A stretch of DNA of 64,000 nucleotides from Candidatus Poribacteria bacterium. Its GTDB lineage: Bacteria > Poribacteria > WGA-4E > PCPOR2b. This document shows positions 1 through 64,000 of the stretch, piece by piece; positions within the stretch are counted from its first letter, which is position 1; each line of letters opens with the position of its first letter. The stretch spans positions 5,061,088 through 5,125,087 of the forward strand of contig OZ241983.1 of assembly GCA_965204355.1 (NCBI GenBank), in the 5' to 3' direction. The translations under genes and the position numbers were made by a program. Under the pieces are notes generated by a model. The model ran no database searches and was not told where the DNA came from. It saw only the letters and a list, made by a program, of their open reading frames with translations.

Positions 1-587
1 CATTCGAGGAACTTATTGACTTGCCCGAGACACTTCGATATATCGAGGAGATGATCGGTGAGCCCAGCCGACTCGACGCGGCCAGTTTCATGTCACGGAA
101 TAGTGGAGGAGCGTTTCGGTTCCACCACGGGTATGCGGAGCTGTTACCTTATAGCGAATACGCCTTCAGGGATGGCGCGTTCAAGTGTGTGAGCGTAAAG
201 ATCGGATATGCACTGACAGACGTTGATGTCGAAGATGGTTGTTTTGCGGTTATCCCCGGAAGTCATAAGAGTAACTTCACCAATCCACTCGTGGGACAGA
301 TTCCCGATCCCAATCATCCACTTGTGAAGCCGCTGCCGTGTAAAGCTGGCGATGCTATCATTTTCTCAGAAGACCTATCTCACGGTGCTGTGGAGAACCA
401 CGGCTCGAAGGTCCGTCGAACACTGTTTTATTCGTATGCACCGGCGTTTCACTGCACTTGGCACGGCTTAGCAATGACAGCCGAAGGTTTTGAACAGCGT
501 GCAACTCCGCGCCAACTTGAACTGATCCAAGGGCCTCCCCCGTTTGCTCATGCAGCTGAGGCAGATGTTCGCCAACATCAGTCCTGA
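1..587 (+). CDS. phytanoyl-CoA dioxygenase (PhyH) family protein; 5' end lies outside the window
   Basis: The frame is open from position 3. The sequence shows the PhyH-family pattern (G-C-F-A-V-I-P-G-S-H-K). A paralogue follows directly downstream. Confidence 0.7.
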   Translation, partial: FEELIDLPETLRYIEEMIGEPSRLDAASFMSRNSGGAFRFHHGYAELLPYSEYAFRDGAFKCVSVKIGYALTDVDVEDGCFAVIPGSHKSNFTNPLVGQIPDPNHPLVKPLPCKAGDAIIFSEDLSHGAVENHGSKVRRTLFYSYAPAFHCTWHGLAMTAEGFEQRATPRQLELIQGPPPFAHAAEADVRQHQS

Positions 588-634
588 TGAATTGAAAGCG
601 GGCATAACCCTTGAGAAAACGGAAGGTGAGTTTC

Positions 635-1471
635 ATGAAACCAGCCACGGAAGAAGATGTCTTTGACTTGCAGATTGGCCTCGGTGAATCTGTGACCTCC
701 GTTGAAGACAAACATTTCTTCGATACGGCCGGCTATCTAGTGTTGGAAGACCTTCTGACCCCGGATCAGGTCTCACAGACGCAGGATATACTGGTGGGTC
801 TTAGATCAGCGACACCAGAAAATATGACGCTCTCGCCAGAGGGTCCTTATGGCTGCGAATTGCTTAATATTATCGAAGGCAGGGGTGCCCTTGAGAATGC
901 CATGGCACTGCCCCGTGTTCTCGATTATGTGCAGGAATTCATCTGGGGACACCAATACCGTCTCGTCGGCTCACGGGCAATACTCAGAACACCGGGACGG
1001 GGCAGCCAGCTCACGCAAGGCGGCGATGCTGATCCGCGACGTTATGCTCGTTACCGTTGCTTTGGGGATGGTCAATTTCGTTGTCTGATGATTACCTGTC
1101 TGATTGCATTGACTGACACTGCCGATAACGATGGGACGTTCTGTGCGATCCCTGCCAGCCACAAAGCTAGCCTTCCGCACCCCTATGAGAATACGGATCT
1201 AAACGCAATTTCACCGTTGCACAACCTCCCGCTGCGTGCTGGATCAGGTATTCTTTTTACTGAAAACCTCTCTCACGCATTCAAACCGGCAGTTCGCGCA
1301 GGACATGTGTGGTTGTCCTACCAGTATGGGCCTTCGTACATGGTCAATTGGCCCGGCTGCGAGCCTTCAGCAGACCTACTAGCGCGTACTGCCACCGACC
1401 CCGCCAAGTCGCACTTGTTACTGGAACCGTACTACCATCCCGCTGGCTCACAGAAGAAACAGAAGATGTAG
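635..1471 (+). CDS. phytanoyl-CoA dioxygenase (PhyH) family protein
   Basis: Contains the motif FCAIPASHK and a conserved C-terminal half. The likely start is MKPATEE, preceded by a GGAAGGTGA ribosome-binding site. Confidence 0.7.
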   Translation: MKPATEEDVFDLQIGLGESVTSVEDKHFFDTAGYLVLEDLLTPDQVSQTQDILVGLRSATPENMTLSPEGPYGCELLNIIEGRGALENAMALPRVLDYVQEFIWGHQYRLVGSRAILRTPGRGSQLTQGGDADPRRYARYRCFGDGQFRCLMITCLIALTDTADNDGTFCAIPASHKASLPHPYENTDLNAISPLHNLPLRAGSGILFTENLSHAFKPAVRAGHVWLSYQYGPSYMVNWPGCEPSADLLARTATDPAKSHLLLEPYYHPAGSQKKQKM

Positions 1472-1522
1472 TTAATGCAGCGTATCTAAGAAAAACCGAA
1501 TTGGCATCGGTCTGGTACTTGG

Positions 1523-2539
1523 TTAAATAGTGCCCGCCGTAAAATCCTCCAGTTGAATTAACTCGCCCCCCCGTGCCGCCGACGCATTGGCACCGAGAAC
1601 CGCTGCCAAACTATTCATGCTGGTGGCATAAGAACTCCGCATCATGCTAGGGTCGCCAGACCGCACAGCTTCGACAAAGGCTTGTGCTTGCAAAGCAAAA
1701 GCGTTATGGCTTTCCGTCGTCTCCCAGACAGTCTCACCGTTCTCTACAACCGCTTGTGCTGACCACTCAATTAGCGAATCATCACTAACCAACATAATTT
1801 GCTGCCGTGAAACGCTCACATTTGTTAGTACCCGTGAAACACTTGCATTGGCTGTGACGCCGCTAGTGAATCGGTAATTGACGTTGTACACATGTGGTAG
1901 GTTCATCGGCTCCGGTCCTTCACCGGGCTTCCGCTCAACGTAGAAGGCAGATACGGCTTCAATGTCCCCCAAAAAGTAGCGCAATAAGTCCACCGTGTGG
2001 ATAGTGTTTTCAACGAATGAACCGCCGCATAACTCAAAGCGACTAGTCCAGTAGCGAATTGGGTTACCACTGTAGAGACGTTGTACCAAAGCATGTCGCA
2101 ATGTGCGTTCCTGTAACCTCCGACACACCTCTTCCGCTGATGGATAATAGCGGCTCATAAAGCCGACTTGCGAGACAACACCTGCTTTTTGGATAGCACT
2201 CTCGAACTGCACAGCTTGCGCCATATCCAGCGTTTGCGGTTTTTCGACAAAGATAGCCAAGCCCTTGTCTGCAGCAATTGGGATTTCGTCGGTGTGGAAT
2301 GTCGGTGGAATGCAGAGATAGATTGCGTCCAGGTCTTCTTTGTCCAACATTTCGTGGTGGTTGGTGTAGGTTGCCTGTGCACCGAAGGTTGCAGCTTGTG
2401 TCTTTGCAGTCTCTTCATTGATATCGCAGAATGCCTGCAAAGCCACTTCGCCGGCTTCGACCAGTGGTGCAAGACCTGGCAAATGTGATCGGGTAGTAAT
2501 ATGACCAAGACCAATAAATCCTAAACGAACAGGTTTCAT
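1523..2539 (-). CDS. Gfo/Idh/MocA family oxidoreductase
   Basis: An N-terminal Rossmann fold (MKPVRLGFIGLGHI) and the overall Gfo/Idh/MocA architecture. A GGAGG site lies upstream of the MKP start. Confidence 0.8.
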   Translation of the reverse strand: MKPVRLGFIGLGHITTRSHLPGLAPLVEAGEVALQAFCDINEETAKTQAATFGAQATYTNHHEMLDKEDLDAIYLCIPPTFHTDEIPIAADKGLAIFVEKPQTLDMAQAVQFESAIQKAGVVSQVGFMSRYYPSAEEVCRRLQERTLRHALVQRLYSGNPIRYWTSRFELCGGSFVENTIHTVDLLRYFLGDIEAVSAFYVERKPGEGPEPMNLPHVYNVNYRFTSGVTANASVSRVLTNVSVSRQQIMLVSDDSLIEWSAQAVVENGETVWETTESHNAFALQAQAFVEAVRSGDPSMMRSSYATSMNSLAAVLGANASAARGGELIQLEDFTAGTI

Positions 2540-2627
2540 AGTGGCGGATGCCTCCATTTCTAAAGAATGCTATAAGGACATGATGAGAATACCATATCTC
2601 AGCAGCATTAGCAAGTGTAGGACCATT

Positions 2628-2735
2628 TATAGTGAATTATCAAAATATGTAGACACTTTCGCTCCCCATATTTGGTAGGCGCTGTTTCCAACTGCGCCGG
2701 TACAGAGTGTCCAAGTAATTCTAAAGTTCACCATA
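2628..2735. repeat. MITE-like element, family A, short form
   Basis: Inverted termini: tatagtgaatt ... agtaattctaaagttcaccata. The core is agacactttcgc ... ggtaggcgctgtttccaactgcgccg. At least 12 related copies occur in the window. Confidence 0.6.
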
Positions 2736-2743
2736 GTTCTTCT

Positions 2744-2811
2744 GTAGGAGGGATTTCCAAATCCCGACACGTCGCCCTAGGTCTGTAGGAGGGATTTCCA
2801 AATCCCGACAC
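2744..2811. repeat. two direct copies of the REP palindrome gtaggagggatttccaaatcccgacac
   Basis: The perfect palindrome ggatttccaaatcc occurs twice 41 bp apart. The same REP recurs near 9655 and 60070. Related forms occur in the RAYT-flanking arrays. Confidence 0.6.
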
Positions 2812-2873
2812 TGCGCTCTATGAGCGACTTTCCGACTCTGACTTTTCAAACAAAATGGGTCATAAGTCTAAAA

Positions 2874-3034
2874 CTATGGTGAATTAGATAAATAAATAGA
2901 CACTTTCGCCCCCGTGTTTGGTAGGCGCTGTTTCCAACTGCGCCGATGCCGTGCGGTTAAAAACCGCACCTACCGGGCCTGGGAGCAATGCGGTGCGGTT
3001 TGGAGTGTCTCAGTAATTCTAAAATCTACCATAA
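2874..3034. repeat. MITE-like element, family A, long form with an internal double hairpin
   Basis: Same termini and core as 2628-2735. It carries an extra gtgcggtt ... aaccgcac stem-loop module that is also seen at 4368, 24639, 28925, 30121 and 40100. Confidence 0.6.
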
Positions 3035-3257
3035 ATAGCCTTATTAGCAAGTGTGATACGAATTGACAAATCAATGGGTTGTGGGTGATAATTGGTTATA
3101 GATTTTCTTGCGAATCGGGATTGTTTCGAGGGGACAATCTAACTGTACCGGATTTGGAGGTTGTGCGACCCAAAGTTTAGCGAAAGTGTCAATCTATTTT
3201 TGAATTATCGCGCTACAATTATGATATAATAACCCAAGCCCGTTAAAAGGAGAGAAC

Positions 3258-4364
3258 ATGACGAATTTATACCGTGTTGCTATTATCGGTACCGGTCGTA
3301 TGGGCGGCTTAATTGAAGATGAACTCTCGGTTAACCAATTTTCGAGCCCTTACGGTCATTTTAGCGCCTATGCTGCTATCGAGCAGACTGAGGTGGTAGC
3401 CGTTGCCAATCGTGGGGAGGACCGTCTGAAACGGTTCACCGATAGGTTCGGAATTACTAACACTTATCTCGATTATCGTGAGATGATTGAGCAGGAAAAG
3501 CCGGACATCGTGAGCGTGACTACGCCGTCATTCGCACGCGCTGAACCGATTATCTTTGCAGCAGAACACGGTGTGCGAGGAATATATTCAGAAAAGGGAC
3601 TGTGTGCCTCGCTGGCAGAAGCTGACCGCATCGCCGCTGCGTGTAAGGCTAACGGTGTTGCCTTCAATTGGGGCGCGATGCGCCGACACCATGACGGTTA
3701 TATTCGGATGCGTGATGCCATAACCCAAGGAGATATTGGTGAACCTCGCTACGCGGTGATGTCGAGTTATACCGACATAATCAAACATCACCCACACACC
3801 CTAGACCTCGTATCCATGTTGCTTGGCGATCCAATGCCAAGTTGGGTGGAGGGACGCCTTGTGCAGCGGGGAGAGCCGTTGGCTGCAAACGCAGATGAAC
3901 GCCCACGTGCATACCCGGAGTATGACTCGACTGGACACTGCTTTGTGCCACCCGCCGGAGAAGAAATTGCCGATCCCATGGTCGGATTTTTCCGGATCAG
4001 CTATGAGAACGATACAGAGGGAATTTTTCTGCCCATATCTGGACCATTTAACGTTGAGGTATACGGTACTGAAGGTCATGCCTACGCATGGGACAACGGC
4101 GACCTTTTCTGCGTCCGTAGCAGCGCAAAGGGCGGGGCAGCTGTTGATGAACAGGTTATTAAACCGACGGGCGAAAGTCCTACGGTGTGCACGATTCGCA
4201 ACATTATCCGAGAGATTGAAACGGGTGAGCGCACCACAGGCAATATCGATATAACGATGCAATCAGTAGAGGCGCAGTTTGGTATCGCACACTCGCACTT
4301 GCAAGGCGGTGCTCGTGTGTCATTACCCGTCGCGGATCGGACGCTTTACATCCCCGGTGGTTGA
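3258..4364 (+). CDS. Gfo/Idh/MocA family oxidoreductase
   Basis: Begins MTNLYRVAIIGTGRMGG (Rossmann fold). A strong AAAGGAGAG ribosome-binding site lies upstream. Confidence 0.8.
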   Translation: MTNLYRVAIIGTGRMGGLIEDELSVNQFSSPYGHFSAYAAIEQTEVVAVANRGEDRLKRFTDRFGITNTYLDYREMIEQEKPDIVSVTTPSFARAEPIIFAAEHGVRGIYSEKGLCASLAEADRIAAACKANGVAFNWGAMRRHHDGYIRMRDAITQGDIGEPRYAVMSSYTDIIKHHPHTLDLVSMLLGDPMPSWVEGRLVQRGEPLAANADERPRAYPEYDSTGHCFVPPAGEEIADPMVGFFRISYENDTEGIFLPISGPFNVEVYGTEGHAYAWDNGDLFCVRSSAKGGAAVDEQVIKPTGESPTVCTIRNIIREIETGERTTGNIDITMQSVEAQFGIAHSHLQGGARVSLPVADRTLYIPGG

Positions 4365-4367
4365 TAG

Positions 4368-4527
4368 TATAGTGGACCTTAGAATTAATGAGACACTCCA
4401 AATCGAACCGCATTACCCTCAGGCCCGGTAGGTGCGGTTTTTAACCGCACCGCATCGGCGCAGTTGGAAACAGCGCCTACCATACACGGGGAGCGAAAGC
4501 GCCTATCTGTTTTTAGAATTCACCATA
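4368..4527. repeat. MITE-like element, family A, in reverse orientation
   Basis: Runs from tatagtggaccttagaattaatgagacactcc to ttttagaattcaccata. It has the same internal modules as 2874-3034. Confidence 0.6.
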
Positions 4528-4652
4528 ATAGGACTGATGCAGCTGGAAGTTGGACAGGCACAAAACCTGCCCCTACAAAGGATTGACCCCCTGTAGGGGT
4601 AACCCTTGTGGTTGCCCTTGCTACTCAATTCACTACAAAGGAGACAGCACTT

Positions 4653-5186
4653 ATGGCAAACGAATCAATTCAACTTTTTAACGGAACGGACCTCACTGGC
4701 TGGCGGATGCGACATACGGACCAAGAACACAAGTGGGTTGTTCACGACGGCATCCTCGACAACACCGATAAAGGTGTAGATATTCTTACACAGCAAGAGT
4801 TCGGTGACTTTGAACTGCATATTGAGTACTCAGTACCAGCAGAGAGTAACAGTGGTATCTATCTCCGGGGTCGATATGAGATTCAGATTTTAGACAGCCT
4901 AGGAAAGACTTATTCGTACCCAGCGGAGAATGGCGCGCTCTATAACCAAAAGCATGTGGATACCGAAGCAAGCAAGCCGGCAGGGGAATGGCAAACGGTG
5001 GATGCAACGCTCAAGGGCATGAGTCTGACAGTATTACTAAACGGGGTCAAGATTCACGACAACGTGACTATCGAGGGACCGACAGGCGGACAACTCGCTG
5101 ATGACAATCCACCCAAGGGGCCCCTGATGTTACAAGGTGATCATGGACCCGTTCAATTCCGTAACATTCGGATTCGGGAACTGTGA
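4653..5186 (+). CDS. DUF1080 (3-keto-disaccharide hydrolase-like) domain protein
   Basis: Contains LFNGTDLTGW ... GIYLRGRYEIQILDS ... PLMLQGDHGPVQFRNIRIREL, which fits DUF1080. An AAGGAGA ribosome-binding site precedes the MANES start. Confidence 0.7.
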   Translation: MANESIQLFNGTDLTGWRMRHTDQEHKWVVHDGILDNTDKGVDILTQQEFGDFELHIEYSVPAESNSGIYLRGRYEIQILDSLGKTYSYPAENGALYNQKHVDTEASKPAGEWQTVDATLKGMSLTVLLNGVKIHDNVTIEGPTGGQLADDNPPKGPLMLQGDHGPVQFRNIRIREL

Positions 5187-5332
5187 GGGTAAAAGGTTCA
5201 TTAGTTCATTGGTTCATTTAGCCTCAGCGAGATCAATTTGTAGGGAACGCAGATCTGCGTTCCGTTTCATCTGACCTTCGCCCTTCGGTTTCGATCCCGA
5301 TTTATCGGGGCGGCGTATGCCTACTACTTTAT

Positions 5333-5487
5333 AAATAGTGAACAATATAAATATGTAGACGTTCACCAATAGTGCCCCTTATCGAAGCCTCATGAAGTCC
5401 CCCTGAGCTTCCCAAGTCCCCCTGACAAGGGGGATTTAGGGGGTTGGTTGTGTGTCGAAAGTGTATAAGTAATTCTAAAGTTCACCA
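5333..5487. repeat. MITE-like element, family A variant with an agtccccctgacaagggggatttagggggtt core
   Basis: Termini are tataaatagtgaaca ... taagtaattctaaagttcacca. The element ends 3 bp before the start codon of the RM gene. Confidence 0.5.
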
Positions 5488-5490
5488 AAA

Positions 5491-8400
5491 ATGCTCAATC
5501 TCAAGCCAACACACAAAATCATCAGAGACTACTACGATGAGTTGGATCGGTTGGATCAGCTCGACACAACGCATGAGGGGGCCGTGCGATCGGCGTTCCA
5601 AGCTTTGCTCCAAGGTTGTGCACGACAGTTTAATTGGACCTTGGTGACTGAACATTCAATGTCCCCTCCCGATAAATCGGGATCCCGATGCCGTTCCGAG
5701 CATTCCGATCTATCGGAACCTGTCGGGACCGTGATAAAGGGGGCTAGGGGGGTTAAGAACAAGCGGATTGTCGTTGATGGCGCGTTGGTAGATAGCTTCC
5801 AACTGCCACACGGCTATTGGGAGGCGAAGGACATCCACGATAATCTACCCACTGAAGTCCAGCGCAAGTTTGAGGTGGGGTATCCCCGTGACAACATCCT
5901 CTTCCAAACCCCACACCGCGCCATCCTTTGGCAGCACAATCGGCAGGCGCTCGATGCCGACCTAACGGATCCGACGCAACTGATAGGGACCCTCGAAACC
6001 TTCTTTTCCCACCGGCCGCAGGAATACGCGGAATGGGAGGAGGCGGTGGCACAGTTCCGGGAACGGGTACCCGCACTTGGGAAGGGCCTGGCGGAACGCA
6101 TCCACGCTGAACGGGAGACAAATCGGGCGTTTATTGCTGCCTTTGCCGACTTCCATGAGAAGTGTTGTCAATCAATCAACCCGAACCTCTCCGAAGCTGC
6201 CGTTGAGGAAATGTTGATCCAGCACCTGTTGACCGAGCGGATCTTCCGAACCGTGTTTAGCAACTCCGATTTCATCCACCGCAATGTCATCGCCCGTGAA
6301 ATCGAAACCGTTATCAACGCGCTAACGTCTCACGCGTTCAGTCGCGAGGATTTTCTGCGTAGCCTTGATCCGTTCTATGTGGCGATCGAGCGTACCGCTG
6401 CCACCATTGATGACTTCTCCCAAAAACAGGGGTTTCTCAACACGGTTTACGAGCAGTTTTTTCAAGGCTTTTCCGTGGAGGTTGCGGACACGCACGGGAT
6501 CGTCTATACGCCGCAGCCGATTGTCGATTTTATGGTGAGAAGTGTTGAGGAGATCCTAAAGACCGAGTTCAGTCGATCGCTCTCCGATTCGGGTGTTCAT
6601 ATCATTGATCCGTTTGTGGGGACCGGCAATTTTATCGTGCGGCTGATGCGAGAAATTCGCAAGACCGCGCTGGGGCAAAAATACACGACCGAACTCCACT
6701 GCAACGAGGTGATGTTGCTGCCGTATTACATCGCGTCGATGAACATCGAACATGAATTTTACGAGGCGACGGGTAGATATCAACCGTTTGAGGGAATCTG
6801 TCTTGTGGATACCTTTGAACTGGCAGAAGACACCCACTACTATGAAGATTCGCTGTTTACAGAGGAGAACACCCGCCGCGTTGAAAAACAGAAGGAAACG
6901 CCGATGTTTGTGGTCATCGGTAATCCACCCTATAACGTCGGTCAGGTCAACGAGAACGACAACAATAAAAATCGGAAATATGAGAAAATGGATGCGCGGG
7001 TTGCGGAAACTTATGCAAAAGACTCCACAGCGACGCTCAAACGTAAACTCTACGACCCATACATAAAGGCGATCCGGTGGGCAGCGGACCGGATAGACGG
7101 GGAAGGGGTTGTTGCATTCATAACGAACAACAGCTTTCTCGCTGATATGACCTTTGACGGAATGCGGAAGCACCTCACAGACGATTTCGACGCGATTTAC
7201 ATTCTGGATCTGGGTGGGAATGCCCGGAAGGAATTGAAGGCCTCGGATGCCAATGTGTTCGGGATTCGGGTTGGTGTGAGCATCAACCTATTTGTAAAAA
7301 CCGGGCGAGCGATGAATCACCCGACTAGCCGTGGGAGGGACATCTCCCGTTCCGCCTGTCCCGATGCTGTCGGGGAGGATCCCGACAAGTCGGGACCTGC
7401 CCTGATGCGTATCTTTTACCATCGCACCGATGACCTGTGGAACAAGAAACAGAAAATCGATTTTCTGAATGAACGCGGACACATCGGCAATGTAGATTGG
7501 CAAACCATTCAACCTGACACACACCACACATGGCTCACCGAAGGACTCCACGCTGAATTTGAAACCTTTATTCCAATGGGAACTAAGGAAGTGAAGGCAG
7601 CAAAAAGTGAAGCGGTGGATGTGATTTTTCAGACTTATAGTCTCGGTATCAGCACCAACCGTGATGCGTGGGCGCGTAATTTCAACCAAAACACGCTGAC
7701 TAAAAAAATGAGTGGAATGATTGAAACTTACAACGCCGAGGTTGATAGGTGGCAACGTCGTGAGAACCGCGATGCGAATGTTGATGATTTTGTGATTTAT
7801 GATGATGAGAAAATCAAGTGGAGTTCGGGTTTAAAGCAGAAGCTAGAAAGCGGAGAAATCGCAGAATTTGCAGAATCAAAAATCCGACAATTCCTCTATC
7901 GTCCGTTTACGAGATCGAACCTCTACTTTGACCGAATGATAAACGATAGGGTGCTCCTGTTCCCATCCATCTTCCCTACACCTGAAACAGAAGCGGAAAA
8001 TCGGGTAATTTGCCTGACTGATAAAGGTTCTGAGAAACCCTTTATGATTCTTATGGGTCATCAATTAACTGATCTTCATGTTGTGGGTCCCGGTTGTGGT
8101 ACTCAATGCTTTCCCTTCTACACCTACGACGAGGCTGGGAGAAACCGCCGAGAAAACATCACCGATTGGGCGTTAGAGCAATTCCGAGCGCATTACGGAG
8201 ACGACACTATTGGCAGGTGGGACATCTTTCATTATGTCTACGGTCTACTCCACCATCCAACTTATCGCGAGCGGTATCAGGCAAACCTCAAACGGGATCT
8301 GCCACGTCTCCCTTATGCACCGGATTTCTGGGCGTTTGCCGAAGCGGGGAAACGGTTAGGGGAAATCCACGTCGGCTACGAGGATGTAGACGAATATCCG

Positions 8401-8739
8401 CTACGTTTCGTCGAGACACCGGATACACCCCTCGATTGGCGGGTGGAGAAGATGAAATTGTCTAAGGACAAGACGGGGATAAAATATAACAATTTCCTAA
8501 CACTCGACGGAATACCCGCGAAGGTGTTTGACTATCGGCTGGGGAATCGGTCTGCGTTGGAATGGGTGATAGATCAGTATCGCGTCAAGACGGACAAACG
8601 GAGCGGCATCGTCAACGACCCGAACCGCGAAGATGATCCGGAGTATATCGTCCGGTTGATTGGAAAGGTGATCGCGGTTAGTTTGGAGACGGTGGAGATT
8701 GTGGAGGGATTGCCCAATTTGGGAGTGCCTTCTCATTAA
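5491..8739 (+). CDS. single-polypeptide restriction-modification enzyme (Type IIG / ISP-like) with a PD-(D/E)xK nuclease, a gamma-class N6-adenine DNA methyltransferase and a C-terminal target-recognition region
   Basis: The N-terminal region carries a PD-(D/E)xK-like pattern (VVDGALVD-x9-EAK). Motif X is GIVYTPQPIVDFM, motif I is IIDPFVGTGNF and motif IV is GNPPYNV. A C-terminal region of about 450 aa follows. The ORF is intact despite two REP-derived in-frame segments. Confidence 0.6.
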   Translation: MLNLKPTHKIIRDYYDELDRLDQLDTTHEGAVRSAFQALLQGCARQFNWTLVTEHSMSPPDKSGSRCRSEHSDLSEPVGTVIKGARGVKNKRIVVDGALVDSFQLPHGYWEAKDIHDNLPTEVQRKFEVGYPRDNILFQTPHRAILWQHNRQALDADLTDPTQLIGTLETFFSHRPQEYAEWEEAVAQFRERVPALGKGLAERIHAERETNRAFIAAFADFHEKCCQSINPNLSEAAVEEMLIQHLLTERIFRTVFSNSDFIHRNVIAREIETVINALTSHAFSREDFLRSLDPFYVAIERTAATIDDFSQKQGFLNTVYEQFFQGFSVEVADTHGIVYTPQPIVDFMVRSVEEILKTEFSRSLSDSGVHIIDPFVGTGNFIVRLMREIRKTALGQKYTTELHCNEVMLLPYYIASMNIEHEFYEATGRYQPFEGICLVDTFELAEDTHYYEDSLFTEENTRRVEKQKETPMFVVIGNPPYNVGQVNENDNNKNRKYEKMDARVAETYAKDSTATLKRKLYDPYIKAIRWAADRIDGEGVVAFITNNSFLADMTFDGMRKHLTDDFDAIYILDLGGNARKELKASDANVFGIRVGVSINLFVKTGRAMNHPTSRGRDISRSACPDAVGEDPDKSGPALMRIFYHRTDDLWNKKQKIDFLNERGHIGNVDWQTIQPDTHHTWLTEGLHAEFETFIPMGTKEVKAAKSEAVDVIFQTYSLGISTNRDAWARNFNQNTLTKKMSGMIETYNAEVDRWQRRENRDANVDDFVIYDDEKIKWSSGLKQKLESGEIAEFAESKIRQFLYRPFTRSNLYFDRMINDRVLLFPSIFPTPETEAENRVICLTDKGSEKPFMILMGHQLTDLHVVGPGCGTQCFPFYTYDEAGRNRRENITDWALEQFRAHYGDDTIGRWDIFHYVYGLLHHPTYRERYQANLKRDLPRLPYAPDFWAFAEAGKRLGEIHVGYEDVDEYPLRFVETPDTPLDWRVEKMKLSKDKTGIKYNNFLTLDGIPAKVFDYRLGNRSALEWVIDQYRVKTDKRSGIVNDPNREDDPEYIVRLIGKVIAVSLETVEIVEGLPNLGVPSH

Positions 8740-8768
8740 ACACAGCGCGTAAAAGAAATGTCTCAAAT

Positions 8769-8940
8769 TATAGTAGATTTTAGAATTACTTGGACACTGC
8801 CAATAGTCGAGGTGAGGAAACCTCGACTACCGGAGATGGAAAAATCTGGGCTATGACCCCGGTAGGTGCGGTTTCTCCCCGCACCGCATCAGCGCAGTTA
8901 CAAACAGCGCCTACCAAACACGGAGAGCGAAGGCACTCAT
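8769..8940. repeat. MITE-like element, family A, degenerate at one end
   Basis: Contains tatagtagattttagaattacttggacact ... ggtaggtgcggtttctccccgcaccgc ... cagcgcctaccaaacacggagagcgaagg. Confidence 0.5.
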
Positions 8941-9195
8941 CAAACCGGTGGGTGACACATCAATTGATTAAATACCTATCTCGACAGTCGTATGTATTCC
9001 GCTCCAGCGGAGCGATATGTCTATAGAATCGTGATAGGTCCAACGGCCGCGCTCCAGCGGAGCGCAATATGTATAGCAAGAGTTTCAGTTCGTAGTAGCG
9101 CATTTCTTAATCCCGATTTATCGGGGATTCATTGCGCGTTCGGACGGCGGATGAAGAAACGGGCGGCTACAATCTGAAGTGTGCAAGCCGCCCTG

Positions 9196-9366
9196 ATGTC
9201 ACAAAATGTCACAAAATGTCACAGATTTTGCATATTTTCGTTAGTCTTGGGGCGGACCGTTGATGAACATTAGCTTTGATTTTGATCAGATGTCACAGAA
9301 TGTCACAGATTCTCACAAATTCTCACATATTTTTTACCTGAGTGTGCGTTTTAGTGCGTTTTAGTG
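9196..9366. repeat. direct-repeat array: TGTCACA(aaa/gat) five times, TCTCACA(aat) twice, GTGCGTTTTAGT twice
   Basis: Three adjacent 10-bp units tgtcacaaaa/tgtcacaaaa/tgtcacagat start at 9197. A second block, atgtcacagaatgtcacagattctcacaaattctcacat, starts at 9289. The gtgcgttttagt unit repeats twice at 9343. Confidence 0.6.
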
Positions 9367-9584
9367 AGGTGGTTTGGACTTCTGAACCCTGATTTATGCC
9401 GTTCCCCCGATAAATCGGGACAAGCAGATTGTACTACTTATCAGGGGGACTTATGAGCCAGCTGCATAAGTCCTGGGATTGTCAGGTTATAGCTGATAGC
9501 TGTTTCTGCCATCCGTAATTATTATTTTAACATATCGGAATAACATATTGCAAAAAATTAATCATTCCGCCGGGGCTTTAGGGC

Positions 9585-9830
9585 TATTCAGTTTTAGGCT
9601 TTTTACGTATTTTGTTTGAAAAGTCGGAGTCGGGCAGTCGCTCTTAGAGCGACGTGTCGGGATTTGGAAATCCCTCCTACAGAAGAACTATGGTGAATTT
9701 TAGAATTACTTGAACGCTCTGTACCGGCGAGGATGGGAAAAGCCGGACTATCACCCCGGTAGGCGCAGTTACAAACAGCACCTACCAAACATGGGGAACG
9801 AAAGTGTCTATCTGTTTTTAGAATCCACTA
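9585..9830. repeat. composite repeat: a family B element followed by a family A MITE
   Basis: The first block is cagttttaggct ... tattttgtttgaaaagtcggagtcgggcagtcgctcttagagcgacgtgtcgggatttggaaatccctcctac. The second block is ctatggtgaattttagaattacttgaacgctctgtaccggcg ... agaatccactaatt. The same B+A pair recurs at 60003-60265. The repeat ends 3 bp before ATG 9834. Confidence 0.55.
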
Positions 9831-9833
9831 ATT

Positions 9834-10862
9834 ATGAGATGTAAAGCACGAACCCCCTTCATTTTTCGATGTCATAGAAGCGCCGTTGAAAACAGCCCCT
9901 ACTGCGCTGAGCATCAGAACTACCCACCGAGCGGTTGGCGGTATGGATTGCTAACGGCTTCAAGGATTGCGACCGGGATTGCTGCGGCTGCGGTTACGGT
10001 TGTCGGTTTCGCCTGCCTAAGAAACTGTCCCAACAAGGATCTGAAGGAGAGCGAAGGGCAGCTGCGTGGGATGGCGCCATTTGAGTACGCTGTGTTGTGT
10101 CTGGCGATTTACGAGGCTAAGACGGAACTGCGCATCTCCACAAAAACGGATGGCGCCCAGATCTTTATGACGCCAGCGGCGAGTAACGATGTCTATTTCT
10201 CCCGAATAACAGAGCCACCGAACTGGACGCAGCTCTCCGCTCCTTCACGTCGGGCCCAACTTCCGGAGGCGCTAAAGGGCGCAACGTTTGAGGACCCTAA
10301 CACAGGTTTCCGTGCGATGTTATACCGATCAAGGGACGAGCAGGAGATTGTCGTTGTTTATCGGGGTGTAAGGAGAACCAATATCCTCCAAGATAGCCAG
10401 ACCTGCCTCTCCCAAGGGTTAGGGTTTGGCGCAGCAATATATCGACAGGCAATCGAACTCGCCCTAGCGGTTGTGGAGGCGTATGGGGACAAGGTGATCT
10501 TCACGGGGCATTCCATGGGCGGCGGTCTGGCAGCCTCAGCGAGCATCGTTGCGAATCGTCCAGCGGTGACTTTCAACAGTGCAGGGGTGCACCCCGCTAC
10601 CCTTGAAGGGTTTGACTTAGTAGATCATGCGACCATTGACGAAAGACTGAAGTCCATTGAGAACTATTATGTGCCGGGCGAATGGCTATCCACTTTACAA
10701 CGTCCCTGCTTTGTCAAGAGCGCCGCTGGGGTACATATTCCACTGCCGGATGTCGGAGGTCGAGTCTCTGTGAAAATGGTGCCCGCCCGGAATAAAGGAC
10801 GTGGCAAACACTCAATCACGTTGATTATTGCGACACTGTACGAACTCGCCGAACCCTCCTAA
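9834..10862 (+). CDS. alpha/beta-hydrolase, lipase class-3-like protein with an N-terminal transmembrane segment
   Basis: Contains a nucleophile elbow GHSMGGGLA, a Cys-rich N-terminus and then a hydrophobic helix. No ribosome-binding site is present, because the MITE abuts the start. Confidence 0.5.
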   Translation: MRCKARTPFIFRCHRSAVENSPYCAEHQNYPPSGWRYGLLTASRIATGIAAAAVTVVGFACLRNCPNKDLKESEGQLRGMAPFEYAVLCLAIYEAKTELRISTKTDGAQIFMTPAASNDVYFSRITEPPNWTQLSAPSRRAQLPEALKGATFEDPNTGFRAMLYRSRDEQEIVVVYRGVRRTNILQDSQTCLSQGLGFGAAIYRQAIELALAVVEAYGDKVIFTGHSMGGGLAASASIVANRPAVTFNSAGVHPATLEGFDLVDHATIDERLKSIENYYVPGEWLSTLQRPCFVKSAAGVHIPLPDVGGRVSVKMVPARNKGRGKHSITLIIATLYELAEPS

Positions 10863-10996
10863 CCCGTTTTCCATTCATATCTGCTTTTCTCTGCGTCTTT
10901 GCTCCTTTGCGTTAAATGGTTTTTTCATTCGTGTATATTTGCGTGGATTCGCGGATGGGTTGCTCTTTTCACATTTCACGCCTTACGTTTCACGTT

Positions 10997-12445
10997 TCAT
11001 TCATCTGTATTTGCAATGGCATCTATATAATCCTTAACCCGCTGCCGATACCGCACCGGAATCTCTTCCCGCTCCACTGCCTCCGCGTAAGCCTGTTTCG
11101 CGTTGAGATAGACTTCGCGGTGTTGCATATAAGTGGGTTCCTCTTCGCCGCTCGGCGCCGCTTGCGTTGAGGCTGTGGAAAATTCCTCCGAATCCGATGT
11201 GGCTCCTCTCAATTGTAGCGCCTCCGTGGATTGCTCCTCCGACGCCATAGCGCCAAGCTGTGTTCCCTGCGCCTCTCCCGTTCCAGATTCCTCGCCCGGT
11301 CCCCCATCGCTACCTGCCACGCCGCCCGTTTTACGCGCCATTTCGATACCCGCCAATCCAATATTTTTTCGACTCGCCTTAATCTCCTCCAAAATTCCTT
11401 CCAACTGCGCCATATCTTTTGCCTGCCGATCAATGTTTAACAGCGAACGTGCAATTTTCTCCAGCATCTCAGGGCTGACTCCCTCCGTTCCAATCTCGTT
11501 CAGTTGGCTCACGAGGTTCTTGGCGGCAGGATTATCCCCAAGCCGTTCAGCAAGTTGTCTGAGTAACGCATCCAATTCCGTCCGCTGTGCCTCAGTCAGT
11601 CCGTCCATCTGATCCGCTAACTTCTGTAGCTCTGAAGCGATCTCCTCTGTATCCGTTCCACTGAGTAGTTCGGAGTTTTTGCTTACCGCGGAGATGGTTT
11701 CAGCAGCTTCATCTATTTCATTTTCTGATAGTTGTTGCTTTTCTGTCTCAACCTCCTCACGGAGTTTGCTAAGTTTCTTCTGAGCGGGTTGCACACCGCC
11801 GCGCTTGTTCCGCAATGTCTTGACGGTTTCCTCAACCTTTTTGGAAAGTTCGGCGTTATCAAGACTACTAACCGCTTTTTCAAGCCTTGTTGCAGCATCA
11901 TGGATAGCGGCACGTTCCGAGATAGTCGGAGGGGCGGGGACTTCATACATACGCGGGATGAAAAACGAAAGCGCAACTAACAACACAGGGAGGGGCAGCC
12001 ATTTGAGGGTTGACGGAACTGTGTAGGAGACCGCAGCTGCCGGAAGAATCTCTTGGGATGCCCTTGCAGTATCACGAATCTGCAACACGGTAAAATCATC
12101 GGTTCCCTTCCGGTCCATCACTTCAAGGGCAGTGCCCATGCGTTCTTTCAGATTGAGGCGCTGATCTACAAGGCGCGCTACCTCAGACGGATTGATCTTC
12201 CGTCCGAGACTCAAACCAAACGCAATAACGCTTGCGACGGTGATCGGGGTGAAAACTGCAAGTCCAATCGGTATCGGCAGCGGGAAAAATCGGTTAGCTA
12301 CAAGCAATATCCCGGCGATAAGCAGCCCCCAGAAGTTAAACGTAGCCAGAGTCTCGAAACTACGCTCGATCCGCATTCGACGCTGGACGGCAGATAGCTT
12401 ATTCTGGATAATCTGTTCAGGTTGACTTTGGACTGAGTTTCGCAT
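10997..12445 (-). CDS. hypothetical membrane protein with a long coiled-coil and Glu-rich region
   Basis: Transmembrane helices occur near the N-terminus and at about residue 140. A long E/K/Q-rich helical region follows, and no enzymatic motif was recognised. The ORF is 482 aa. Confidence 0.45.
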   Translation of the reverse strand: MRNSVQSQPEQIIQNKLSAVQRRMRIERSFETLATFNFWGLLIAGILLVANRFFPLPIPIGLAVFTPITVASVIAFGLSLGRKINPSEVARLVDQRLNLKERMGTALEVMDRKGTDDFTVLQIRDTARASQEILPAAAVSYTVPSTLKWLPLPVLLVALSFFIPRMYEVPAPPTISERAAIHDAATRLEKAVSSLDNAELSKKVEETVKTLRNKRGGVQPAQKKLSKLREEVETEKQQLSENEIDEAAETISAVSKNSELLSGTDTEEIASELQKLADQMDGLTEAQRTELDALLRQLAERLGDNPAAKNLVSQLNEIGTEGVSPEMLEKIARSLLNIDRQAKDMAQLEGILEEIKASRKNIGLAGIEMARKTGGVAGSDGGPGEESGTGEAQGTQLGAMASEEQSTEALQLRGATSDSEEFSTASTQAAPSGEEEPTYMQHREVYLNAKQAYAEAVEREEIPVRYRQRVKDYIDAIANTDE

Positions 12446-12622
12446 ATCTTATAAGACGAACTGACCGGCAAAATTGTTCATAAAGAGACCTGAAATTTTC
12501 TACTAGGTTCTGTTGACGTTGCATTGCAATCAGATAATCGAGGGATGTGCACAGACACATGCTGCTTCGTAGGGGTTGGGTTTCCCAACCCTTTTTTTAC
12601 ATATCAAAGCCGATTTTGAACT

Positions 12623-12712
12623 TCTGTAGGTCGATTTTCCAAAATCGACGTTTCGGAGTCGAGATATGAATCTCGACCTATGCCGTTCCGAGCCTCCCGA
12701 TGAATCGGGACA
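12623..12712. repeat. REP-like palindrome cluster
   Basis: Contains gtcgattttccaaaatcgac, gtcgagatatgaatctcgac and atgccgttccgagcctcccgatgaatcgggac. The tgccgttccgag ... cccgatNaatcggg module recurs inside the RM gene and near 9400. Confidence 0.5.
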
Positions 12713-13108
12713 ATCCACTCAATCTATACGGTTTGGGGAGGCTAATCTGGATTGGTCAATGGGCGAGGGGACCTCGTCCCTAAGATTATGGACAGTTTTA
12801 CGTAAATGTCAATACGCCCTAGTGTTCTGTCAAATAAATCATGATAAAGCACTCACCGCTCGGCTCCGACTTCGCCGAGAGTCCAAGACTTGGATAGCCA
12901 TAGCCAAGCCGCTGTGCGGGGGAAGTGTCTAAAGGAGGCTTTTGTACCATCCCGATGAAATCGGGATGATCCCTCCACAAACTAACAGTTTGCGCTACAT
13001 GTATCTGACAATGTACTAACGGCAAGAACCGATTACCGTGAATAAACCTATGGGATACGCACATCGTCGCAGAAAAACGACAACTTCACACCAATTTCCA
13101 ATAATATT

Positions 13109-15175
13109 TTGGCAAAGGATCTATCCAACGTGAAAACAAATCAACGAATCAGAAACGTAGCCAATCACGCATCGCGTCCCGATATATCGGGATCCTCGGA
13201 ACGGGATTTCACGCATCACGTCCCGATATATCGGGATCCTCGGAACGGGATTTCACGCATCACGTTTCACGTCATATTTCTCATTCTGATACTTGTCGGC
13301 GGGGGCATTGGATGTTCAACCGACCGATCTCCCAAGTCCGGTCGTTGGGAAATTGTTCGGCGCGCAGATTGGGAAGCGAGATTCTACGATGTATTCTTCA
13401 TTGATGAGCGTACCGGATGGATAGTTGGAAATAACGCGGGAAGCACATTTGCTGAAGAACTTGACAGCGTCATCGCTCACACAACGGATGGCGGCGTGAC
13501 ATGGCAGCCACAACAGAGCGACGTCTACCATCCGTTACGAGCGGTGCGATTTGTGGACAGCCAAACCGGGTGGATCGTTGGCGAAAATGGTGTTATTCTA
13601 CACACAAAAAATGGCGGGGAGAAGTGGGAACGGCAATCAGCGGACACGTATGACAACCTGTTCGATCTTCATTTTGCTTCAGCCCAAGAAGGGTGGATCG
13701 TCGGCGATTTCGGGACGGTGTTACACACAACGGATGGCGGACAGACTTGGGCGAATCGATCGGAAGGAATCGGTGACAATTCACTGCGAGGCGTATTTTT
13801 CCTCAATTCCCGTCAAGGCTGGACGGTTAGCCATCAGGGCAACGCTTTTTATACACGCGATGGCGGAAAGCGTTGGACTTATCAGAAAACAAACGTCCGC
13901 TACGAGTTGTCCGATGTCCATTTTGTCGATGAAAATCGTGGTTGGATCATCGGCGACAAGCGCACGGTGCTTGCCACACAGGATGGCGGCAGGAATTGGG
14001 AGTATCTAACACGAGGCTCCAATAAACGTCACGAAGAGCACTACGGTCAGCAGATAAGAACTGGGGATGAACCACTACACACCTTCCTCCTGTACGCGCT
14101 CCACTTCACCGATACCGAGAATGGCTGGATCGTTGGCGACTTGGGGGCTATCTTGCACACCAACGATGGTGGGCGGACGTGGAAACATCAGCGGGGCGGT
14201 GCAACACAATTGGTCGGAGCGGATGTCGTTCTGCTGGGGGTCCATTTTGTCAATGCCCAGCTCGGTTGGACTGTCGGTGAGTTTGGGACGATCTGGCATA
14301 CTAAAAATGGCGGGCAAACGTGGGAACTTCAATCCGCACCCAGCTACCTGCTCACAGATCTCCACTTTATCAATGACAAGGTTGGATATGCGGTGGGTGA
14401 CCGTGGGGAGGTTCTTCGCACAGACGACGGCGGGTTACACTGGCAATCGCAGGATAGCGGAACGATGGAGTGTTTCGGATCAACCCATTTTATCAACGAC
14501 AAGGTCGGCTGGAGCGTTGCAGAATGGGGAACGATTGTCCACACCATTGACGGCGGCAAAACGTGGTCACAGCAAGAAGCGGATACGGAAAATGACCTCC
14601 TCGGCGTCTCCTTCGTTGACCCACAGCGAGGGTGGGCAATCGGTCACAGCGGGGAGATTTTGCACACCGCGGACGGCGGCAAAACGTGGGAGAAACAACG
14701 CAGCGGTGTCAATCGTCATCTCTTTGGAGTACATTTCATTGACCCTCAAAACGGATGGGTTGTAGGGCAGGGCGGTGTGATTCTTCACACCCGGAACGGC
14801 GGTCAAAAGTGGGATTTGCAAGCCGAACTCGGAGAAATCTGGCTATCAGGGGTCTATTTTACAGACTATCTAAACGGTTGGGTTGTCGGGATTGATGGCT
14901 TGGTGCTCCACACAACCGACGGCGGGCGCACGTGGAAACGTCAAAAAAGCTACGTGGAAAGTTTCCTGAATAGTGTCTTCTTCCTCAATGCAAACCTCGG
15001 TTGGGCGGTCGGCGGCGAAGGCACGGTTATCCGTACCCTCGATGGCGGTGAGAACTGGCGTCCGCAACGGTGCGAAAGCCACTATAACCTGAACTCGATC
15101 TATATGCAGGACGCTGAAACCGGTTGGATCGTCGGCGATCTCGGCGTGATGTTGCGGTATGTCATTGATGATTAG
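13109..15175 (+). CDS. BNR/Asp-box repeat beta-propeller protein (Ycf48-like or exo-alpha-sialidase-like repeats), probably a lipoprotein
   Basis: About 12 repeats of the (T/D)xDGGxTW Asp-box are present. A lipobox-like LILVGGGIGC follows a 50-aa N-terminal region that contains two 44-bp REP repeats, so the true start is uncertain. Confidence 0.6.
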   Translation: MAKDLSNVKTNQRIRNVANHASRPDISGSSERDFTHHVPIYRDPRNGISRITFHVIFLILILVGGGIGCSTDRSPKSGRWEIVRRADWEARFYDVFFIDERTGWIVGNNAGSTFAEELDSVIAHTTDGGVTWQPQQSDVYHPLRAVRFVDSQTGWIVGENGVILHTKNGGEKWERQSADTYDNLFDLHFASAQEGWIVGDFGTVLHTTDGGQTWANRSEGIGDNSLRGVFFLNSRQGWTVSHQGNAFYTRDGGKRWTYQKTNVRYELSDVHFVDENRGWIIGDKRTVLATQDGGRNWEYLTRGSNKRHEEHYGQQIRTGDEPLHTFLLYALHFTDTENGWIVGDLGAILHTNDGGRTWKHQRGGATQLVGADVVLLGVHFVNAQLGWTVGEFGTIWHTKNGGQTWELQSAPSYLLTDLHFINDKVGYAVGDRGEVLRTDDGGLHWQSQDSGTMECFGSTHFINDKVGWSVAEWGTIVHTIDGGKTWSQQEADTENDLLGVSFVDPQRGWAIGHSGEILHTADGGKTWEKQRSGVNRHLFGVHFIDPQNGWVVGQGGVILHTRNGGQKWDLQAELGEIWLSGVYFTDYLNGWVVGIDGLVLHTTDGGRTWKRQKSYVESFLNSVFFLNANLGWAVGGEGTVIRTLDGGENWRPQRCESHYNLNSIYMQDAETGWIVGDLGVMLRYVIDD
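13170..13257. repeat. 44-bp tandem repeat, two copies, inside the 5' coding region of the BNR protein
   Basis: Two adjacent units of catc(g/a)cgtcccgatatatcgggatcctcggaacgggatttcacg. The core palindrome cccgatatatcggg relates to the genome-wide cccgataaatcggg. Confidence 0.65.
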
Positions 15176-15444
15176 CCGACAACAGTAGGCACATCTTAAT
15201 CCAAGTTGCTAATCGTCAAGCCCACTCGGCTTGGATAGACATATCCAAGTCATCTGTGCATGTTTACAGTGGATTTGTCAGTCCACTGCGAACGGTGATT
15301 AAGAGCATTCTCCTGTAGGAGCGATTTCCAAATCGCGACACGTCGGGAATCGGAGTTCCCAGCTACCGGCGCAACATTGTATTCTGTAGAGCGATCCCCG
15401 AATCGCGACTGAATGCTTTGATAGTCGGGAATCGGAGTTCCCTC

Positions 15445-15918
15445 CTACCGCATGTCGAATTTGCATCGCCAATGTGGGTAATCTTCGGGATGTTTGACAA
15501 GCCCTTTTCTGACGGGGTTTTCGTAACAATAACGAATGATTTTGTTCAAGGATTCATCGCGGCGGATCCCGTGGTCATAGTAGTTAGCTTGCCAGATGGG
15601 ACTGTTCCCCAGCAGCCGCGCGTTGATTTGGTTGGCTGTGAACCTCTTGAAAGATTGGACGAGGCTAGATAAAGTTTGTTTGTTTCCGAGTTGGAAGACA
15701 ACGTGAATGTGGTCTGGCATCACCATGATGCACATCCATTTGAGACGTACCTCCTTTTCAAGCCAGTCGAAAGATTCATAAATAATATCTGGAATGCCGG
15801 AGTTCGTTAAGAGGGGTTCCCTGTTGTGGGTAGCGAGTGTGATGGAATAATATGCGCTAGGTATTGATTTTCTACCTTTCCGCAATTGGCGGTGTCCTTT
15901 ATTAGGGGTTCGGTTCAT
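15445..15918 (-). CDS. IS200/IS605-family Y1 transposase of the REP-associated (RAYT, TnpA_REP) type
   Basis: Contains the HUH motif PDHIHVVF and the C-terminal motif RYCYENPVRKGLV (Y ... NPV+xGLV). The protein is about 157 aa and is flanked by REP arrays. Confidence 0.75.
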   Translation of the reverse strand: MNRTPNKGHRQLRKGRKSIPSAYYSITLATHNREPLLTNSGIPDIIYESFDWLEKEVRLKWMCIMVMPDHIHVVFQLGNKQTLSSLVQSFKRFTANQINARLLGNSPIWQANYYDHGIRRDESLNKIIRYCYENPVRKGLVKHPEDYPHWRCKFDMR

Positions 15919-15967
15919 GTTTTGTTCTCTTGGCAAGATATTTTGTAACAGATTACAGCGTGATACT

Positions 15968-16456
15968 TAGTTGTGTATCAAGTCATTTTCACGTAGGAGC
16001 GATCTCCGAATCGCGACCCCTCGGGAATTAGAGTTCCCGGCTACCGGCGCAACATTGTATTCTGTAGAGCGATCCCCGAATCGCGACTGAATGCTTTGAT
16101 AGTCGGGAAGCGGAGTTCCCTCCTACAACATACTTAGTGTATCAAGTCATTTTCACGTAGGAGCGATCTCCGAATCGCGACCCCTCGGGAATCGGAGTTC
16201 CCGGCTACCGGCGCAACATTGTATTCTGTAGAGCGATCCCCGAATCGCGACTGAATGCTTTGATAGTCGGGAAGCGGAGTTCCCTCCTACAACATACTTA
16301 GTGTATCAAGTCATTTTCACGTAGGAGCGATCTCCGAATCGCGACCCCTCGGGAATTAGAGTTCCCGGCTACCGGCGCAACATTGTATTCTGTAGAGCGA
16401 TCCCCGAATCGCGACTGAATGCTTTGATAGTCGGGAAGCGGAGTTCCCTCCTACAA
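15968..16456. repeat. three tandem copies of a 164-bp unit; each unit carries three REP-like palindromes
   Basis: The unit is acttagtgtatcaagtcattttcacgtaggagcgatctccgaatcgcgacccctcgggaatYRgagttcccggctaccggcgcaacattgtattctgtagagcgatccccgaatcgcgactgaatgctttgatagtcgggaagcggagttccctcctacaacat. Unit starts are near 15968, 16132 and 16296. Confidence 0.7.
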
Positions 16457-16596
16457 CTCAAAAATGTCAAGTTAATTGTAAAATCCACCATAGTTCATTG
16501 GTTCACTAGTTCGTTAATGCATTCAATGAACCAATGAACCAATAAACTAGTGAACAATGTAGCAACAACACGTCATCAGCCAATGTCAAAAAGTTG

Positions 16597-17379
16597 CTAA
16601 ACAACCGCTGACAACCCTCCATCGATGTTGATCGCTGTCCCCGTTATATACGAAGCGCGATCCGAAACGAGGAAAGCAACGAGATCGCCGACCTCAGTCG
16701 GTTCACCCAAGCGACCAAGTGGATGCTCGGCCCCCCTTGCTTCCCAATACTCATCAATCGTACCGGGCGAGCCATCTGCCCTCCAAGACCGTTCACCCTG
16801 TGCGCTCTTGATTGAGGTTAAGCAGACGGTGTTGACAAGAATCTTGTCCGCAAGTAACTCTTTGGAGAGCGCTTTTGTCATCGCGATGCCTGCCGCTCGA
16901 CTGACGGAAGTTGGGACAGAACCTGCGTCCGGTTGTTTGCCACCGGGATGAGTGATATTGATAATGCGTCCACCGCCCGTTGGTCTCATGTGAGGGATAG
17001 CCAACCGCGAACAGCGCACCGCTCCCATCAGTTTGAGATCGAGGTCCTCGTACCATTCCGCATCGGTGACCTGTTCAAAATTTCCGCCCGCAGACTTCCC
17101 GGCGTTGTTGACCAGAATATCAATCTTGCCGTACGTATTAACCGTTTGGTTGATAAAGTTTTCGAGTGTTCCGGCGATTGTCACGTCAGCGGCGACCGCG
17201 AGCACCTCGCCACCCGTTGCATCGCGAATCTCCTGTGCCGCATCTTCTAAGACATCCTCACGGCGAGCGCAGATTGCGACTTTCGCGCCCTCTTCGCAAA
17301 GCCGTTGGGCAATTCCTTTGCCAATACCTTCACTACCGCCTGTGATGACGGCGACCTTTCCTGTCAATCCCAGATCCAT
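16597..17379 (-). CDS. SDR family NAD(P)-dependent oxidoreductase
   Basis: Contains GKVAVITGGSEGIGKGIA (TGxxxGxG), NNAG, and a catalytic Y/K region. Confidence 0.8.
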   Translation of the reverse strand: MDLGLTGKVAVITGGSEGIGKGIAQRLCEEGAKVAICARREDVLEDAAQEIRDATGGEVLAVAADVTIAGTLENFINQTVNTYGKIDILVNNAGKSAGGNFEQVTDAEWYEDLDLKLMGAVRCSRLAIPHMRPTGGGRIINITHPGGKQPDAGSVPTSVSRAAGIAMTKALSKELLADKILVNTVCLTSIKSAQGERSWRADGSPGTIDEYWEARGAEHPLGRLGEPTEVGDLVAFLVSDRASYITGTAINIDGGLSAVV

Positions 17380-17439
17380 GGTAACCTCCTATGATTGGGT
17401 TAAGGGTTCGCTTAGTAAATCCCTTGACTTACGTACGCT

Positions 17440-17600
17440 TTCCCCGATGTATGTCAGTTTAGGACTTACGCAGCGCGTTCATAAGTCCCCCTGACAATGG
17501 TTTCCCCCCTGACAAGGGGGGCTAGGGGGGTTAGAGGATTTAGGGGGTTAAAAATCAAAAATCTACCCCCGTGTGCCAAATTTGCGTAAGTCCTGTCAGT
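17440..17600. repeat. family D repeat with gacttacgcag ... ctgcgtaagtc inverted ends and a poly-ggggg core
   Basis: The full sequence is aggacttacgcagcgcg ... agtccccctgacaa ... ggggggctaggggggttagaggatttagggggttaaaaatcaaaaatctacccccgtgtgccaaatttgcgtaagtcctg. Related copies occur at 20090-20165, 25803-26152 and 58305-58425. Confidence 0.5.
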
Positions 17601-20079
17601 TGTAACTTTTCTCATAAATGTCAACCCAGAGCGGGATCGTTGCGGTTGACGGTGGGGTGCACCGGTACGCATCACACGCCTGATAGCGAACATTTATGTT
17701 CAACGGAAACACTTTTTCGATTGTTTCACCCGGCTTCAACTTCAGCTTCATCTTGACCGTGACATCCCCTTCATATACGGAAATTGGGGTCTCGCTGAAA
17801 TCTGCGTGGAACGGTTTCCCCTCGGGGTATATGACCGACAAGATTTCGACGGACGCATCAGGACTGACGGACACAGTTGTCGGGATCAACAGATCCCACG
17901 AAGAGGGATTGGCGTTGATATGCCACCCTTCAGTGAGTTCAAGGTGTACCTCCACATCAAAGCCGTTACCAAGCAAGATATCCCTTTTCGAGGGGATGGA
18001 AGCTGCAAGCGTCAATACTTCGTCCTCGGAGGGCTGCGGGGCTTTTGGCAGTCCGAAGATATTTATTTTACTCGGCACCTCTCTGTTCAAACCTAATTGA
18101 GATGATTGTTCTTGATGTGCCTCCCCGACTTTGGTCCAGTCCGTCGAGAGATAGCGATTTGTAGCAAAAAGCATGTGCATAAAGGCGCCGGGCGACTGTT
18201 TCATCATCCCAGCGAAATTTTGAAGCGTTTTTTCTGCCTTATCCAGATAATCCTTCTTGTCAAGGTGCTGTGCGAGCGCGAGTAAGTTATTAGCCGCTAC
18301 AGCGTTCCCCGACGGGAGAGCGGAGTCGTAAGGATTTTTGGTGCGCACAACCAGATGTTTTTGGTTGGCAAGGGTAAAGTAGAAACCGCCATTTTTGTTA
18401 TCCCAAAACAGCAAATTCATTGTGTCGGTCAGAGACGCTGCTTCAGTCAACCAAGTTTCCTCAGCTGTTGCCTGATACAGCCCCAGCAGACCGCGAACGA
18501 GGAAGGCATAATCATCGAGGTAACCGTTATATTTGGCGACACCTTCCCTATAGGTTCGCATCAGCCGTCCCTCAGCTGTCCGAAGATATTTCAAATTAAA
18601 CCGGGCAGCTTTCTCCGCTACATCACGATACTGTTTATCCCCGAGGACTTTGTAGCCGTAGGCAAACGCATCAATCATTAAGCCGTTCCAACTTGCAATC
18701 ACCTTTGTGTCGAGTAGGGGTTGCTTCCGTTCTTCTCGCGCCGAGAGCAGTTGCGCTTTAAGCGGGTCAAGTTGGCTATGGAGCTCGTCCTCCGACTTTT
18801 TCAGCGATTTTGCGGCGCTTGAGAACGGGACAGGAAGGTAGAGGATGTTGGTTCCACCTTCAAAGTTAGGTCCCCTGTCCATCCCATAAACCTGCATGAA
18901 CAGGTTGGCATTTTTTCGCCCAAGAATTTTCTGAATCTGTTCCTTTGTCCAAATGTAAGATTTGCCCTCCTCCGCATCTACTTCCGCGTCGAGTGCCGAA
19001 TAGAATCCACCCGCTCCAGATGTCATCTCCCGCGAAACAAACCTGAAAATCTCCGCAGCTATCCGTCGATAGAGCGGATTTTTTGTGAGTTGATAGGTGT
19101 GCAGATAGACTTTCGCGAGGAGGGCGTTGTCATATAGCATCTTCTCAAAGTGCGGAACCAGCCACCTGGCGTCAACAGAATAACGGTGAAAACCACCGCC
19201 TATCTGATCGTACATCCCGCCGTAGGCCATTTTGTCAAGAGTATTCGTGACCATCTCAAGGATCGGCTTGGAGGGTTCACGTTCATACTCGCTCAACAAC
19301 AACTCCAGATTTGTGGGGCTCGGAAACTTCGGCGCACTACCGAAGCCGCCGTAAGTGGCATCGTACCTCGATTGGAGTGCTTTCACCGCCGCTGAGATCA
19401 GCTGCCGATCTAACGGCGTTTCCTCGATGGAAGCCGGGGCGGCAGCCGTTGCCTGTCTGATAACCTCTGTTATCTTCTCTGCCTGTACAATGACCTCCGT
19501 CTGTTGTGTTAGCCATACCTCACGAAGTGCGTTCAAGACTTTCGGAAAACCAGGACGACCCCGACTATCCTCTGGTGGAAAATAGGTGCCTCCGAAAAAA
19601 GGGAGAAGGTCAGGCGTTAAAAAAATCGAGTTGGGCCACCCGCCGGAACCTGTCATAATCTGGGTAGCGGTCATATAGATCTCATCTATATCTGGGCGTT
19701 CTTCCCGGTCCACTTTAATGTTGATAAACCACGCGTTCATCATCTTGGCTATTTCTGGATCTGAGAACACCTTCCGCTCCATGACGTGACACCAGTAGCA
19801 GGTGGAGTACCCTACAGAAAGGAAAATCGGTTTATTCTCAGCCTTCGCCCGTTCCAACGCCTCAGGACCCCATGGATACCAGTCAACCGGATTATGAGCG
19901 TGCAGCAGCAGGTAAGGGCTCGTTTCACGAATAAGCGCATTTGTCCACTTCCACGTGCCATCTGGGTTCTTGAGCGCTGCTTCGTGTGGATGCGAATCCT
20001 CGGCGGCGTGAACGAAGACACCAAAGCTGCTGGCACTAATGCAGAAATATACGAGTGAGGAAATTAAGTTCAATCGCAT
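17596..20079 (-). CDS. thioredoxin-domain protein of the DUF255/YyaL family with a six-hairpin glycosidase-like middle and a C-terminal DsbD-alpha-like domain; secreted
   Basis: An N-terminal signal peptide precedes [43 protein letters not shown] (thioredoxin-like, DUF255). The C-terminus [12 protein letters not shown] resembles the DsbD N-domain CxxxxxC region. Confidence 0.75.
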
Positions 20080-20299
20080 GTCAACGTTCCTTATTTTTAG
20101 AACTTACGCAGCTAGCTTATAAGTCCCCCTGAACCCCTCTTATCTTCTCCCCTTGTCAGGTGCTTGCATCCCGATTTATCGGGGGGGAGTGGGGGATTTA
20201 GGAGGTTAGGGGATTTATGGTGAATTCTAAAAATAAATAAACACGTTCGCCCCCGGTTTGGCGTGTCTCATTAATTCTAATATCCACTATATTTAATCC

Positions 20300-21439
20300 T
20301 TACAGATCAAGGATGGAACCATCAACATCGAAAGCATCCCATTTTCCGCGTGATGAATCGCCTGAAAGCGACCGAATATAATCTTCATTTAACGAAACAC
20401 CCCATCCTGGTCCCTCCGGCACTGTCAGATATCCGTCGACTGGGTTCTCTTCAAATCCAACGATGAGGTTCTTCCGCTCTGGGTTGTGCCCGTTGGGAAC
20501 TTCTTGGATAAGGAAGTTTGGCACGACGGTATCCAAATGCAGACAAATCACCGTTGATAAAGGGCTCAGCGGGTTGTGCGGCGCAATCGTTGCGAAAAAA
20601 GCGTCCGCCATCGCTGCAATTTTGAACGCTTCCATGATACCGCCGCAGGTACAGATGTCCGGCTGGACAACATCCACAGCCTCCTTGACAAGATACTCGC
20701 GGAAAGGATAGCGTGTATAAAGCCGCTCGCCGGTAGCGATTGGAACCCCCGCATTGCGACGCAGCGTTGCCATCGCATCAATTGATTCTGGGAGTATCGC
20801 CTCCTCGAAAAAGAGGATACCGTAAGGCTCAATCCGTTTCGCCATCTCCATAGCGTTGACGGGGTTCAGACGCCCATGTCCATCAATTGCAATCGGGATT
20901 TCATCGCCGACCGCTTCGCGCACCGCCTTGACTATCGCTTCGACTTTTTTACCGTGGGCAAGACTAAAAGCGGGGCCCGTCGGATCGAATGGCGTGAATT
21001 TCAGTCCGCCCCAACCCGCTTCAATGCGTTGCACAGCCGCCTCCGCCCAAGATTCTGGTGTGCCTCCGCCAATCCAGCAGTAAACCTTTATCTTGTGCCG
21101 GTACTTTCCGCCTATCAACTCATATACTGGAACATTCAGCGCCTTGCCTTTGATGTCCCAGAGCGCGTGCTCGATGCCGGACAACGCGCCGATGAGCACC
21201 GGACCGCCTCGCCAGAAAGCGTTGCGATAGATCATCTGCCAAATCTTTTCAATCTGAAATGGGTCTTCTCCAATCAGTACATGTTCAACGTCTCGCAATG
21301 CACCGATTAAGGCGCCCTCTTTCCCTGAACAAGCCGATTCACCAATACCGGTGATCCCCTCATCGGTATGTAGCTTAACGTAGATATACGCCCGCCCCTG
21401 ATATTGCGCGGGAAGAATTTCGAGTTGTGTAATTTTCAT
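20300..21439 (-). CDS. enolase-superfamily protein, mandelate racemase/muconate-lactonising type (galactonate/mannonate dehydratase-like)
   Basis: Begins MKITQLEILPA ... VKLHTDEGITGIGE. The sequence fits the enolase-superfamily capping and barrel domains over 379 aa. Confidence 0.75.
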   Translation of the reverse strand: MKITQLEILPAQYQGRAYIYVKLHTDEGITGIGESACSGKEGALIGALRDVEHVLIGEDPFQIEKIWQMIYRNAFWRGGPVLIGALSGIEHALWDIKGKALNVPVYELIGGKYRHKIKVYCWIGGGTPESWAEAAVQRIEAGWGGLKFTPFDPTGPAFSLAHGKKVEAIVKAVREAVGDEIPIAIDGHGRLNPVNAMEMAKRIEPYGILFFEEAILPESIDAMATLRRNAGVPIATGERLYTRYPFREYLVKEAVDVVQPDICTCGGIMEAFKIAAMADAFFATIAPHNPLSPLSTVICLHLDTVVPNFLIQEVPNGHNPERKNLIVGFEENPVDGYLTVPEGPGWGVSLNEDYIRSLSGDSSRGKWDAFDVDGSILDL

Positions 21440-21484
21440 TTTTTGATCCTTTGGATATGCTATTCATTAAGTTATGTTAAATTA

Positions 21485-21625
21485 GAGCAATAATGTAGAC
21501 ATTCACCAATCTTGGTCTCGCCTGCCCCGATAAGGGGGTTACATCCCAAGTCCCCCTGATAAGGGGGATTTAGGGGGTTGCTGTGTATTGGTAGTGCCTA
21601 AGCAATTCTAAAATCTGGCATAAAT
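21485..21625. repeat. MITE-like element, family A variant (ggggg core)
   Basis: Contains taatgtagacattcaccaat ... agtccccctgataagggggatttagggggtt ... taagcaattctaaaatctggcata. Confidence 0.45.
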
Positions 21626-21751
21626 TGATGAACCGCACACATTTTTTGCTTTGACAACTTGGCTGAAACCTTAGTACGATAGGGTTTTCCCAATTCAATG
21701 GACCGATTCAAATCTGATTAAGATTTCCAAAACGATAGACAGAGGTTTCAA

Positions 21752-22444
21752 GTGGCATCAAAGCAGACAGAATATACGATAATCTCTCAAATTCTGAGTG
21801 AGTATTTGGGGTCGCTGTTTCTCGTCATGGCAGCAATCTCGCCGATTATCCTTTTCCATCAAGTCCTGGAAGCCGGGATCGGTATGGCGGTACTTGCTGA
21901 TGCACTTGCCGTCGGGTTTATTCTTTTCGCCCTCATTGAAGTATTTGGACCTATCAGCGGTGCCCATTTCAATCCCGCGGTAAGCCTTGCAATGGTGCTT
22001 GGAGGTAAAATCAGTTGGAAGGGTGCGTTAATCTATATTATAGCACAGATCGCCGGTGGATTGACAGGAACAATCTTTTCGCATTTGATGTTCTATCATA
22101 AAATTCCCAAGCTGATCGCTGTTGCTGAAGTAACGCGCGCGGGAGGGAACTATTTCGCTGAGATTCTAGGCACCTTTATCCTTGTTCTCGCGATCTTTCT
22201 TTTGGTACACAATCAATCGGATAAACTTTCCTTGGTGGTTGGTATGTTAGTTGGGGGACAGTTGATTGCGACATCAAGCACTATGTTCGCCAACCCGCAA
22301 GTCACCTTTGCACGGATGTTCACCTACGCGGCGGCGGGCGTAAAACCCTTCGATGGCGCGGCGTTTATCCTGATGCAGATTATTGGTACGGTACTCGCTG
22401 TGTTGGTCTTCAGAGCGGTGACAGGGAGACGGGGTGAAGAGTAA
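21752..22444 (+). CDS. MIP-family channel (aquaporin/glycerol facilitator-like)
   Basis: First motif is SGAHFNPAVS (NPA). The second motif is atypical: FANPQVTF (NPQ). The protein has six predicted transmembrane helices over 230 aa. Confidence 0.65.
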   Translation: MASKQTEYTIISQILSEYLGSLFLVMAAISPIILFHQVLEAGIGMAVLADALAVGFILFALIEVFGPISGAHFNPAVSLAMVLGGKISWKGALIYIIAQIAGGLTGTIFSHLMFYHKIPKLIAVAEVTRAGGNYFAEILGTFILVLAIFLLVHNQSDKLSLVVGMLVGGQLIATSSTMFANPQVTFARMFTYAAAGVKPFDGAAFILMQIIGTVLAVLVFRAVTGRRGEE

Positions 22445-22459
22445 CAGATCTCTCTCGCT

Positions 22460-23656
22460 TTAGTTATCCGGTGCATCTGGGGGCCAAGCATCCAATGTCG
22501 ATCCGCTGGGTTCTGGTCCCATTGGTCGAATCGGCAGCTGCTCGTATGAACGATAAGAGAGATCTGCCAAGTGCGGTGTTTCTAAGCGGATATGTCCCTC
22601 ATGCCTCGAACGCATCGCCGCGTCCAACACACCTGTCGTCAGCAGCGTCCGTTCAACGGGATATTGGGTAACCCCTGAAAGAAACATCTCTTCAATGTTT
22701 AGGCTGAGATAGCTAAAATGTGCATGGGGACCTCCACCTTGTAAACGAAACTGAGCGCCTTGAATCTCGCCATCGATCTGCCCGGCATAGGCAAAATCGC
22801 TGATGTAGCCGTTTAGCATCAGCACCGCCGACCTGAACCCATCGCTGTGTTCGAGTAGAAAAACGGCAGGATTCTCGCAATGGTCTGCCGGTCGTCCCTC
22901 CGGCTTGTCGGGGATTGGCGCACATGCAGCGGTCGCCAATTCGGGAGACCAACGTCCTTCCTCGCCCGCCTGCCAGACCGCATCTCCTTCCAAGCACTGG
23001 ACAGCGACCACACCGGACTCACCACCCGTGCGTCGCTCAATCATACACTGCAACGTCTCCAAGGCGTGGAAACCGTAGGACTCGATGCCGCCGTAGCCTA
23101 TCCCGATTGCCGCCTCGAGCGGGGTGTCAAGTTCGTACTCAAGGAACGGATTCCGCCAGCAGGTCGGCAGGGATGAACCCGCCATAAAGGGGACATTGAG
23201 CGCGTTAGCGCGGTCATACATCCACTTCGCATCTGGCCAATTATACGAGAGATGCTTGTCGCAGAAGGCGGGGACGGAGCGCCCACTCGATGCGAAGACA
23301 CCACAGATCTGTTCAAACAGATAACGGCGCGGATACATGTGCTGCTCAAGTTCGTTGTACGGATAATCGCCGTGCTCGCCAATCAGGAGGACACCATCAA
23401 CAGCGAGTTCCTTCCCGCCAAGCGTCAACGCCTGACGAATGCTCGGATAGATCGGCACATTGTGTGAAGCGGCAAGTTCACGTCCGATATCCCGTGGGTC
23501 AATCTGATCCAGATAAATCGAAACCAGATCGACACGCGGCTCCTGAAGGCCGTCATCGGTAGGAAATCCCTTCATATACTTTGTGGCGATTACGTCTGCG
23601 TGGGAGAGCGGAAAGTATGTGGTGATGACAGCTGCTATCTTTTTGCGCTTGGACAT
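22460..23656 (-). CDS. hypothetical protein
   Basis: The ORF is about 398 aa, has protein-like composition, and no motif was recognised. The start at MSKRKK is chosen from the ribosome-binding-site context. Confidence 0.45.
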   Translation of the reverse strand: MSKRKKIAAVITTYFPLSHADVIATKYMKGFPTDDGLQEPRVDLVSIYLDQIDPRDIGRELAASHNVPIYPSIRQALTLGGKELAVDGVLLIGEHGDYPYNELEQHMYPRRYLFEQICGVFASSGRSVPAFCDKHLSYNWPDAKWMYDRANALNVPFMAGSSLPTCWRNPFLEYELDTPLEAAIGIGYGGIESYGFHALETLQCMIERRTGGESGVVAVQCLEGDAVWQAGEEGRWSPELATAACAPIPDKPEGRPADHCENPAVFLLEHSDGFRSAVLMLNGYISDFAYAGQIDGEIQGAQFRLQGGGPHAHFSYLSLNIEEMFLSGVTQYPVERTLLTTGVLDAAMRSRHEGHIRLETPHLADLSYRSYEQLPIRPMGPEPSGSTLDAWPPDAPDN

Positions 23657-23883
23657 TGTGGGGTCCCCTTCGTTCAAAAGTGAAATGTTAAGAATGAAAC
23701 GGGAAACGTGAGGCGTGAAAACGGGAAAACCAGAAAACAGGATTGCTTCATCTGCTCACCCTCTCGTTTCCTCGTCCATTACCCCGATGATGTAATGCAA
23801 TTATTTAGAAACGGTATTAGATTTACGTGAACAGTGTGGGATTGTGTGCTATAATATTGTACAAACCGACATGGGAGGCTAAC

Positions 23884-24231
23884 ATGGACAAAGATACGCT
23901 GCAAATCTTAATTATGGTCGTTGGCTTTGCGATTACGATTATCACCTTTCTCTTGAAATTTCCGAGTCGAGATGAGATAAATCAGCGGTTTGATGATACG
24001 AATAAGCGACTTGATGATATGAATAGGCGATTCGATGATGTGAATCAGAGGATCACTGATATGAACCAACAGTTCAATGAAAGGATTGCCGATCTGAACC
24101 AACGGTTCGATGATATGAATAAACGGTTCGATGATATGAATCAAAGGCTCATTGATTTGAGTGCAGATGTGAGAAACATCTATCACATACTCATACAGGG
24201 AAAACTAGGAGAGTCAGAGAAAGACGATTAA
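23884..24231 (+). CDS. small membrane-anchored heptad-repeat protein (N-terminal transmembrane helix plus 8-9 copies of NxRFDDM)
   Basis: A GGGAGG ribosome-binding site lies 6 nt upstream of the ATG. The transmembrane helix is LQILIMVVGFAITIITFLL. Tandem 21-nt DNA repeats encode NQRFDDT/NKRLDDM/NRRFDDV ... NQRLIDL. Confidence 0.55.
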   Translation: MDKDTLQILIMVVGFAITIITFLLKFPSRDEINQRFDDTNKRLDDMNRRFDDVNQRITDMNQQFNERIADLNQRFDDMNKRFDDMNQRLIDLSADVRNIYHILIQGKLGESEKDD

Positions 24232-24638
24232 TCTCCCTCCGAATCACCAGTCGCTTCGTCACCTCACACGCTCCCACCGAGAAGTGGTAGAAGTAAACCC
24301 CACTTGTCATGCGCTAACCAGTATCATGCCAGTCCTCCCAAGAGATTGATTTGCGCAGAGAGAAACCGTAGAGGCGGGGCCGCCCGTAGGTGTCGAAAAC
24401 TCGGTTTCTATTACGTCATTTCTTTACTATCTTTAACGCAAGTTGCTAGTTAAATGTAGCGCAAACTGTTAGTTTGCGTCCTCGGATCACAATCTAACAG
24501 ATTGTGGTACAAAAGCCGCCTTTAGATGCTCCCTCCGCCTAGGGTGCCCTCAATCTATAAAGCTGATGAAACATAGAAACCATTGGGGAGAACCCTGATT
24601 CAGACAGCACCATAACTAGCAACTTAGGTTATCTTTAC

Positions 24639-24842
24639 TATAGTGAATTCTAAAAACAGATAGACACCTTCGCCCCTCGGTTTTGATCCCGATTTATCGG
24701 GGCTGGTAGGTGCGGTTTCTAACCACACCGCATTGCCCCCAGGTCCGGTAGGTGCGGTTTCCAACCGCACCGGTGCCGACTCGTCGAGCATCCTCGATAA
24801 ATCGGGATTTGGAGCGTCTCATTAATTCTAAGGTCCACTATA
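24639..24842. repeat. MITE-like element, family A, long form
   Basis: Contains tatagtgaattctaaaaacagatagacacc ... double ggtaggtgcggtttc(t/c)aacc(a/g)caccg hairpins ... gtctcattaattctaaggtccactata. Confidence 0.6.
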
Positions 24843-24859
24843 ATCAGAAAATGCTTTTA

Positions 24860-25786
24860 TCAGCCCTGAACGACGGGATTCCTCAAAACACCGATCTTCT
24901 CGATCTCGACCTCAACGACATCCCCATCGACCAGTTTCTGATCGGGATGTCCAACGCCTGCGGGTGTACCTGTTGAAATAATATCGCCCGGTTCAAGCGT
25001 GACTAACGTTGAGGTGAATTCCACGATTTCCGCACAGTTAAAGATCATGTGTCCCGTATTGGCATCCTGCTTGGTTTCGCCGTTGACGCGACAGGAGATA
25101 CGCAGCGTGCCCGGATCCGGGATTTCATCCTTTGTCGTGAGACAGGGACCCACCGGCGCAAAGGTGTCGAACCACTTACCATTTAGCCAATCAAACCACT
25201 CGTCACCCTCTCGGTCTACACGACTGTCCTTCACCTTCAGCTCGCGCTCCGAAACGTCATTGACCGCCGTATAGCCTGCAACATAATCATAGGCTTCATC
25301 GGCGGAGATGAATTTCCCGCGCTTGCCCATAACGATACCGATCTCCGCTTCCCAGTCGGTAAAAACGCCGTTAGGTGGAATAATGATCGGTTCTTCATGT
25401 GCAACTATGGTTGTCGTCGGTGGTTTCATGAAAACGCGTGGTGTTGTCTCCAATCGGCTCAACGCAACCCCGCCGCCTTCCTCGATATGCGAGGCATAGT
25501 TCCCGGCGAGCAGCAATAACTTCTTCGGATTGGGAATTGGTGACAGGAGCGGATCTGTACTCCAAACCGCTTTCTCTGGATTTTCCGCTGCTACGTTAAT
25601 CGCATGTGTGGCGGCGTCAAATCCCCTCTGTCCAGCTTCGAGAAATGCGATCATACCGCTCAAGAGCGCAGGCAATGCATCATCTGTGACCGCTGCTTGA
25701 TAGGTAGCTTGCAGGTCTAAAACCTTATCATCAACTAAAGCGCCCAGTTTGGGTCCATCGGAACTTTGAAAACTTACTAATCTCAT
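24860..25786 (-). CDS. fumarylacetoacetate hydrolase (FAH) family protein
   Basis: Contains the FAH-fold motifs ... GYTAVNDVSERE ... and a Mg-binding E/D pattern. The protein is 308 aa. Confidence 0.75.
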   Translation of the reverse strand: MRLVSFQSSDGPKLGALVDDKVLDLQATYQAAVTDDALPALLSGMIAFLEAGQRGFDAATHAINVAAENPEKAVWSTDPLLSPIPNPKKLLLLAGNYASHIEEGGGVALSRLETTPRVFMKPPTTTIVAHEEPIIIPPNGVFTDWEAEIGIVMGKRGKFISADEAYDYVAGYTAVNDVSERELKVKDSRVDREGDEWFDWLNGKWFDTFAPVGPCLTTKDEIPDPGTLRISCRVNGETKQDANTGHMIFNCAEIVEFTSTLVTLEPGDIISTGTPAGVGHPDQKLVDGDVVEVEIEKIGVLRNPVVQG

Positions 25787-25802
25787 GAGATCTCCTTTAA
25801 CT

Positions 25803-26152
25803 GTTTTTTGGATAGGACTTACGCAGCTAGCCGTAGGCGGGGCATCCCCGATAAATTGGGATTCAGAGCAACTTGCCCCGCCCTGAAATACACAAGTCCC
25901 CCTGATAAGGGGGATTTAGGGGGTTAAAAATCAAGGCTCATGTAAAAAGTAAAGTGCAAAACGCGAATCGAAATCGTAGGGGCGGGGTCTCCCCGCCCGC
26001 AGTCCGTAAGGGTTGGGTGACCCAACCCCTACGAAGATTCGGTTGCTGTTGCACGCCCCGATTCTCGGGATCCCGAGAATCGGGACTTTCTTAACATGAA
26101 CCAAAATCAAAAATCTACCCTCCGTGTGCTAAATTTGCGTAAGTCCTGTTGG
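25803..26152. repeat. nested composite repeat: a family C element inside a family D element
   Basis: The D ends are gacttacgcagctagc ... aaaaatcaaaaatctaccctccgtgtgctaaatttgcgtaagtcc. They enclose the C element gtgcaaaacgcgaatcgaaatcgtaggggcggggtctccccgcccgc ... cggttgctgttgcacg ... ttcttaacatgaacc. Confidence 0.5.
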
Positions 26153-26236
26153 ATTGAAATTACTTGCAAATGTAAACTATAAAGCCAAGACGCACCTTTA
26201 CATTATAAAGTGCGTGTAGATCCGTTAAAATTCGAT

Positions 26237-27061
26237 TCACTTCCCTCTATTCCCCTCAAGCCAATCAACCGCAAAGTCCACGACAACGCGCTGTGGCATT
26301 AGTTGGCAATTTGCAAGCCCAACCCTGCCGCGGTGCACTCCATATCCTATATCACTACGTAGAAAGTTCTCACCGATCTGCTCAAAATCTGAACTATCCA
26401 GATCTATATCTTCAAAGGTCGTCCATCTCCTTGTCCCTGCTTCCGAAATTGGGGCGCCCTCCTCTATCGTGCATTTGGTTGGAAAGGTAGCACGATATTC
26501 TGCAAGGTGCATAGATGTATTGCTGTCATGTCCTACACCGAGGAGAAGGACAAAACCGTCCAAATCATAGATTCTGGCAAGCGGTGAACCCTCACCCAGA
26601 CCGAACTTTAACGAATGGTCATCTGTGATATACGCTGCTTGATCTCCATGCGCGCAGAACGAGTGGTGTGGATGTGCGCTACGCAAGGCGCCCTTCTGCT
26701 TTCGGAATGTCTCTGCGACAACCCCCATTGATCGGGTGGGCGTCAGATCCGGCTGATAGGCTCGCATTGTCGCACGTATGACCGGCCACCACGATTCAGG
26801 GACAGGCGGATTTTCCCACCGGCTCGGTTCAGTCAAATCGGTCGAGTGGGCCGGCATAACAAGTGTTCCGGTTGCGCCTAAAACCTGCTGAAGTGCTATT
26901 ATGACCGCCACCGGTCCGCCACACACCCAACCTATCGCGCTCAGAGATGAATGCACCAACAATACCATTCCCGATCTGATGCCGAGGGCATTGAAAGCAG
27001 CCTGTAGCGAGTCAATCGTAGCCGGGACGTCTGTTTTTTGAACGATTTCACCTTGACTCAT
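26237..27061 (-). CDS. aminoglycoside N3-acetyltransferase AAC(3)-family homologue
   Basis: Contains LVHSSLSAIGWVCGGPVAVIIALQQVLGATGTLVMPAHS ... PSRWENPPVPESWW, which matches the AAC(3) family (Antibiotic_NAT fold). Confidence 0.7.
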   Translation of the reverse strand: MSQGEIVQKTDVPATIDSLQAAFNALGIRSGMVLLVHSSLSAIGWVCGGPVAVIIALQQVLGATGTLVMPAHSTDLTEPSRWENPPVPESWWPVIRATMRAYQPDLTPTRSMGVVAETFRKQKGALRSAHPHHSFCAHGDQAAYITDDHSLKFGLGEGSPLARIYDLDGFVLLLGVGHDSNTSMHLAEYRATFPTKCTIEEGAPISEAGTRRWTTFEDIDLDSSDFEQIGENFLRSDIGYGVHRGRVGLANCQLMPQRVVVDFAVDWLEGNRGK

Positions 27062-27263
27062 CTGTTCTATACCCAATGCCTAAATTGACTCATACAGGAG
27101 GCATCCAAAACGCAGGATAGGGATCAATGTGCGCCAGTACAACGGAGGGGATTATAGCAAATTCGTTAATTCAAGTCAACGACAATATGGTTGCAAAGAA
27201 GCAGAGGTATTCTGTATAATACGCTCAATTAACCATAACCCTAAACCATACACGGAGGATGCA

Positions 27264-27974
27264 GTGAAATTGAATAACGGAATTAAACTCACCTGGCTTG
27301 GACACGGCACCTTTACGACTGAATTTGAGGGACAGACCTGTCTAATAGATCCATGGGTAGCCAGTAACCCAGTCTGTCCGGATGCCATGAAAACATTTGA
27401 TAAACTCGATGTCATGCTTATTACACATGGGCACGCTGATCACACCGCCGATGCTGTTGACCTTGCGACGCAGCATTCCCCAACCGTTGTGGCGATGATC
27501 GAAGTCAGCGCTTGGCTCGCGAGTAAAGGGGTTGAAAACACAATCGGAATGAACAAAGGGGGCACCGTTTCGGTCGATGGACTGAGCGCGACTATGGTAA
27601 CAGCCAACCATAGCAGCAGCTTCACCGAAGAGGATGGCACAATCGTCTATCTCGGTGAACCTGCGGGACTTATCCTTGAGTTTTCAAATGGCTATAAAAT
27701 CTACCACGCAGGCGATACCAATGTGTTCGGCGATATGCGGATTATCGGTGAAATCTATCAGCCAGATCTCGCGCTCCTTCCAATTGGCGACCACTTCACA
27801 ATGGGACCCCGCGAGGCTGCCTATGCGATACAGCTACTCGGTGCGCCTGCTGTTGTGCCGATGCATTACGGGACATTTCCGCTCCTGACCGGCACCCCGG
27901 ACGCACTACGCGAACTGACCAAAGATCAAGTCGTTGAAATTGTCGAACTCCAACCGGGCGAAACTCTGGATTGA
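27264..27974 (+). CDS. MBL-fold metal-dependent hydrolase (UPF0173-like)
   Basis: Contains MLITHGHADHTAD (HxHxDH) and a GGAGGA ribosome-binding site before the GTG start. The protein is about 236 aa. Confidence 0.7.
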   Translation: MKLNNGIKLTWLGHGTFTTEFEGQTCLIDPWVASNPVCPDAMKTFDKLDVMLITHGHADHTADAVDLATQHSPTVVAMIEVSAWLASKGVENTIGMNKGGTVSVDGLSATMVTANHSSSFTEEDGTIVYLGEPAGLILEFSNGYKIYHAGDTNVFGDMRIIGEIYQPDLALLPIGDHFTMGPREAAYAIQLLGAPAVVPMHYGTFPLLTGTPDALRELTKDQVVEIVELQPGETLD

Positions 27975-28106
27975 AATGTAACAAACAATGGTGCTAGTTT
28001 GCAGTTGATGATACGCTTTCCAGCCAACGATTGAGAGTGAAACGTGATGCGTGAAACGTGAAAACCGGAAGTCTTGATTTGTTAATTTTTAAGGGGAGAT
28101 CTGAAA

Positions 28107-28925
28107 ATGAAAATTGCTTATGCTCGACGTGAAGAGATGGAAGAAATCAGCAGCGTCCATGCCGGGGCAAACTCGATCCTGTTCAAAAGTCTTTTTGGAA
28201 GCGATGATTTTGGAACCCCATGGCGGTTTATCCATAGCGCAATCCTGCTGCCCGGCGGTGGTATCGGTCACCATCGACACGACACCGCCGAGGAAGTTTT
28301 CGTCACGGTTGACAACGCAGCCCAGTTTACCCACAACGGTCGCACAGCGGAGATTGTCGGCGGCGCAGCCGTTCCGTTACGTCAAGGCGAATCCCACGCC
28401 ATTTACAACCACACCGACAAAGAGACGCGATGGTTCAATTTCAACGTCACAGCGGTTGGTGTGCCCGCAGATTCAACCGATTTCGGCGATGACCGTGTCA
28501 ACGCGCCGTTGGAGTCGATTGATCGTCTGCCTGTCGCTCGGTTGGATCGCAATCTACTGACCTACAGCCGGTCACATGAGGGCAAAGGCGAAATTGCCGC
28601 TCGGATGTTGTGGCAACATCAAGATTTCCGCAACAACTGGGGATTCGTCGGTCATGCTGTGTTACCACCCGGCACCTCTGTCGGCTATCATCGACACGAT
28701 CGTATTGAGGAAGCATACATTATCCTGAACGGCAGCGGTCGGATGACCGTTGATGATGAAACGGAGGAGGTCTACGAAGGCGCGGCAATTCCCAATCGGC
28801 TTGGGGGATCACACGGTCTCTATAATCACACGCAGGACGACCTTGAGATGCTTGTGGTCGCTGTATGCCTTGAACGTGGCAAGACCGACGCCACCAATTT
28901 CGGGGATGATTTGACGACGCGATAA
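28107..28925 (+). CDS. bicupin (two cupin domains) protein
   Basis: Two G-x-H-x-H cupin motifs are present: GGGIGHHRHDTAEEVF and GTSVGYHRHDRIEEAYIILNGSG. An AAGGGGAG ribosome-binding site lies upstream. Confidence 0.65.
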   Translation: MKIAYARREEMEEISSVHAGANSILFKSLFGSDDFGTPWRFIHSAILLPGGGIGHHRHDTAEEVFVTVDNAAQFTHNGRTAEIVGGAAVPLRQGESHAIYNHTDKETRWFNFNVTAVGVPADSTDFGDDRVNAPLESIDRLPVARLDRNLLTYSRSHEGKGEIAARMLWQHQDFRNNWGFVGHAVLPPGTSVGYHRHDRIEEAYIILNGSGRMTVDDETEEVYEGAAIPNRLGGSHGLYNHTQDDLEMLVVAVCLERGKTDATNFGDDLTTR

Positions 28926-29130
28926 CTTATAGCGAACACCAAAAACAGATAGACACTTTCATCCCCCGGTAGGTGCGGTTTCCAACCACACCGCATCGGC
29001 ACAGTTTGAAACAGTGCCTACCAAATCCCGACTAATCGGGATCCCGTGACTACGGGACGAGGAGAACGGTAGGGGCAGTTTCTTAACCACACCGGTTTGG
29101 AGTGTCTCATTCATTCCAAGATCTACCATA
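28925..29130. repeat. MITE-like element, family A, long form; near-identical to 30121-30319
   Basis: Shares the internal segment ctaccaaatcccgactaatcgggatcccgtgactacgggacgaggagaacggtagg with the copy on the other side of the phosphoesterase gene. Confidence 0.6.
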
Positions 29131-29131
29131 G

Positions 29132-30115
29132 TTGATGAGAATTCTAAAATCTCTTTTTCTTATTCTGGTCAGTTGCCTAATCCTTTGTCTCAGTGCCTTG
29201 GAGACGGCAGAAGCCAAATCGCTTGCTGACTATCCGAATCAGGTAACGCGAGATGGAGCGTTGGTTGTCCTGCCTGACAAAGGCACCGTGTATGTTGCAA
29301 CGGACTTTCAGGCGCAGTGGAGCAATTTCAGTCGATGGCTGACACAGACAAAATTGGTGGAGCGGATTGAAGCAGGGGAAGATGTCTACGGGTTGATCCT
29401 CGGCGATGCGGTTGATCATAAACCGGGTGATCCGATCTTTGAGCCTTACGGTGATGTGAAAATTGTCGATCGGATTATGCAGCTCCAAGAGCAGTTGGGA
29501 GAAGAACGTCTCATCTATATCAGAGGGAATCACGAATTTGCCTCCGCTGATGCGTATGCCATGCTCAAAAAAGCCGGTATGAACCCGGATAACCGCCGTG
29601 ATATGATTGCTCAGCTTTATCAGACCGCCCACGGTCCCTACTTCAAGCAGTTCAATTTTATTGAGCGGATGACGGATGAACACTACAATTACCTGACCAG
29701 TCTCCCAACAATCGCTATCGGCAAAAACGGATTTGTCGGTGTCCATGCCGGGACATCGCGTTCTGCCAAAAACCTCGCTGACCTCGTTAATCCGAGCAAA
29801 AAGGTGCTTGACGAATTGCTCTGGGGACGCCCTACCGTCGCGCTGAGCAGTGGATACACCCCATCTCACACGGCTGAATTCCTCAAAAGAATCGGAGGTC
29901 GAGTGTTAGCCGTTGGACACACGCCGGTGAGTGTTTTCCCTGAAGAGGAGATCAGTGATGGCGTGGCACGACTCGGAGAGCACCAGATTATCTTCTCAAC
30001 CGGTTATGGTGCGTCGCCGGGGGTACGCTCTTATCTCGCTATCGATCTCTCCAAACGCTACAACGCTGTCACTGAACTGCGATACGGTACGGAGATTCAG
30101 CCACTGCGTCCCTGA
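29132..30115 (+). CDS. secreted calcineurin-like metallophosphoesterase
   Basis: A signal peptide MRILKSLFLILVSC is followed by the GDAVDH and GNHE phosphoesterase motifs. Confidence 0.6.
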   Translation: MMRILKSLFLILVSCLILCLSALETAEAKSLADYPNQVTRDGALVVLPDKGTVYVATDFQAQWSNFSRWLTQTKLVERIEAGEDVYGLILGDAVDHKPGDPIFEPYGDVKIVDRIMQLQEQLGEERLIYIRGNHEFASADAYAMLKKAGMNPDNRRDMIAQLYQTAHGPYFKQFNFIERMTDEHYNYLTSLPTIAIGKNGFVGVHAGTSRSAKNLADLVNPSKKVLDELLWGRPTVALSSGYTPSHTAEFLKRIGGRVLAVGHTPVSVFPEEEISDGVARLGEHQIIFSTGYGASPGVRSYLAIDLSKRYNAVTELRYGTEIQPLRP

Positions 30116-30120
30116 AGACT

Positions 30121-30319
30121 TATGTGAATTCTAAAAACAGATAGACACTTTCGTCCCCCCGATAGGTTCGTATTCTCCCCGCACCACATCGGCACAGTTG
30201 GAAACAGTGCCTACCAAATCCCGACTAATCGGGATCCCGTGACTACGGGACGAGGAGAACGGTAGGTGCGGTTTCTAACCGCACCGGTTTGGAGTGTCTC
30301 ATTTCTAAGATCCACTATA
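30121..30319. repeat. MITE-like element, family A, long form; a direct copy of 28925-29130
   Basis: Same orientation and internal sequence as the upstream copy. Confidence 0.6.
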
Positions 30320-30343
30320 ATTGCGCTTCACCAAGGGTCCCTC

Positions 30344-31249
30344 ATGTCACGTTTATTAGTCTACGTTATGTTACCGGTACTCATCGCCTGCGCCCTCATC
30401 GCCTCCCGATTCGTGAGTTGGGATAGCCTGAAAGGGGAAGATCCCCAGGCGCTCCAGTTCGTCGTCAAGGGGACAGAATTCCTGGGACGGCAATCAGACC
30501 GCGATAACCGCAGCGCGGTCTCCGCCTTCACCCGTGCGATTGAAGTCAGCCCAAAATACGCGGAAGCCTACGTTAAACGGGGACTTGCTCACTATCGTCT
30601 GGGCGAATATCTAAAAGCAATTGATGATTATACGCAGACATTGAGCCTGAATCGGTACGCAGCCGACGCCTATTACAGTCGTGGGGATGCCCATCGCGCT
30701 TTGGGCGATTATCAGCGAGCGCTCGCAGATTACACCGCATCGTTGGAAAAAAGATGGGCGGGTTTTGTAACATGGAAGCGGGCGGAAGCCTATCTGGAGA
30801 TGGGAGATACACAACGCGCACTTGAGGATTATGGAGCGGTTATTGAGCGTAAACCCGGTGCCGCAGCCTACTATTACCGGGGGATTGCGTACACGCGGCT
30901 GGGGAAAAATCAGCTTGCGCTCGCAGACTTTGGCAAGGCAATCGAGATTGAACCGGCGTTTGCGGAGGCATATCTCCGACGGGGCGAAATGTATCTTCGA
31001 TTAAATCAACTGGACGCAGCGGAATCTGACTATCACAAAGTCGTCCAGCTTTCAACCGATGAGATTCAGGGATGGGGAGAAGGGCATCCGACGTTAGGTC
31101 CAATCTATTTCCGTAGAGCATCCGCATATCAGCGGTTAGGTCGTTACGACGATGCCCACGCCGACTATGAGCAGGTCCTCGCGCTTCAACCGGGATCAGA
31201 AATTGCACAAAAAGCAGCAGGGAAGTTGAGTATAGGAATGGCTGAGTGA
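30344..31249 (+). CDS. TPR-repeat protein with an N-terminal membrane anchor
   Basis: At least 7 TPR-like 34-aa repeats are present (AEAYVKRGLAHYRLGEYLKAIDDY and similar). The N-terminal hydrophobic segment is LLVYVMLPVLIACALIA. Confidence 0.7.
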   Translation: MSRLLVYVMLPVLIACALIASRFVSWDSLKGEDPQALQFVVKGTEFLGRQSDRDNRSAVSAFTRAIEVSPKYAEAYVKRGLAHYRLGEYLKAIDDYTQTLSLNRYAADAYYSRGDAHRALGDYQRALADYTASLEKRWAGFVTWKRAEAYLEMGDTQRALEDYGAVIERKPGAAAYYYRGIAYTRLGKNQLALADFGKAIEIEPAFAEAYLRRGEMYLRLNQLDAAESDYHKVVQLSTDEIQGWGEGHPTLGPIYFRRASAYQRLGRYDDAHADYEQVLALQPGSEIAQKAAGKLSIGMAE

Positions 31250-31254
31250 GTCAG

Positions 31255-31340
31255 TATTGGTTCATACCAAAAGAAAATGCAAAATGCGAAGATAAACCGA
31301 GTTTTTTCTTCAAAACTCGGTTTCTTTGCACTATTTCTTA
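31255..31340. repeat. short family C repeat containing a hairpin that probably acts as a terminator
   Basis: Sequence aaaatgcaaaatgcgaag-aaaccgagttttttcttcaaaactcggtttctttgcac-tatttcttaacatgag. The hairpin aaaccgagtttt/aaaactcggttt precedes a T-rich tract. Confidence 0.45.
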
Positions 31341-31391
31341 ACATGAGTCCCGGTACTTTCCATTCCAGTGGGAAACCCGAGAGATTCGATC

Positions 31392-31817
31392 ATGCCACAC
31401 GAATACCGCACAAAACGCCGAATAGAATTCTCCGACACCGACATGGCGGGCATTGTCCACTTTGCACGGTTCTTTGTATTTATGGAATCCGCTGAACATG
31501 AATTCCTCCGTTCATTAGGAACAAGTGTCGCTACGGAATGGGAGGGAAACAAAATCGGTTGGCCCCGACTATCAGCCTCCTGTGAATATCTCAAACCAGT
31601 CAAATTTGAAGATGAACTGGAAATCCACCTGACGATTGCCAGAAAAGGGACCAAATCCCTCACCTATCAATTCGTTTTTACGAAAGACGACGTAGAAATT
31701 GCTCACGGTCAATTGACGGCGGCGTGCTGCATCTGCAACCTCGGCGAAAAGCTGAGAGCCATCCCGATACCAGATTTTATCGCCGATCAGATCGAAGCAG
31801 CGAACTGTGAAACGTAA
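31392..31817 (+). CDS. acyl-CoA thioesterase (hotdog fold, YbgC/4HBT-like)
   Basis: Contains RIEFSDTDMAGIVHFARFFVFMESAEHEFL, the 4HBT thioesterase signature. Confidence 0.7.
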   Translation: MPHEYRTKRRIEFSDTDMAGIVHFARFFVFMESAEHEFLRSLGTSVATEWEGNKIGWPRLSASCEYLKPVKFEDELEIHLTIARKGTKSLTYQFVFTKDDVEIAHGQLTAACCICNLGEKLRAIPIPDFIADQIEAANCET

Positions 31818-31859
31818 AACGTATCCGGTTCTTCAATGAACCGATGCACCAATGAACCA

Positions 31860-32534
31860 ATGAACTCTCTCAAAGTATCCGACATCTACAAAAACTTCGA
31901 TACTGAAACACAACAGGTTGAAGTGCTTCGTGGTATTTCGTTTGAAATGGCGCAAGGTGAATCCCTCGCTATCACCGGTCCCTCTGGATCCGGTAAAAGT
32001 ACGCTGCTGCACCTAATCGGTACACTGGATCGACCCTCGTCAGGACAGATTGAGATTAACGGTGAAGATCCGTTTGGACTCGCAGAGCCACAACTCGCCA
32101 GATTTCGGAATCAGGGGATCGGCTTTGTCTTTCAGGATCACCATCTGTTGCCACAGTATTCTGTCTGGGAAAACGTACTGATTCCCACCATGGCTTTCAA
32201 GAGCCGAGATGGGGATACCGAAACACGCGCACGGGAACTCCTCGAACGGGTTGGACTTGCCCACCGTTTGAGCCATCGACCAGCAGAGCTCTCCGGCGGC
32301 GAACGGCAACGCGTAGCCGTGGCGCGTGCCCTAATCAACTCACCCAGCCTCATCCTCTGCGACGAACCTACAGGCAACCTCGATCGCGCCATCGCAGATG
32401 GGGTGTCGTCCCTGTTGTTTGAACTACACCAAGCCGAACAGAACATTCTGATCGTAGTCACTCACAGCCTTGAACTCGCATCTCGCTTTGAACGACGTTT
32501 TGAATTGGAGGCGGGTAGATGCGCCGAAGTTTAA
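31860..32534 (+). CDS. ABC transporter ATP-binding protein (LolD/MacB-type)
   Basis: Walker [10 protein letters not shown], signature [15 protein letters not shown] and Walker [12 protein letters not shown]. The gene overlaps the downstream permease by 16 nt. Confidence 0.8.
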
Positions 32535-35500
32535 GCTATTTCTGGCGAATTCAGCTTGCTGTGTTGCTCGGAGCTGCGGTCGCGACCGCGGTACTCACAG
32601 GCGCGCTGCTTGTTGGTGACTCCGTCCGGGGCAGTCTGCGCGATCTCACCTTGGATCGATTGGGGAGGATTGACTACGCGCTCGTATCAGAACGGTTTTT
32701 TCGCGAAGAATTAGCGGCCGATCTATCCCTCAAATTGGAGGGTGAAACGCAATTTCATCGGGAAACGGTGCCAGCTATTCTTCTCAACGGCACCGCTGTC
32801 AACCCCAAGACCAAGGCGCGCGCCTCTCGTGTCCAGATCCAGGGAATTGATGAGCGATTCGCAGATTTGTGGGAGGACGCTTCGAGCCAATCCGCCCCCT
32901 CTTCGGAAAAACAGTCGGATCAGCTTTTTCCATCGGTCCACATAAACCAATCCCTGCAGAACGAATTAGATATAACAGTTGGCGAGCAAGTTCTACTCTC
33001 CTTTGAAAGATACAGCAACGTCCATCGGGAATCTTTGCTCGGTCACCGGGATTCATCGGAGGTCCTTCAAACCCTTCGGCTGACCGTTACGAAAATCCTT
33101 CCAGACGGTGGCGTTGCCAGCTTTGGATTGCGTCCCAATCAGAACCGCCCGCTGAACGCCTACATCCCTTTGACAGTTTTGCAAAAAGCGATCGGGGGTG
33201 AAGCACAGGTCAACGCGATTTTCGTTTCTGCTGGCGCCTCCAACTCCTCCGATCCCACTACAACAGATGCGCTTCCTGCTTTACAAAATAGGCTGCATCA
33301 GGCTTTGAAGTTAGAGGATCTCGGTTTAATCCTGCGTCACGTCTCTGCCGAGTCTATCGGGGGAGTGGGATACCTCTCCCTTGAAAGCACACAATTTCTG
33401 CTCAAGCCCGCTGTCATTGAAGCTGCCCGATCGGTTGCGATTGAGCGGCGGACGTTGTTTCTGCCAATCTTGACCTACCTCGCCAACACCATTGCAGCCA
33501 ATGGACGAACGATTCCGTATTCAACGATTACGGGATTAGATACGCAGCGCGCATTTTCTCTGGAGTTGACCGACGGTTCAGCTGCCCCTCCACTCGCCGA
33601 TGACGAAATCCTCCTCAACGAATGGGCTGCCACAGATTTAGGCGCAGCGGTTGGAGACCAGATTGATATCAGCTATTACATCGTGGGTCCGGGAGAAAAG
33701 TTATCGACACGAGGCGCACAATTCCGATTGAAGGGGGTCGTCGCGATAGAGGGGTTAGCCGCCGATCGGGGACTGACACCAGAATTTCCGGGAATCCATG
33801 AAGCGGCTGACATGTCTGAGTGGAACGCACCCTTTCCGATAGATCTTAACCGTATTCGCCCAAAAGATGAGGTGTACTGGGATCTCTTCCGGGCGACTCC
33901 CAAAGCGTTCATTTCAGGAACAGCAGCACAACATCTGTGGCATAGTCGGTTCGGAGATTTAACCGCGGTTCAGATCCGGACACTTTTTGGCGTAGATCTG
34001 CAAACAATCCAAACTCACTTTCAGAGGCGGCTGCTGGACAGAATCCATCCAGAACAGGTCGGTTTGGTATTTCAACCGGTTAAAGCGGACGGTCTAGCAG
34101 CTGCTACCGGCGCAACAGACTTTAGCGCCCTCTTTATCGGATTCAGTCTATTCCTCATCGCATCCGCTGCACTTCTGGTCGGATTGCTCTTTAGACTCGG
34201 CGTCGAACAACGGGCGAGCGAAATCGGGGTTCTGCTCGCTGCGGGGTATCCCATCTCCGTTGTCCGCCGACGTTTTATGAAGGAAGGTGGGTTAATCGCT
34301 GGAATTGGTGGATTGATCGGGCTGGGAGGCGGCGTTATTTACGCGTGGTTGTTGATGGCTGGATTACGGACGTGGTGGTTAGCCGCGGTAGGGACCCCTT
34401 TTCTAACTTTACACATCAACCCATTAAGCTTGGTTCTGGGGTATCTGATTGCACTTGTTGTAATCCTATTCTCAATCGGTTGGACCGTGCGACAACTCGG
34501 CAGGGTGCCTATTCCCACGCTAATTGCCGGCGGATCAAGCGCCGATGGGCTCTCCAGTCGAAGTTCGGGAGTCCGCGCTCGAAGCCAAATCCTTGCTTTT
34601 ACCAGTTTAGGAATCGCCCTTGCTTTAACGGTATTTGCCCTCGTCTCCGATGCCACCGCTTTGACCGGACTGTTTTTCGGGAGTGGTGTGTTGTTGCTGA
34701 TTGCGGGACTGTCCTTCTTCTCCATCTGGTTGCGGTCAGGTAGGAGAGCAGTGAGTTCGCCCAAAGTTGCTACAACCGCGCAGATGGGGATCAAAAATAG
34801 TGGACGCCAGTCGGGACGCAGTATGCTCTGTGCCGCGTTGGTTGGCTGTGCGTGCTTCGTCATTGTCGCGGTGGGTGCGAACCGTCAGATCGAACAAAAG
34901 CAGGAAACGGTATCACAGAAAGCCGCCGGGGCAGGTGGTTTTGCGTTAATCGCTGAATCCGACATCCCGCTACATCATGACCTCAATTCTCAGGCAGGGC
35001 GATTTGAGTTAGGATTTTCCGAATCTGACTCGGACGCCACGGCTCAGGCTCAAATCTTCCCGTTCCGCGTCCTGCCGGGAGAAGATGCAAGCTGCCTCAA
35101 TCTTTATCGGCCCCAAAAGCCTCGCGTTCTGGGAGTATCAGACGATTTTATTGAGCGGGGCGGATTTCAATTTCAGGCAACAGTTGTGGCAAAGGAGAAT
35201 CCGTGGGAATTACTCGAACATGAGTTGGAGCCCGGCGTTATTCCAGCCATCGGGGATTACAATTCAGTCCAATGGATCTTGCACCTCGGGCTTGGCGATG
35301 AGCTGAGCATCCAAGACGAATTGGGAGAGCCATTAAAGCTTCGGTTGGTCGGAGTTCTGCAGCGCAGTGTTTTTCAGAGTGAGTTGCTAATCTCCGACGC
35401 CAATTTCAAGAAACATTTTCCAAGCCAAAGTGGATATGCGTATTTCTTGATTCAGGCACCTCCAACGCCCAATCCAACGGGGGTGTCCGAAAGCGCAGAA

Positions 35501-35980
35501 CACATTGGGCACACACTCGAAAAAACGTTGGAGGATTACGGATTGGATGTCACGTCAGCGACTGAAAAATTAGCCAGCTATCGAGTCGTTGAAAATACCT
35601 ATCTCTCTACCTTCCAGACGCTCGGCGGGCTGGGGCTACTTCTCGGTACGCTAGGTCTGGGGATTGTGCTGCTGAGGAACGTCATTGAGCGAAGTGGAGA
35701 ATTAGCAACGCTGCGCGCCTTCGGTTTTCGGAGGGCTACCCTGTCGCTGATGCTTCTATCGGAAAACGGGTTTCTGCTGTTAATCGGGATTCTGATTGGC
35801 ACCGCCTCTGCGCTCATCGCAGTGGTACCGCACCTGACGACCCCCGGGGTTCAGGTGCCATGGCTTTCGCTCGCGATGACGTTAGTTTCGGTATTTCTCG
35901 TTGGTACGGTTGCTAGTGCTACCGCTGTCTACTTTGCCCTGCGAAGACCGCTACTGCCTGCACTGAAACATGACGCTTGA
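32519..35980 (+). CDS. FtsX-like ABC permease, very long (1153 aa) with duplicated FtsX modules
   Basis: Two 4-transmembrane FtsX/MacB-like modules are separated by large extracytoplasmic domains. The gene is translationally coupled to the ATPase. Confidence 0.7.
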   Translation: MRRSLSYFWRIQLAVLLGAAVATAVLTGALLVGDSVRGSLRDLTLDRLGRIDYALVSERFFREELAADLSLKLEGETQFHRETVPAILLNGTAVNPKTKARASRVQIQGIDERFADLWEDASSQSAPSSEKQSDQLFPSVHINQSLQNELDITVGEQVLLSFERYSNVHRESLLGHRDSSEVLQTLRLTVTKILPDGGVASFGLRPNQNRPLNAYIPLTVLQKAIGGEAQVNAIFVSAGASNSSDPTTTDALPALQNRLHQALKLEDLGLILRHVSAESIGGVGYLSLESTQFLLKPAVIEAARSVAIERRTLFLPILTYLANTIAANGRTIPYSTITGLDTQRAFSLELTDGSAAPPLADDEILLNEWAATDLGAAVGDQIDISYYIVGPGEKLSTRGAQFRLKGVVAIEGLAADRGLTPEFPGIHEAADMSEWNAPFPIDLNRIRPKDEVYWDLFRATPKAFISGTAAQHLWHSRFGDLTAVQIRTLFGVDLQTIQTHFQRRLLDRIHPEQVGLVFQPVKADGLAAATGATDFSALFIGFSLFLIASAALLVGLLFRLGVEQRASEIGVLLAAGYPISVVRRRFMKEGGLIAGIGGLIGLGGGVIYAWLLMAGLRTWWLAAVGTPFLTLHINPLSLVLGYLIALVVILFSIGWTVRQLGRVPIPTLIAGGSSADGLSSRSSGVRARSQILAFTSLGIALALTVFALVSDATALTGLFFGSGVLLLIAGLSFFSIWLRSGRRAVSSPKVATTAQMGIKNSGRQSGRSMLCAALVGCACFVIVAVGANRQIEQKQETVSQKAAGAGGFALIAESDIPLHHDLNSQAGRFELGFSESDSDATAQAQIFPFRVLPGEDASCLNLYRPQKPRVLGVSDDFIERGGFQFQATVVAKENPWELLEHELEPGVIPAIGDYNSVQWILHLGLGDELSIQDELGEPLKLRLVGVLQRSVFQSELLISDANFKKHFPSQSGYAYFLIQAPPTPNPTGVSESAEHIGHTLEKTLEDYGLDVTSATEKLASYRVVENTYLSTFQTLGGLGLLLGTLGLGIVLLRNVIERSGELATLRAFGFRRATLSLMLLSENGFLLLIGILIGTASALIAVVPHLTTPGVQVPWLSLAMTLVSVFLVGTVASATAVYFALRRPLLPALKHDA

Positions 35981-35991
35981 TTCGAGGACGC

Positions 35992-36738
35992 TCACTCCTC
36001 CTGAACCACATCGGGGCGTTGACCGATAGAGGGTGGCGCCAACATTCGCTTCTGCTGCTCCGTCAGGTCGTCGAATTCGTCCAGATCGTAGTAGTTTTGC
36101 GACCAAGCCGAGTGTCCGGGGCTATACTTATAGAGCAGGGATCGCCGCTCATGTTTGGCGTTCCACTGCATCGTTCCATGGATGAGCGCTTCTGTGAAGA
36201 ACAGGGCATCCCCCGCCTCGACCGCCGGTTGAACGACATAGTGCATTGGACGTTCATAATTACGGATATCGTCGGGTAAACTTGAGACAAAATTGGTTTT
36301 ATGGCTGCCCGGAATACACGCAAAGCCGCCGTCGCCTTCTGCCGCATCTGTCAAGAAATACGTAACGACACTCAACCCATTGCGCATCACGCCGTCCCAA
36401 TATTTGTACCAATGGTCACCGACAACTTCGGGACCTCCATGCAGCCTGCCGCTCTGACCCCCTTCGGTCATGAAAATGCAGTAGTCGTGATCGAGTCGCA
36501 CCTTGGGACCCATTAACTCTATCAGATAGGGCAACACCTTGGGGTGATCTATCAGCTTTTTGTACGGTTCCCCCCAGCACGAAACTCGACTGGCACGACG
36601 GTAACGCGTATCATCGCCTTCGGGAGGGAAGGCACGATCGGCGATTTCGTTCATCTCCGCAACTTCATCGGCGGACAACACATTCTTGATAATCAGATAG
36701 CCTTCGAGATCGAAGCTAAATCTCTCTTCACCGGTCAT
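35992..36738 (-). CDS. phytanoyl-CoA dioxygenase (PhyH) family protein
   Basis: Contains GGFACIPGSHKTN and a C-terminal 2OG-Fe(II) dioxygenase pattern. Confidence 0.75.
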   Translation of the reverse strand: MTGEERFSFDLEGYLIIKNVLSADEVAEMNEIADRAFPPEGDDTRYRRASRVSCWGEPYKKLIDHPKVLPYLIELMGPKVRLDHDYCIFMTEGGQSGRLHGGPEVVGDHWYKYWDGVMRNGLSVVTYFLTDAAEGDGGFACIPGSHKTNFVSSLPDDIRNYERPMHYVVQPAVEAGDALFFTEALIHGTMQWNAKHERRSLLYKYSPGHSAWSQNYYDLDEFDDLTEQQKRMLAPPSIGQRPDVVQEE

Positions 36739-37090
36739 AACGCGACTCCTTGCATAAAATGTGATGTGTCAATATAAAGCACGGATTTTTTGGGATTGCA
36801 GTATATATTACAACGGTTGGTTATGGTATAATAGCATAAATTAATCGGTATCCAAAATCCCTCAAGTTACCGTTAAATTAAATTGTTTGCAACTTTTCGC
36901 TCCAGTTTTGAATCCCGAACCGCACCGGTGCCGACTCAGCTTGCCCCGATGCAATCGGGGAGCATCTCCCGAAAAATCGGGATTTGGCGTGTCTCATTAA
37001 TTCTAAGGTCCACTATAGTAAGCCACGATGAGTCTAACACAAAAAGACATTTCTGTGAAGGCGTTTTTTCTAAAAGGAAGGATTCCAAAC

Positions 37091-40006
37091 ATGTACCGAA
37101 GATCGACTTTATTTCAACTCTCCATTTACGCCTTAATTTTCAGCTTGATTGCGTCCACCGGTTGGGCTGGTTATAAACGTATCAACGAACCCAACCCAGA
37201 TGACCCAATGGCGGTTGAAATTTATAAGTTGGACAACGGCTTAACTGTCTACCTCACTGAAAACCGTGAAGAACCACGATTCTACGCGGAAATCTCAGTC
37301 CGCGCCGGTAGCAAACATGATCCCTCAGACGCGACCGGTATCGCGCACTATCTGGAACATATGCTCTTTAAGGGTACCCAGAATTTCGGCACCCTCAACT
37401 ACGAAGCAGAGAAGCCGCATCTGGATAAAATCACGGATCTCTATGAACAGCATTTCCACGAAACCGATCCAGAAAAACGGAAGGAGATCTACGCTGCTAT
37501 CAATGAAACCGCGCAACTCGCCACCCAATACGGCATCCCCAATGAACTTGACAAACTGTACAAAGCGATGGGCGGACGTGGGGTGAATGCGCATACGTGG
37601 GTAGAGGAGACCGTTTATAAGGTAGATCTTCCCGCTAACCGTCTGAAGCAGTGGGCGGTTATTGAATCCGACCGCTTCATTGATCCGGTATTTCGCCTCT
37701 TCCAAACCGAGTTGGAAACCGTATATGAAGAAAAGAACCGGTCGATGGACAGCAAAAGTCGTATCATCAGTGAAGCTGTCAGAGATCTGCTCTATAAGAA
37801 ACACCCGTATGGGCAACAGACGACACTCGGCTCGGTCGAACATCTGAAAAACCCATCTCTGAAGCAGATGTACCAGTTCTACCATACCTACTATGTGCCC
37901 AATAACATGGCAATCCACATCTCCGGTGACATCGATAGCGCGGAGACTATCGGTATTATCGACGAACACTTCTCCCGATGGCAACCGAAGGAACTCCCCG
38001 AAGCCAAGACGTGGACAGAGGAACCGCTTCAGGGCGCTGAGCGTATAACGGTCAAATATCAGGGTGAGGAGTATGTCCTGCTTGCGTTTCGGACAGCGGA
38101 TCGCAATCATTCTGATGCGGAAGCCTTGAAACTACTCGATATGACCTTAGATAATGCAACCGCCGGGCTGATCAACTTGAACCTTAATCAAGGCCAAAAA
38201 GTCCGCGAGGCGGGTTCCTATCCCTATCTGGACAACGATTATGGGGCGCAATATCTGTGGGGCATTCCTAAAGAGGGGCAATCCCTCGCAGAGGTTGAGG
38301 GGCTCCTCTTAGAACAGATTGAACTGATCAAAAAGGGTGAGTTTGAAGAATGGATCATTCCTGCGGTTGTGACCGACTTCAAGAAATCTCAGAAAGCGGA
38401 TTTAGAGTCAAATCGTGCGCGGGTCAGTATCATGCGTGATTCGTTCTTGGCACATCAGGATTGGGATACCACAGCGGGGGAGATCTCGCGCATGGAAAAG
38501 TTGACCCAAGGGGATATTGTCGCTGTGGCAAACCGATATTTTGGCGCTAACTATGTGGCGGGCTATCGTTTAGATGAACAGCATGAAGTCCCCTCGATTG
38601 AAAAGCCCGCTCTCGATACAATTGAGATCGATGCGACACGGCAATCCGATTTCGCCAAACGGGTCCTAGAGATGCCTGTGGAAGAGATTGAGCCGGTCTT
38701 TGTTGATGCCGCGAAAGACTACCAAATCGCCGCCTATCACGAAGACGTCAAACTCTATTACGCTCAAAACCCAATCAACGATCTCTTTGTCTTCACAATC
38801 TCTGTGGATGTCGGCAGCCGCCACAATAATAAGTTGGCTATCGCCGCGCAACTGCTCGATAAATCCGGCACGTCCAAATACAGCAGTGAGGATCTGAAGA
38901 AAGAGTGGTATAAACTTGGCACCGATTTCAGCCTCAACGTTGGCAACAATGAGACAACTATTGCCATTTCGGGGCTTGATGAAAACTTCGACGCCTCTTT
39001 GGCGTTAGCTATGGATTACCTAACGCAGCCCGCCGCTGATCCCACAACGCTGAAAGAACTAGTCAAGATCATCCTCGCCAATCGGGAGGATGCCAAGAAA
39101 AATTATCGCAGCATTCGGGGGGCGTTGGTCAACTACAATCGTCACGGAACGGATTCGCGCTATCTGCGTCTGTTACCTAGCGAAGCGGTTCAGAAGTTGA
39201 CAGTGGACGAACTTCACAAAGAGATTCAAGGACTCTTGAGCTACAAACACACTATCAGCTATACAGGCTCGATTCCGCTTGATGAAATGCGAGCTACCCT
39301 TAAAGCACATCATCCCATTTCAGACACTTTAGTTGAACCGCCACCCTACTATTTTCTCAGAACGCGTATTCCTGAAAAGACTGAAATACTGTTCTTCCAC
39401 AAGGAACTCGCACAATCGCAGGTGGACATCGAATTTGGCGGCGAAGATTACAACGAGGCGAACAATCCCGCCATCCAACTCTATAACGCCTACTTTGCGG
39501 GAGGGATGTCTGGCATTGTCTTCCAAGAACTACGCGAAGCCCGCGCACTCGCCTATTCCACATTTGCCAGATATGCGACGGGCAGCCGCAAGGGTGAGCA
39601 AAACCTGATGTGGGGATATATCGCTTGTCAAGCGGATAAAACGCCGGAAGCGGTGGAAGCCCTCATCGATCTCATTGATAACCTGCCGGAATCACCTGAG
39701 CGATTTGATCAGGCGCGTCAAGCGAGAGTTAATCGGTACCGTACGGCAAAGATCGGTTTTCGACAGGTCATTGGTGCCGTCCGTTCTTGGGAACGCTTGG
39801 AAGTCCCAATTGATCCGCGAAAGGCGCGCTATGAGTTGATCAGCGCATCGAATATGGACCTCATGCTCCAATTCCATAAAGCGCACGTTCAGGGGCATCC
39901 TAAGCTTATCTCCATCGTTGGAGATCGGAACAAGATGGACATGGAGAGGTTAGCGGCGGTGGGGCATGTGATAGAAATCGGCTTGGAAGACATCTTCGTC
40001 GATTAA
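37091..40006 (+). CDS. M16-family (pitrilysin/insulinase-like) zinc peptidase; secreted or membrane-anchored
   Basis: Inverted zinc motif HYLEHM (HxxEH) with a downstream E. Four M16 domains span about 970 aa, with an N-terminal hydrophobic segment. An AAGGAAGG ribosome-binding site lies upstream. Confidence 0.8.
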   Translation: MYRRSTLFQLSIYALIFSLIASTGWAGYKRINEPNPDDPMAVEIYKLDNGLTVYLTENREEPRFYAEISVRAGSKHDPSDATGIAHYLEHMLFKGTQNFGTLNYEAEKPHLDKITDLYEQHFHETDPEKRKEIYAAINETAQLATQYGIPNELDKLYKAMGGRGVNAHTWVEETVYKVDLPANRLKQWAVIESDRFIDPVFRLFQTELETVYEEKNRSMDSKSRIISEAVRDLLYKKHPYGQQTTLGSVEHLKNPSLKQMYQFYHTYYVPNNMAIHISGDIDSAETIGIIDEHFSRWQPKELPEAKTWTEEPLQGAERITVKYQGEEYVLLAFRTADRNHSDAEALKLLDMTLDNATAGLINLNLNQGQKVREAGSYPYLDNDYGAQYLWGIPKEGQSLAEVEGLLLEQIELIKKGEFEEWIIPAVVTDFKKSQKADLESNRARVSIMRDSFLAHQDWDTTAGEISRMEKLTQGDIVAVANRYFGANYVAGYRLDEQHEVPSIEKPALDTIEIDATRQSDFAKRVLEMPVEEIEPVFVDAAKDYQIAAYHEDVKLYYAQNPINDLFVFTISVDVGSRHNNKLAIAAQLLDKSGTSKYSSEDLKKEWYKLGTDFSLNVGNNETTIAISGLDENFDASLALAMDYLTQPAADPTTLKELVKIILANREDAKKNYRSIRGALVNYNRHGTDSRYLRLLPSEAVQKLTVDELHKEIQGLLSYKHTISYTGSIPLDEMRATLKAHHPISDTLVEPPPYYFLRTRIPEKTEILFFHKELAQSQVDIEFGGEDYNEANNPAIQLYNAYFAGGMSGIVFQELREARALAYSTFARYATGSRKGEQNLMWGYIACQADKTPEAVEALIDLIDNLPESPERFDQARQARVNRYRTAKIGFRQVIGAVRSWERLEVPIDPRKARYELISASNMDLMLQFHKAHVQGHPKLISIVGDRNKMDMERLAAVGHVIEIGLEDIFVD

Positions 40007-40034
40007 ACCCTATTCAAAGAAAGTGTGGATCAGC

Positions 40035-40100
40035 TCAGGGAAACCGAGTTTTTTGCCGACTTGTCGAGCATCCTCGCTACGCGGGACTTGAAAACTCGGT
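40035..40100 (+). terminator. probable Rho-independent terminator
   Basis: The hairpin arms gaaaccgagtttt ... aaaactcggtttc are followed by tttttat, directly downstream of the M16 peptidase stop. Confidence 0.4.
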
Positions 40101-40265
40101 TTCTTTTTATAGTAGATCTTAGAATTAATGAGACACTCCAAACCGCACCGCGTTGCCCCAGGCTCGGTAGGTGCGGTTTCTAACCGCACCGAATAGGCGC
40201 AGTTGGAAACAGCGCCTACCAAACATGGGGAGCGAAAGCGTCTATCTGTTTTTAGGATTTACTAC
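40100..40265. repeat. MITE-like element, family A, long form
   Basis: Contains tatagtagatcttagaattaatgagacactcc ... ggtaggtgcggtttctaaccgcaccg ... gagcgaaagcgtctatctgtttttagg. Confidence 0.55.
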
Positions 40266-40342
40266 AATTTATTAGTATGACCATCCGTGTCATCTGCTTA
40301 ATCCGCGATTCAGACAATAATTATGAGCACCCCTCAAATACT

Positions 40343-41587
40343 ATGAACATATACCTCGTCATTATATTGATTGCGTTGATTGGCGAATTCACGCTTCGCA
40401 GCATTGCACGCTATCTGAACCTGACAGCGCTCGATCCAAAACTCCCCGCAGAATTTGAGGGGTTCTACGATGGAGACAAATATCGCCAGTCTCAAGAGTA
40501 CACCAGAGCAGGTGCAAAATTTGCCTATGTTTCATCTACATTCGACCTGTGCCTAATTTTGGCTTTCATCTTGGTGGGTGGGTTCAACGCCGTGGATGTT
40601 TTTGTCCGTGGGTTCAATCTGCCGCCGATCCCGACCGGCTTGATTTTTTTTGCTATCCTCTATTTTGCGCGGACCATCATCTCCATCCCCTTTTCGCTCT
40701 ATAGTAATTTTGTTATTGAAGAAAAATTCGGATTCAATAAGATGACAGTCAGGACGTTTGTGTTGGATCAGATCAAAACTTACGCACTGGCAATCGTTTT
40801 AGGTGTTCCTCTGCTTGGCGGGGTGCTGTTCTTCTTCGAGCAGACTGGTAGCTATGCGTGGGTCTATGCGTGGGGATTGATATCCTTTTTCATTATAATT
40901 GCGCCACCCCTGTTTACCACCCTGATCGCACCGATGTTTAACAAGTTCACACCGTTAGCGGAGGGCGAACTTAAAGACGCTATTGAGCAATACACGGCGG
41001 AAGTGAAATTTCCGCTCACAGAGATCTCCGTCATGGACGGCTCTAAACGCTCTACACACTCTAACGCATATTTAAGCGGGTTCGGGGCAAAAAAGCGGAT
41101 CGCACTTTTTGATACCTTGATCGACAAGCATTCTGTTGGCGAACTCGTCTCAGTCATCGCGCATGAGGTGGGACACCATAAGAAAAAGCATGTCCTGAAA
41201 AACACAGTTTTATCGGTGCTTCATTCGGGGCTATTGCTTTTCCTGCTTTCACGCTTTGTTGAAAATAGGGCGCTCTTCGATGCGTTCCAGATGGAACAAA
41301 CGTCAATTTATGCAGGGATCGTTTTCTTCTCTCTCCTCTACGCTCCGATTGAATTGGTTCTCTCTATTGGGCTCAATTATATGTCTCGGAAGCATGAATA
41401 TGAGGCAGACGCCTTTGCCGCTGAAACCATCGCCTCTCCCGAACCACTCATTTCCGGTCTGAAAAATCTCTCTGTTTCCAACCTCGGCAATTTGACGCCC
41501 CACCCCTTGTCCGTCTTTCTCAACTATAGCCACCCACCGATGCTTCAGCGTATTGCAGCTTTGCGTCAATTCGGGAACACATTGTAA
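40343..41587 (+). CDS. M48-family zinc metalloprotease (Ste24/HtpX-like CAAX-protease type)
   Basis: Contains HEVGHHKKKH (HExxH) and a downstream E, with about 7 transmembrane segments. Confidence 0.8.
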   Translation: MNIYLVIILIALIGEFTLRSIARYLNLTALDPKLPAEFEGFYDGDKYRQSQEYTRAGAKFAYVSSTFDLCLILAFILVGGFNAVDVFVRGFNLPPIPTGLIFFAILYFARTIISIPFSLYSNFVIEEKFGFNKMTVRTFVLDQIKTYALAIVLGVPLLGGVLFFFEQTGSYAWVYAWGLISFFIIIAPPLFTTLIAPMFNKFTPLAEGELKDAIEQYTAEVKFPLTEISVMDGSKRSTHSNAYLSGFGAKKRIALFDTLIDKHSVGELVSVIAHEVGHHKKKHVLKNTVLSVLHSGLLLFLLSRFVENRALFDAFQMEQTSIYAGIVFFSLLYAPIELVLSIGLNYMSRKHEYEADAFAAETIASPEPLISGLKNLSVSNLGNLTPHPLSVFLNYSHPPMLQRIAALRQFGNTL

Positions 41588-41625
41588 TAAGCCTCCACAC
41601 CTGTGTGATATAGTCTACAGCCTCT

Positions 41626-43578
41626 ATGCCAACAGCAGATTCATCCCGTCCAAAAATGGAGCAGCGCCCGCTCGAAGGTGTCACCGCCAAATCCCTCCTC
41701 ATTGCCTCCCTTCTTATCCCGATTAACTGCTATTGGGTCATTGAGATGGAAGTCATTCGTTACTCCGGGCATCCGGTCACTATCTCTCTCTTCTTCAACG
41801 TCATTTTCAGCCTTTTTGTGGTTATCGGTATTAATCAGTTTCTCAAGTGGTTTTCGCCCCGTTCTGCGTTGAGTCAGGGAGAACTCATCATCATCTATCT
41901 GATGCTCTCCATTGCGTCTGGCATCACGGGGCATGACATGCTCGAAATCCTCGTTCCGATGTTGGGACACGCGTTCCGCTTTGCTACACCGGAGAACGAA
42001 TGGCGCGAGCTATTTCTGCCCTACCTGCCGGAGTGGTTGACCGTCGGCGATAGCAAAGTTGCCCGCGGGTATTACGAAGGTGACGTGAACCTCTACGCCC
42101 CTGAACAGCTAATCGGTTGGGCATCGCCTGTCCTCTGGTGGACAACGTTCATCTTTATACTTGTTTTTGGAATGTTCTGTATCAACGTCATTGTCCGCAA
42201 ACAGTGGATCGAGCATGAGAAACTCAGTTACCCGATTATTCAACTCCCACTCCAAATGACGGACACACAACGGCAAGCGTTTTTTCGGAATCGGGTGATG
42301 TGGCTCGGATTTGCCATCGCGGGAATGTTAGCACTGTTGAACGGCCTAAACTTCATCTTTCCTATTATCCCTGAACTTCGGACGCGGATTCGGAGTTTCC
42401 AGCTTTTCACAGAGAGTCCGTGGAACGCCATGGGACGAATTCCACTCTCGTTCTACCCATTTGCCATCGGACTCGGATTCTTCATTCCGCTCGACCTATC
42501 CTTTTCATGCTGGTTTTTCTTCTGGTTCTGGCGATTGATGCGTGTTGCCGGGGCCGCAATGGGGCTGCAAAGCCTGCCGAACTTCCCTTACATGAGAGAA
42601 CAGGCATCGGGAGGCTATATCGCATTGGCTGTCATTGCGCTCTGGGCAAGCCGAAGGCACTTGATCGAAGTTATCAGAAAGGCATTCGGGGGGGCGGAAG
42701 ATCTCGACGACAGGAATGAGCCAATGCAGTATCGTACAGCGGTTTTGGGGCTAATCGGCGTGATGGTGTTCCTTGTCTGTTTCTGCTATCGCGGTGGAGC
42801 AACGGTGCTCATCACGATTGGGTTCTTCGTCCTCTATTACGCTATCTCCATTGCCATTACCCGTATGCGGGCGGAGTTGGGTACACCTGTCCATGACCTA
42901 CACTATTCCGGTCCCGATGAAATCCTCACACGAACAATCGGTACGCGAAAGCTGGGACGCGGGAATCTGGTGATGTTTTCGATGTTCTGGTTCATCAATC
43001 GTGCCTACCGCAGCCACCCGATGCCGCATCAACTGGAGGGATTCAAGATGGCTGAGCGGACACGCATGAACTTGCAGCGACTCCTGTTTGCACTGATGCT
43101 CGCCGCACTGCTCGGTTCACTCTCAGGCTTTTGGGCGCTTATTGACCGTGGGTATCGGCTGGGGATGGAGACACGTGCCTTCTGGCCCTCATTGAGCGCG
43201 TTCGGCATAGAACCGTATCGACGCCTCGACCGTTGGCTAACTACACCGACAGACCCATTGATTGCCGAGAGCGGCTTTATGGTTGGCGGTTTTATCATCG
43301 CTAGCTTACTGATGTTTTTCCGTATGCGGTTTGTGTGGTGGCCCTTCCATCCCGCCGGTTTTGCTATCTCGACGAGTTGGGGGATGAACGTGACATGGAG
43401 TTGCCTCTTTGTGAGTTGGTTCATCAAGTGGCTATTGTTGCGACACGGTGGGATCGGGCTGCATCGTCGCGTTGCCCCTTTCTTCTTGGGGCTTATTCTC
43501 GGTGAATTCACCGTCGGCAGCCTCTGGACGCTCTTCGGCATCCTAGGACGGATGTCAACCTACGGATTTTGGGTGTGA
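41626..43578 (+). CDS. polytopic integral membrane protein of unknown function (about 14 transmembrane helices)
   Basis: A 650-aa hydrophobic protein with no recognisable catalytic motif. It lies 38 bp downstream of the M48 protease gene on the same strand. Confidence 0.5.
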   Translation: MPTADSSRPKMEQRPLEGVTAKSLLIASLLIPINCYWVIEMEVIRYSGHPVTISLFFNVIFSLFVVIGINQFLKWFSPRSALSQGELIIIYLMLSIASGITGHDMLEILVPMLGHAFRFATPENEWRELFLPYLPEWLTVGDSKVARGYYEGDVNLYAPEQLIGWASPVLWWTTFIFILVFGMFCINVIVRKQWIEHEKLSYPIIQLPLQMTDTQRQAFFRNRVMWLGFAIAGMLALLNGLNFIFPIIPELRTRIRSFQLFTESPWNAMGRIPLSFYPFAIGLGFFIPLDLSFSCWFFFWFWRLMRVAGAAMGLQSLPNFPYMREQASGGYIALAVIALWASRRHLIEVIRKAFGGAEDLDDRNEPMQYRTAVLGLIGVMVFLVCFCYRGGATVLITIGFFVLYYAISIAITRMRAELGTPVHDLHYSGPDEILTRTIGTRKLGRGNLVMFSMFWFINRAYRSHPMPHQLEGFKMAERTRMNLQRLLFALMLAALLGSLSGFWALIDRGYRLGMETRAFWPSLSAFGIEPYRRLDRWLTTPTDPLIAESGFMVGGFIIASLLMFFRMRFVWWPFHPAGFAISTSWGMNVTWSCLFVSWFIKWLLLRHGGIGLHRRVAPFFLGLILGEFTVGSLWTLFGILGRMSTYGFWV

Positions 43579-43581
43579 TAT

Positions 43582-43750
43582 GGTAAATTATAGAAATAAG
43601 TAGACGTTCACCAGTATCTTCCCTTAGCGACGCCTCAATGGTCCCCCTGACAAGTTTCCCCCCTGACAAGGGGGGCTAGGGGGGTTAGGGGATTTAGCGG
43701 GTTGGCCGTGCATCAAAGGTGTATAAGTAATTATAGCATTCACCAAAATT
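43582..43750. repeat. MITE-like element, family A variant (ggggg core)
   Basis: Contains tataga aataagtagacgttcaccag ... gtccccctgacaag ... ggggggctaggggggttaggggatttagcgggtt ... tataagtaattatagcattcaccaaaa. Confidence 0.5.
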
Positions 43751-43769
43751 ATATTAGAACAGATCCAAA

Positions 43770-44828
43770 TCAGCGACAATCCAGCCAATTTAGCGTCACA
43801 GATAACTCTTGTGCGAGTCCCTCCATATCCTCTGCTAATTTGAGGGGGATTGGAATTCCTTCTACCAGATACTCGGTGCGGCGGCGATAGCTGCCCTGGC
43901 CGGGCCACCGCGCCTCGCCTTGTTCTTCTGCCGGCGGTGCGGACTTTAGGTAGGATTTGAGCGACGCGGTCCTTTCGTTTAACCAATCCCCATGAGGTCG
44001 TATAGCGATAAAAAGTTTTGATGAGCCTCCCGATGTGTCCGTCGGTCGCCCCTCGGTTCCTAACTCATAGCAGAGCATTCCGCCCGCTAACCCCGCTGTC
44101 AGCAGCTCGATCATGAACGCGAGACCGGATCCCTTGTATTCACCCATCGGCAGAAAGCGTTGAGACTCGACGATTGCTGCCGGGTCCGTTGTTGGCTGTC
44201 CCGCTGTATCCAACCCCCATCCGACCGGAACACGCTGTCCCGTCTCGGCTGCTTCCCGGACCCGACCGATGGCAATCTGTGTCATGGCGATGTCTAACAC
44301 CACCGGTTCACTCCCATCCGCCGCAGGTATACCAATAGCCATCGGGTTGTTACCCAAGGACGGCGCAGAGGTTCCCCATGCAGGAAAGTTGATGATAGCG
44401 TTTGTGTACGCTAGACCGATCACACCGGCTCGCGCCGCCCGGGCAGCGTAGCTATATCCCCGTCCCCAGTGTGCCACTCCCCGGATGGTGGCTGCACCGA
44501 TTCCGTAAGTTTCTGCACGTTCTATTGCCATATCCATTCCCACGGCGGAGACGTAACGCCCGATGCCCCGGTCCGTTTCCGCGAGCACCGAAGCCGGCTG
44601 CTCCGAAAGGACTGTTACTGTTGGATTTGGGTTTGTCAATCCGGTTTGAATGTTCTCGACCATCACCGGCAGCAACCGAACGCCGTGTGAATGTACACCG
44701 CAGAGGTCAACCTCTGCGCCAATCTCTGCCTCCACCGCTGCTACATGTGCCGGCGCACCGACAGCCATCAGTGCCTCTTTGAAAAATTGAATGAGATCAC
44801 GATGCTCAATTCGCTTTGAATCTATCAT
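43770..44828 (-). CDS. Ldh_2-family (malate/L-lactate/ureidoglycolate dehydrogenase type) oxidoreductase
   Basis: Contains IQFFKEALMAVGAPAHVAAVEAEIGAEVDLCGVHSHGVRLLP, typical of the Ldh_2 family. The start is chosen at MIDSK, which has a GAGGT ribosome-binding site. Confidence 0.7.
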   Translation of the reverse strand: MIDSKRIEHRDLIQFFKEALMAVGAPAHVAAVEAEIGAEVDLCGVHSHGVRLLPVMVENIQTGLTNPNPTVTVLSEQPASVLAETDRGIGRYVSAVGMDMAIERAETYGIGAATIRGVAHWGRGYSYAARAARAGVIGLAYTNAIINFPAWGTSAPSLGNNPMAIGIPAADGSEPVVLDIAMTQIAIGRVREAAETGQRVPVGWGLDTAGQPTTDPAAIVESQRFLPMGEYKGSGLAFMIELLTAGLAGGMLCYELGTEGRPTDTSGGSSKLFIAIRPHGDWLNERTASLKSYLKSAPPAEEQGEARWPGQGSYRRRTEYLVEGIPIPLKLAEDMEGLAQELSVTLNWLDCR

Positions 44829-45120
44829 TATCGAATACCTCGGTTTCGGAAATAGCTCGTGTTCAGATGAGTAAGAGCTCATTTGACACCAACTCAATTT
44901 ATGCTATAATTACACAAGCTGCTAATTATTCGCCCGTCTGATACAATCGATACCTATACCCGTAGGTCGAGCCTCTCCGGTCGCATGGTCTCGACATGGA
45001 CAGATCCTCGTGGACTTGCCCGATGCGTAACCCCAGCGGGGCGGCATGTTTATAGAGCAGCGGCAGTCCAATTCCGCCAAGCCCCAGTGGGGCTTAGGCG
45101 ATGCAGAGAGGGAACCCGGC

Positions 45121-45858
45121 ATGCCATCCGTTGATGAACTTGATTTCAAACTTCGCATCTTCATGAAACTCTATCGCTATCGACGTTACGACACAACGCC
45201 GCATACCCCGCTGCAGCGACCACTAACGGAATGCCGAGTTGCCTTGGTCACCACCGCCGGTTTACATACAGCGTCTCAAGAATCGTTTGATGATCACTTC
45301 ATGAGCTGCGATTACTCCTATCGTGAAATCCCTAACACTGTTGATGTGCAAGCATTGACGACTGCACACAGTAGCACTGTATACGATCAGACCGGCAGCT
45401 TTGCGGATCGGAATCTGGCGTTTCCACTCGATCGCTTTCGTGAGCTAGAGCAGACGGGCAAAATCGGGGAGCTCAACGACCGGCATTTCAGCTTTATGGG
45501 ATCGCAACCCGCTCCGGGACGTTTAATCAAACGCACCGCCCCGGAAGTTGGGGAGCATCTCAAATCGGACAGCGTTGACGTCGCCTTTCTAACCCCCGTC
45601 TGACCGCTATGCAATCAGTCCGTTGGGCTGATCCAACGTGCAATCGAGGAAGCTGGCATCTCAACCGTTTCGATCACTTTGGTTCGAAGCATTACCGAGC
45701 AGGTCAAACCGCCCCGCGCACTCTCCGTGCCATATCGCTTCGGCTATCCACTTGGCGAGCCGAACAACCCTGCCCTGCAACATAAGATTATCTCAGCTGC
45801 GCTCTCGCTCTTACAGGATAGTCAACCGCTCCCGATTCTGGAGACATTTGTCCCTTAG
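45121..45858 (+). CDS. putative selenocysteine-containing protein, glycine/sarcosine/betaine/D-proline reductase B-like family; TGA at 45601-45603 is read as Sec
   Basis: The upstream ORF ends at TGA 45603. The same frame stays open for 84 more protein-like codons (PLCNQSVGLIQRAIEEAGISTV ... GYPLGEPNNPALQHKIISAALSLL) up to TAG 45856-45858. This creates a U-x-x-C motif (TPV-U-PLC). A hairpin lies 10-30 nt downstream of the TGA. Confidence 0.45.
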
Positions 45859-45869
45859 TTTTTGACTGT

Positions 45870-48218
45870 CTACTTTAGTATAATCATTTTCTTCGCTGCC
45901 GAATAACTCCCCGCCTGCAAGTGATAGAAGTACGTACCGCTGGACACCCATTCCCCGGTATCACTCCGCCCATCCCAGTACGCTGCCCTTTCTTGGGTGA
46001 GGTATAACCCCGGTGACTGAGATCCTAGCCTAAGAGTCCGCACCCGTTGTCCACCGCTATCGTAAATAACGATGTTAACATCCGCTTCCGTTGCCAGTTG
46101 GTACGGCATCCAAGTTTCGGGGTTGAACGGATTGGGATAATTTTGCAGTAAGCGGGTCTGTTTCACGTAACCGAGGGAGGTCAACAGCTTCTCTTTCGGT
46201 TCGACTGCCAGCGAGTCATCATAGGTGAACCCATCTACAAGTGTAACTTCCTCTCCGTTGGGATTCCTTAGAACAACATCCTTCGCACCAGGGGTCGTTA
46301 CCTCCGGCGTCCTGACTATCAGCTCTGTCAATGACATGTCAGTGATGGCTGAGACAAGTACGCCGCCAATAGTGACCCTTGTACTCCAGTCGCCGACGCG
46401 AAACCCTGTTCCAGTGATAGTCACCGACGTTCTACCTTTCGTAGGTCCCATATTGGGAGCAATACCGGTAATATCGAGGGGTGCGTTGTAGGTGAATGCC
46501 CGTTTTTGCACGACTTCTTGGCCATCGGGATTGACCACACGGACATCTTTGTGGCCAAAGGGCATTGGCAACGTCCTTAAGCGAATTTCGGTTGACGCGA
46601 GACTGTCCAACTGTTCGACCTGTATCCCGCCAATGAAAACAACGTTTCCGTCGCGGAAGTTATTCCCTCTGATAATTACCTCTGTACCGCCGTCAATCGG
46701 TCCTTCGATAGGATAAATCTCATGAATAACCGGGGGAGGAAATGGATCGTAGGTGTACCCTTTCTCCAAAATCCACCCCCTTCCATCTGGAGCCGTTACG
46801 GTAACATCTACCGTTCCAACCGTGCCGGGCGGAATCATGAAATGAATTAGCGTTGGCGTGACGACGACATCGGTCGCCGGATTATCTCCAATTTTTACCG
46901 CCGTATCAAGGGCAAAAGCGCTGCCAGTCAGAATGCCAGTTCCACCACCCATCTGAGATCCATGCGTTGGAGTCATTGTTAGGGGCATTGATGGGGTGTT
47001 CGTGTAAAGAAATTTTCTCCTTTCAACAATGAATGTACTACTGTTAGGAACACGGACCTCAATATCTGTTTCGCCGAGGACGCCCGGCGGTGTGAGTCCC
47101 GTAATCAGTGTGTTAGTTACCTCCAGGTCCGTCACTGACCGACCGCCAATCGTAACAGTCGTTCCAACCGGAAAATCTCCTCCAAAAACTGTGATAGGTT
47201 CGCCACCGTCGACGCTACCTTCTTGAGGGGCAATCGTTCTGACCTTAGCCAAATAATAGATGCCGTTCTCCGCTGTACCCACGTAGAGCCCCGATCCGTG
47301 CGATAGGAGGGAATAAACAGAGGCTCCCTCTAGGGCAGTAGACGACCAAGTCTCTGACCCTGAATCGAAGACGTAAACGCCATGTACCTGCAACCCTGCG
47401 TATAACCGACCGCCTTGAACAGCAAACGTTGAAATGTACGGGGGCTCATCTGATCTATGACGGTTACCGAGTGGAAGTCCAGCCATCGGGTATTCCCAAT
47501 TTTGCGTACCCTCGTTCCATACGCCAACCCCCGCTTGACCGGCAACGTACAGCCGCCCATTAAGGGCCGCCCAATCATTTACACGACCATAATCAAAACG
47601 GCCGAGCCCTTCCCATGTCTTGCCGTTGTCAGGTGAACGAAGCATAGAACCGATTGATATTGCACTCCAAAGATAACCATCAAACGCTGTCATCGAGTAG
47701 ATGCTATTTCCTGCCAGCCACTCCTCTGAGATATCGTGCCACGTCTCCCCACGGTCTGTCGATGTATAGGTGCCGTTATGGTACATCACATTGATGATAT
47801 TGTTATCCGTGATAAGGATGCGACGAACTTCACCGTAATGGCGTGTCCCGTCTTCGAATTCATGAAAGCGCAATCCGTTCCGAATCGATTTCCAAGTCAG
47901 CCCGGCATCATCGGACCGGAACACGCCTTGGCCCCATGTCCCCACGTAAATGGTATCTCTATTGACCGTCAGTGTGCTGACTGGATCGTTAAACGAAGTC
48001 GGAAACCAACTATTTCCCCCATCTTCGGAAACAAAAACACCGTTATCCGTCCCGGCGTAGAGTCGGAAGGCATGGGCTGCAAGTGATCTAACGCTTTCCA
48101 TTGCTATCCCATCGTCGAGTTGGATCCAGTTGTTATCTCCCCATGTAAGGTTCGTTCCCCCTACCATTCCTACCACAATCACTGCAACAGCAACTTTGGC
48201 TAAACGTCGGGTGTGCAT
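45870..48218 (-). CDS. secreted BNR-propeller / IPT-TIG repeat protein with a T9SS-type C-terminal sorting domain
   Basis: Asp-box repeats (DGGNSW, DAGLTW, DRGETW, DNGKTW) and three IPT/TIG-like repeats. The C-terminus LLQNYPNPFNPETW ... IYDSGGQRVRTL ... GTYFY matches a Por-secretion tail. Confidence 0.6.
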   Translation of the reverse strand: MHTRRLAKVAVAVIVVGMVGGTNLTWGDNNWIQLDDGIAMESVRSLAAHAFRLYAGTDNGVFVSEDGGNSWFPTSFNDPVSTLTVNRDTIYVGTWGQGVFRSDDAGLTWKSIRNGLRFHEFEDGTRHYGEVRRILITDNNIINVMYHNGTYTSTDRGETWHDISEEWLAGNSIYSMTAFDGYLWSAISIGSMLRSPDNGKTWEGLGRFDYGRVNDWAALNGRLYVAGQAGVGVWNEGTQNWEYPMAGLPLGNRHRSDEPPYISTFAVQGGRLYAGLQVHGVYVFDSGSETWSSTALEGASVYSLLSHGSGLYVGTAENGIYYLAKVRTIAPQEGSVDGGEPITVFGGDFPVGTTVTIGGRSVTDLEVTNTLITGLTPPGVLGETDIEVRVPNSSTFIVERRKFLYTNTPSMPLTMTPTHGSQMGGGTGILTGSAFALDTAVKIGDNPATDVVVTPTLIHFMIPPGTVGTVDVTVTAPDGRGWILEKGYTYDPFPPPVIHEIYPIEGPIDGGTEVIIRGNNFRDGNVVFIGGIQVEQLDSLASTEIRLRTLPMPFGHKDVRVVNPDGQEVVQKRAFTYNAPLDITGIAPNMGPTKGRTSVTITGTGFRVGDWSTRVTIGGVLVSAITDMSLTELIVRTPEVTTPGAKDVVLRNPNGEEVTLVDGFTYDDSLAVEPKEKLLTSLGYVKQTRLLQNYPNPFNPETWMPYQLATEADVNIVIYDSGGQRVRTLRLGSQSPGLYLTQERAAYWDGRSDTGEWVSSGTYFYHLQAGSYSAAKKMIILK

Positions 48219-48711
48219 CGTATCCCTCCATAGTATCTGCGATAAGTAGTTCCAATCGCTGTAGCGGAGGGCAATTTTCATGCCGAGTGACGATGCCTGT
48301 ATAATCTGTTGCAGTCGCAGAAACGTCTCAAACGGGTGTATTGATAGCGAACAGTGATGTTCAATTTGTGAACAATCGTAGGCAAAGGCTTCAGTAAGTC
48401 GATTTCTAATGAACTAGAACCGTTGCCCGACACGGTGCAATCCTGCTATCGCTTCTAACCTTAAATGCACAACGCGTCTATAAAACCTATCAACTCGCGT
48501 TAATACACCTTCCGACGGAGGGATGATAAATCAACACTTTTCATTATAACACAGGAGTCAAAGGGCGGAAAGCACAAACCCTTATCCAGTCCCCTAACTC
48601 CCTCCCCAAAGTTATTGACAAAAAGAACGGCGAGATGTTATTATTGCCAATATGTAATCTATCCCAATACGATTGACGCACCCCAAAATATCACGATTCA
48701 GAGGAATGTGA

Positions 48712-51093
48712 GTGAACCACTTAAAATTTTTCCTAATCCTGTTATTGACCCTCGGTACTCTCGCTGCCGCCCCGGTCCCTGTCGATGCACGTCCACCTGA
48801 TCCAGGGTTGTATAGCGCCATTCGGAGTGCCCGAAAATATATCAATCCCAAGCCGAGTTATGCCCTCAACGAAATTGAGGAATGCTTTACAGACACCTTC
48901 AACACCCTCGCCCAAAACTGGGATCGCCTGCCAGCGGTCTATCAGCGTGAGTTTCAAGGAATTTTCCTGCGACCGGGGCAACCCGGCAGCCCTTACGGTT
49001 CCGTCAACCTGCCAAATAAATTTGATACGCCCCACTTTCGGTTACACTACACCACCGTCGGTCCACATGCACCACCGCTTGAAGATGTCAATCCGTTGAA
49101 CGGTGTGCCGGACTACGTTGATCTTTGTGCCGAAGCACACGAGAAATCGTTCCACATTGAGGTCAATCTGATGGGCTTCAAAAAGCCTTATGACGATTTT
49201 TGGGACGCGCACAACGGCGGCAATCATAAATATGATGTGTACCTGTTTCAATTTCCGGCGCTCGGCTTTACAACGACCAACTGGTATCATGGACGGATAC
49301 GACCGACCGTCGTGACCTTCGGTCCCTATTTTGCGATAAATTCCCGCCTCTATGACTATTTTGGCAAGTTAGAGGGCAACCGTTTCATAGAAACAACCAC
49401 CGCACATGAATTTCTTCACGGGATCCAGTTCGCTTATAACGCACGAATGCCGGGTTGGTTCATGGAAGCGTCGGCGACATGGATTGAGTCAAAAGTATAC
49501 GACGGCGGACTGATTGATGATCGCGACGATATCCCCGATCCCGACGAGATTGGTGAGACCGATGCCTACGACTATTACGCCAGACAACTGGGTATCTTTT
49601 TGGATCAGCCTGATATCGCGCTCGACAGTCTTGTCGGTTTGCACGAATACGCCGCGGTGATCTGGGTATTTTACATGGCGGAACGATTCGATGTCGATAT
49701 TGTTCGCCAGTTTTATGGGGATGCAACGGAGGGCTCTTACCGCGAATTCGGTAACTTTCTGGACGTCTTTACCAACCACGGCACAACGCTGGTTGAGGCG
49801 TTTAAGACGTTTACCGAATGGAACTACTTTACGCATGACCGTGATGACGGGAAACACTACCTCAACGGACACCGCTTCCCGCCGGTTGTCATTCACCCGA
49901 GCGATATACATGACGACTATCCTATCCGCGTTGATTTTGATTCAGAGGCGATGCCAGAGCCGTTCTCGGCACGTTATATCGTCTTCGAACCGCCTCCCGG
50001 CGTTGTGATGAACGAATTCGCTGTCAAGGTTGATGGCGCCGACATCGCTCCAATCGACCTAAGCGCTTTGCACGTAACAGATCGGGCTGCAATTCAGAAC
50101 GAATTGGATCGACTCGATATCTTTGGCGTGCGCGGTTGGGGCGCAAAGTTCATCGTCGAAAAACGGGATGGGAGCCATGAGATCCGAGAGGCATTCACCT
50201 ACCAACGTTCTCAAGAAGGACAGATCACGTTCAATGACTTCGGGGGTGATATTAAAAAAATTACACTTATCCTGATTAATCTGCGTCCGGATGTCGAGCA
50301 GGTTGTTATCCCCGGTGGGGGCTATTTTGGCGGTGCTGTGAGCTATATGGCAGGTCGTCCGCCCGCTGGTGCCCTTTCGACACCTACAGTCTCGCAAGAA
50401 GGGGACGTAGGCGTACGTGTGCAGTGGGAGCTGGAAGATTTGACAGATATTCGTGAAGTGGTTATTGTCCGCAAGCGCTATACATCGTTGATTGATACCG
50501 ATGACCCGCAATCCTTCCAGACCGCCGCAGAAGTGCTGAATGCCGCAGATCGGAATGACGATGGTATCCCCAACGATGACATCAATATTGTCGGACGGGT
50601 CAATGCAACGGATACGTACTTTGTGGACACGACGATCTTTCAAGATATTGATGTGGACGATTCTCGCTTCAACCCAGAGGATACCCGCTACTACTACGCA
50701 GTTGTGCCCGTCGATGCAATTGGGATTATGGGCACGCCGAGCATCGACCCAAACGGTATTACCCCCATCTTTAACCCGCCGAATATCGCTGCTGCCCCAG
50801 TACAGACTCAACTGCTCCAAAGTTATCCCAATCCATTCAATCCAGACGTTTGGATCCCCTACGAATTGGGAAACGACGCCTCCGTTTCAGTCGAGATCTA
50901 CAATATATCAGGGCAGTTGGTACGGACATTGCACGTCGGTATGCAAGAGCGCGGACGTTACATCAGCAAGGATAAAGCTGTTTTCTGGGATGGACGCACC
51001 CAACTGGGAGAACGGGCTGCCAGCGGTGTCTACTTCTATCTGCTGAAGGCTGGCGATTATGTCTCCATGCGGAAAATGGCAATTCTGAAGTAG
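48712..51093 (+). CDS. secreted putative HExxH zinc metalloprotease with a T9SS-type C-terminal sorting domain
   Basis: A signal peptide, then TTAHEFLHGIQF (HExxH). The C-terminal 90 aa (LLQSYPNPFNPDVW ... IYNISGQLVRTL ... GVYFY) are paralogous to the C-terminus of the neighbouring gene. Confidence 0.55.
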   Translation: MNHLKFFLILLLTLGTLAAAPVPVDARPPDPGLYSAIRSARKYINPKPSYALNEIEECFTDTFNTLAQNWDRLPAVYQREFQGIFLRPGQPGSPYGSVNLPNKFDTPHFRLHYTTVGPHAPPLEDVNPLNGVPDYVDLCAEAHEKSFHIEVNLMGFKKPYDDFWDAHNGGNHKYDVYLFQFPALGFTTTNWYHGRIRPTVVTFGPYFAINSRLYDYFGKLEGNRFIETTTAHEFLHGIQFAYNARMPGWFMEASATWIESKVYDGGLIDDRDDIPDPDEIGETDAYDYYARQLGIFLDQPDIALDSLVGLHEYAAVIWVFYMAERFDVDIVRQFYGDATEGSYREFGNFLDVFTNHGTTLVEAFKTFTEWNYFTHDRDDGKHYLNGHRFPPVVIHPSDIHDDYPIRVDFDSEAMPEPFSARYIVFEPPPGVVMNEFAVKVDGADIAPIDLSALHVTDRAAIQNELDRLDIFGVRGWGAKFIVEKRDGSHEIREAFTYQRSQEGQITFNDFGGDIKKITLILINLRPDVEQVVIPGGGYFGGAVSYMAGRPPAGALSTPTVSQEGDVGVRVQWELEDLTDIREVVIVRKRYTSLIDTDDPQSFQTAAEVLNAADRNDDGIPNDDINIVGRVNATDTYFVDTTIFQDIDVDDSRFNPEDTRYYYAVVPVDAIGIMGTPSIDPNGITPIFNPPNIAAAPVQTQLLQSYPNPFNPDVWIPYELGNDASVSVEIYNISGQLVRTLHVGMQERGRYISKDKAVFWDGRTQLGERAASGVYFYLLKAGDYVSMRKMAILK

Positions 51094-51169
51094 TGCACAA
51101 AGCGTAATTGTTTCCATTACGATAGGAGCTCTTTGACGTGATAAAAGATATCATCGTTATTCTTCTTTT

Positions 51170-51314
51170 TGGCGCATATAAAAAGAAAGTGCAAAATATG
51201 AAGCGAAATCGTAGGGGCGGGGTTTCCCCGCCCGCCGTAAGGGTTGGGAAACCCAACCCCCCTGGTCTCGGAACGGACTACGAAAACTCGGTTGCTGTTA
51301 CACGTTTTCTTAAC
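51170..51314. repeat. family C repeat ending in ttcttaacATGa; the ATG is the likely start codon of the downstream lipoprotein gene
   Basis: Sequence gtgcaaaatatgaagcgaaatcgtaggggcggggtttccccgcccgccgtaagggttgggaaacccaaccc ... cggttgctgttacacgttttcttaacatgag. Compare the copies at 25940-26110 and 31255-31340. Confidence 0.5.
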
Positions 51315-52244
51315 ATGAGCCTTCTTTTTTGTATCGTGCTACTTTCCATCCTCGGTTGTGGCGAGGAAGGTCTAATCGATCCACACGGCGAAGTCGAGCT
51401 TTCACCGCTTTCCAATGAAGGATTTCAAGCCGCCGACTTCCCTACAAACAACGGATCCGCGTGGACCTATCGTAACGTGGGATTTGGATTGTATAACGCT
51501 GGTCAGGAAGAGGCCATCCAAGCGCTCTTGGAGGAGACATTTACAATCAGGATTGAAGGCACACGAGATATTAGCGGGCTTACCCACCGTCAGGCGACTG
51601 TCAGTGAAATCAAAGCAATTGTTCGCACAGACCGCGGAGACGAAGAGAGAGTCTTCCGAGCACCGGTCGATCATCTTTCCGCAAATGCGCGCTATTATCG
51701 CATCGACTCCGATTTTCTGGATGTCGATTTGCCACTATATGCGACCTATTTCCATAACACGCCACAGACCTATACCGAATCAGCATTTGATGTCTATGTT
51801 TTCTTTCTTGATAACCCGGTACTACATCAGAAACATTTCCCGCCGCGGCTTATCTGGGATTTTCCCTTGCAGATCGGGAAAGAATGGACGGTCTTCGAGA
51901 CCAAAACATCACCACCGCATCGGGTGGTCCGCCGTGTTGTCGACGCAAATGTCTCCATAACGGTTCCCGCCGGAAGTTACAATAACGCTTACCTGGTTGA
52001 GGAGGAAATTGTCGGCTTGTCACAACTGCCAGCGTTAAAAGTATCTGACGATTTTGAGACGTTGGAGAATGCCAGGTACGAACCCGCAAAGTATTGGGTC
52101 GTTCCGAACCTCGGCGTGGTTAAATATCAGTATACCTATCTGTTGACCGAAAGGGAATTAACGGATGGAGTGTTCGTGAATCTACTTTTTTCTGGGGATT
52201 TTGAGTTGAGTGACTTTGATCTCCCCGACGACAGCTTACGTTAG
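51315..52244 (+). CDS. hypothetical lipoprotein
   Basis: A lipoprotein signal MSLLFCIVLLSILGCG, then a soluble domain with no recognised motif. Confidence 0.5.
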   Translation: MSLLFCIVLLSILGCGEEGLIDPHGEVELSPLSNEGFQAADFPTNNGSAWTYRNVGFGLYNAGQEEAIQALLEETFTIRIEGTRDISGLTHRQATVSEIKAIVRTDRGDEERVFRAPVDHLSANARYYRIDSDFLDVDLPLYATYFHNTPQTYTESAFDVYVFFLDNPVLHQKHFPPRLIWDFPLQIGKEWTVFETKTSPPHRVVRRVVDANVSITVPAGSYNNAYLVEEEIVGLSQLPALKVSDDFETLENARYEPAKYWVVPNLGVVKYQYTYLLTERELTDGVFVNLLFSGDFELSDFDLPDDSLR

Positions 52245-52260
52245 TCCACAGCTATCCATT

Positions 52261-53076
52261 ATGCAGCCATTACAGTTCATCAAAAAGAAGATTAAACAGC
52301 TGTTCTACGTCCTGTATCAGAAACGGCTTGAGCGTGAAGCGAGTCAGTGGCATACCCCTTATCATATCGGAATTATCTTGGATGGAAACCGCCGGTACGC
52401 GAAAACGGAAGGCTTTTTTGATGCCACTAAAGGGCAGTACGGACACTCTGAAGGCGGGGATAAATTAGAAGAGGTACTCCATTGGTGCGACGAATTGGGG
52501 GTAAAAATTGTCTCGATCTGGATCTGTTCTCTCGATAACTTCGTCAACCGCGAGGAGAAGGAAGTAGCCGAGATTTTCAATGTCATTGAGACCAAAATGC
52601 GCTCGCTGCTCACCATCGAAGGGCTCCACACCAACCAGATTAAGGTTCGTCCCATGGGAGAGCTCGAATTACTGCCGCCGAGCCTTCAAGAAGCCATTCG
52701 CGATGTCGAAGAAGCGACAAAGAACTACGATAAATTTATCCTCAACGTCGCTGTGGCGTACGGCGGACGTGAGGAAATCGTCGAAGCGTTCCGGCGTTAC
52801 CTAAAATCGGAGGCGGCGGAAGGTAAAACGCCGGACCAGATAGCAGCAGAACTGAGTGCGGATACGATTACTGAGCATCTCTACACCTCCAACCTGCCAG
52901 ATCCGGACCTGATTATCCGAACCAGCGGCGAGATTCGGCTCAGCGGCTTTATGCTCTGGCAGAGTGCTTATTCAGAATACTACTTCTGCGATACCTATTG
53001 GCCCGGCTTCAGAAAGATCGACTTCCTCCGCGCAATCCGTGACTATAGCCATCGAGAACGACGGTTCGGAAAATAG
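52261..53076 (+). CDS. uppS: isoprenyl transferase (undecaprenyl diphosphate synthase family)
   Basis: Contains HIGIILDGNRRYAK and the C-terminal RTSGEIRLSGFMLWQSAYSEYYF ... RERRFG, the cis-prenyltransferase signature. Confidence 0.75.
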   Translation: MQPLQFIKKKIKQLFYVLYQKRLEREASQWHTPYHIGIILDGNRRYAKTEGFFDATKGQYGHSEGGDKLEEVLHWCDELGVKIVSIWICSLDNFVNREEKEVAEIFNVIETKMRSLLTIEGLHTNQIKVRPMGELELLPPSLQEAIRDVEEATKNYDKFILNVAVAYGGREEIVEAFRRYLKSEAAEGKTPDQIAAELSADTITEHLYTSNLPDPDLIIRTSGEIRLSGFMLWQSAYSEYYFCDTYWPGFRKIDFLRAIRDYSHRERRFGK

Positions 53077-53103
53077 GAAGCGCATGCTGCTGTACGAGGA
53101 CCA

Positions 53104-53886
53104 CTACCGGCGGTGTGCAATTTCGATGAGCGTCTCACCCACGATCTTGTATCTATGCGAATCTAACCGTTCAACCTCTGACCGTTTCGCTTTCGCGTCA
53201 ACCGCCTTTTCGTCCAGCAGTTCTGTGATAAACTCATAAGGCGGATCAATACTAAACGGCTCGATCTCCCCGATTTTTTCCATCGCTTCCCTTCCACCAT
53301 CCTGCAAGAGCACTCTCGCTTTCGCGGGCGAGAGCGACAACGCACTCGTCTGCGAGAGCCCCTTCTTCGTCATTACCGATACGATGTTCGGCACATACCC
53401 CTGTGTTTCAGCGATTGCCGTATCGTCCCCACTGATAAATACCGTTGGGATGCCGAACGAGCCTGCAACTGCTGCATTAAATCCGATCTCTCCTATCAAT
53501 TCCCCATTAAGCCAGCAGTTGGCAATTGTGCGCGAACTCCAGCTATGACAGAGAACACCGCGTTCTGTGTTTCCCATCGAATGGTGCCCGTAAAGCATAA
53601 ACGCATCGAACGACTCATCCAATCCCCAAGGCGCCGAAATTGGACGACCGATGATCATCTGGGCTTCCGGATGCATCAGTTCATAGTCGATTCCTCCCGG
53701 CCCGTGACCATCTAAAAACCACACCTCCCGCGCTCCGCCCTCCAATACACCATCAACCAGTGCATTCACTTCCAAGGTCGCAAGCCGCTTCGCTTGCTCA
53801 TAATATTTCGCATCGCTATAGGTCTGCTGATGGAAATCGACGACTCCGGCAGTTCCTTCCAAGTCACCAAGAATAAATACTCGCAT
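53104..53886 (-). CDS. M55-family D-aminopeptidase (DppA-like)
   Basis: Begins MRVFILGDLEGTAGV ... VWFLDGHGPGG. N-terminus and length are consistent with peptidase M55. Confidence 0.6.
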   Translation of the reverse strand: MRVFILGDLEGTAGVVDFHQQTYSDAKYYEQAKRLATLEVNALVDGVLEGGAREVWFLDGHGPGGIDYELMHPEAQMIIGRPISAPWGLDESFDAFMLYGHHSMGNTERGVLCHSWSSRTIANCWLNGELIGEIGFNAAVAGSFGIPTVFISGDDTAIAETQGYVPNIVSVMTKKGLSQTSALSLSPAKARVLLQDGGREAMEKIGEIEPFSIDPPYEFITELLDEKAVDAKAKRSEVERLDSHRYKIVGETLIEIAHRR

Positions 53887-54117
53887 ATCCGCCTCCTTTT
53901 GACTCTCAGAAAATCCTTGACAACTGACCACATCTGTTTCATAATAACTTCAAGAAACGCCCACGGAGAAAAGTTAGTGATTACAAGCCTGTAGGACGTT
54001 ATGGTGGATTCTCAATTGGCTATTATACTCTTGTTCTTTGGTTTGTCAATCTTTTCGCTGGGGCTTAAATGCAGCCGTTTAGAGCCAATTCACAAATTGT
54101 ATGATGGAGGCTAAATT

Positions 54118-54909
54118 ATGGGTTTCAAACTTGGTTATAGTACGTTACGCTGGCAAACACCTGACCTCGAACCGCTCCTGTTAGAACTCAAGGAAGCTGG
54201 ATGGGACGGATGGGAAATGCGCCAATCTTTTGATTGGGTGGGAACGCCTAAGCGGGTTCGACAGGTCTGTGATAATGTCGGTATGCCGGTCGTCGTGGTC
54301 ACCGCACGGGGACTCCCGATTGACAAGGATTGGGAGCAGATGGAGATGAACAAACGCCGGATGGACTTCGCCGCTGAAGTTGGCGCGGACTGTTTTATGT
54401 TCATGGGAGCGGGCAAACCGCAAGACCGTCCTGTCAATGACGACGACATCGCTGCACTCGCAGATGTGTCAGAAGAGTGGGCAGAATACGCCGGGCAGTA
54501 CGACCTTGAGGTGTGTTACCATATACATACCAACACGACGATTGACTCGATCGAAGATTGGGCGAAATATATGAGCCTGCTTAGAAAGTGTAAGCTGTGC
54601 ATCGACGTTTCGCACTCCGCGTTGTGGGGATATGATCCCGTCGAGTCGATAAAGCGTTACAAGGATCAGCTAATCTACGTCCACCTGCAAGACTACGCAA
54701 GTTTCTCCGGCGGCAACGGCGACTCTTACGACGTCAATTGGGTCGATGTCGGCAGTGGGACCGTGATGGACTTCCCAAAAATCATGAAAACCTTGGAGGA
54801 GATTGGATACGACCGCTGGGTGACAGCCTGCCCCGGTCAAATCGAAGACCGATCCGATCGGGAGCGCATGGACGTCAATCGGAAATATCTCCAGCAGTTG
54901 GGATATTAA
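54118..54909 (+). CDS. sugar phosphate isomerase/epimerase (xylose-isomerase-like TIM barrel)
   Basis: Contains MGFKLGYSTLRW ... and a conserved E/H/D/E metal-ligand pattern. The protein is 263 aa. Confidence 0.7.
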   Translation: MGFKLGYSTLRWQTPDLEPLLLELKEAGWDGWEMRQSFDWVGTPKRVRQVCDNVGMPVVVVTARGLPIDKDWEQMEMNKRRMDFAAEVGADCFMFMGAGKPQDRPVNDDDIAALADVSEEWAEYAGQYDLEVCYHIHTNTTIDSIEDWAKYMSLLRKCKLCIDVSHSALWGYDPVESIKRYKDQLIYVHLQDYASFSGGNGDSYDVNWVDVGSGTVMDFPKIMKTLEEIGYDRWVTACPGQIEDRSDRERMDVNRKYLQQLGY

Positions 54910-55253
54910 GCCTAATCCAAATTACCACTTATGGGATAGGTTACGGCTGGGTTAAGATAACTCAAATTGCTAGGTATTGAGATTTCATCGGCTAGTACAG
55001 TGTCAGATAAAGTTAATGGCCCTGCTTGTTGTGGATTGACAAATCCACAACCCTTTCAAAAAGAGGGCTTGGATATCACTATCCAAGCCCTAGTGAGGGA
55101 CTCATCATGGTTTATGTGACAGAGCACTAGTCGTTATAGCTAAATTGCTCAACTTTTCGTTCCAATAGAATAGCGATGCGGACTCTCCTCGCGCTCCAAA
55201 GGTGAGTTTGTTTGCCGCCCATACCCCGCCGAAGAAAACTAGAGGAGACAATT

Positions 55254-55562
55254 ATGGATTTTTCTGCATGGTCCCCATCACACGCCCTGCTTGTTGGCAT
55301 CACGCTGCTTGCATTTGGTGGGCAACTGATAGCAATATTAACTTACTTGAAAATAACAGCAAAACAGCATAGCACGGAAATTCAGCAATTAGCGGATCAG
55401 ATACAAAAGCAGGGCGAGCGATTAGAAGATCGAATTGACAAGCGAATTGGTGAGGTGAAAGCCGAAATCTCCGACGTGCGAGGAGAAATCCGCGATGTCC
55501 GGTTGGAGATGAGCAAACTCAACCAGAATCACATCGATCACCTAACACATCATGATCAGTGA
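55254..55562 (+). CDS. small membrane-anchored coiled-coil protein (N-terminal transmembrane helix plus heptad repeats and a His-rich tail)
   Basis: An AGGAGA ribosome-binding site lies upstream. The transmembrane helix is ALLVGITLLAFGGQLIAILTYL. Heptads are RIDKRIG/EVKAEIS/DVRGEIR/DVRLEMS. The architecture matches the 23884-24231 protein. Confidence 0.5.
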   Translation: MDFSAWSPSHALLVGITLLAFGGQLIAILTYLKITAKQHSTEIQQLADQIQKQGERLEDRIDKRIGEVKAEISDVRGEIRDVRLEMSKLNQNHIDHLTHHDQ

Positions 55563-55759
55563 TCAATATCAGCCAACCCACGGTGAAATTCAACCTGCGT
55601 CGGCTACACGATGACCGCTTCTTTGTTATACTAGATCTACGACATCTCCTCCAACATTACTTAACGGAGGCACGACAACCTTGAGGCATATCCAAACTGC
55701 TAGGCCATCGGCTATAAATCATTTACGTTTCATGCATCACGCTAAAGGGGTGAAAAACC

Positions 55760-57247
55760 GTGTCACTGGTTATGGGAATTGACCTCGGCACCTCAAATGC
55801 CAAAACGGTCTTGATGGACGAGGCGGGACATATCGTGTCGATGGCGAGCGCTGACTATCCGTTGTTGACACCACACCCCGGTTGGGCGGAGCAGAATCCC
55901 GACGATTGGTGGAACGCGCTGTGCGACACAAGCCGCCAAGTGCTCCGAGAACTCAAGACCCACCATCCCGCATATTCGATCCACGACATAAAAAGTGTAT
56001 CGCTTTCGGGGCAGATGAACAGCGCAATGCTTGTGGATGTTCGTGGGGTGCCGATTCGCCGTGCGATTGCTTGGTTGGACGGGCGCTCGAAACGGGAATG
56101 CGATGAGGCGAATCAACGGGCAGGTGACCTATTTCGCAAACGGGTGATGCAGGTGCTTAACCCCGTCAACACGTTGGGGAAAATTCTCTGGCTACGGGAC
56201 AACGAACCGGACCTCTATACCGATGCCCGGTATGCCCTCATTCAGAAAGATTGGATCCGCTTCCGACTGACCGGCAGCTTTGCGTCGGACGTTTCGGACG
56301 CCTCGATATCGGCGGCTGGGGACATCTACACGCGGGATTGGAGCGATGAGATTTTAGATGCGCTCGAAATTCGTCGTGACCTTTTTCCGCCCATCGTCGA
56401 ATCATCTGTCGTGGTTGGTGAAATCACAGCGGAGGCGTCCGCAGAAACGGGGTTAGCGGCAGGGACGCCCGTATGTGCCGGCGCGGGTGATATGGCTTGT
56501 ATGGCGGTGGGCGGCGGCGTTATCAAACCGGGGGTCGCCAACGTCGGGATCGGTACAGCCGGTCATGCGTTAGCTTTTGCTGAAGGGGTCAACGATGAGG
56601 GGTACAATCAACTTTGGCCCATCTGCCATGCGGTGCCGGGAAAATACATCTGGCTCGGATGCACATATACGGGTGGAGGGAGTCTGGCATGGATCCGTGA
56701 CCAGTTTGGTGAGGAGTTCGAGGACTTAACCGCACAGGCTGAAAACGCGCCCGTAGGCAGTGACGGGCTATTTTTTATGCCGTGGTTTCAGGGAGCAGCG
56801 ACGCCAAATCCCGATCCCCACGCACGTGCCGGCTGGATCGGCTTGACGTTGCACCACACAAAGGGACACATGATTCGCGCGTTGATGGAGGGGGTCGCCT
56901 TTGACCTCCGACACTCGCTCGAATGCTTCAAGCGGTTGGGATCCCCGATTGACGAACTCCGTATCGGTGAAGGTGGGGCGAAGTCCCCGCTCTGGCGGGG
57001 GATTCAAGCTGATGTTTTTGGTCAAGATGTTCAGATAATAGGGACGCAGGAGTTGTCCGCTATCGGTGCGGCGATCATTGCCGGCGTTGGCATCGGTCTG
57101 TTTCCGGACTTCGAGTCCGCATGTGAAAAAGCAATCGTGCTGGGCGAGACGATCAGGTGTGATGCGGATCGGGTCCGACAATATGAGGAGTGCTATCAGC
57201 GATATTGCGAACTGTATCCGCTACTCAAAGATTGGTTTCGTAGTTGA
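55760..57247 (+). CDS. FGGY-family carbohydrate kinase (xylulokinase-like)
   Basis: Begins (V)SLVMGIDLGTSNAKTVLMDEAG ... HPGWAEQNPDDWW, with conserved FGGY N- and C-domains. It has a GTG start with an AAAGGGG ribosome-binding site. Confidence 0.8.
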   Translation: MSLVMGIDLGTSNAKTVLMDEAGHIVSMASADYPLLTPHPGWAEQNPDDWWNALCDTSRQVLRELKTHHPAYSIHDIKSVSLSGQMNSAMLVDVRGVPIRRAIAWLDGRSKRECDEANQRAGDLFRKRVMQVLNPVNTLGKILWLRDNEPDLYTDARYALIQKDWIRFRLTGSFASDVSDASISAAGDIYTRDWSDEILDALEIRRDLFPPIVESSVVVGEITAEASAETGLAAGTPVCAGAGDMACMAVGGGVIKPGVANVGIGTAGHALAFAEGVNDEGYNQLWPICHAVPGKYIWLGCTYTGGGSLAWIRDQFGEEFEDLTAQAENAPVGSDGLFFMPWFQGAATPNPDPHARAGWIGLTLHHTKGHMIRALMEGVAFDLRHSLECFKRLGSPIDELRIGEGGAKSPLWRGIQADVFGQDVQIIGTQELSAIGAAIIAGVGIGLFPDFESACEKAIVLGETIRCDADRVRQYEECYQRYCELYPLLKDWFRS

Positions 57248-57305
57248 TAACCCTGTGAATCAAGCATCCACAAATCGAATAAACCACAAGAGGAGACACA
57301 ACACC

Positions 57306-58307
57306 ATGAAAATTACCCAAATCGACGCAATATCGGTCAATGTTCCATACCATGAAGGCATCGCCGAAATGATGGTCGAACGGAATCTATACCAAGGGAA
57401 CACCGTCTATAAAGTTCACACCGACGCAGGAATCGTCGGTATCGGTGAAGCTGAAGGGCAGCCCGATGAGAATCTTCAGGAGTACGTTGGCAGAGATCCG
57501 TTTGAACTCATGAACGGACTGGCACCGACACCGGTTCAGCAAGCAGCATACGACATCATGGGAAAATCACTCGGTGTGCCGGTCCATCAACTGGTGGGTG
57601 AAAAGGTGCAAGATAAAGTGGCGATTGGATACTGGTCGATCGATATGCCAGCCGCAGAGTGGGCAGAAGAAGCGAAACGCGCCTATTCGCTCGGATACCG
57701 GCTCCACAAAATCAAGGCACGTCCTTGGCACGATATCGTTGAACAGGTGGGAGCAATCTCAGAGGTCGTTCCGTCCGATTACAAGCTGCGGGTCGATCCC
57801 AACGACTCATTTGAGACACCGGCAAAGTCTATTGAGTTCGCAAAGCAGCTCCGGGATTACAACATTGAGGCGTTTGAAACGCCAATTCCCCAAAGCGATA
57901 TCGACGGATACTTGGAGATTCGACGAGGCTGCGATATGCCGATTACAATTCACTTCGGCAATCCCGATCCCGTCGAGGCAATCAAAGCAGGCATGAACGA
58001 CTCCTTCATCATTGCCTACCCGGACTCACGTGCTGCAAACGCCAAGCGCGAAGCCTCCATCTCTGAGTCTGCACATCTGCCGCTCTGGATTCAGATTGTC
58101 GGGATGGGCATAACAACCACCTATCTCATCCATCTCGCTGCCACGATGCCCAACGCTACCATGTCCTCCATTACGCTTAATTGTCTGCGAGCGTTCGACA
58201 TCATCACGCCGGCGGTCCAGATGGAGAACGGCTACGCAACCGTCCCCGATGCGCCGGGGTTGGGAATTGAGCTTGATGAGGACCTCCTGGACAACTGCCG
58301 GGTATAA
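57306..58307 (+). CDS. enolase-superfamily (mandelate racemase/muconate-lactonising enzyme) protein
   Basis: Begins MKITQIDAISVNV ... VHTDAGIVGIGEAEG, with a K/D/E/D metal-binding pattern. An AAGAGGAGA ribosome-binding site lies upstream. Confidence 0.7.
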   Translation: MKITQIDAISVNVPYHEGIAEMMVERNLYQGNTVYKVHTDAGIVGIGEAEGQPDENLQEYVGRDPFELMNGLAPTPVQQAAYDIMGKSLGVPVHQLVGEKVQDKVAIGYWSIDMPAAEWAEEAKRAYSLGYRLHKIKARPWHDIVEQVGAISEVVPSDYKLRVDPNDSFETPAKSIEFAKQLRDYNIEAFETPIPQSDIDGYLEIRRGCDMPITIHFGNPDPVEAIKAGMNDSFIIAYPDSRAANAKREASISESAHLPLWIQIVGMGITTTYLIHLAATMPNATMSSITLNCLRAFDIITPAVQMENGYATVPDAPGLGIELDEDLLDNCRV

Positions 58308-58425
58308 GTCCCCCTGACAAGAGGGATTTCAGAGAGTACGTGCCAAGTCCCCCTGACAAGGGGGATTTAGGGGGTTGGCTGTGCATTTGTAGTATCTAAA
58401 TAATCTTAAAATCTACCTTAATAGC
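58305..58425. repeat. partial family A/D repeat (ggggg core plus one terminus)
   Basis: Contains agtccccctgacaagagggatttcag ... agtccccctgacaagggggatttagggggttggctgtgcatttgtagtatctaaataatcttaaaatctacc. Confidence 0.45.
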
Positions 58426-58529
58426 ACCTCATGTTAAGAGATTGTGCGATAGAAACTGTAGGGGCGGGGTTACCCCGCCCGAATTTACGTTCTAGCCCGG
58501 CTGAACCAATCAACCCAATAAATGAAACA

Positions 58530-59057
58530 ATGAACAAACGCTTTTCACGCCTTACGCGGCTCGCACTGTATATCTTCAGTCTACTGCTCCTCGGTTGTGG
58601 TGGAGGCGTTAAACTGATCAATCTGCCCCAAACCAGCGTCGTACTTAACCTATCTAAAGCGCAGCGAGAGAGCATTGAGCCCAAGATTGCGCTCATCCGG
58701 GATATAGTTGAAGATTACGAGTTCGAAAAAGATGAAGTGGACGCTGAATATCGCCGATACACCAGCCGTGCCAGCTTGCCTCCAATGAGTCGGTATGAGG
58801 GAGGGCGTTTGAACAGGGGGATTCGGTCGGAGTGGCACGAACTGAGAATCAAACTCAGAAGTTTTGTCGCACAACGACGGCAATACGCCAAAGAGATCTC
58901 CGGACTCATCAACGATATTAAGGCAGATTTGACGCCTAATCAACGGGTCGCGTTTGAGGATCTCGAACTGCCTCAGCTCCGGCTGCCGGAGGTGCTCAGA
59001 AGGCGTTCCCATGACGAGTTTGGAATGCGGATGAGAGGGGTGCCATTCCGGTTCTGA
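58530..59057 (+). CDS. periplasmic lipoprotein with Spy/CpxP/ZraP-like LTxxQ motifs
   Basis: A lipoprotein signal LLLLGCGGG. The motifs LSKAQRESIEPK and DLTPNQRVAFEDL form an LTxxQ pair, as in the Spy/CpxP family. Confidence 0.4.
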   Translation: MNKRFSRLTRLALYIFSLLLLGCGGGVKLINLPQTSVVLNLSKAQRESIEPKIALIRDIVEDYEFEKDEVDAEYRRYTSRASLPPMSRYEGGRLNRGIRSEWHELRIKLRSFVAQRRQYAKEISGLINDIKADLTPNQRVAFEDLELPQLRLPEVLRRRSHDEFGMRMRGVPFRF

Positions 59058-59094
59058 AGCAACACTTAATTCACAAAAGGAGACGTTTCTAACG

Positions 59095-59931
59095 ATGAAA
59101 CTTTCACTCTCGGTTCGGGTTGCAGAAGCACCCGGATCCAAAGAAGAGACCATCCGGTCCTTTGATAAAATTGCCACGCTCGCCGACCAACTCGGCTATC
59201 ACGCGGTCTGTATGAGAGCATCACAGGCGGGGACACAGACACCCCTCCAGGAAATCACCGCTATCCGCCAGAAAACCGGTCAACTCAATCTCGCTGTGTC
59301 CATGGTCACGGGCGATTTCCCAATTCCAATCAACAACGACCAAGGTCCCGATGCCCTACGGAACATTACGCCTTATTTGGATCTAACTGAACTGTTGGGC
59401 GCCAATCTGATCCGGATCGCCATGAAAAAGGAGGAGGACATTATCTGGGCGAAACGAGCCTCCGACGAAGCTTTCGAGCGAGGCATCCGGTTGGCGCATC
59501 AGTCACACACGCGCAGTCTGTTTGAAACAGTAGACGGCTCAGTTGATATCCTCAAACGGGTGGGAAGAAACAACTTCGGTATCATCTACGAGCCAGCGAA
59601 TTTAGACCTCTGTGGACAGGATTACGGTCCCGAAACACTCAAACGTTTTTCACCCTACCTGTTCAACGTCTACCTCCAAAACCATATCCGACGGCCTGAC
59701 GGAAAGACGCATCTTGAGACGTGGATTCACGGCGATGTCCCGCACGATCCAATCCGCTTGCAGGATGAGGGCGGAATTGACTATTCGAGTGTCTTTGAGG
59801 GATTGGCAGAAATTGGCTACAACGGTTATGTGACAGTGCATCAGGCGTTCACCGAAATTATGGAGCCAGAGGATGCCGCACAGCAAAGCTACGATTACTT
59901 GACGCAGCTCGCGGATTTTGAAGCAAGGTAG
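59095..59931 (+). CDS. sugar phosphate isomerase/epimerase (xylose-isomerase-like TIM barrel)
   Basis: TIM-barrel pattern consistent with AP-endonuclease-2/XylA-like fold proteins. The protein is 278 aa. Confidence 0.65.
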   Translation: MKLSLSVRVAEAPGSKEETIRSFDKIATLADQLGYHAVCMRASQAGTQTPLQEITAIRQKTGQLNLAVSMVTGDFPIPINNDQGPDALRNITPYLDLTELLGANLIRIAMKKEEDIIWAKRASDEAFERGIRLAHQSHTRSLFETVDGSVDILKRVGRNNFGIIYEPANLDLCGQDYGPETLKRFSPYLFNVYLQNHIRRPDGKTHLETWIHGDVPHDPIRLQDEGGIDYSSVFEGLAEIGYNGYVTVHQAFTEIMEPEDAAQQSYDYLTQLADFEAR

Positions 59932-60002
59932 GTTTCGTAAACAGGTGTAGAAAAAAAGGTAAGCAGATTGGGCACATACTACGGAGCCTCTGCAAAATCA
60001 GT

Positions 60003-60265
60003 AGGGCTATTCAGTTTTAGGCTTATGACCCATTTTGTTTGAAAAGTCAGAGTCGGGCAGTCGCTCTTAGAGCGAAGTGTCGGGATTTGGAAATCCCTCC
60101 CCGATAAATCGGGATGCAAGCACCTACAGAAAAACTATGGTGAACTTTAGAATGACTTGGACACGCTGTACCGGCGCAGTTAGAAATCCTGGTCACGATT
60201 TATCGGACAGCGCCTACCAAATACCGGGAGCGAAAGTGTCTACATATTTTGATAATTCACTATAA
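60003..60265. repeat. composite repeat: a family B element followed by a family A MITE (second copy of the 9585-9830 arrangement)
   Basis: The first block is ctattcagttttaggctt ... cattttgtttgaaaagtcagagtcgggcagtcgctcttagagcgaagtgtcgggatttggaaatccctcc. The second block is tatggtgaactttagaatgacttggacacgctgtaccggcg ... gagcgaaagtgtctacatattttgataattcactata. Confidence 0.55.
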
Positions 60266-60366
60266 ATGCCCCTAGTCAAGTGGTTTTAAACGGATGTTAT
60301 TGCTTTTGTATAGCAACTTTTGAATAATCTTGTCCAAAAAAATATTTGAGAGATTGGAGTGAATAT

Positions 60367-60882
60367 ATGACCGATTTTTCCAAATTTATTCGGGATATCC
60401 CCGATTTTCCACAACCCGGAATCCTTTTCAAGGATATCACCCCGCTGCTTCAAGATCCACACGCCTTCCGGGGTGTGGTGGATACAATGGCAGCCCACTA
60501 CGAATCGAAAAATATTGATGCGATCGTGGGAATAGATGCACGTGGCTTTATCTTCGGTAGTGCACTTGCCTATCGTTTAGGTGTGAGCTTTGTGCCCGTC
60601 CGCAAGAACGGAAAACTCCCCTACCTTACGCATGAAGCCAGTTATGAACTAGAATACGGTGTGGATACCCTCGCTATTCATCAGGACGCCTGTGCGCCGG
60701 GAAGCCGTGTAGTAATCTGTGATGATGTGATTGCGACGGGAGGCACAATCGCTGCTTCGATTGAACTCATCGAAAAACTTGGCAGTGACGTTGCCGGAAT
60801 TGCAGCCCTTATCGAACTTACCTTCCTTAATGGACGCGATAAATTCTCGAACCACGATATTTTTTCTCTAATTGAATTTTAA
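60367..60882 (+). CDS. apt: adenine phosphoribosyltransferase
   Basis: Contains FKDITPLL, the PRPP-binding VVICDDVIATGGT, and GIDARGFIFGSALAYRLGV. The protein is about 171 aa. Confidence 0.85.
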   Translation: MTDFSKFIRDIPDFPQPGILFKDITPLLQDPHAFRGVVDTMAAHYESKNIDAIVGIDARGFIFGSALAYRLGVSFVPVRKNGKLPYLTHEASYELEYGVDTLAIHQDACAPGSRVVICDDVIATGGTIAASIELIEKLGSDVAGIAALIELTFLNGRDKFSNHDIFSLIEF

Positions 60883-60923
60883 CCCTTGATATGCTATACT
60901 ATCCCTTTGTTGTTAGTCGAGCT

Positions 60924-60999
60924 GCGCCTGTAGCTCAGGGGATAGAGCAGGGGCTTCCTAAGCCTCGTGTCGGGGGTTCGAATCCTCCCAGGCGCACCA
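60924..60999 (+). tRNA. tRNA-Arg (anticodon CCT)
   Basis: A cloverleaf: acceptor GCGCCTG/CAGGCGC, D-loop AGCTCAGGGGATAGAGC, anticodon stem-loop GGGGC-TTCCTAA-GCCTC, T-arm GGGGGTTCGAATCCTCC, and an encoded CCA. My hand-counted coordinates may be off by 1. Confidence 0.85.
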
Positions 61000-61021
61000 T
61001 TTTTTATTCTTAGGAGAAATG

Positions 61022-64000
61022 AATGTACAGCGTTAGTGTGTGGAAATTAATTTTAATTATTGTGGTACTCCTGTTTTCAGTATTGTACCTCATCCCGACC
61101 CCGGAGAATCTCTATAATCCCCTATACGGAAATCTCTCCCTCTGGATGCAAGAGAGACTCCCCCAATTTGAAGCAACCGATGAAAATGCCTTAAAGGTAA
61201 GCCTGCAAGACGTTCAATACCCGGAAGGCGTCAACTTTCAGGACGCAACAACCGAACTCAAGGAAATCTTGGCGAGAAGATTAGAGGCTAATGGATTTGA
61301 AGAGGTGGTGGATTATCAATTTGATACAACGGAAGCGGGAGAGTTCCTTGTCAATTTCTCATCCCCAAAGAACAAAGCTGACCTTGAACGGGTTCTGGAA
61401 AATCTACATCTGTACGGACGTATTCCAACCATCGTCCGTCGCTTGATACCAGATAATCGCTTAAAACTCGGTCTCGATCTCAGGGGTGGGGTTCACCTCG
61501 TCCTTGAGGTGGATCTTGAGGAATCAAAAATTGAGCTGCTGAAGGGGCGCGCTTCATCGATTCCTGATCGATTGCGAACGGATAAAATCCACTGTAGGGT
61601 GGCGGAACCTGTCTTAGAAGAAAATGCCCTCAATGTCATTGTAGGCATCCCGAAACGGCTGTCGGACCCAAGCGAGCAGACGGAATATCTGAAAACGGCA
61701 CAGGACAATCTTGAAGAGTTAGAGTTCTTCGATGCGCCCCAAGAGATCAATCGGACGGACACGGAGGTCACCTATCAGATTCGCTTGAATGAATCCGGCT
61801 TGGAACAATATAGCGAACAAGCGATCGATCAAGTCATGGTGGTGCTACGCAACCGCATTGATGCGTTCGGGGTCGCTGAACCGTCGATTCGACGCGAAGC
61901 CAATCGTCCCCGGATTATCGTAGAATTGCCCGGTGCGAAGGATTCATCAAAACCGCTCCAGATTGTCAAGACGATGGGACGACTCGAATTTAAGCTGGTC
62001 GAAAAGAGTCCTACCGGTGCGGTCGCTTGGTCAGGATCAGCCGACACCCCACCGCCTGACGAAATTCCCGAAGGCACCGAAATCCGATACCACAACGACG
62101 ATGGAACAGCTTTGGCAAATAGTTGGTACGTTGTGCAGAGCCCAATCCTACTGAGTGGCGACCGGATCAGAAGCGCGCGGGAAACCCCAGGCAATACCAG
62201 CTTCGAGATTGTCGTGTCTATGAGTTTCGACTCCCAAGGTACACGGCAATTCGGGCAACTGACTACCAACCATGTCGGTGAACTGTTGGCCATTCTGTTG
62301 GATGGCAAGGTTCAATCTGCACCCCGAATTAACGAACCGATTCTCGGTGGAAATGCACAAATCTCTGGAGACTTTACCTTTGAAGAAGCCCAATATCTGG
62401 CTAATATTCTCAAAGCCGGGGCATTCCCCGTCGGCGTGAAAATCGCGGAAGAGCGGACCGTTGGACCGACCCTCGGTCAAGAAGCAATCGACGATGGGGT
62501 TCGTGCCGCCGTTATTGGCATGAGCGTTGTGCTAATCTTCATGTTAATCTACTATCGGTTTTCGGGTATTGTTGCGATCATCGCGCTGGCATTTAATATG
62601 CTCATCATTCTGGGAGCACTTGCCGGGTTTGGTGCCGCGTTGACGCTGCCCGGACTCGCAGGGCTTGTTTTAACCATTGGTATGGCGGTTGATGCAAATG
62701 TGCTTATTTTTGAGCGTATCCGTGAGGAGCTACGCACCGGCAAAACCGTATGGTCCGCAATTCAGACCGGGTACCAGAAGGCTTTCTGGACAATCCTTGA
62801 CGCCAATGTAACGACGTTAGCCGTGGCAGCGGTGCTCTACCATTTCGGAACAGGTCCCATCAAGGGATTTGCCGTCACATTGGGAATCGGTATCTTTGCC
62901 AGCATGTTCACCGCTATTGTTGTCACACGAGAGATTTACGGCTGGGTGCTTGGCGGTCGGGATGTCCAGAGGCTAAGTATCGGACGGGAGGCCATCAGAA
63001 ACACAACCATCGGCTTTCTTGGTAGGAGTCGAATGGGATTTACACTATCTGCGATCCTTATTATTATCGGCATCGTTTCACTTGTTCTGCATAACGGACC
63101 TAATTTTGGGATTGATTTTCGGGGCGGCGTCAAGACCTACGCTAAATTTAATCGCGTAGTTACTCAACCGGAACTCTCCGCTAAACTGACCGAACTGGGT
63201 TACGAGCGCTCGAAAGTCCAAGTAGATGCTGCAAAGCAGGAGGCCTCAATTGACATCGGCTACAGCGCGGAATTTGAAAGGCAGCGAGTCGTTGTCCCAT
63301 TGTCCGCGGATCCTGGGGGAGCGACCGCAATGAGTGTTCAGGTGAGCGCCGCGCAGGAGAGAATACATGTGTTCCAACCCGGAGATGCTATTCAGCTCAT
63401 CGAGGGAGACGTTCGATTGCGAAATGAAATTCGTGACGTTGTAGAGGACGAGGACGCAATCACCTTTGCACTCGCAAACGAAATTGGATCCGATTTGACA
63501 CAGGCAGCGCAGATACAGATTCAAGCGAGTGTCGGTCAGATCCTTACTGATGCCTTGTTAGAGGGAGATCGGGATTGGAAAGCCATACCGCGTGCAATAA
63601 GTGTGAATGAAGTTGGACCCAGCGTTGGCAAGGACCTTAAGTGGGCCGCACTATGGTCTGTCCTCTGGTCAATAGTTATCCTGCTTTTCTATATCTCTTG
63701 GCGCTTTGAATTCCGTTTCGCTATCGGCGCGATCGCTGCGCTGATTCACGATGTGCTGATTACACTCGGTGTCTTTTCGGTGTTTGTCAAGGAAATTAAC
63801 CTGCCGACGGTCGCCGCATTCCTCACAATTATCGGTTACTCCTTGAACGATACGATTGTCGTGTTTGACCGTATCCGCGAAAACAGCACGCTGCTCAAGG
63901 GGACCGACTTTGCCGAGGTTATCAATAGAAGCATCAATCAATCTCTGAGCAGGACCGTAGTGACCTCTTTGACAACGCTCTTTGTTGTTCTCGTGATTTT
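61022..64000 (+). CDS. secDF: fused protein translocase subunit SecDF; 3' end lies outside the window
   Basis: The N-terminal transmembrane helix WKLILIIVVLLFSVLYLIP is followed by LGLDLRGGVHLVLEVD, the SecD periplasmic domain and 6 transmembrane helices. The SecF start ... GIDFRGG then runs to the window end. The gene is absent from the ORF track because the ORF is open-ended. Confidence 0.75.

Follow-up and report, generated by a model that had tools for sequence, protein, structure and literature searches.

Nested hairpin repeats lie in frame within a Type IIL restriction-modification gene of a Poribacteria bacterium

How do selfish palindromic repeats come to be translated as part of an enzyme that looks functional, and what keeps its reading frame intact? 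This question is raised by a restriction-modification gene in the window, the whole 64,000-nt stretch of Poribacteria DNA analysed here, for which a preliminary description had proposed a REP-like palindromic element embedded in frame near the N terminus. The general phenomenon is already known from documented in-frame insertions of REPs, RPEs, and nested small repeats, but the Poribacteria case is unusually clear. In-frame palindromic insertions have been found in Opitutus, Thauera, Xanthomonas, Stenotrophomonas, Neisseria, pneumococcus, cyanobacteria, and Rickettsia (PMC3733652, PMC3184786, PMC10969869); they are thus less rare outside Rickettsia than had been supposed. Our search found no literature linking Poribacteria with REPs, RAYTs, REPINs, or MITEs.

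Results

The host gene

[quoted passage not shown]

The protein matches the Pfam families Type_ISP_C (1.8e-105), ISP_coupler, N6_Mtase, and Eco57I, and its residues 87-1075 align with DrdV (PDB 7lo5, E=2.4e-198). Its domain order (PD-(D/E)xK nuclease, helical coupler, N6-adenine methyltransferase, target-recognition domain) is that of DrdV and the MmeI type. The features that define Type IIL enzymes of the DrdV/MmeI type are all present, namely an N-terminal PD-(D/E)xK nuclease, a helical connector, a gamma-type N6A methyltransferase (NPPY), a C-terminal TRD, and no ATPase motor. LlaGI and LlaBIII align from residue 217 only; hence, there is no helicase part. The gene looks functional, judging from its intact ORF, from the invariance of D96, E111, K113, and NPPY 478-481 across 48 homologues, and from an excess of synonymous over nonsynonymous codon differences from its orthologues (45:11 to 59:39 codons). 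Several paralogues, with 65-80 % identity, occur per genome.

Architecture of the inserts

The palindromic sequence lies within this ORF and is translated without a stop as SPPDKSGSRCRSEHSDLSEPVGTVIKGARGVKNK, at residues 58-91. As previously noted, it falls between the N-terminal helix (residues 28-46) and the PD-(D/E)xK motif (invariant D96 ... E111-x-K113). Its approximate place also stands, yet the boundaries given before (5665-5757) are best moved three bases to the left, to 5662-5754, and what had been taken for a single element is a stack of three nested ones. A 21-nt G/C hairpin (level 1) is interrupted in its 5' arm by a 32/33-nt double hairpin (level 2; TCCCGA-N4-TCGGGA twice), which is itself interrupted at the 5' stem-loop junction of its second hairpin by a 30-nt element (level 3).

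5662..5666, + strand: level-1 element, 5' remnant TCCCC, the left arm of CCCCCC-TGAYAA-GGGGGG, split off by the level-2 insertion
5667..5688, + strand: level-2 element, 5' part; hairpin 1 (TCCCGA-TAAA-TCGGGA) and the 5' arm of hairpin 2 (TCCCGA)
5689..5718, + strand: level-3 element, 30 nt, TGCCGTTCCGAGCATTCCGATCTATCGGAA, located precisely where the 5' arm of hairpin 2 meets its loop
5719..5728, + strand: level-2 element, 3' part; loop CCTG and the 3' arm of hairpin 2 (TCGGGA)
5729..5754, + strand: level-1 element, 3' part, CCGTGATAAAGGGGGCTAGGGGGGTT, of which the final GGGGGGTT is the ancestral Gly-Val codons
7345..7395, + strand: insert 2, in frame, 51 nt (17 codons), missing in the syntenic orthologue L082
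7355-7375, + strand: 21-nt hairpin element within insert 2, CCTGTCCCGATGCTGTCGGGG

The 3' end of level 1 was set by comparing L006 and L022, which are empty (..GGGGGGTT..), with L003 and L082, which have 21 nt more. Relative to empty homologues, insert 1 has a surplus of 84 nt (28 codons), and its level-3 element encodes CRSEHSDLSE. DrdV has about 4 residues at this point versus 32 in the host protein, and the surplus residues are encoded by the repeats. A second in-frame insert in the same gene consists of a 30-nt level-3-type element, with parts TCCCGTTCCG and AGGATCCCGACAAGTCGGGA, that carries a 21-nt hairpin. That 21-mer recurs (20/21) in insert 1 of L081, where it interrupts the level-3 element at an identical internal position, GTTCCG^AG.

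Folding of the 105-nt region around insert 1 reproduces the nested hairpins at a stability that is not significant against shuffled sequences (z = -1.4 for RNA, -1.6 for DNA). Because the fold energy is unexceptional, we do not propose that an RNA structure is under selection. An Rfam search with the insert region and with the double hairpin of six metagenome loci returned no family, only tRNAs and one chance miRNA match. The AlphaFold2 model of the whole protein, built on a shallow alignment of 48 homologues, was unusable (mean pLDDT 41, pTM 0.34); the proposal that insert 1 probably occupies a surface-loop region is therefore drawn only from indel tolerance and the DrdV alignment.

Insert alleles among orthologues and homologues

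Syntenic orthologues, defined as loci with GFO_IDH_MocA and 3-keto-disaccharide hydrolase genes upstream, form a stepwise series at the same codons. L083 is empty, L082 has 21 nt, L084 adds 33 nt, the window adds 30 nt, and L081, a sister strain, adds a further 21 nt. Every increment is divisible by 3, in keeping with the preserved frame of the preliminary description. The uninterrupted level-1 form, TCCCCCCTGATAAGGGGGGCTAGGGGGGTT, occupies these codons in L082 and in many paralogues; the intact level-2 element, TCCCGATAAATCGGGATCCCGACCTGTCGGGAC, is found at the site in L084 and L001. L084 lacks the level-3 element in flanking DNA that is 97-98 % identical, and L081 has a fourth level, a 21-nt hairpin within the level-3 element. 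Flanking DNA of the window is 96-98 % identical to that of L081, L082, and L084, and the N-terminal thirds of the proteins are 95-99 % identical despite their differing insert states. The level-2 and level-4 alleles come from the same sample. Since every intermediate stage is found in near-identical strains, the elements appear to have been moving recently. The step from level 0 to level 1 is less tightly dated because the empty orthologue, L083, is more diverged (86-96 % flanking identity, with 86 % in the downstream DNA). The double hairpin of L001 matches the L084 copy at 33/33 positions, although the L001 gene has only about 80 % identity and a diverged level-1 part.

Across 120 homologues, the insert-1 site is filled in 66 and empty in 54. 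The inserted residues are therefore absent from close relatives, as had been predicted, including L083 and the paralogue P0018, probably from the same genome. The empty state is the plurality and includes all distant relatives in Latescibacterota, and Caldilineaceae paralogues are either empty at this point or have an unrelated GC-rich hairpin. The enzyme family has at least four further recurrent insert sites, and the whole segment is tandemly duplicated in L040 and L059. By these alignments, the insert-1 site is a recurrent indel hot spot in a loop that is evidently tolerant.

Copies outside the gene

The view that the insert is built from intergenic repeat modules was borne out, as all three modules quoted in its support recur in the window far above chance. 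Namely, CCCGATAAATCGGG has 15 matches at <=1 mismatch (0.02 expected), TGCCGTTCCGAG has 4 (0.29 expected), and GGGGCTAGGGGGGTT has 3 (0.14 expected). The general hairpin CCCGA-N3-6-TCGGG occurs 19 times in the 64 kb versus 0.4 expected, with 13 of the 19 outside long ORFs, and CCCC..TGAYAA..GGGG occurs at 6 loci in the window versus 0 expected. The hairpins formed by the units have 6-bp stems (TCCCGA-N4-TCGGGA, TTCCGA-TCTA-TCGGAA, and CCCCCC-TGAYAA-GGGGGG). Among distinct CCGA..TCGG hairpins, 63 % retain the outer stem pair, which occurs as C-G, T-A, A-T, and G-C variants. About 64 % of the nucleotides under repeated 11-mers fall within the 15.5 % of the window that is noncoding. The restriction-modification gene is the only clear internal coding host of repeats in the window by an 11-mer census, which is noisy in ORFs and meaningful only for segments of >=15 nt, the size considered here.

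5418..5445, + strand: level-1-type element, CCCCCTGACAAGGGGGATTTAGGGGGTT, as a free copy in the leader, 45 nt before the host start codon (families D11, D15)
12681..12710, + strand: free intergenic level-3-type 30-nt element, 25/30
13177..13250, - strand: two level-3-type copies (13177-13206 and 13221-13250) within a 44-nt tandem duplication
17504..17532, + strand: free intergenic level-1 element, 28/29 identical to the orthologue form
43658..43686, + strand: free intergenic level-1 element

Copy number and dispersal were judged from the window plus about 0.5 Mb of related loci. The free level-3 copies (12681 +, 13177 -, and 13221 -) have the same ends as the copy in the gene, are identical at 25/30 positions, and show a compensatory T-A to C-G stem change. 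Further copies with the same ends were found for the level-1 element (L002 and L036), for the double hairpin (intergenic, L081:1963, 32/33), and for the 21-mer (window positions 7355 and 36940). All six intact level-1-type copies in the window are on the + strand, as is the split copy in the gene, regardless of how the flanking genes are oriented. The double hairpin shows a second, independent filled/empty polymorphism in the upstream spacer, where it is present in L081, absent from the window, and located in the 5' arm/loop of a GTAG REP host hairpin.

Copies of the units with the same boundaries in intergenic DNA, together with the empty homologues, argue that the repeats entered the gene rather than the reverse, as first proposed. 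An origin of the repeats from this gene segment, or an assembly or annotation artefact in a pseudogene, is scarcely credible, and no point in favour of either was found. Against the former stand the plurality of empty homologues, which takes in every distant Latescibacterota relative, and the Caldilineaceae paralogues, empty or with an unrelated hairpin. Against the latter, the insert states recur across independent assemblies of different samples, among them a 6.04-Mb contig at 26x coverage, and a pseudogene would hardly combine an intact ORF, invariant catalytic residues, and a synonymous excess.

The double hairpin also extends to metagenomes. Its first 21 nt (hairpin 1 and the 5' arm of hairpin 2) are found exactly in 32 unrelated contigs of 34-45 % G+C, and 24 of these have a complete second hairpin, giving the form TCCCGA-TAAA-TCGGGA TCCCGA-N4-8-TCGGGA. 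Several have long extra sequence after the CCCGA of hairpin 2, which matches the level-3 insertion point. No gene consistently adjoins the double hairpin in these contigs. Viral contigs gave no match to the double hairpin and one match to the level-1 element (L117), and a protein search with the 41-aa insert peptide gave no candidates among unrelated proteins sharing it.

Insertion or recombination

The history that we consider highly probable from these sequence comparisons is stepwise nested insertion of mobile hairpin repeats into the gene, with the frame kept by survivorship. First, a G/C hairpin element, CCCCCC-TGAYAA-GGGGGG-CTA, would have entered beside an ancestral GGGGGTT. The double hairpin TCCCGA-TAAA-TCGGGA TCCCGA-CCTG-TCGGGA would then have entered the 5' arm of this hairpin, followed by the 30-nt element at the 5' stem-loop junction of the second hairpin and, in the sister strain, by a fourth, 21-nt hairpin within the third element. 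In this scheme, each newcomer would land where the 5' arm of a resident hairpin ends, or right beside that point, with no target-site duplication, which would make an occupied site a better target and let the stack grow. We infer that the direction of change was gain rather than precise loss.

Comparison of five junction pairs with their empty sites revealed no target-site duplication. Beyond the end of a 5' hairpin arm, a rule resting on five junctions, no common target sequence is evident. The double-hairpin junctions are not perfectly clean: one base was added in the gene, and AGTT became G in the spacer.

Such small untemplated changes would also fit recombination, i.e., hairpin-promoted slippage or template switching followed by gene conversion among restriction-modification paralogues and intergenic repeat clusters. 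The several paralogues per genome provide partners for this, and level-2 alleles with identical peptides occur in paralogues of about 75 % identity, where they could reflect gene conversion instead of independent insertion; for one such paralogue, P0035, the longest contig is the 6.04-Mb one bearing the level-4 allele, P0004. Neighbouring units also have a common stem vocabulary (TCCCGA / TTCCGA), and the tandem duplications in L040 and L059 involve the whole segment. Yet identically bounded free copies occur at unrelated intergenic sites whose flanks share no homology with the gene, and in the upstream spacer the double hairpin also entered a wholly different host hairpin. Microhomology is lacking at the level-3 and level-4 junctions, where at most one nucleotide is shared; for this reason, the template-switch model was rejected and ranked below transposition. 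Overall, we regard recombination as an improbable source of the insert.

Candidate mobilising enzyme

15445..15936, - strand: REP-associated tyrosine transposase (RAYT), a candidate mobilising enzyme 10 kb from insert 1

The window encodes a RAYT, identified by NCBIfam REP_Tyr_transpos (125.9 bits, cutoff 80) and Pfam Y1_Tnp (2.6e-12). It is flanked by 164-nt units with GTAG-tagged hairpins of families D1 and D14, of the GTAGGAGCGATCTCCGAATCGCGAC type, which are not the modules of the insert; GTAG-tagged REPs elsewhere in the window belong to families D8, D14, and D18. Neither GTAG/CTAC nor CGTC/GACG was found at the ends of the four unit types of the insert, and we found no link between this RAYT and the insert modules. 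Among possible mechanisms, mobilisation in trans by a hairpin-recognising, single-strand HUH/Y1 enzyme of the RAYT or IS200-IS605 type seems the most plausible, and we suggest it tentatively. The broader proposition, that the 16-33-nt modules are truly mobile, integrate at 5' stem-loop junctions without duplication, and, in the case of the double hairpin, extend beyond Poribacteria, is more doubtful.

Reading frame and possible function

Of the three frames of the canonical level-1 element, two are closed by stops (TGA, TAG), and the gene uses the open one. In L029 and L045, a 1-nt indel in the loop shifts the frame so that PLDKGGQGGSGQ replaces PLIRGARGV; the TAG is mutated to CAG in both, and the frame is regained downstream. 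Likewise, the double hairpin is 32 nt long as a free copy and adds 33 nt in the coding copy. The same DNA element is translated in different frames among paralogues, including P0047, giving unrelated peptides. These patterns suggest survivorship, in which only stop-free outcomes of 3n length would persist in a tolerant loop and the encoded Ser/Pro/Gly/Asp/Lys/Arg-rich peptide would be a by-product, not a selected module. As part of this proposal, the host would be a dispensable, multicopy defence gene.

A selected function, either as a variable linker that tunes nuclease-nuclease dimerisation and thereby licenses cleavage or as an RNA/DNA hairpin stack throttling expression of a potentially toxic enzyme, seems very unlikely. 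It would gain from the position of the insert, which begins about 6 to 10 residues past the equivalent of the DrdV helix with E41 and R46, residues of the endonuclease-endonuclease interface (bioRxiv 10.1101/2021.01.06.425610), as well as from the filling of the same loop in 66/120 homologues, also in another phylum, and from the level-1 copy in the leader. On the other hand, the unrelated peptides of paralogues, the 54/120 homologues without any insert, the variable content of alleles that are 95-99 % identical in their N-terminal third, the unexceptional fold energy, and the overwhelmingly intergenic location of identical modules all weigh against it.

Discussion

Among known repeats, intragenic REPs, as surveyed by Di Nocera et al. 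(2013), are GTAG/CGTC-tagged palindromic units of 20-40 nt that are mostly extragenic; single, dimeric, or clustered, they add about 20-80 residues to intact ORFs, sometimes two per gene and often in DNA-metabolism genes, and are recognised against shorter homologues (PMC3733652). Our locus resembles them in its short palindromes within an intact ORF, its two inserts in one gene, and the RAYT in the genome. Yet REPs in genes are juxtaposed and tagged, whereas the Poribacteria modules are nested, untagged, and not those flanking the RAYT, with all intermediates in near-identical strains. The earlier label "REP-like" thus holds insofar as these are short stem-loop palindromes, multicopy, dispersed, and mainly extragenic across the window plus some 0.5 Mb of related loci; it does not extend to a GTAG/CGTC tag or, for the RAYT of the window, to the same repeat flanking the transposase (a REPtron).

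REPINs are nonautonomous hairpin repeats, namely REP doublets of about 70-110 nt tied to their own RAYT, for which mobilisation in trans by a Y1 transposase present in a single copy has been proposed (Bertels and Rainey 2011; PMC3116915). The RAYT of the window, flanked by doublet-like 164-nt units, fits this pattern, but the units of the insert are smaller, untagged, and not adjoining the RAYT. In the passages on RPEs in two later papers (PMC10969869, PMC3733652), the elements of Ogata et al. (2000, 2002) are selfish palindromes inserted in frame at fold-compatible sites of still-functional genes, about 100-150 bp long, with a conserved encoded peptide and restricted to Rickettsia. Compared with these passages, the in-frame insertion of selfish palindromic DNA is alike, but the Poribacteria units are shorter (16-33 nt), unrelated in sequence, read in several frames, and stacked by nesting, and they lack the RPE size and conserved peptide. 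MITEs, which usually span 50-400 bp and have a core bounded by terminal inverted repeats and target-site duplications, were considered and rejected, given the lack of such duplications at five junction pairs and units far below that size.

For nesting, the closest analogue is the small dispersed repeats (SDRs). SDR1-8 of Nostoc and other cyanobacteria, attributed to Elhai et al. in 2008, are reportedly hairpin-forming mobile repeats of 21-27 nt. They are said to insert into themselves and other repeats, forming nests, with no encoded transposase and no obvious target duplication; these nests reportedly lie mainly in noncoding DNA. The Poribacteria modules likewise combine hairpin steps of 21, 32/33, 30, and 21 nt with nesting and filled/empty polymorphisms at two loci. 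They differ in phylum and apparently in sequence; moreover, the nest described here forms part of a translated enzyme gene, and its stepwise series is seen among natural strains.

The locus, a gene under purifying selection, thus offers an unusually clean natural time series of selfish hairpin repeats building new protein sequence, and living strains preserve each of the four successive steps. It suggests that an occupied site attracts more insertions, that frame and stop-codon filters decide the survivors, and that multicopy defence genes can serve as tolerant landing pads. Ever since the description of REPs and SDRs, the movement of sub-40-nt repeats has been an open question, and the hairpin-targeting rule and the cross-phylum double hairpin, should they hold, would provide a handle on it. 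If the modules are truly mobile and insert hairpin into hairpin, there would be a widespread, uncharacterised hairpin-recognising machinery, perhaps an HUH enzyme or something nonproteinaceous, and it would restructure protein loops in sponge symbionts only incidentally. Poribacteria, together with co-resident Latescibacterota and Caldilineaceae, may be flagged as repeat rich, and their gene calls and protein alignments should be expected to contain repeat-encoded loops. For the translated product of the gene described here, predicted peptide stretches are ...EHSMSPPDKSGSR... and ...SEPVGTVIK...

Insert 1 comprises nested repeat elements

The longest open reading frame (ORF) of the region (5491-8739, + strand, 1082 aa) encodes a DrdV-like Type IIL restriction-modification (RM) protein and contains insert 1 (5662-5754). 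The repeat-like sequence reported there in a preliminary description is present, and it is translated without a stop as SPPDKSGSRCRSEHSDLSEPVGTVIKGARGVKNK (residues 58-91). Its modules were said to recur elsewhere in the window, and all three do so far more often than by chance: CCCGATAAATCGGG has 15 matches with ≤1 mismatch (0.02 expected), TGCCGTTCCGAG four (0.29 expected), and GGGGCTAGGGGGGTT three (0.14 expected). The generalised hairpin CCCGA-N3-6-TCGGG occurs 19 times, against 0.4 expected, and the pattern CCCC..TGAYAA..GGGG is found at six loci, against none expected. Within the 64-kb window, the modules clearly occupy coding sequence only in the RM gene. The presence of a repeat-module insert in this gene is confirmed.

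We scored insert states in an alignment of the 120 best homologues. The preliminary description proposed this comparison, and it agrees with insertion: 54 of the 120 have nothing at this point (e.g. EHSM-TGVQNR-RIVVDG). Some insert occupies the same loop in 66 homologues: it is of the PLIRGARGV type in 53 and PPDKSGSRPVGTVTRGARGV in six, with a partial form in one more, and four carry other inserts. The window protein adds CRSEHSDLSE within a PPDKSGSRPVGTVTRGARGV-type insert, and P0004, its closest relative, has ACPDAVG in addition.

The DNA between the EHSM and RIVVDG codons was compared among syntenic orthologues (L081-L084), all of which have GFO_IDH_MocA and 3-keto-disaccharide-hydrolase genes upstream. 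The empty paralogues L006 and L022 already contain ..GGGGGGTT...

Alleles at insert 1
L083: empty allele, the only syntenic one
L082 (level 1, G/C hairpin): TCCCCCCTGATAAGGGGGGCTAGGGGGGTT, +21 nt compared with empty paralogues (e.g. L006 and L022)
L084 (level 2, double hairpin): TCCCC, then inserted TCCCGATAAATCGGGATCCCGACCTGTCGGGAC, then CGTGACAAGGGGGG.., +33 nt
Window (level 3): ..GATCCCGA, then inserted TGCCGTTCCGAGCATTCCGATCTATCGGAA, then CCTGTCGGGAC.., +30 nt
L081 (level 4, hairpin in a sister strain): ..CCGTTCCG, then inserted CCTGTCCCGATGCAGTCGGGG, then AGCATTCC.., +21 nt

Each step is a multiple of three, as anticipated for an in-frame insertion, and the 84 extra nucleotides (28 codons) of the window allele are three elements, each interrupted by the next. 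The repeat-insertion reading is supported, in the refined form of three nested elements plus a fourth in the sister strain. The window is 96-98% identical to L081, L082, and L084 in the flanks over 1 kb of DNA; likewise, six homologous proteins (P0001, P0003, P0004, P0005, P0009, and P0011) share 96-99% identity in their N-terminal third and differ in insert state. One sample yielded both the level-2 and the level-4 allele, on two contigs. The first step, from level 0 to level 1, is less well dated, because L083, the sole syntenic empty allele, is more diverged (86% downstream identity).

Reading frame and position in the protein

The canonical level-1 element holds TGA, TAA, and TAG; only a single forward frame of the three is open, and the gene uses it. 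L029 and L045 have one additional T in the loop, which makes the element read PLDKGGQGGSGQ; in both, CAG stands in place of TAG, and the frame recovers further downstream. A similar element at a different site, in P0047, is translated as PPDKGELKGVT. In addition, the free copy of the double hairpin is 32 nt long, whereas the coding copy adds 33 nt. These observations indicate that the encoded peptide is incidental and that survivorship is the filter by which the frame is kept. Ser, Pro, Gly, Asp, Lys, and Arg are abundant among the inserted residues, as would be expected of a flexible loop.

The insert had been placed between the N-terminal helix and the nuclease motif; it indeed follows a helix at residues 28-46 and precedes the first strand of the nuclease core. 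D96, E111, and K113 of the PD-(D/E)xK motif and NPPY (478-481) are retained without change in 48 homologues. The nearest solved structure is DrdV (7lo5), a Type IIL RM enzyme of 1029 aa (E=2.4e-198, residues 87-1075), in which the insert site aligns to about residues 51-56. The DrdV helices preceding this site carry the K8/R12/D15 and E41/R46 endonuclease-endonuclease contacts, at an interface on the face opposite the active site (bioRxiv 10.1101/2021.01.06.425610), so the insert might conceivably affect dimerisation.

The host gene family and its other insertion sites

The RM protein contains Type_ISP_C (1.8e-105), ISP_coupler, N6_Mtase, and Eco57I domains (Pfam). Among species-representative genomes, related loci are nearly all from Candidatus Poribacteria, with several paralogues per genome (up to seven or more; loci L001-L080), and farther copies (65-70% identity) occur in Latescibacterota and Caldilineaceae metagenome-assembled genomes (MAGs). 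This distribution assigns the window to a Poribacteria sponge symbiont. The gene is a member of an expanded defence-gene family common to co-resident phyla; its sharing at 65-80% identity by Poribacteria, Latescibacterota, and Caldilineaceae MAGs suggests that co-resident sponge symbionts have exchanged it. Over 500 codons compared with the orthologues, most differences leave the amino acid unchanged (45:11 to 59:39, synonymous to non-synonymous), and this synonymous excess indicates that the insert-bearing lineage is under purifying selection.

Inserts recur in this family, both in the same loop and near residues 360, 618-639, 763, and 982.

Other inserts in the RM family
Four Caldilineaceae paralogues (L037, L048, L066, and L073, at about 1669-1710, OY282381.1): unrelated GC-rich hairpin, GCGCCTC-N-GAGGCGC plus CATCGAACACTGCGCGCGG, in precisely this position of the protein; a single free copy lies at L073:5252, outside the gene
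Residues about 360, 763, and 982 (P0012, P0026, P0047, P0059, P0062, and others): recurrent repeat-encoded inserts
Window 7345-7395: second in-frame insert, 51 nt, absent from L082

The second window insert is a 30-nt level-3-type element with a nested 21-nt hairpin, which occupies the internal position (GTTCCG^AG) that it has in insert 1 of L081; the other syntenic orthologues have different inserts at this site. One repeat-encoded insert, at L031:2488, is a GTAG-tagged perfect palindrome (GTAGGGAACGGAGATCTCCGTTCC) read ..PPVGNGDLRSS... The motif ..GRAATRAAP.. is found in many RM-family paralogues.

Free copies and a second filled site

Each unit recurs elsewhere with the same ends, when a few mismatches are permitted.

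Free and additional copies (window positions unless a locus is named)
L081:1963, intergenic: double hairpin, 32/33
12681 (+), 13177 (-), 13221 (-): level-3 30-mer, 25/30
7355 and 36940: 21-mer
17504 and 43658, also L002 and L036: level-1 element
5418, 21552, 25898, and 58349: shorter relatives of the level-1 element

The differences of the free 30-mers from the insert copy include a compensatory T-A to C-G stem change. A second filled/empty pair lies in the L081 spacer upstream of the RM gene, where the double hairpin sits inside a GTAG-tagged REP (GGCGC, double hairpin, GAAACAGCGCCTACC); in the spacer alignment, it is absent from the window, and the flanks show no other difference. Derivation of the repeats from the RM gene, the opposite direction, is contradicted. 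The L001 gene shares only ~80% identity, and its level-1 part is divergent, yet its double hairpin matches the L084 copy at 33/33, which fits a younger or independently acquired inner element.

This spacer, which separates the two upstream genes, is a mosaic of repeat modules (window 4365-4607; L081:1865-2312; L082; L083; L084) and varies from 137 to 448 nt among strains 96-98% identical in coding flanks. Elsewhere, a 44-nt tandem duplication (13170-13260) with CCCGATATATCGGG hairpins is found at the 5' end of a predicted Ycf48/BNR-repeat protein ORF (13109-15175), and a contig classified as viral in IMG/VR (L117:1172-1199) holds an exact level-1 copy beside a second similar hairpin, CCTCCCCTTATCAGGGGAGG.

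Target preference and possible mobilisation

In all five junction pairs examined, the incoming unit lies at, or within 2 bases of, the 3' end of the 5' arm of the host hairpin, and none has a target-site duplication.

Junction pairs
Level 2 in level 1
Level 3 in hairpin 2 of level 2
Level 4 in the level-3 element, at two places
Double hairpin in the spacer REP

At the double-hairpin junctions, one base was added in the gene, and AGTT was replaced by G in the spacer. The six intact CCCCCTGAYAAGGGGG-type copies of the window (5418, 17504, 21552, 25898, 43658, and 58349) are all on the + strand, like the split copy in the gene (5662-5754), independently of neighbouring genes, which point both ways; this uniformity may be a replication-strand bias. 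The tails of these elements (GGGGGGCTAGGGGGGTTAGGGGATTTAGGGGGTT) have up to four G-runs.

Recombination or template switching is the main rival account of how the insert was generated. Hairpin-arm targets, the lack of duplication, and one-strand orientation, in small samples of five junctions and six intact copies, point to a mechanism of the IS200/IS605-RAYT kind that recognises hairpins strand-specifically and would move the units. We tentatively regard such hairpin-targeting single-strand transposition as the most plausible means of mobility, with rather less than even confidence.

The window encodes a REP-associated tyrosine transposase (RAYT) within a REPtron (15295-16464), which has a single 164-nt unit at one flank and a tandem triplet at the other.

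REPtron components
15445-15936 (-): RAYT ORF; NCBIfam REP_Tyr_transpos, 125.9 bits (cut-off 80); Pfam Y1_Tnp
15973-16464: three tandem 164-nt units, 97-100% identical

Every flanking unit contains two GTAG-tagged hairpins (GTAGGAGCGATCTCCGAATCGCGAC). These repeats differ from the insert modules, in which neither GTAG nor CGTC was found. Strict membership of the REP super-families (Di Nocera et al.) fails for the insert units on tag and RAYT adjacency; though untagged, they still behave like REPs.

Relation to known systems

Cyanobacterial small dispersed repeats are 21- to 27-nt hairpin repeats for which Elhai reportedly described nested insertion in 2008, as seen for the units here. In our literature search, Poribacteria were not connected with REPs, RAYTs, REPINs, or MITEs in any paper. 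The preliminary description held frame-preserving palindrome insertion to be rare outside Rickettsia and a few lineages. Such insertions are less rare than this view implies: in-frame insertion of small palindromic repeats is already established in several systems (PMC3733652, PMC3184786). Besides the Rickettsia RPEs, as cited from Ogata 2000 and 2002 in later papers (PMC3733652, PMC10969869), intragenic GTAG/CGTC REPs, whether single, dimeric, or clustered, contribute 20-82 residues to proteins of Opitutus, Thauera, Xanthomonas, and others, and the genes concerned often serve DNA metabolism (PMC3733652); repeat-ORF fusions are found in many bacteria (PMC3184786). The present case adds a translated nest of which every intermediate is extant, a uniform hairpin-junction target, and one protein loop colonised in different phyla.

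Related modules in metagenomes and spacers

The first 21 nt of the double hairpin have exact matches in 32 metagenome contigs from other environments (L085-L116; 34-45% G+C), where the double hairpin has the form CCCGATAAATCGGGATCCCGA..TCGGG. Of the 32, 24 have a full second hairpin whose loop varies, and the module usually has T-run/A-run flanks or forms the apex of longer inverted repeats. In L094, L095, and L110/L113, 24-29 nt separate CCCGA from TCGGG in the second hairpin, the extra nucleotides lying at the same point as the level-3 element of the window. No gene is consistently adjacent, and no Rfam family matched in the six contigs scanned. As a lead, these matches suggest that the module, or its recogniser, may also exist outside Poribacteria.

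Long composite intergenic modules (e.g. TATAGTGAATTCTAAAAACAGATAGACAC.., GTGTCTCATTAATTCTAAGGTCCACTATA, and GGTAGGTGCGGTTTCTAACCGCACCG) recur in the window, with direct and inverted copies bracketing genes.

Long composite modules
2618-3038
4365-4530
8766-8963
9590-9834
24634-24850
40100-40268
60013-60274

The gene at 3258-4364 is bracketed by a pair of 124-nt arms of such modules, 90% complementary, and the end of one module lies directly 5' of several start codons.

What the first reader, a model, noticed from the sequence alone, without database searches (positions are those of the whole stretch)
7331..7398. Second in-frame REP-like insertion in the same RM gene; both inserts encode the pentapeptide PDKSG
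The segment gggagggacatctccc ... gtcccgatgctgtcgggga ... atcccgacaagtcgggac is palindrome-rich, unlike the surrounding coding DNA. It is translated as RGRDISRSACPDAVGEDPDKSGPALM.

The palindrome cccgaYaaRtcggg is read as P-D-K-S-G in both inserts, so both insertions are in the same relative frame. This suggests selection for a tolerated reading frame, as seen for RPE elements.

Two independent insertions in one defence gene might alter or switch its activity or specificity.
Basis: seen in the sequence. Interest (0 to 1): 0.6.

Follow-up and report, generated by a model that had tools for sequence, protein, structure and literature searches.

The report
Nested REP hairpins inside restriction gene
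A 51-base block of this sponge-symbiont genome's own hairpin repeats (REP-type selfish DNA) has recently been copied, in frame, into a surface loop of a restriction-modification enzyme gene; the insertion is real, but it is most likely a tolerated passenger, not a switch of enzyme function.

Summary
Window 7331-7398 is a palindrome-rich stretch inside an intact 1082-aa DrdV-like Type IIL/IIG restriction-modification gene (5491-8739). Both inserts read CCCGAYAARTCGGG as PDKSG.

The true second insert is 51 nt (7345-7395). It is a 30-nt module (U30) carrying a nested 21-nt module (U21, 7354-7374). It sits in the loop of an older hairpin, which lies beside a decayed GTAG-tagged REP.

Syntenic orthologues give an allelic series: empty site (L081), U30 only (L085), and U30+U21 (window, L086). 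Every module also occurs between genes. U21 fills the same target, CCGTTCC^GAG, at three unrelated places, each with a matching empty site.

The host is a Candidatus Poribacteria chromosome. A REP-associated tyrosine transposase gene lies 6.7 kb downstream. Homologues in other phyla have short loops and no such palindromes.

The gene stays under purifying selection (dN/dS 0.11-0.24). Both inserts replace 3-4-residue loops of solved homologues, far in sequence from the specificity domain.

Selection on reading frame is plausible but unproven, because there are about two independent events (chance about 0.2). A switch of specificity is unsupported.

This is a new variant of REP/RPE-type in-frame insertion, of moderate interest.

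The parts
5491..8739 (+). Host gene: intact 1082-aa single-chain Type IIL/IIG restriction-modification enzyme (nuclease, connector, N6A methyltransferase, target-recognition domain), DrdV-like
   Evidence: Pfam Type_ISP_C, ISP_coupler, N6_Mtase. PDB 7LO5 DrdV, E = 2.4e-198. PADLOC REase_MTase_IIG. dN/dS 0.11-0.24.
5668..5730 (+). Insert 1 (63 nt, 21 codons, PDKSGSRCRSEHSDLSEPVGT). It is a 33-nt two-hairpin module (5668-5688 plus 5719-5730) split by a nested 30-nt module.
   Evidence: Absent from syntenic orthologues L081 and L082. An intermediate with only the 33-nt module (PDKSGSRPVGT) exists in L001 and several proteins. Coordinates.
5668..5681 (+). First CCCGATAAATCGGG hairpin, read as PDKSG
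5689..5718 (+). Nested 30-nt module TGCCGTTCCGAGCATTCCGATCTATCGGAA. It contains an unoccupied CCGTTCC^GAG target, which is filled by U21 in orthologue L083.
5731..5752 (+). 3' part of the older CCCCC-TGATAA-GGGGG(CTAGGGGGG) hairpin (PLIRGARG in relatives), into which insert 1 went
   Evidence: Empty form CCCCCCTGATAAGGGGGG in L081 and L082. The same hairpin family is dispersed: 6 copies in the window, 36 in the loci.
7303..7328 (-). Oldest layer at site 2: a decayed antisense copy of the GTAG-tagged REP TTTGTAGTAGGGCGATTYATCGCCCGTC (translated GRAMNHPTS)
   Evidence: Intact copies lie at the same place in other Poribacteria RM genes and in intergenic DNA (L083 3457, L059 6841, L002 3705).
7337..7407 (+). 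Second layer at site 2: hairpin GGGGCA-N4-TGCCCC (here decayed to GGGACATC ... CCTGCCCTGATG), whose loop received insert 2
   Evidence: Empty form ggggcatc^cttgcccc in L081. The whole composite also occurs outside RM genes (L013 3516, L015 15566).
7345..7395 (+). Insert 2 (51 nt, 17 codons). It is U30 (TCCCGTTCC | GAGGATCCCGACAAGTCGGGA) interrupted by U21.
   Evidence: Allelic series: L081 empty, L085 U30 only, window and L086 U30+U21. Fold z = -3.5.
7354..7374 (+). U21, a 21-nt hairpin module GCCTGTCCCGATGCTGTCGGG (ACPDAVG), nested at CCGTTCC^GAG
   Evidence: The same module sits at the same target in L083 site 1 and in an intergenic element of L007. Each has a matched empty site.
7381..7394 (+). 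Second CCCGACAAGTCGGG hairpin, read as PDKSG
12683..12709 (+). Intergenic relative of the modules, with an empty CCGTTCC^GAG target followed by CCCGATGAATCGGG
   Evidence: It aligns with L007 7565-7695, which carries U21 at that point.
13177..13250 (-). Two intergenic copies of U30 (27/30 identical), forming a 44-nt tandem array
60099..60122 (+). 24-nt module bearing CCCGATAAATCGGG, inserted between the hairpin and the CTAC tag of a GTAG-type REP. The empty counterpart is at 9656-9680.
15445..15936 (-). REP-associated tyrosine transposase (RAYT), flanked by arrays of GTAGGAGCGATYTCCRAATCGCGAC REPs
   Evidence: NCBIfam NF047646, 125.9 bits against a cutoff of 80, and Pfam Y1_Tnp. HUH (HIH) and YYDH motifs. 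Flanks.

Best explanation
The window comes from a Candidatus Poribacteria (sponge symbiont) chromosome. That genome is full of REP-type hairpin repeats and encodes at least one REP-associated tyrosine transposase.

Short hairpin modules of 21-33 nt share the stem TCCCGA/TCGGGA. They get copied into defined points, in the loops or at the feet of hairpins that are already there, so the repeats build up as nested layers.

In this DrdV-like restriction-modification gene, early REP-type hairpins landed in two permissive loops. One joins two strands of the nuclease domain. The other is a hairpin late in the methyltransferase domain. These early hairpins then served as landing pads for later modules.

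At site 2 the order is: GTAG-REP, then the GGGGCA..TGCCCC hairpin, then U30, then U21. U21 is the most recent, being absent from an allele 95% identical.

Only copies that are a multiple of three long and free of stops can persist in a gene under purifying selection. The frame seen gives a hydrophilic peptide rich in Pro, Asp, Ser and Gly.

The inserts are passengers. They lengthen two loops by about 55 residues in all and are not needed for the enzyme.

Shown: insertion, nesting, dispersal, target recurrence, host-specificity and purifying selection.
Inferred: loop exposure, neutrality, and the copying mechanism. That mechanism could be an HUH/RAYT-type reaction on single-stranded hairpins, or template switching between hairpins with the same stem.
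For: - Allelic series in syntenic orthologues, with exact 30-nt and 21-nt steps.
- Stepwise length classes at both sites across 124 homologues.
- Every module has intergenic copies.
- Three filled/empty pairs for U21 at CCGTTCC^GAG, and one for a 24-nt module.
- 89 of 121 CCCGA....TCGGG hairpins lie in the 16% of DNA not covered by ORF calls (P = 1e-45).
- RAYT and GTAG-tagged REPs are in the window.
- Inserts and palindromes occur only in Poribacteria copies: 107 per 1.18 Mb, against 0 per 0.65 Mb in the other two phyla.
- dN/dS is 0.11-0.24, including between insert-bearing alleles.
- Solved homologues have 3-4 residues at both positions, and HMMER and PADLOC alignments break exactly at residue 605.
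- The same alleles occur in three independent assemblies.
Against: - The modules in the finding (U30, U21, the PDKSG hairpin) carry no GTAG/CGTC tag. The RAYT in the window is flanked by a different REP family, so no enzyme can be assigned.
- No target-site duplication or other footprint tells transposition apart from gene conversion.
- REP-type hairpins are about 20 times denser in these RM genes than in other coding DNA (16 per 154 kb against 3 per 585 kb; P = 6e-9). Pure neutrality explains this only with the landing-pad argument and shared ancestry of paralogues.
- Loop exposure rests on sequence alignment to solved structures, because the AlphaFold model was unusable (pLDDT 43.5).
Confidence: 0.75

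Rival explanations
1. The inserts spread by recombination or gene conversion, not by new insertion. The composite GGGGCATC-U30-CCTGCCCC, or whole loop cassettes, would be exchanged between RM paralogues, strains or dispersed composite copies. The 'independent' insertions would then be one or a few old events copied around.
For: - The whole site-2 composite exists outside RM genes (L013 3516, L015 15566).
- Relatives only 75-80% identical carry near-identical insert DNA (L084, L001).
- The flanks of site 2 are mosaic among homologues.
- U21 is shared by the window and L086 but absent from L085, although the three are about equally distant (dS 0.10-0.13).
Against: - U21 fills the same 10-nt target in three unrelated contexts (RM site 1, RM site 2, and an intergenic element of another genome). 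The flanks share only 7-12 nt.
- Homology that short fits targeted insertion or template switching better than RecA-type conversion.
- This rival is not exclusive of the main explanation.
Confidence: 0.3
2. The inserts are adaptive. They would diversify exposed loops of the enzyme, for example to escape phage anti-restriction proteins. Alternatively, through the nuclease-domain loop next to the endonuclease dimer interface, they would tune the oligomerisation that licenses cleavage.
For: - REP-type hairpins are about 20-fold enriched in RM genes over other coding DNA.
- The family has at least four recurrent insertion hot spots.
- Site 1 starts 8-10 residues after the positions aligned to DrdV E41 and R46, which form the endonuclease-endonuclease interface.
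- Insert-bearing alleles remain under purifying selection.
Against: - Paralogues in the same genome and orthologues in sister strains work without the inserts.
- The flanking arms of the older hairpin are decaying by non-synonymous changes (G to D, P to L).
- The enrichment can come from landing pads plus paralogue ancestry.
- There is no functional data.
Confidence: 0.1
3. The hairpins act at the nucleic-acid level inside the gene. They could be an internal terminator or attenuator, an RNase or RAYT cleavage site, or a recombination hot spot giving on/off variation of the RM system.
For: Strong predicted hairpins. REPs are known from the literature to affect mRNA stability and termination (abstract of PMC3733652, listed).
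Against: - No T-run follows the hairpins, and terminator-like sites in 5100-9900 are at the chance level (7 against 5.0 +/- 2.5).
- No Rfam family matches.
- The ORF is intact in all alleles.
Confidence: 0.05
4. The segment is a native hypervariable loop of the enzyme family, or an assembly artefact, and not mobile DNA.
For: The position is length-variable in all relatives.
Against: - Identical modules occur in intergenic DNA.
- Indel boundaries are exact.
- The modules are absent from homologues in other phyla.
- The same allele is present in three independent assemblies.
Confidence: 0.02

Closest known systems
REP / BIME / REPIN elements with RAYT transposases (Enterobacteria, Pseudomonas; PMC3116915, PMC3733652)
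   Same: Short imperfect palindromes in many dispersed, mainly intergenic copies. They cluster and form mosaics. GTAG-tagged members and a RAYT gene flanked by REP arrays are present in this window. Insertion leaves no target duplication.
   Different: The modules in the finding have no GTAG/CGTC tag and no identified RAYT. They are nested inside one another, not arrayed side by side. They sit in frame inside a protein-coding gene, which is contrary to 'extragenic'.
Rickettsia palindromic elements (RPE) (reviewed in PMC10969869)
   Same: Palindromic repeats inserted in frame into ORFs, adding a peptide to a protein that stays functional. The inserts are thought to lie where the fold tolerates them.
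   Different: RPEs are about 100-150 bp single units found in many unrelated genes of an intracellular alphaproteobacterium. Here the modules are 21-33 nt, stacked in layers, and in the DNA sampled are confined to one RM gene family of Poribacteria.
Small dispersed repeats (SDR) of Nostoc and other cyanobacteria (Elhai et al. 2008, Genome Res 18:1484; from my own knowledge, as the paper was not readable here)
   Same: Mobile units of about 20-30 nt that insert into one another at fixed positions, giving filled and empty sites between related genomes.
   Different: Different sequences and host phylum. As far as I recall, SDRs were not described as in-frame parts of an enzyme. No mechanism is known for either.
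DrdV and MmeI Type IIL restriction-modification enzymes (PDB 7LO5; bioRxiv 10.1101/2021.01.06.425610)
   Same: The host protein has the same single-chain architecture and aligns over residues 87-1075 (E = 2.4e-198). The nuclease D...ExK, the methyltransferase motif I and NPPY are present.
   Different: DrdV has 3 residues at site 1 and about 13 at site 2, where the window protein has 31 and 34. The recognition sequence of the window enzyme is unknown.

Membership tests
REP / REPIN-RAYT system | Short (about 20-40 nt) imperfect palindromes in many dispersed copies | tested here: met
   20 copies of the 14-mer against 0.15 expected in 64 kb. 107 hairpins per 1.18 Mb of Poribacteria DNA. The modules U21, U30 and U33 each have intergenic copies.
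REP / REPIN-RAYT system | Predominantly extragenic location | tested here: met
   89 of 121 lie in the 16% of DNA not covered by ORF calls. Dispersed stems are nearly absent from non-RM coding DNA.
REP / REPIN-RAYT system | Conserved GTAG or CGTC tetranucleotide at one end of the palindrome (abstract of PMC3733652, listed) | tested here: inconclusive
   Present in the oldest layer under insert 2 and in its intergenic copies (TTTGTAGTAGGGCGAT..). Also present in the sister subfamily GCCCGATGAATCGGGCAACTAC. Absent from U30, U21 and the PDKSG hairpin themselves.
REP / REPIN-RAYT system | A RAYT gene flanked by the same REPs | tested here: inconclusive
   A RAYT is present (NF047646, 125.9 bits), but it is flanked by GTAGGAGCGAT..ATCGCGAC REPs, a different family. 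The rest of the genome could not be searched.
Rickettsia palindromic elements (RPE) | In-frame insertion into an ORF that stays open | tested here: met
   51 nt and 63 nt, no stops, intact 1082-aa ORF, dN/dS 0.11-0.24.
Rickettsia palindromic elements (RPE) | Element of about 100-150 bp encoding one conserved peptide, found in many unrelated genes | tested here: not met
   The modules are 21-33 nt and layered. There are 0-3 doubtful hits in 585 kb of other coding DNA. No other protein cluster representative carries the peptide.
MITE | Terminal inverted repeats of a parent IS element, plus target-site duplication | tested here: not met
   The junctions of four filled/empty pairs show at most 1-2 nt of ambiguity and no duplication.
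Cyanobacterial SDR | Units of about 20-30 nt nested in one another at fixed positions | tested here: met
   U21 lies at CCGTTCC^GAG in three contexts. U30 lies in the loop of GGGGCA..TGCCCC. This is a resemblance only.
Cyanobacterial SDR | Sequence families and cyanobacterial host as defined by Elhai et al. 2008 | not testable with these tools
   The paper is not held. The host here is Poribacteria, and HIP1 occurs once in 64 kb.
Type IIL / IIG restriction-modification enzyme (host gene) | Single chain with N-terminal PD-(D/E)xK nuclease, connector, gamma-class N6A methyltransferase (motif I, NPPY) and C-terminal target-recognition domain | tested here: met
   The motifs VVDG...YWEAKD, DPFVGTGNF and GNPPYN are visible.
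Type IIL / IIG restriction-modification enzyme (host gene) | Demonstrated site-specific methylation and cleavage | not testable with these tools
   Requires expression and methylome or cleavage assays.

The most novel reading that the evidence does not exclude
Tiny (21-33 nt) untagged hairpin modules would be an autonomous layer of mobile DNA that transposes specifically into existing REP hairpins. Their repeated stacking inside DrdV-like RM genes would be selected, not accidental. It would create hypervariable surface loops. One of these lies next to the endonuclease dimer interface. These loops would tune cleavage licensing or evade phage anti-restriction proteins. In that case selfish repeats would serve as a loop-diversifying mechanism for a defence enzyme in sponge symbionts.
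Probability: 0.08. Interest if true: 0.75.

Novelty: new variant of a known kind. Interest (0 to 1): 0.45.

Why it matters
- It gives a clean natural series (empty, one layer, two layers) showing that REP-type DNA as short as 21 nt is still being copied to a defined target in Poribacteria. I found no description of such repeats in that phylum in the papers searched.
- It shows that 'extragenic' palindromes can become about 5% of a working enzyme.
- The two sites mark loops of Type IIL enzymes that tolerate 20-35 extra residues, which is useful for engineering.
- The host-specific inserts show that the RM gene picks up the repeats of the genome it lives in. They could therefore date and orient the transfers of these genes between sponge-symbiont phyla.
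- The roughly 20-fold excess of such hairpins in RM genes over other genes is unexplained and can be tested.

Tried and rejected
- AlphaFold2 on the 26-sequence alignment gave mean pLDDT 43.5. The model was not used for mapping, and no fold search was run.
- The exact-protein contig look-up for the window protein found nothing. Orthologues were reached through cluster members instead.
- A metagenome scan with a 23-nt U30 pattern found 0 hits.
- A second scan with the 16-nt hairpin returned 120 mostly single, scattered hits that looked like chance matches and were not analysed further.
- A search of 1.84 billion cluster representatives with the 31-aa insert peptide found nothing. This test is weak, because the query is short and the representatives may lack the insert.
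- Rfam showed only a tRNA. The promoter and terminator scan was at the chance level.
- An initial guess of a cyanobacterial origin was dropped: HIP1 occurs once and the relatives are Poribacteria.
- PIYR, PTSR and RLVG matches in homologues turned out to be native motifs, not other frames of the palindrome.
- The Elhai 2008 paper could not be read.
- The compensatory-looking T>C and A>G pair in the second PDKSG hairpin was not taken as evidence of selection on the stem, because C-G variants exist in other family members.
Full report
**1. What is at the coordinates**

Window 7331-7398 lies inside one long ORF, 5491-8739 (+), of 1082 aa.

As single-stranded DNA it folds to -19.5 kcal/mol, against -12.1 +/- 2.2 for shuffles (z = -3.4; 0 of 200 as good). 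Two coding stretches of equal length nearby give z = +0.76 and -1.09. GC peaks at 0.66.

The palindrome CCCGAYAARTCGGG (up to 1 mismatch) occurs 20 times in 64 kb, against 0.15 expected. The copies at 5668 and 7381 are both in frame 0 of the ORF and both encode PDKSG.

**2. The host gene**

- Pfam finds Type_ISP_C, ISP_coupler and N6_Mtase/Eco57I.
- The best solved relative is DrdV (7LO5/7LVV), a 1029-aa Type IIL enzyme, at E = 2.4e-198 over residues 87-1075. LlaGI and LlaBIII match the methyltransferase and recognition parts.
- PADLOC calls it a Type IIG enzyme-methyltransferase.
- The nuclease motif VVDG...YWEAKD, motif I DPFVGTGNF and motif IV NPPY are present.
- No partner gene is nearby. 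The neighbours are metabolic or unknown.

**3. The organism**

The gene has thousands of relatives. The 80 best genomic loci are all metagenome-assembled genomes labelled Candidatus Poribacteria, Caldilineaceae or Latescibacterota. I take these to be sponge symbionts. This rests on my knowledge of Poribacteria, not on sample data. The Poribacteria copies are the closest, at 80%. There are several paralogues per genome. HIP1 occurs once, so the window is not cyanobacterial.

**4. It is an insertion, and a layered one**

Four loci have the same upstream genes as the window and are orthologues: L081, L082, L083 and L085. L086 carries the same allele, but its contig starts just upstream of the gene.

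DNA alignment gives, at site 2:

| Locus | State at site 2 |
|---|---|
| L081 | ggggcatc^cttgcccc (empty) |
| L085 (95% identical to the window) | same site plus 30 nt, TCCCGTTCCGAGGATCCCGACAAGTCGGGA (U30) |
| Window and L086 | U30 interrupted after TCCCGTTCC by 21 nt, GCCTGTCCCGATGCTGTCGGG (U21) |

The true insert is therefore 7345-7395 (51 nt), with U21 at 7354-7374. The empty site is itself a hairpin, GGGGCA-N4-TGCCCC, and U30 went into its loop.

Just upstream, 7303-7328 is a decayed antisense copy of a GTAG-tagged REP, TTTGTAGTAGGGCGATTYATCGCCCGTC. Intact copies lie at this spot in other Poribacteria RM genes and also in intergenic DNA.

At site 1, L081 and L082 have CCCCCCTGATAAGGGGGG. 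The window, L085 and L086 have 63 extra nt (5668-5730). These are a 33-nt two-hairpin module split by a 30-nt module. L083 has the same plus U21, again at CCGTTCC^GAG.

Across 124 homologous proteins both sites show the corresponding length classes:

- Site 1: 5, 12, 23, 33 and 40 residues.
- Site 2: 10, 19-20, 30-31 and 37 residues.

**5. The modules are dispersed repeats**

- U30 occurs twice at 13177-13250 (27/30 identical) and in L021.
- U33 occurs in intergenic DNA of L083, L015 and L061.
- U21 occurs in L007, L015 and L022.
- In L007, U21 sits at CCGTTCC^GAG of an element whose empty counterpart is window 12640-12745.
- Inside the window, 60055-60185 equals 9615-9725 plus a 24-nt module carrying the PDKSG hairpin. 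That module is inserted between a REP hairpin and its CTAC tag.
- The whole site-2 composite also exists outside RM genes (L013 3516, L015 15566).
- None of the junctions shows a target duplication.
- In 1.9 Mb, 89 of 121 CCCGA....TCGGG hairpins lie in the 16% of DNA not covered by ORF calls (P = 1e-45).

**6. REP machinery**

Window 15445-15936 (-) encodes a 163-aa protein that passes the NCBIfam equivalog for REP-associated tyrosine transposase (125.9 bits, cutoff 80). It also matches Pfam Y1_Tnp and has HIH and YYDH motifs.

Arrays of GTAGGAGCGATYTCCRAATCGCGAC REPs flank it on both sides. An orthologue with the same flanks is in L015.

These REPs are not the family in the finding, so the enzyme that moves U21 and U30, if any, is unidentified. 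A subfamily of the PDKSG hairpin, GCCCGATGAATCGGGCAACTAC, does carry the tag.

**7. Host-specificity**

Only Poribacteria copies of the RM gene carry these inserts. Caldilineaceae and Latescibacterota homologues have 8-12 residues at site 2 (one has 18). The few that could be read at site 1 (four Latescibacterota loci) have 5 residues. Their 0.65 Mb of DNA contains no CCCGA....TCGGG at all, against 107 in 1.18 Mb of Poribacteria DNA.

**8. Where the inserts lie in the protein**

By alignment, window residues 56-86 correspond to DrdV 52-54. Residues 606-639 correspond to LlaGI 987-990 and to about 13 residues of DrdV.

In DrdV, F562 and K567 touch the flipped adenine, and the methyltransferase domain ends at residue 635. 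Their equivalents here are F590 and R593. I infer that insert 2 lies at the far end of the strand pair that follows them.

Site 1 follows the strand LVTEH, 8-10 residues after the positions aligned to DrdV E41 and R46. Those residues form the endonuclease-endonuclease interface. Neither insert is in the recognition domain. The AlphaFold model was too poor to use.

**9. Selection**

dN/dS between orthologues is 0.11-0.24, including between insert-bearing alleles. Paralogues in the same genome (P0018, P0062) lack the PDKSG-bearing modules, and P0018 has both loops empty. The arms of the older hairpin around insert 2 carry two non-synonymous changes in the window.

**10. The frame question**

PDKSG is found in 15 of 124 homologues. 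No other frame of the palindrome occurs as an insert. However:

- Only one of the six frames has a stop.
- The events reduce to about two independent ones, so P is about 0.2.
- At each site the frame follows from insertion at a fixed point of a hairpin already in frame.
- Another module, CCCCC..GGGGG, is read in two frames at site 1.

Frame selection is plausible, since the peptide is hydrophilic and turn-forming, but it is not demonstrated.

**11. An unexplained excess**

Hairpins with stems that are dispersed in intergenic DNA occur 16 times in about 154 kb of RM coding DNA. They occur 3 times, all doubtful, in 585 kb of other coding DNA (ratio about 20; P = 6e-9). Landing pads and shared ancestry of paralogues can account for much of this. 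An adaptive reading is not excluded.

**12. Verdict**

This is a real, recent, layered, in-frame insertion of REP-type hairpin modules into two permissive loops of a DrdV-like RM enzyme of a Poribacteria symbiont. It works like REP/BIME mosaics and like Rickettsia RPEs, but it meets the full definition of neither. I found no description of such repeats in Poribacteria in the papers searched. I rate it a new variant of a known kind, of moderate interest.

Noticed in passing
window 15270-16460: A REP-associated tyrosine transposase gene (15445-15936, minus strand) sits between arrays of GTAG-tagged REPs. These include a 164-nt unit repeated three times at 15973-16457. The same gene with the same flanks is in L015 19546-20016.
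   Followed up: partly
loci L001-L080: DrdV-like RM genes are 65-80% identical in protein across three phyla labelled Poribacteria, Caldilineaceae and Latescibacterota. There are up to seven paralogues per genome. This suggests frequent transfer of the gene between phyla.
   Followed up: partly
window 5469-5485 (-) and 8773-8789 (+), plus ten other sites: A dispersed motif, GTGAAYTTTAGAATTAC, occurs 12 times against 0.3 expected, and all copies lie outside the ORF calls. An inverted pair brackets the RM gene. It contains a -10-like TAGAAT. Its role (promoter, or the end of a mobile unit) is unknown.
   Followed up: partly
window about 5335-5490: About 150 nt between 'ctactactttata' and the RM start codon are present in the window and L082 but absent in L085 and L086. 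In those two loci the REP region abuts the ATG.
   Followed up: no
downstream of the RM gene: window 9834-10862; L081, L083, L086: The next gene differs between syntenic loci. It is phospholipase-like in the window, L082 and L085; a 1518-aa SMEK_N/NACHT protein in L081 and L083; and pP_pnuc_1 plus DUF2806 in L086. This is a variable region resembling a defence island.
   Followed up: no
RM family alignment, after residues about 360 and about 982 of the window protein: Two further recurrent in-frame insertion hot spots carry low-complexity peptides (for example GNGGRAATRAAP and SPRLRGRGL) in some relatives. The window allele is empty at both.
   Followed up: partly
window 13165-13265 and 9196-9223: There is a 44-nt tandem array (2.3 copies) built from U30 upstream of a BNR/Ycf48-like gene, and a 10-nt ATGTCACAAA array in the spacer after the RM gene.
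   Followed up: no
window 9656-9680, 60077-60125, and the modules in the RM gene: The untagged end of the GTAGGAG...CCCGAC REPs (ATCCCGAC / GTCGGGAT) has the same sequence as the stem of the PDKSG, U21 and U33 hairpins (TCCCGAC / GTCGGGA). The small modules might derive from REP ends joined head to head. All module lengths seen (21, 24, 30, 30, 33, 33 nt) are multiples of three, including two intergenic insertions.
   Followed up: no
window 45046-45603: A 185-aa ORF matches only the C-terminal 140 positions of glycine/sarcosine/betaine reductase selenoprotein B (GRDB). Whether an upstream part is separated by a UGA codon was not checked.
   Followed up: no

Follow-up and report, generated by a model that had tools for sequence, protein, structure and literature searches.

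A probable REPtron in Poribacteria: a RAYT gene flanked by arrays of REPs

Introduction

The closest described relatives of the locus reported here are the REPtrons of Marinomonas sp. MWYL1 (Mb) and S. maltophilia (Sm), both of which have group 3 TnpA_REP proteins of about 150-157 aa (PMC8266576). Their REPs are short perfect palindromes concentrated beside the gene, in Mb with a 5-bp stem 2 nt from the GTAG, and have an adjoining CT that matches the CT/CA cleavage shown in vitro in the same study. The REPtron of E. coli K-12, whose TnpA_REP protein is YafM (structure 4ER8), also has a 5' GTAG guide and REP arrays; its REPs, of 29-37 nt, are imperfect palindromes with a bulge needed for binding, and its BIMEs alternate two REP types, y and z, across fixed linkers (PMC3333891, PMC3479197). 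In P. fluorescens the RAYT is single-copy and vertically kept, REPs are scattered as inverted doublets (REPINs), and each lineage has several RAYT-REP pairs in which RAYT and REP co-diverge (PMC3116915, PMC5581495). A survey of Cyanobacteria, Chloroflexi and the PVC superphylum, which did not include Poribacteria, describes genomes that carry several GTAG-tagged REP families side by side, REPtrons specific to one repeat, and composites in which unrelated inverted repeats take part (PMC3733652). Insertion sequences of the IS200/IS605 family (IS608, ISDra2) have in common with RAYTs the HUH-Y1 catalytic core and a chemistry that acts on single strands, as well as subterminal hairpins and a tetranucleotide that serves as guide. 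To our knowledge, experiments in vitro have yielded cleavage and strand transfer of REPs but no full transposition cycle.

Here we analyse a window of 64,000 nt (contig OZ241983.1) from the genome of a Candidatus Poribacteria bacterium. A first-pass annotation had proposed that it holds a RAYT amid cognate REPs, similar to a REPtron, in a repeat-rich genome, and every proposed test that was run passed. We are confident that the locus is a REPtron, in which an apparently single-copy and vertically kept RAYT/TnpA_REP gene of the HUH-Y1 fold lies amid its cognate REPs. It is an ordinary but very clean case of a known kind, in an uncultured sponge symbiont: a domesticated gene for a transposase of single-stranded DNA, amid the small hairpin repeats that it would spread. 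It does not alter the present understanding of RAYTs and REPs. In the literature searched we found no description of REPs or RAYTs in Poribacteria, a phylum to which the locus extends REPtrons.

The poribacterial locus resembles Mb and Sm in its short protein, its short perfect palindromes beside the gene and the adjoining CT, and the geometry of its REP is exactly that of Mb. It differs from them in host phylum, in a loop of 6 nt (4 nt in Mb), and in a Tyr motif that reads YCYENP rather than YI[VI]ANP (PMC6006769, Table 1). The GTAG guide, the REP arrays and the alternation of two REP types across fixed linkers (a/b here, y/z there) are common to the locus and to E. coli, where the stems are imperfect rather than, as here, perfect and 5 bp long. 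The inverted doublets and the co-divergence of several RAYT-REP pairs recall P. fluorescens, as would a gene that is single-copy and vertically kept, and the multiple GTAG families, repeat-specific REPtrons and composite repeats recall those of the survey that covered Cyanobacteria, Chloroflexi and the PVC superphylum.

Results

The RAYT gene and its product

The RAYT gene occupies positions 15445-15918 on the reverse strand and encodes 157 aa from an ATG, with a TAG stop at 15445-15447; an alternative TTG start at 15936 would give 163 aa. The HUH/Y1 transposase that the first-pass annotation had recognized by its motifs is indeed there: HIHVVF spans residues 70-75 and YCYENPVRKGLV residues 130-141. 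Across 20 homologs both motifs vary little or not at all, and H70, H72, Y130, Y132 and N134 do not vary. The catalytic motifs thus read P-D-H70-I-H72 and Y130-C-Y132-E-N134-P. The alignment to the TnpA_REP and IS200 families that had been suggested as a check assigns the protein to TnpA_REP. It covers all of the NCBIfam equivalog NF047646 REP_Tyr_transpos (profile positions 1-146 of 146) with 126.1 bits against a cutoff of 80, scores 47.5 bits with Pfam Y1_Tnp, and reaches 38.1 bits, below the cutoff of 55, with the NCBIfam IS200 model NF033573. Its top match in the PDB, and its best relative in the structural database, is 4ER8, E. coli TnpArep, in a 33-bit local match over residues 62-149 that brings HUH and YxxNPV into register with the HMH and YIYINPV of 4ER8. 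Judged by sequence, the family assignment is unambiguous. An exact-sequence look-up of the protein gave no match, nor did one of the 368-aa neighbour protein encoded at 3258-4364; those of the SDR and AP-endonuclease neighbours did.

A dN/dS of about 0.1 relative to the RAYT of a related locus (L125) indicates that the gene is under purifying selection. It lies between an SDR gene and a BNR-repeat gene, and its position is syntenic in three close strains. RAYT loci of different species have no shared synteny, which implies some gene movement or paralogy.

We therefore considered whether the RAYT and its flanking hairpins might be an autonomous insertion sequence of the IS200/IS605 type, with the REPs as its ends and decayed copies. 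The Y1_Tnp domain, the hairpins on either side of the gene and the differing genomic contexts of homologous genes across species would all suit such an element. The score of the protein, however, falls short of the cutoff of the IS200 equivalog and greatly exceeds the one for RAYTs, its gene keeps one syntenic position in the three strains, and, unlike IS200/IS605, the locus shows no accompanying tnpB and no sign of self-mobility. The gene is present once in the window and was absent from 953 kb of sampled REP-bearing loci, whereas the REPs far outnumber it and, away from the RAYT, take the form of 25-nt singlets or 64-nt doublets that hold no trace of a coding sequence. We regard the insertion-sequence explanation as extremely improbable.

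REPs flanking the RAYT gene

Each REP at the locus consists of GTAG, GA, a 5-bp stem, a 6-nt loop and the returning stem. The stem comes in two variants, GCGAT (a) and GGGAA (b), which alternate in orientation, with 4 REPs on the 3' side of the gene and 12 on its 5' side, + and - in turn. REP-flanked RAYTs, with both orientations, are found at four further loci as well (L001, L002, L125 and L126).

On the 3' side, the 138-bp REP cluster reported by the first-pass annotation is present at 15311-15448 and comprises four GTAG hairpins that form one 4-REP module in the order +, -, +, -. The first of them is REP-a (GTAGGAGCGATTTCCAAATCGCGAC, 15315-15339, + strand), which has a CT before it, followed by a variant of REP-b (GTAGCTGGGAACTCCGATTCCCGAC, 15342-15366, - strand). 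The remaining two, REP-a' (GTAGAGCGATCCCCGAATCGCGAC, 15386-15409, + strand) and REP-b (GTAGGAGGGAACTCCGATTCCCGAC, 15424-15448, - strand), make up an a/b tail-to-tail doublet around a 14-nt spacer, TGAATGCTTTGATA, and doublets of this type, with the spacer consensus, are also dispersed in other species. The RAYT stop codon falls inside the GTAG of the last REP-b, an overlap also present in L001, L002 and L125.

On the 5' side, a unique leader on the reverse strand (15919-15972), conserved in L001 and L002, separates the RAYT start codon from an array of three 164-bp units of the 4-REP cluster (15973-16464). The leader contains no convincing sigma-70 site, and a scan of 15100-16700 for promoters and terminators gave hits at chance level. 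Unit 1 (15973-16136, 164 bp) carries REPs at 15993-16017 (+), 16019-16044 (-), 16064-16087 (+) and 16102-16126 (-), and the 3'-side cluster agrees with the unit's core at 128 of 138 positions. Unit 2 (16137-16300) has 2 substitutions relative to unit 1, both in the loop of its second REP, and unit 3 (16301-16464) equals unit 1 save for the last 7 nt. The three tandem units previously described are thus real, but they are near-perfect rather than perfect repeats; TRF reports 15973-16457 with period 164, 3.0 copies and 98% matches.

An assembly artefact was considered as a source of the array and rejected, as independent long-read assemblies contain the array in other copy numbers. The short-read contigs L003 and L004 break within it, as expected of a real repeat, and a contig that reproduces another part of the window with 99.99% identity (L129) also counts against an artefact.

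Rfam has no family for the repeats of the window, where its sole match is a tRNA. Folding of whole 164-nt units as single-stranded DNA barely beats shuffled sequences (z = -2.0 and -0.3), so that it is covariation, and not energy, that supports the hairpins.

Dispersal of REP-a and REP-b among Poribacteria

Enrichment of the REP elsewhere had been suggested as a check, and a scan for it found matches in at least 120 stretches of DNA from at least 56 species genomes; among the matches listed, all but two were named Poribacteria. These listed matches include 95 REP singlets and 48 doublets. The paired orientations that the first-pass annotation had asked about are present with fixed spacing, the modes being 14 nt for tail-to-tail and 16 nt for head-to-head doublets, and the tail-to-tail spacer has a conserved consensus that resembles the spacer beside the RAYT in the window. 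Among the listed matches, a is paired with b in 39 of the 41 close inverted doublets and GCGAT with GTGAA in one more, such that 40 of 41 combine two differing stem variants; 4 of the 25 positions set a apart from b. In 139 of 140 REP copies, the changes at the variable stem pair compensate each other. A CT precedes the GTAG in 105 of 210 copies, against a background of 5%, in agreement with cleavage by TnpA_REP at C^T (PMC3479197, PMC8266576).

The arms of Pseudomonas REPINs are the same REP inverted, whereas those of the Poribacteria doublets are consistently different stem variants, so that a doublet pairs imperfectly with itself. The a/b doublet shares with REPINs the inverted pair and fixed spacer but not the identical arms, and in this it is more akin to the BIMEs of E. 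coli, where y is paired with z.

By analogy with the TnpA_REP proteins of E. coli, S. maltophilia and Marinomonas, the RAYT would bind a REP that has folded in single-stranded DNA, making contact with its hairpin and 5' GTAG. It would then cut at a nearby C^T via a 5'-phosphotyrosine on the Y130/Y132 motif and rejoin the strands. Such cutting and rejoining would place copies of single REPs or of a/b doublets at new positions and give rise to local arrays. After an initial duplication, an array probably also grows and shrinks through unequal recombination, or through slippage of replication at the hairpins.

Pairing of RAYT with REP and differences between strains

We compared nine RAYT loci whose RAYT identity ranges from 98% down to 55%, and the REPs, identical at the upper end of this range, are of another class at the lower end. 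REP-a/b are carried by the RAYT loci of the window, L001, L002, L125 and L126, and the REPs become progressively different as the RAYT diverges through L127, L135, L133, L134 and L128. At L128, L133 and L135, too, the RAYT has tandem arrays of REPs beside it.

Between strains of 93-99% identity, arrays vary in both copy number and structure. The 5'-side array, which in the window measures 3 x 164 bp, has grown or shrunk to 4 x ~162 bp in L002 and to 4 x 35 bp in L001, and downstream of its RAYT, L001 has 3 x 92 bp that duplicate the 3' end of the gene. Array junctions in L001 and L135 lie within REP stems and not at C^T, a pattern that suggests slippage rather than exact joining by an enzyme. 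Among the strains compared, we saw no single REP-a/b cleanly gained or lost at a distance from the RAYT; the sole REP gains and losses seen were of another REP family, inside a MITE. The closely related strains show that REPs and several unrelated miniature transposons are still changing.

These observations bear on the possibility that the REPs are host-selected hairpins, serving as transcript stabilisers, terminators or protein-binding sites, that their arrays arise by replication slippage and unequal recombination alone, and that the RAYT is now irrelevant to their spread. The strictly intergenic position of the REPs, the compensatory stem changes (which imply selection for pairing), the junctions inside stems and the conservation of an exact 25-mer across at least 56 species would all be compatible with such a role. 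We nevertheless consider it very unlikely: T-tracts and an excess of terminator-like sites are lacking, the class of REP tracks the RAYT subfamily across the nine loci, the conserved GTAG and adjoining CT fit the recognition and cleavage rules of the enzyme (PMC3479197), and purifying selection acts on the RAYT. The REPs could at once serve the host and be spread by the RAYT, since the two are not mutually exclusive.

Short simple REPs, several RAYT-REP pairs, arrays that lie beside the genes and vary between strains of 97-99% identity, and dozens of closed genomes from long-read metagenomes are all available in this lineage, which makes it a usable natural data set for the gain, loss and target sites of REPs.

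Other repeats in the window

Repeats within the window make up 32% of intergenic bases and 0.9% of coding bases. The first-pass annotation had placed them in nearly all intergenic regions; they are found in 19 of the 33 that are at least 100 bp long, and none lies between 44.9 and 57.5 kb. The tetranucleotide most common before hairpins is GTAG, and GTAG followed by a hairpin with a stem of at least 5, 6 or 7 occurs 43, 23 and 18 times, against 7.3, 1.4 and 0.5 in dinucleotide shuffles (6-36x). The earlier figure of more than 25 copies therefore holds for GTAG hairpins overall. It does not extend to the cited palindrome, said to lie in nearly every intergenic region: when up to 3 mismatches are allowed, the window contains 7 matches to the REP 25-mer (0.00 expected), and away from the locus the palindrome occupies four sites in three intergenic regions. 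Two tandem copies on the + strand (2744-2768 and 2785-2809), one on the - strand at 9656-9680 and one, split, on the - strand at 60079-60127 all have the stem variant GGGAT. The tandem pair lies in a composite repeat of about 270 bp that adjoins a MITE end, and the copy at 9656, present at the same site in L001, belongs to the same repeat. As all four dispersed REPs lie within this one larger composite repeat, abutting MITE ends, they may have spread as passengers.

The other repeat families, of which the first-pass annotation had named at least four, belong for the most part to two other types of element and are true MITEs, with TA or 7-bp target duplications and with other GTAG REPs as cargo; they are not attributable to the RAYT of the locus and were probably moved by other enzymes. 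A second GTAG-REP family appears as a doublet (GTAGGTGCGGTTTTTAACCGCACCG / GTAGGCGCTGTTTCCAACTGCGC) at 4428-4488, inside a TA-MITE, with further copies at 2948, 8862, 24748, 30262 and 40167. A third and a fourth (GTAGGGGCGGGGTCTCCCCGCCCG, + strand, and GTAGGGGTTGGGTCACCCAACCC, - strand) are found at 25976-26032, with further copies at 51211, 58458 and 12569. Among seven further RAYT loci there was no match to a cognate RAYT for the other GTAG families of the window, such as GTAGGTGCGGTTTCTAACCGCACCG.

It could accordingly be argued that the GTAG REPs here spread mainly as passengers in MITEs moved by DDE transposases, with the RAYT merely seeding the carriers. A 189-bp MITE with REP doublets is present in L130 and absent at the corresponding window position 58397/58398, and it has at its edge the 2-bp (TA) target duplication that the first-pass annotation had suggested looking for. 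Moreover, one MITE shell carries 0, 1 or 3 REPs, of a family other than a/b, depending on the strain, and the REP-a copies dispersed in the window all abut MITE ends in the one composite repeat. In other species, however, the a/b REPs are mostly bare singlets or doublets with their own conserved spacer, changes in the number of cargo REPs are events at the level of the REP, beyond MITE transposition, and no MITE transposase was identified. Spread mainly as MITE passengers is in our view unlikely.

More tentatively, and with considerable doubt, we raise the idea that the REPs are moving now, that the arrays beside RAYTs are "nurseries" of new copies, and that REPs land preferentially in the centres of MITEs of the TA and 7-bp-duplication types. 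The HUH-Y1 RAYT and the DDE-type mobilisers of MITEs, as two unrelated transposition systems, would then cooperate in spreading composite elements. If so, the many closed, near-identical Poribacteria genomes would allow REP insertion sites and rates to be read from natural populations.

The dispersed REP at 60079-60127 is split by a 24-nt hairpin (60101-60124) inserted between the C and T of its CTAC, and the same hairpin is inserted at a C^T site at 20159-20182. In about 1 Mb the exact 24-nt hairpin occurs at these two sites only, too few for a target rule to be derived. On the same tentative reading, this hairpin might be the smallest unit that the RAYT moves.

A RAYT gene flanked by REP arrays

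The window encodes a REP-associated tyrosine transposase (RAYT) on the minus strand at 15445-15918 (157 aa counted from the ATG), and no second RAYT gene was found elsewhere in the 64 kb. The protein matches the Pfam Y1_Tnp model (47.5 bits), and its nearest solved structure is 4ER8, the E. coli TnpArep, whose HMH and YIYINPVKHG motifs line up with HIH (residues 70-72) and YCYENPVRKG (130-139) of our RAYT. Residues H70, H72, Y130, Y132 and N134 do not vary among 20 aligned homologs (52-97% identity); the first-pass annotation, which had described a Y1 transposase with HUH and tyrosine motifs, is upheld by these matches. When compared with the TnpA_REP and IS200 families, as that annotation had proposed, the protein passed the NCBIfam equivalog for REP-associated tyrosine transposases (126.1 bits, cutoff 80; full-length match) and failed the IS200 model (38.1 bits, cutoff 55). 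The dN/dS ratio is ~0.1 relative to a homolog 79% identical, and the gene is intact and constrained.

REPs, which are GTAG-tagged hairpins, flank the gene on both sides, as had been noted earlier. Downstream, the cluster at 15311-15448 holds four elements of 24-25 nt in the order +,-,+,-, each consisting of GTAG, 1-2 more bases and a hairpin (5-bp stem, 6-nt loop) followed by GAC; in the first copy the hairpin reads instead as 7 bp of stem around a 2-nt loop. Upstream, the array at 15973-16464 comprises three 164-bp units, each the same four-element module plus a 26-nt spacer (TRF: 3.0 copies, 98% matches). These units are tandem as first described but not perfect, unit 2 having two substitutions and unit 3 being divergent over its last 7 nt. 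At 128 of 138 positions the array unit core matches the downstream cluster. Two stem variants, REP-a (GCGAT/ATCGC) and REP-b (GGGAA/TTCCC), alternate on opposite strands; they share 21 of 25 bases and differ by two compensatory stem pairs.

The RAYT stop codon TAG (15445-15447) forms the final three bases of the nearest REP's GTAG, an overlap that recurs at three other RAYT loci. Four database homologs (P0011, P0076, P0086 and P0106) carry N- or C-terminal extensions resembling translated flanking REPs (e.g. ...RDLEIAPTG...), which are probably gene-calling artefacts from REPs abutting the ORF. Just past the array, adjoining a solo MITE terminus (16455-16492), lies a GTTCATTGGTTCA / CAATGAAC inverted repeat, a motif that recurs in the window (16493-16560, 5204-5216 and 31834-31865).

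REP class and RAYT lineage

The gene order SDR - RAYT - BNR-repeat is kept in two close strains with closed genomes of ~6 Mb (L001 and L002; 93-99% nucleotide identity), and a related contig, L129, is 99.99% identical to a different part of the window. All RAYT homologs come from Candidatus Poribacteria, sponge symbionts and relatives. Cognate pairs were compared at seven further RAYT loci. Two of them, with RAYTs 79% (L125) and 72% (L126) identical to ours, have window-type a/b REPs on their flanks within unrelated gene neighbourhoods. As RAYT identity drops the flanking REPs change, to GTAGGAGCGAGCTGYGCTCGCGAT at 66% (L135), GTAGGAGCGACCTCCTGGTCGCGAC at 62% (L127), GTAGGAGGGCTTTGTAAGCCCGAT and relatives at 57% (L133), GTAGCCGGGGCATCTTGCCCCG at 57% (L134) and GGGAGGGGTTTACAACCCCGATA at 55% (L128). 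REP class therefore tracks RAYT lineage, as described for REPtrons (a RAYT with its own REPs) and REPIN-RAYT systems (PMC3733652, PMC5581495, PMC8266576).

REP abundance and dispersal

Within the window, the REP 25-mer has 7 matches with up to 3 mismatches (0.00 expected). Perfect hairpins beginning within 3 nt of a GTAG number 43, 23 and 18 for stems of at least 5, 6 and 7 bp, compared with 7.3, 1.4 and 0.5 in dinucleotide-preserving shuffles, and hairpins follow GTAG more often than any other tetranucleotide. Outside the locus, the RAYT's own REP occurs only at 2744, 2785, 9656 and 60079-60127, every time as a GGGAT stem variant and as part of one ~270-bp composite repeat that lies against a MITE end; this palindrome does not fill nearly all intergenic regions. 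At least three further GTAG-REP families are present, and their cognate RAYTs were not found among the seven further loci. Repeats of all kinds within the window take up 32% of the intergenic sequence (3906 of 12244 bases) and 0.9% of the coding sequence (451 of 51756). Of the 33 intergenic regions that reach 100 bp, 19 contain such repeats, and the stretch from 44.9 to 57.5 kb is free of them. The source genome is therefore repeat-rich, as first reported, yet "nearly every intergenic region" was an overstatement.

The RAYT's REP is abundant in other genomes. Scanning one genome per species with GTAGGAGSGATYTCCRAATCSCGAC yielded at least 120 listed stretches, spread over at least 56 genomes; apart from two "uncultured bacterium" MAGs, these are all named Poribacteria. 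No RAYT is encoded in the 120 listed loci (953 kb). Among the matches listed, the variable stem pair is complementary in 139 of 140 exact matches (105 C..G, 34 G..C), and a/b-class REPs stand alone 95 times and otherwise form 48 doublets, 5 triplets and 1 quadruplet. Spacing within the inverted doublets listed is tight, with modal values of 14 nt (tail-to-tail) and 16 nt (head-to-head). BIME-like orientation pairs, for which the first pass had proposed a test, were recovered: 39 of the 41 close inverted doublets listed pair a with b; of the other two, one joins 'a' to a GTGAA-stem variant and one is a/a. Window spacers 15410-15423 and 16088-16101 agree with the tail-to-tail spacer consensus, ~TGAAYGCYTTGATA, and 105 of 210 copies have CT directly before GTAG (5% background).

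Instability of RAYT-adjacent arrays

Tandem arrays beside the RAYT are a recurrent and unstable feature. Upstream of the gene, three 164-bp units in the window correspond to four of ~162 bp in L002 and four of 35 bp in L001. The L001 units consist of REP-b plus six bases from the RAYT 3' end, and therefore derive from the downstream junction, where the same strain has three 92-bp units duplicating the ORF's last ~55 nt with REP-b. Among the more distant loci, L133 has six 43-bp units upstream and six of 32 bp downstream, L135 has at least five of 42 bp upstream and four of 21 bp downstream, and L128 has four of 35 bp downstream; the short-read contigs L003 and L004 terminate within the REP array. 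Because the array junctions of L001 and L135 fall inside REP stems, we suggest that slippage or template switching at hairpins was at work, alongside or in place of enzymatic joining.

MITEs and other mobile repeats

Sister strains offer both empty and filled sites for comparison, and the window's remaining repeat families are mostly genuine MITEs of different types. A 189-bp MITE with TGGTGAAYT... termini (TGGTGAAYTYTARAA) lies in the related contig L130 (3114-3302) with a TA duplication, its empty site being window 58397/58398; the target duplications expected at MITE edges are thereby confirmed for TA. Such a duplication is a hallmark of IS630/Tc1-type elements, and no transposase matching this family was identified in this analysis. 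The window holds an estimated ~15 relatives (e.g. 4366-4529, 40106-40270, 24637-24842, 28926-29131, 30116-30319 and 60134-60264), many with internal GTAG-REP doublets. A minimal 78-bp "shell" of this family (20214-20291) carries a variable REP load at one point, CCAAAC^CGGGGGC: among strains 96-99% identical, REPs of the GTAGGTGCGG family number 0 in the window and L003, 1 in L004, and 3 with other modules in L002 (~7020-7150). These differing counts are direct evidence that gain or loss has recently occurred at the level of REPs, here from outside the a/b family.

A second MITE type has AGGACTTACGC termini and a 7-bp duplication, GTCAGTT; its 134-bp copy (17461-17594) is missing from L001, and two GTAG REPs ride as cargo in a 335-bp relative (25813-26147). 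The 24-nt hairpin CCGATAAATCGGGATGCAAGCACC lies at 20159-20182 (-), a site empty in L002 and L004, and at 60101-60124 (+), where it splits a REP inside CTAC; both insertion points are C^T. Related CCCGATnnATCGGG hairpins number ~17 in the window, and on contig L132 (~4050-4070) a further 20-nt hairpin is nested in the loop.

Relation to known REP systems

Association, dispersal, co-variation, instability, and selection on stem pairing and on the protein were all observed here. The enzymes of E. coli, S. maltophilia and Marinomonas bind folded REPs on ssDNA in a GTAG-dependent manner, cut at CT (or CA) via a phosphotyrosine and carry out strand transfer (PMC3333891, PMC3479197, PMC8266576); by analogy, our RAYT would act on its own folded REPs with the same chemistry. 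Marinomonas REPtron Mb shares the REP geometry (GTAG, 2 nt, 5-bp perfect stem) and likewise concentrates REPs beside the gene (PMC8266576). In alternating a with b, the REPs here resemble E. coli BIMEs, which alternate y with z, rather than Pseudomonas REPINs, whose arms are identical. As far as sequence can tell, the locus shows features that define a RAYT/REPtron (family-model match, catalytic motifs, flanking and dispersed REPs, co-variation of REP and RAYT) and lacks those of IS200, and it very probably belongs to this known kind. Published catalogues record GTAG REPs and REPtrons in Proteobacteria, Cyanobacteria, Chloroflexi and the PVC superphylum, where some genomes have several REP families and repeat-specific REPtrons (PMC3733652), and TnpA_REP subclasses have subclass-specific REP types (PMC6006769); the literature searched held no description from Poribacteria. 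The locus is chiefly of value because it lets REP dynamics be followed, as in a natural experiment, across many closed, closely related genomes.

Neighbouring genes and blocks

A non-coding block between two TA-MITE copies (8935-9580) contains iteron-like 10-bp repeats (ATGTCACAAA, x2.8 at 9196-9223, and more nearby). It is kept in L001 and missing from L002, where a single MITE remains, and this loss looks like a MITE-MITE recombination deletion. The 688-aa ORF at 13109-15175 consists of ~41-aa BNR/Ycf48-like repeats (123-bp period); since its first ~150 nt contain a 44-bp tandem repeat (13165-13265) with CCCGATATATCGGG hairpins, the true start is probably further downstream. Gene callers give 650 aa in L001 and 681 aa in L002. 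The Type ISP restriction-modification gene (5491-8739, 1082 aa) is 77-93% identical to its L001 and L002 counterparts, compared with 95-99% for its neighbours, marking a local divergence hot spot. In-frame 21-bp (7-aa) tandem repeats at 23954-24181 give a 134-aa ORF a heptad-like MNxRFDD pattern, and L001 has an additional HNH/TPR gene nearby. A tRNA-Arg (CCT) at 60924-60999 is the sole Rfam or ARAGORN match in the window.
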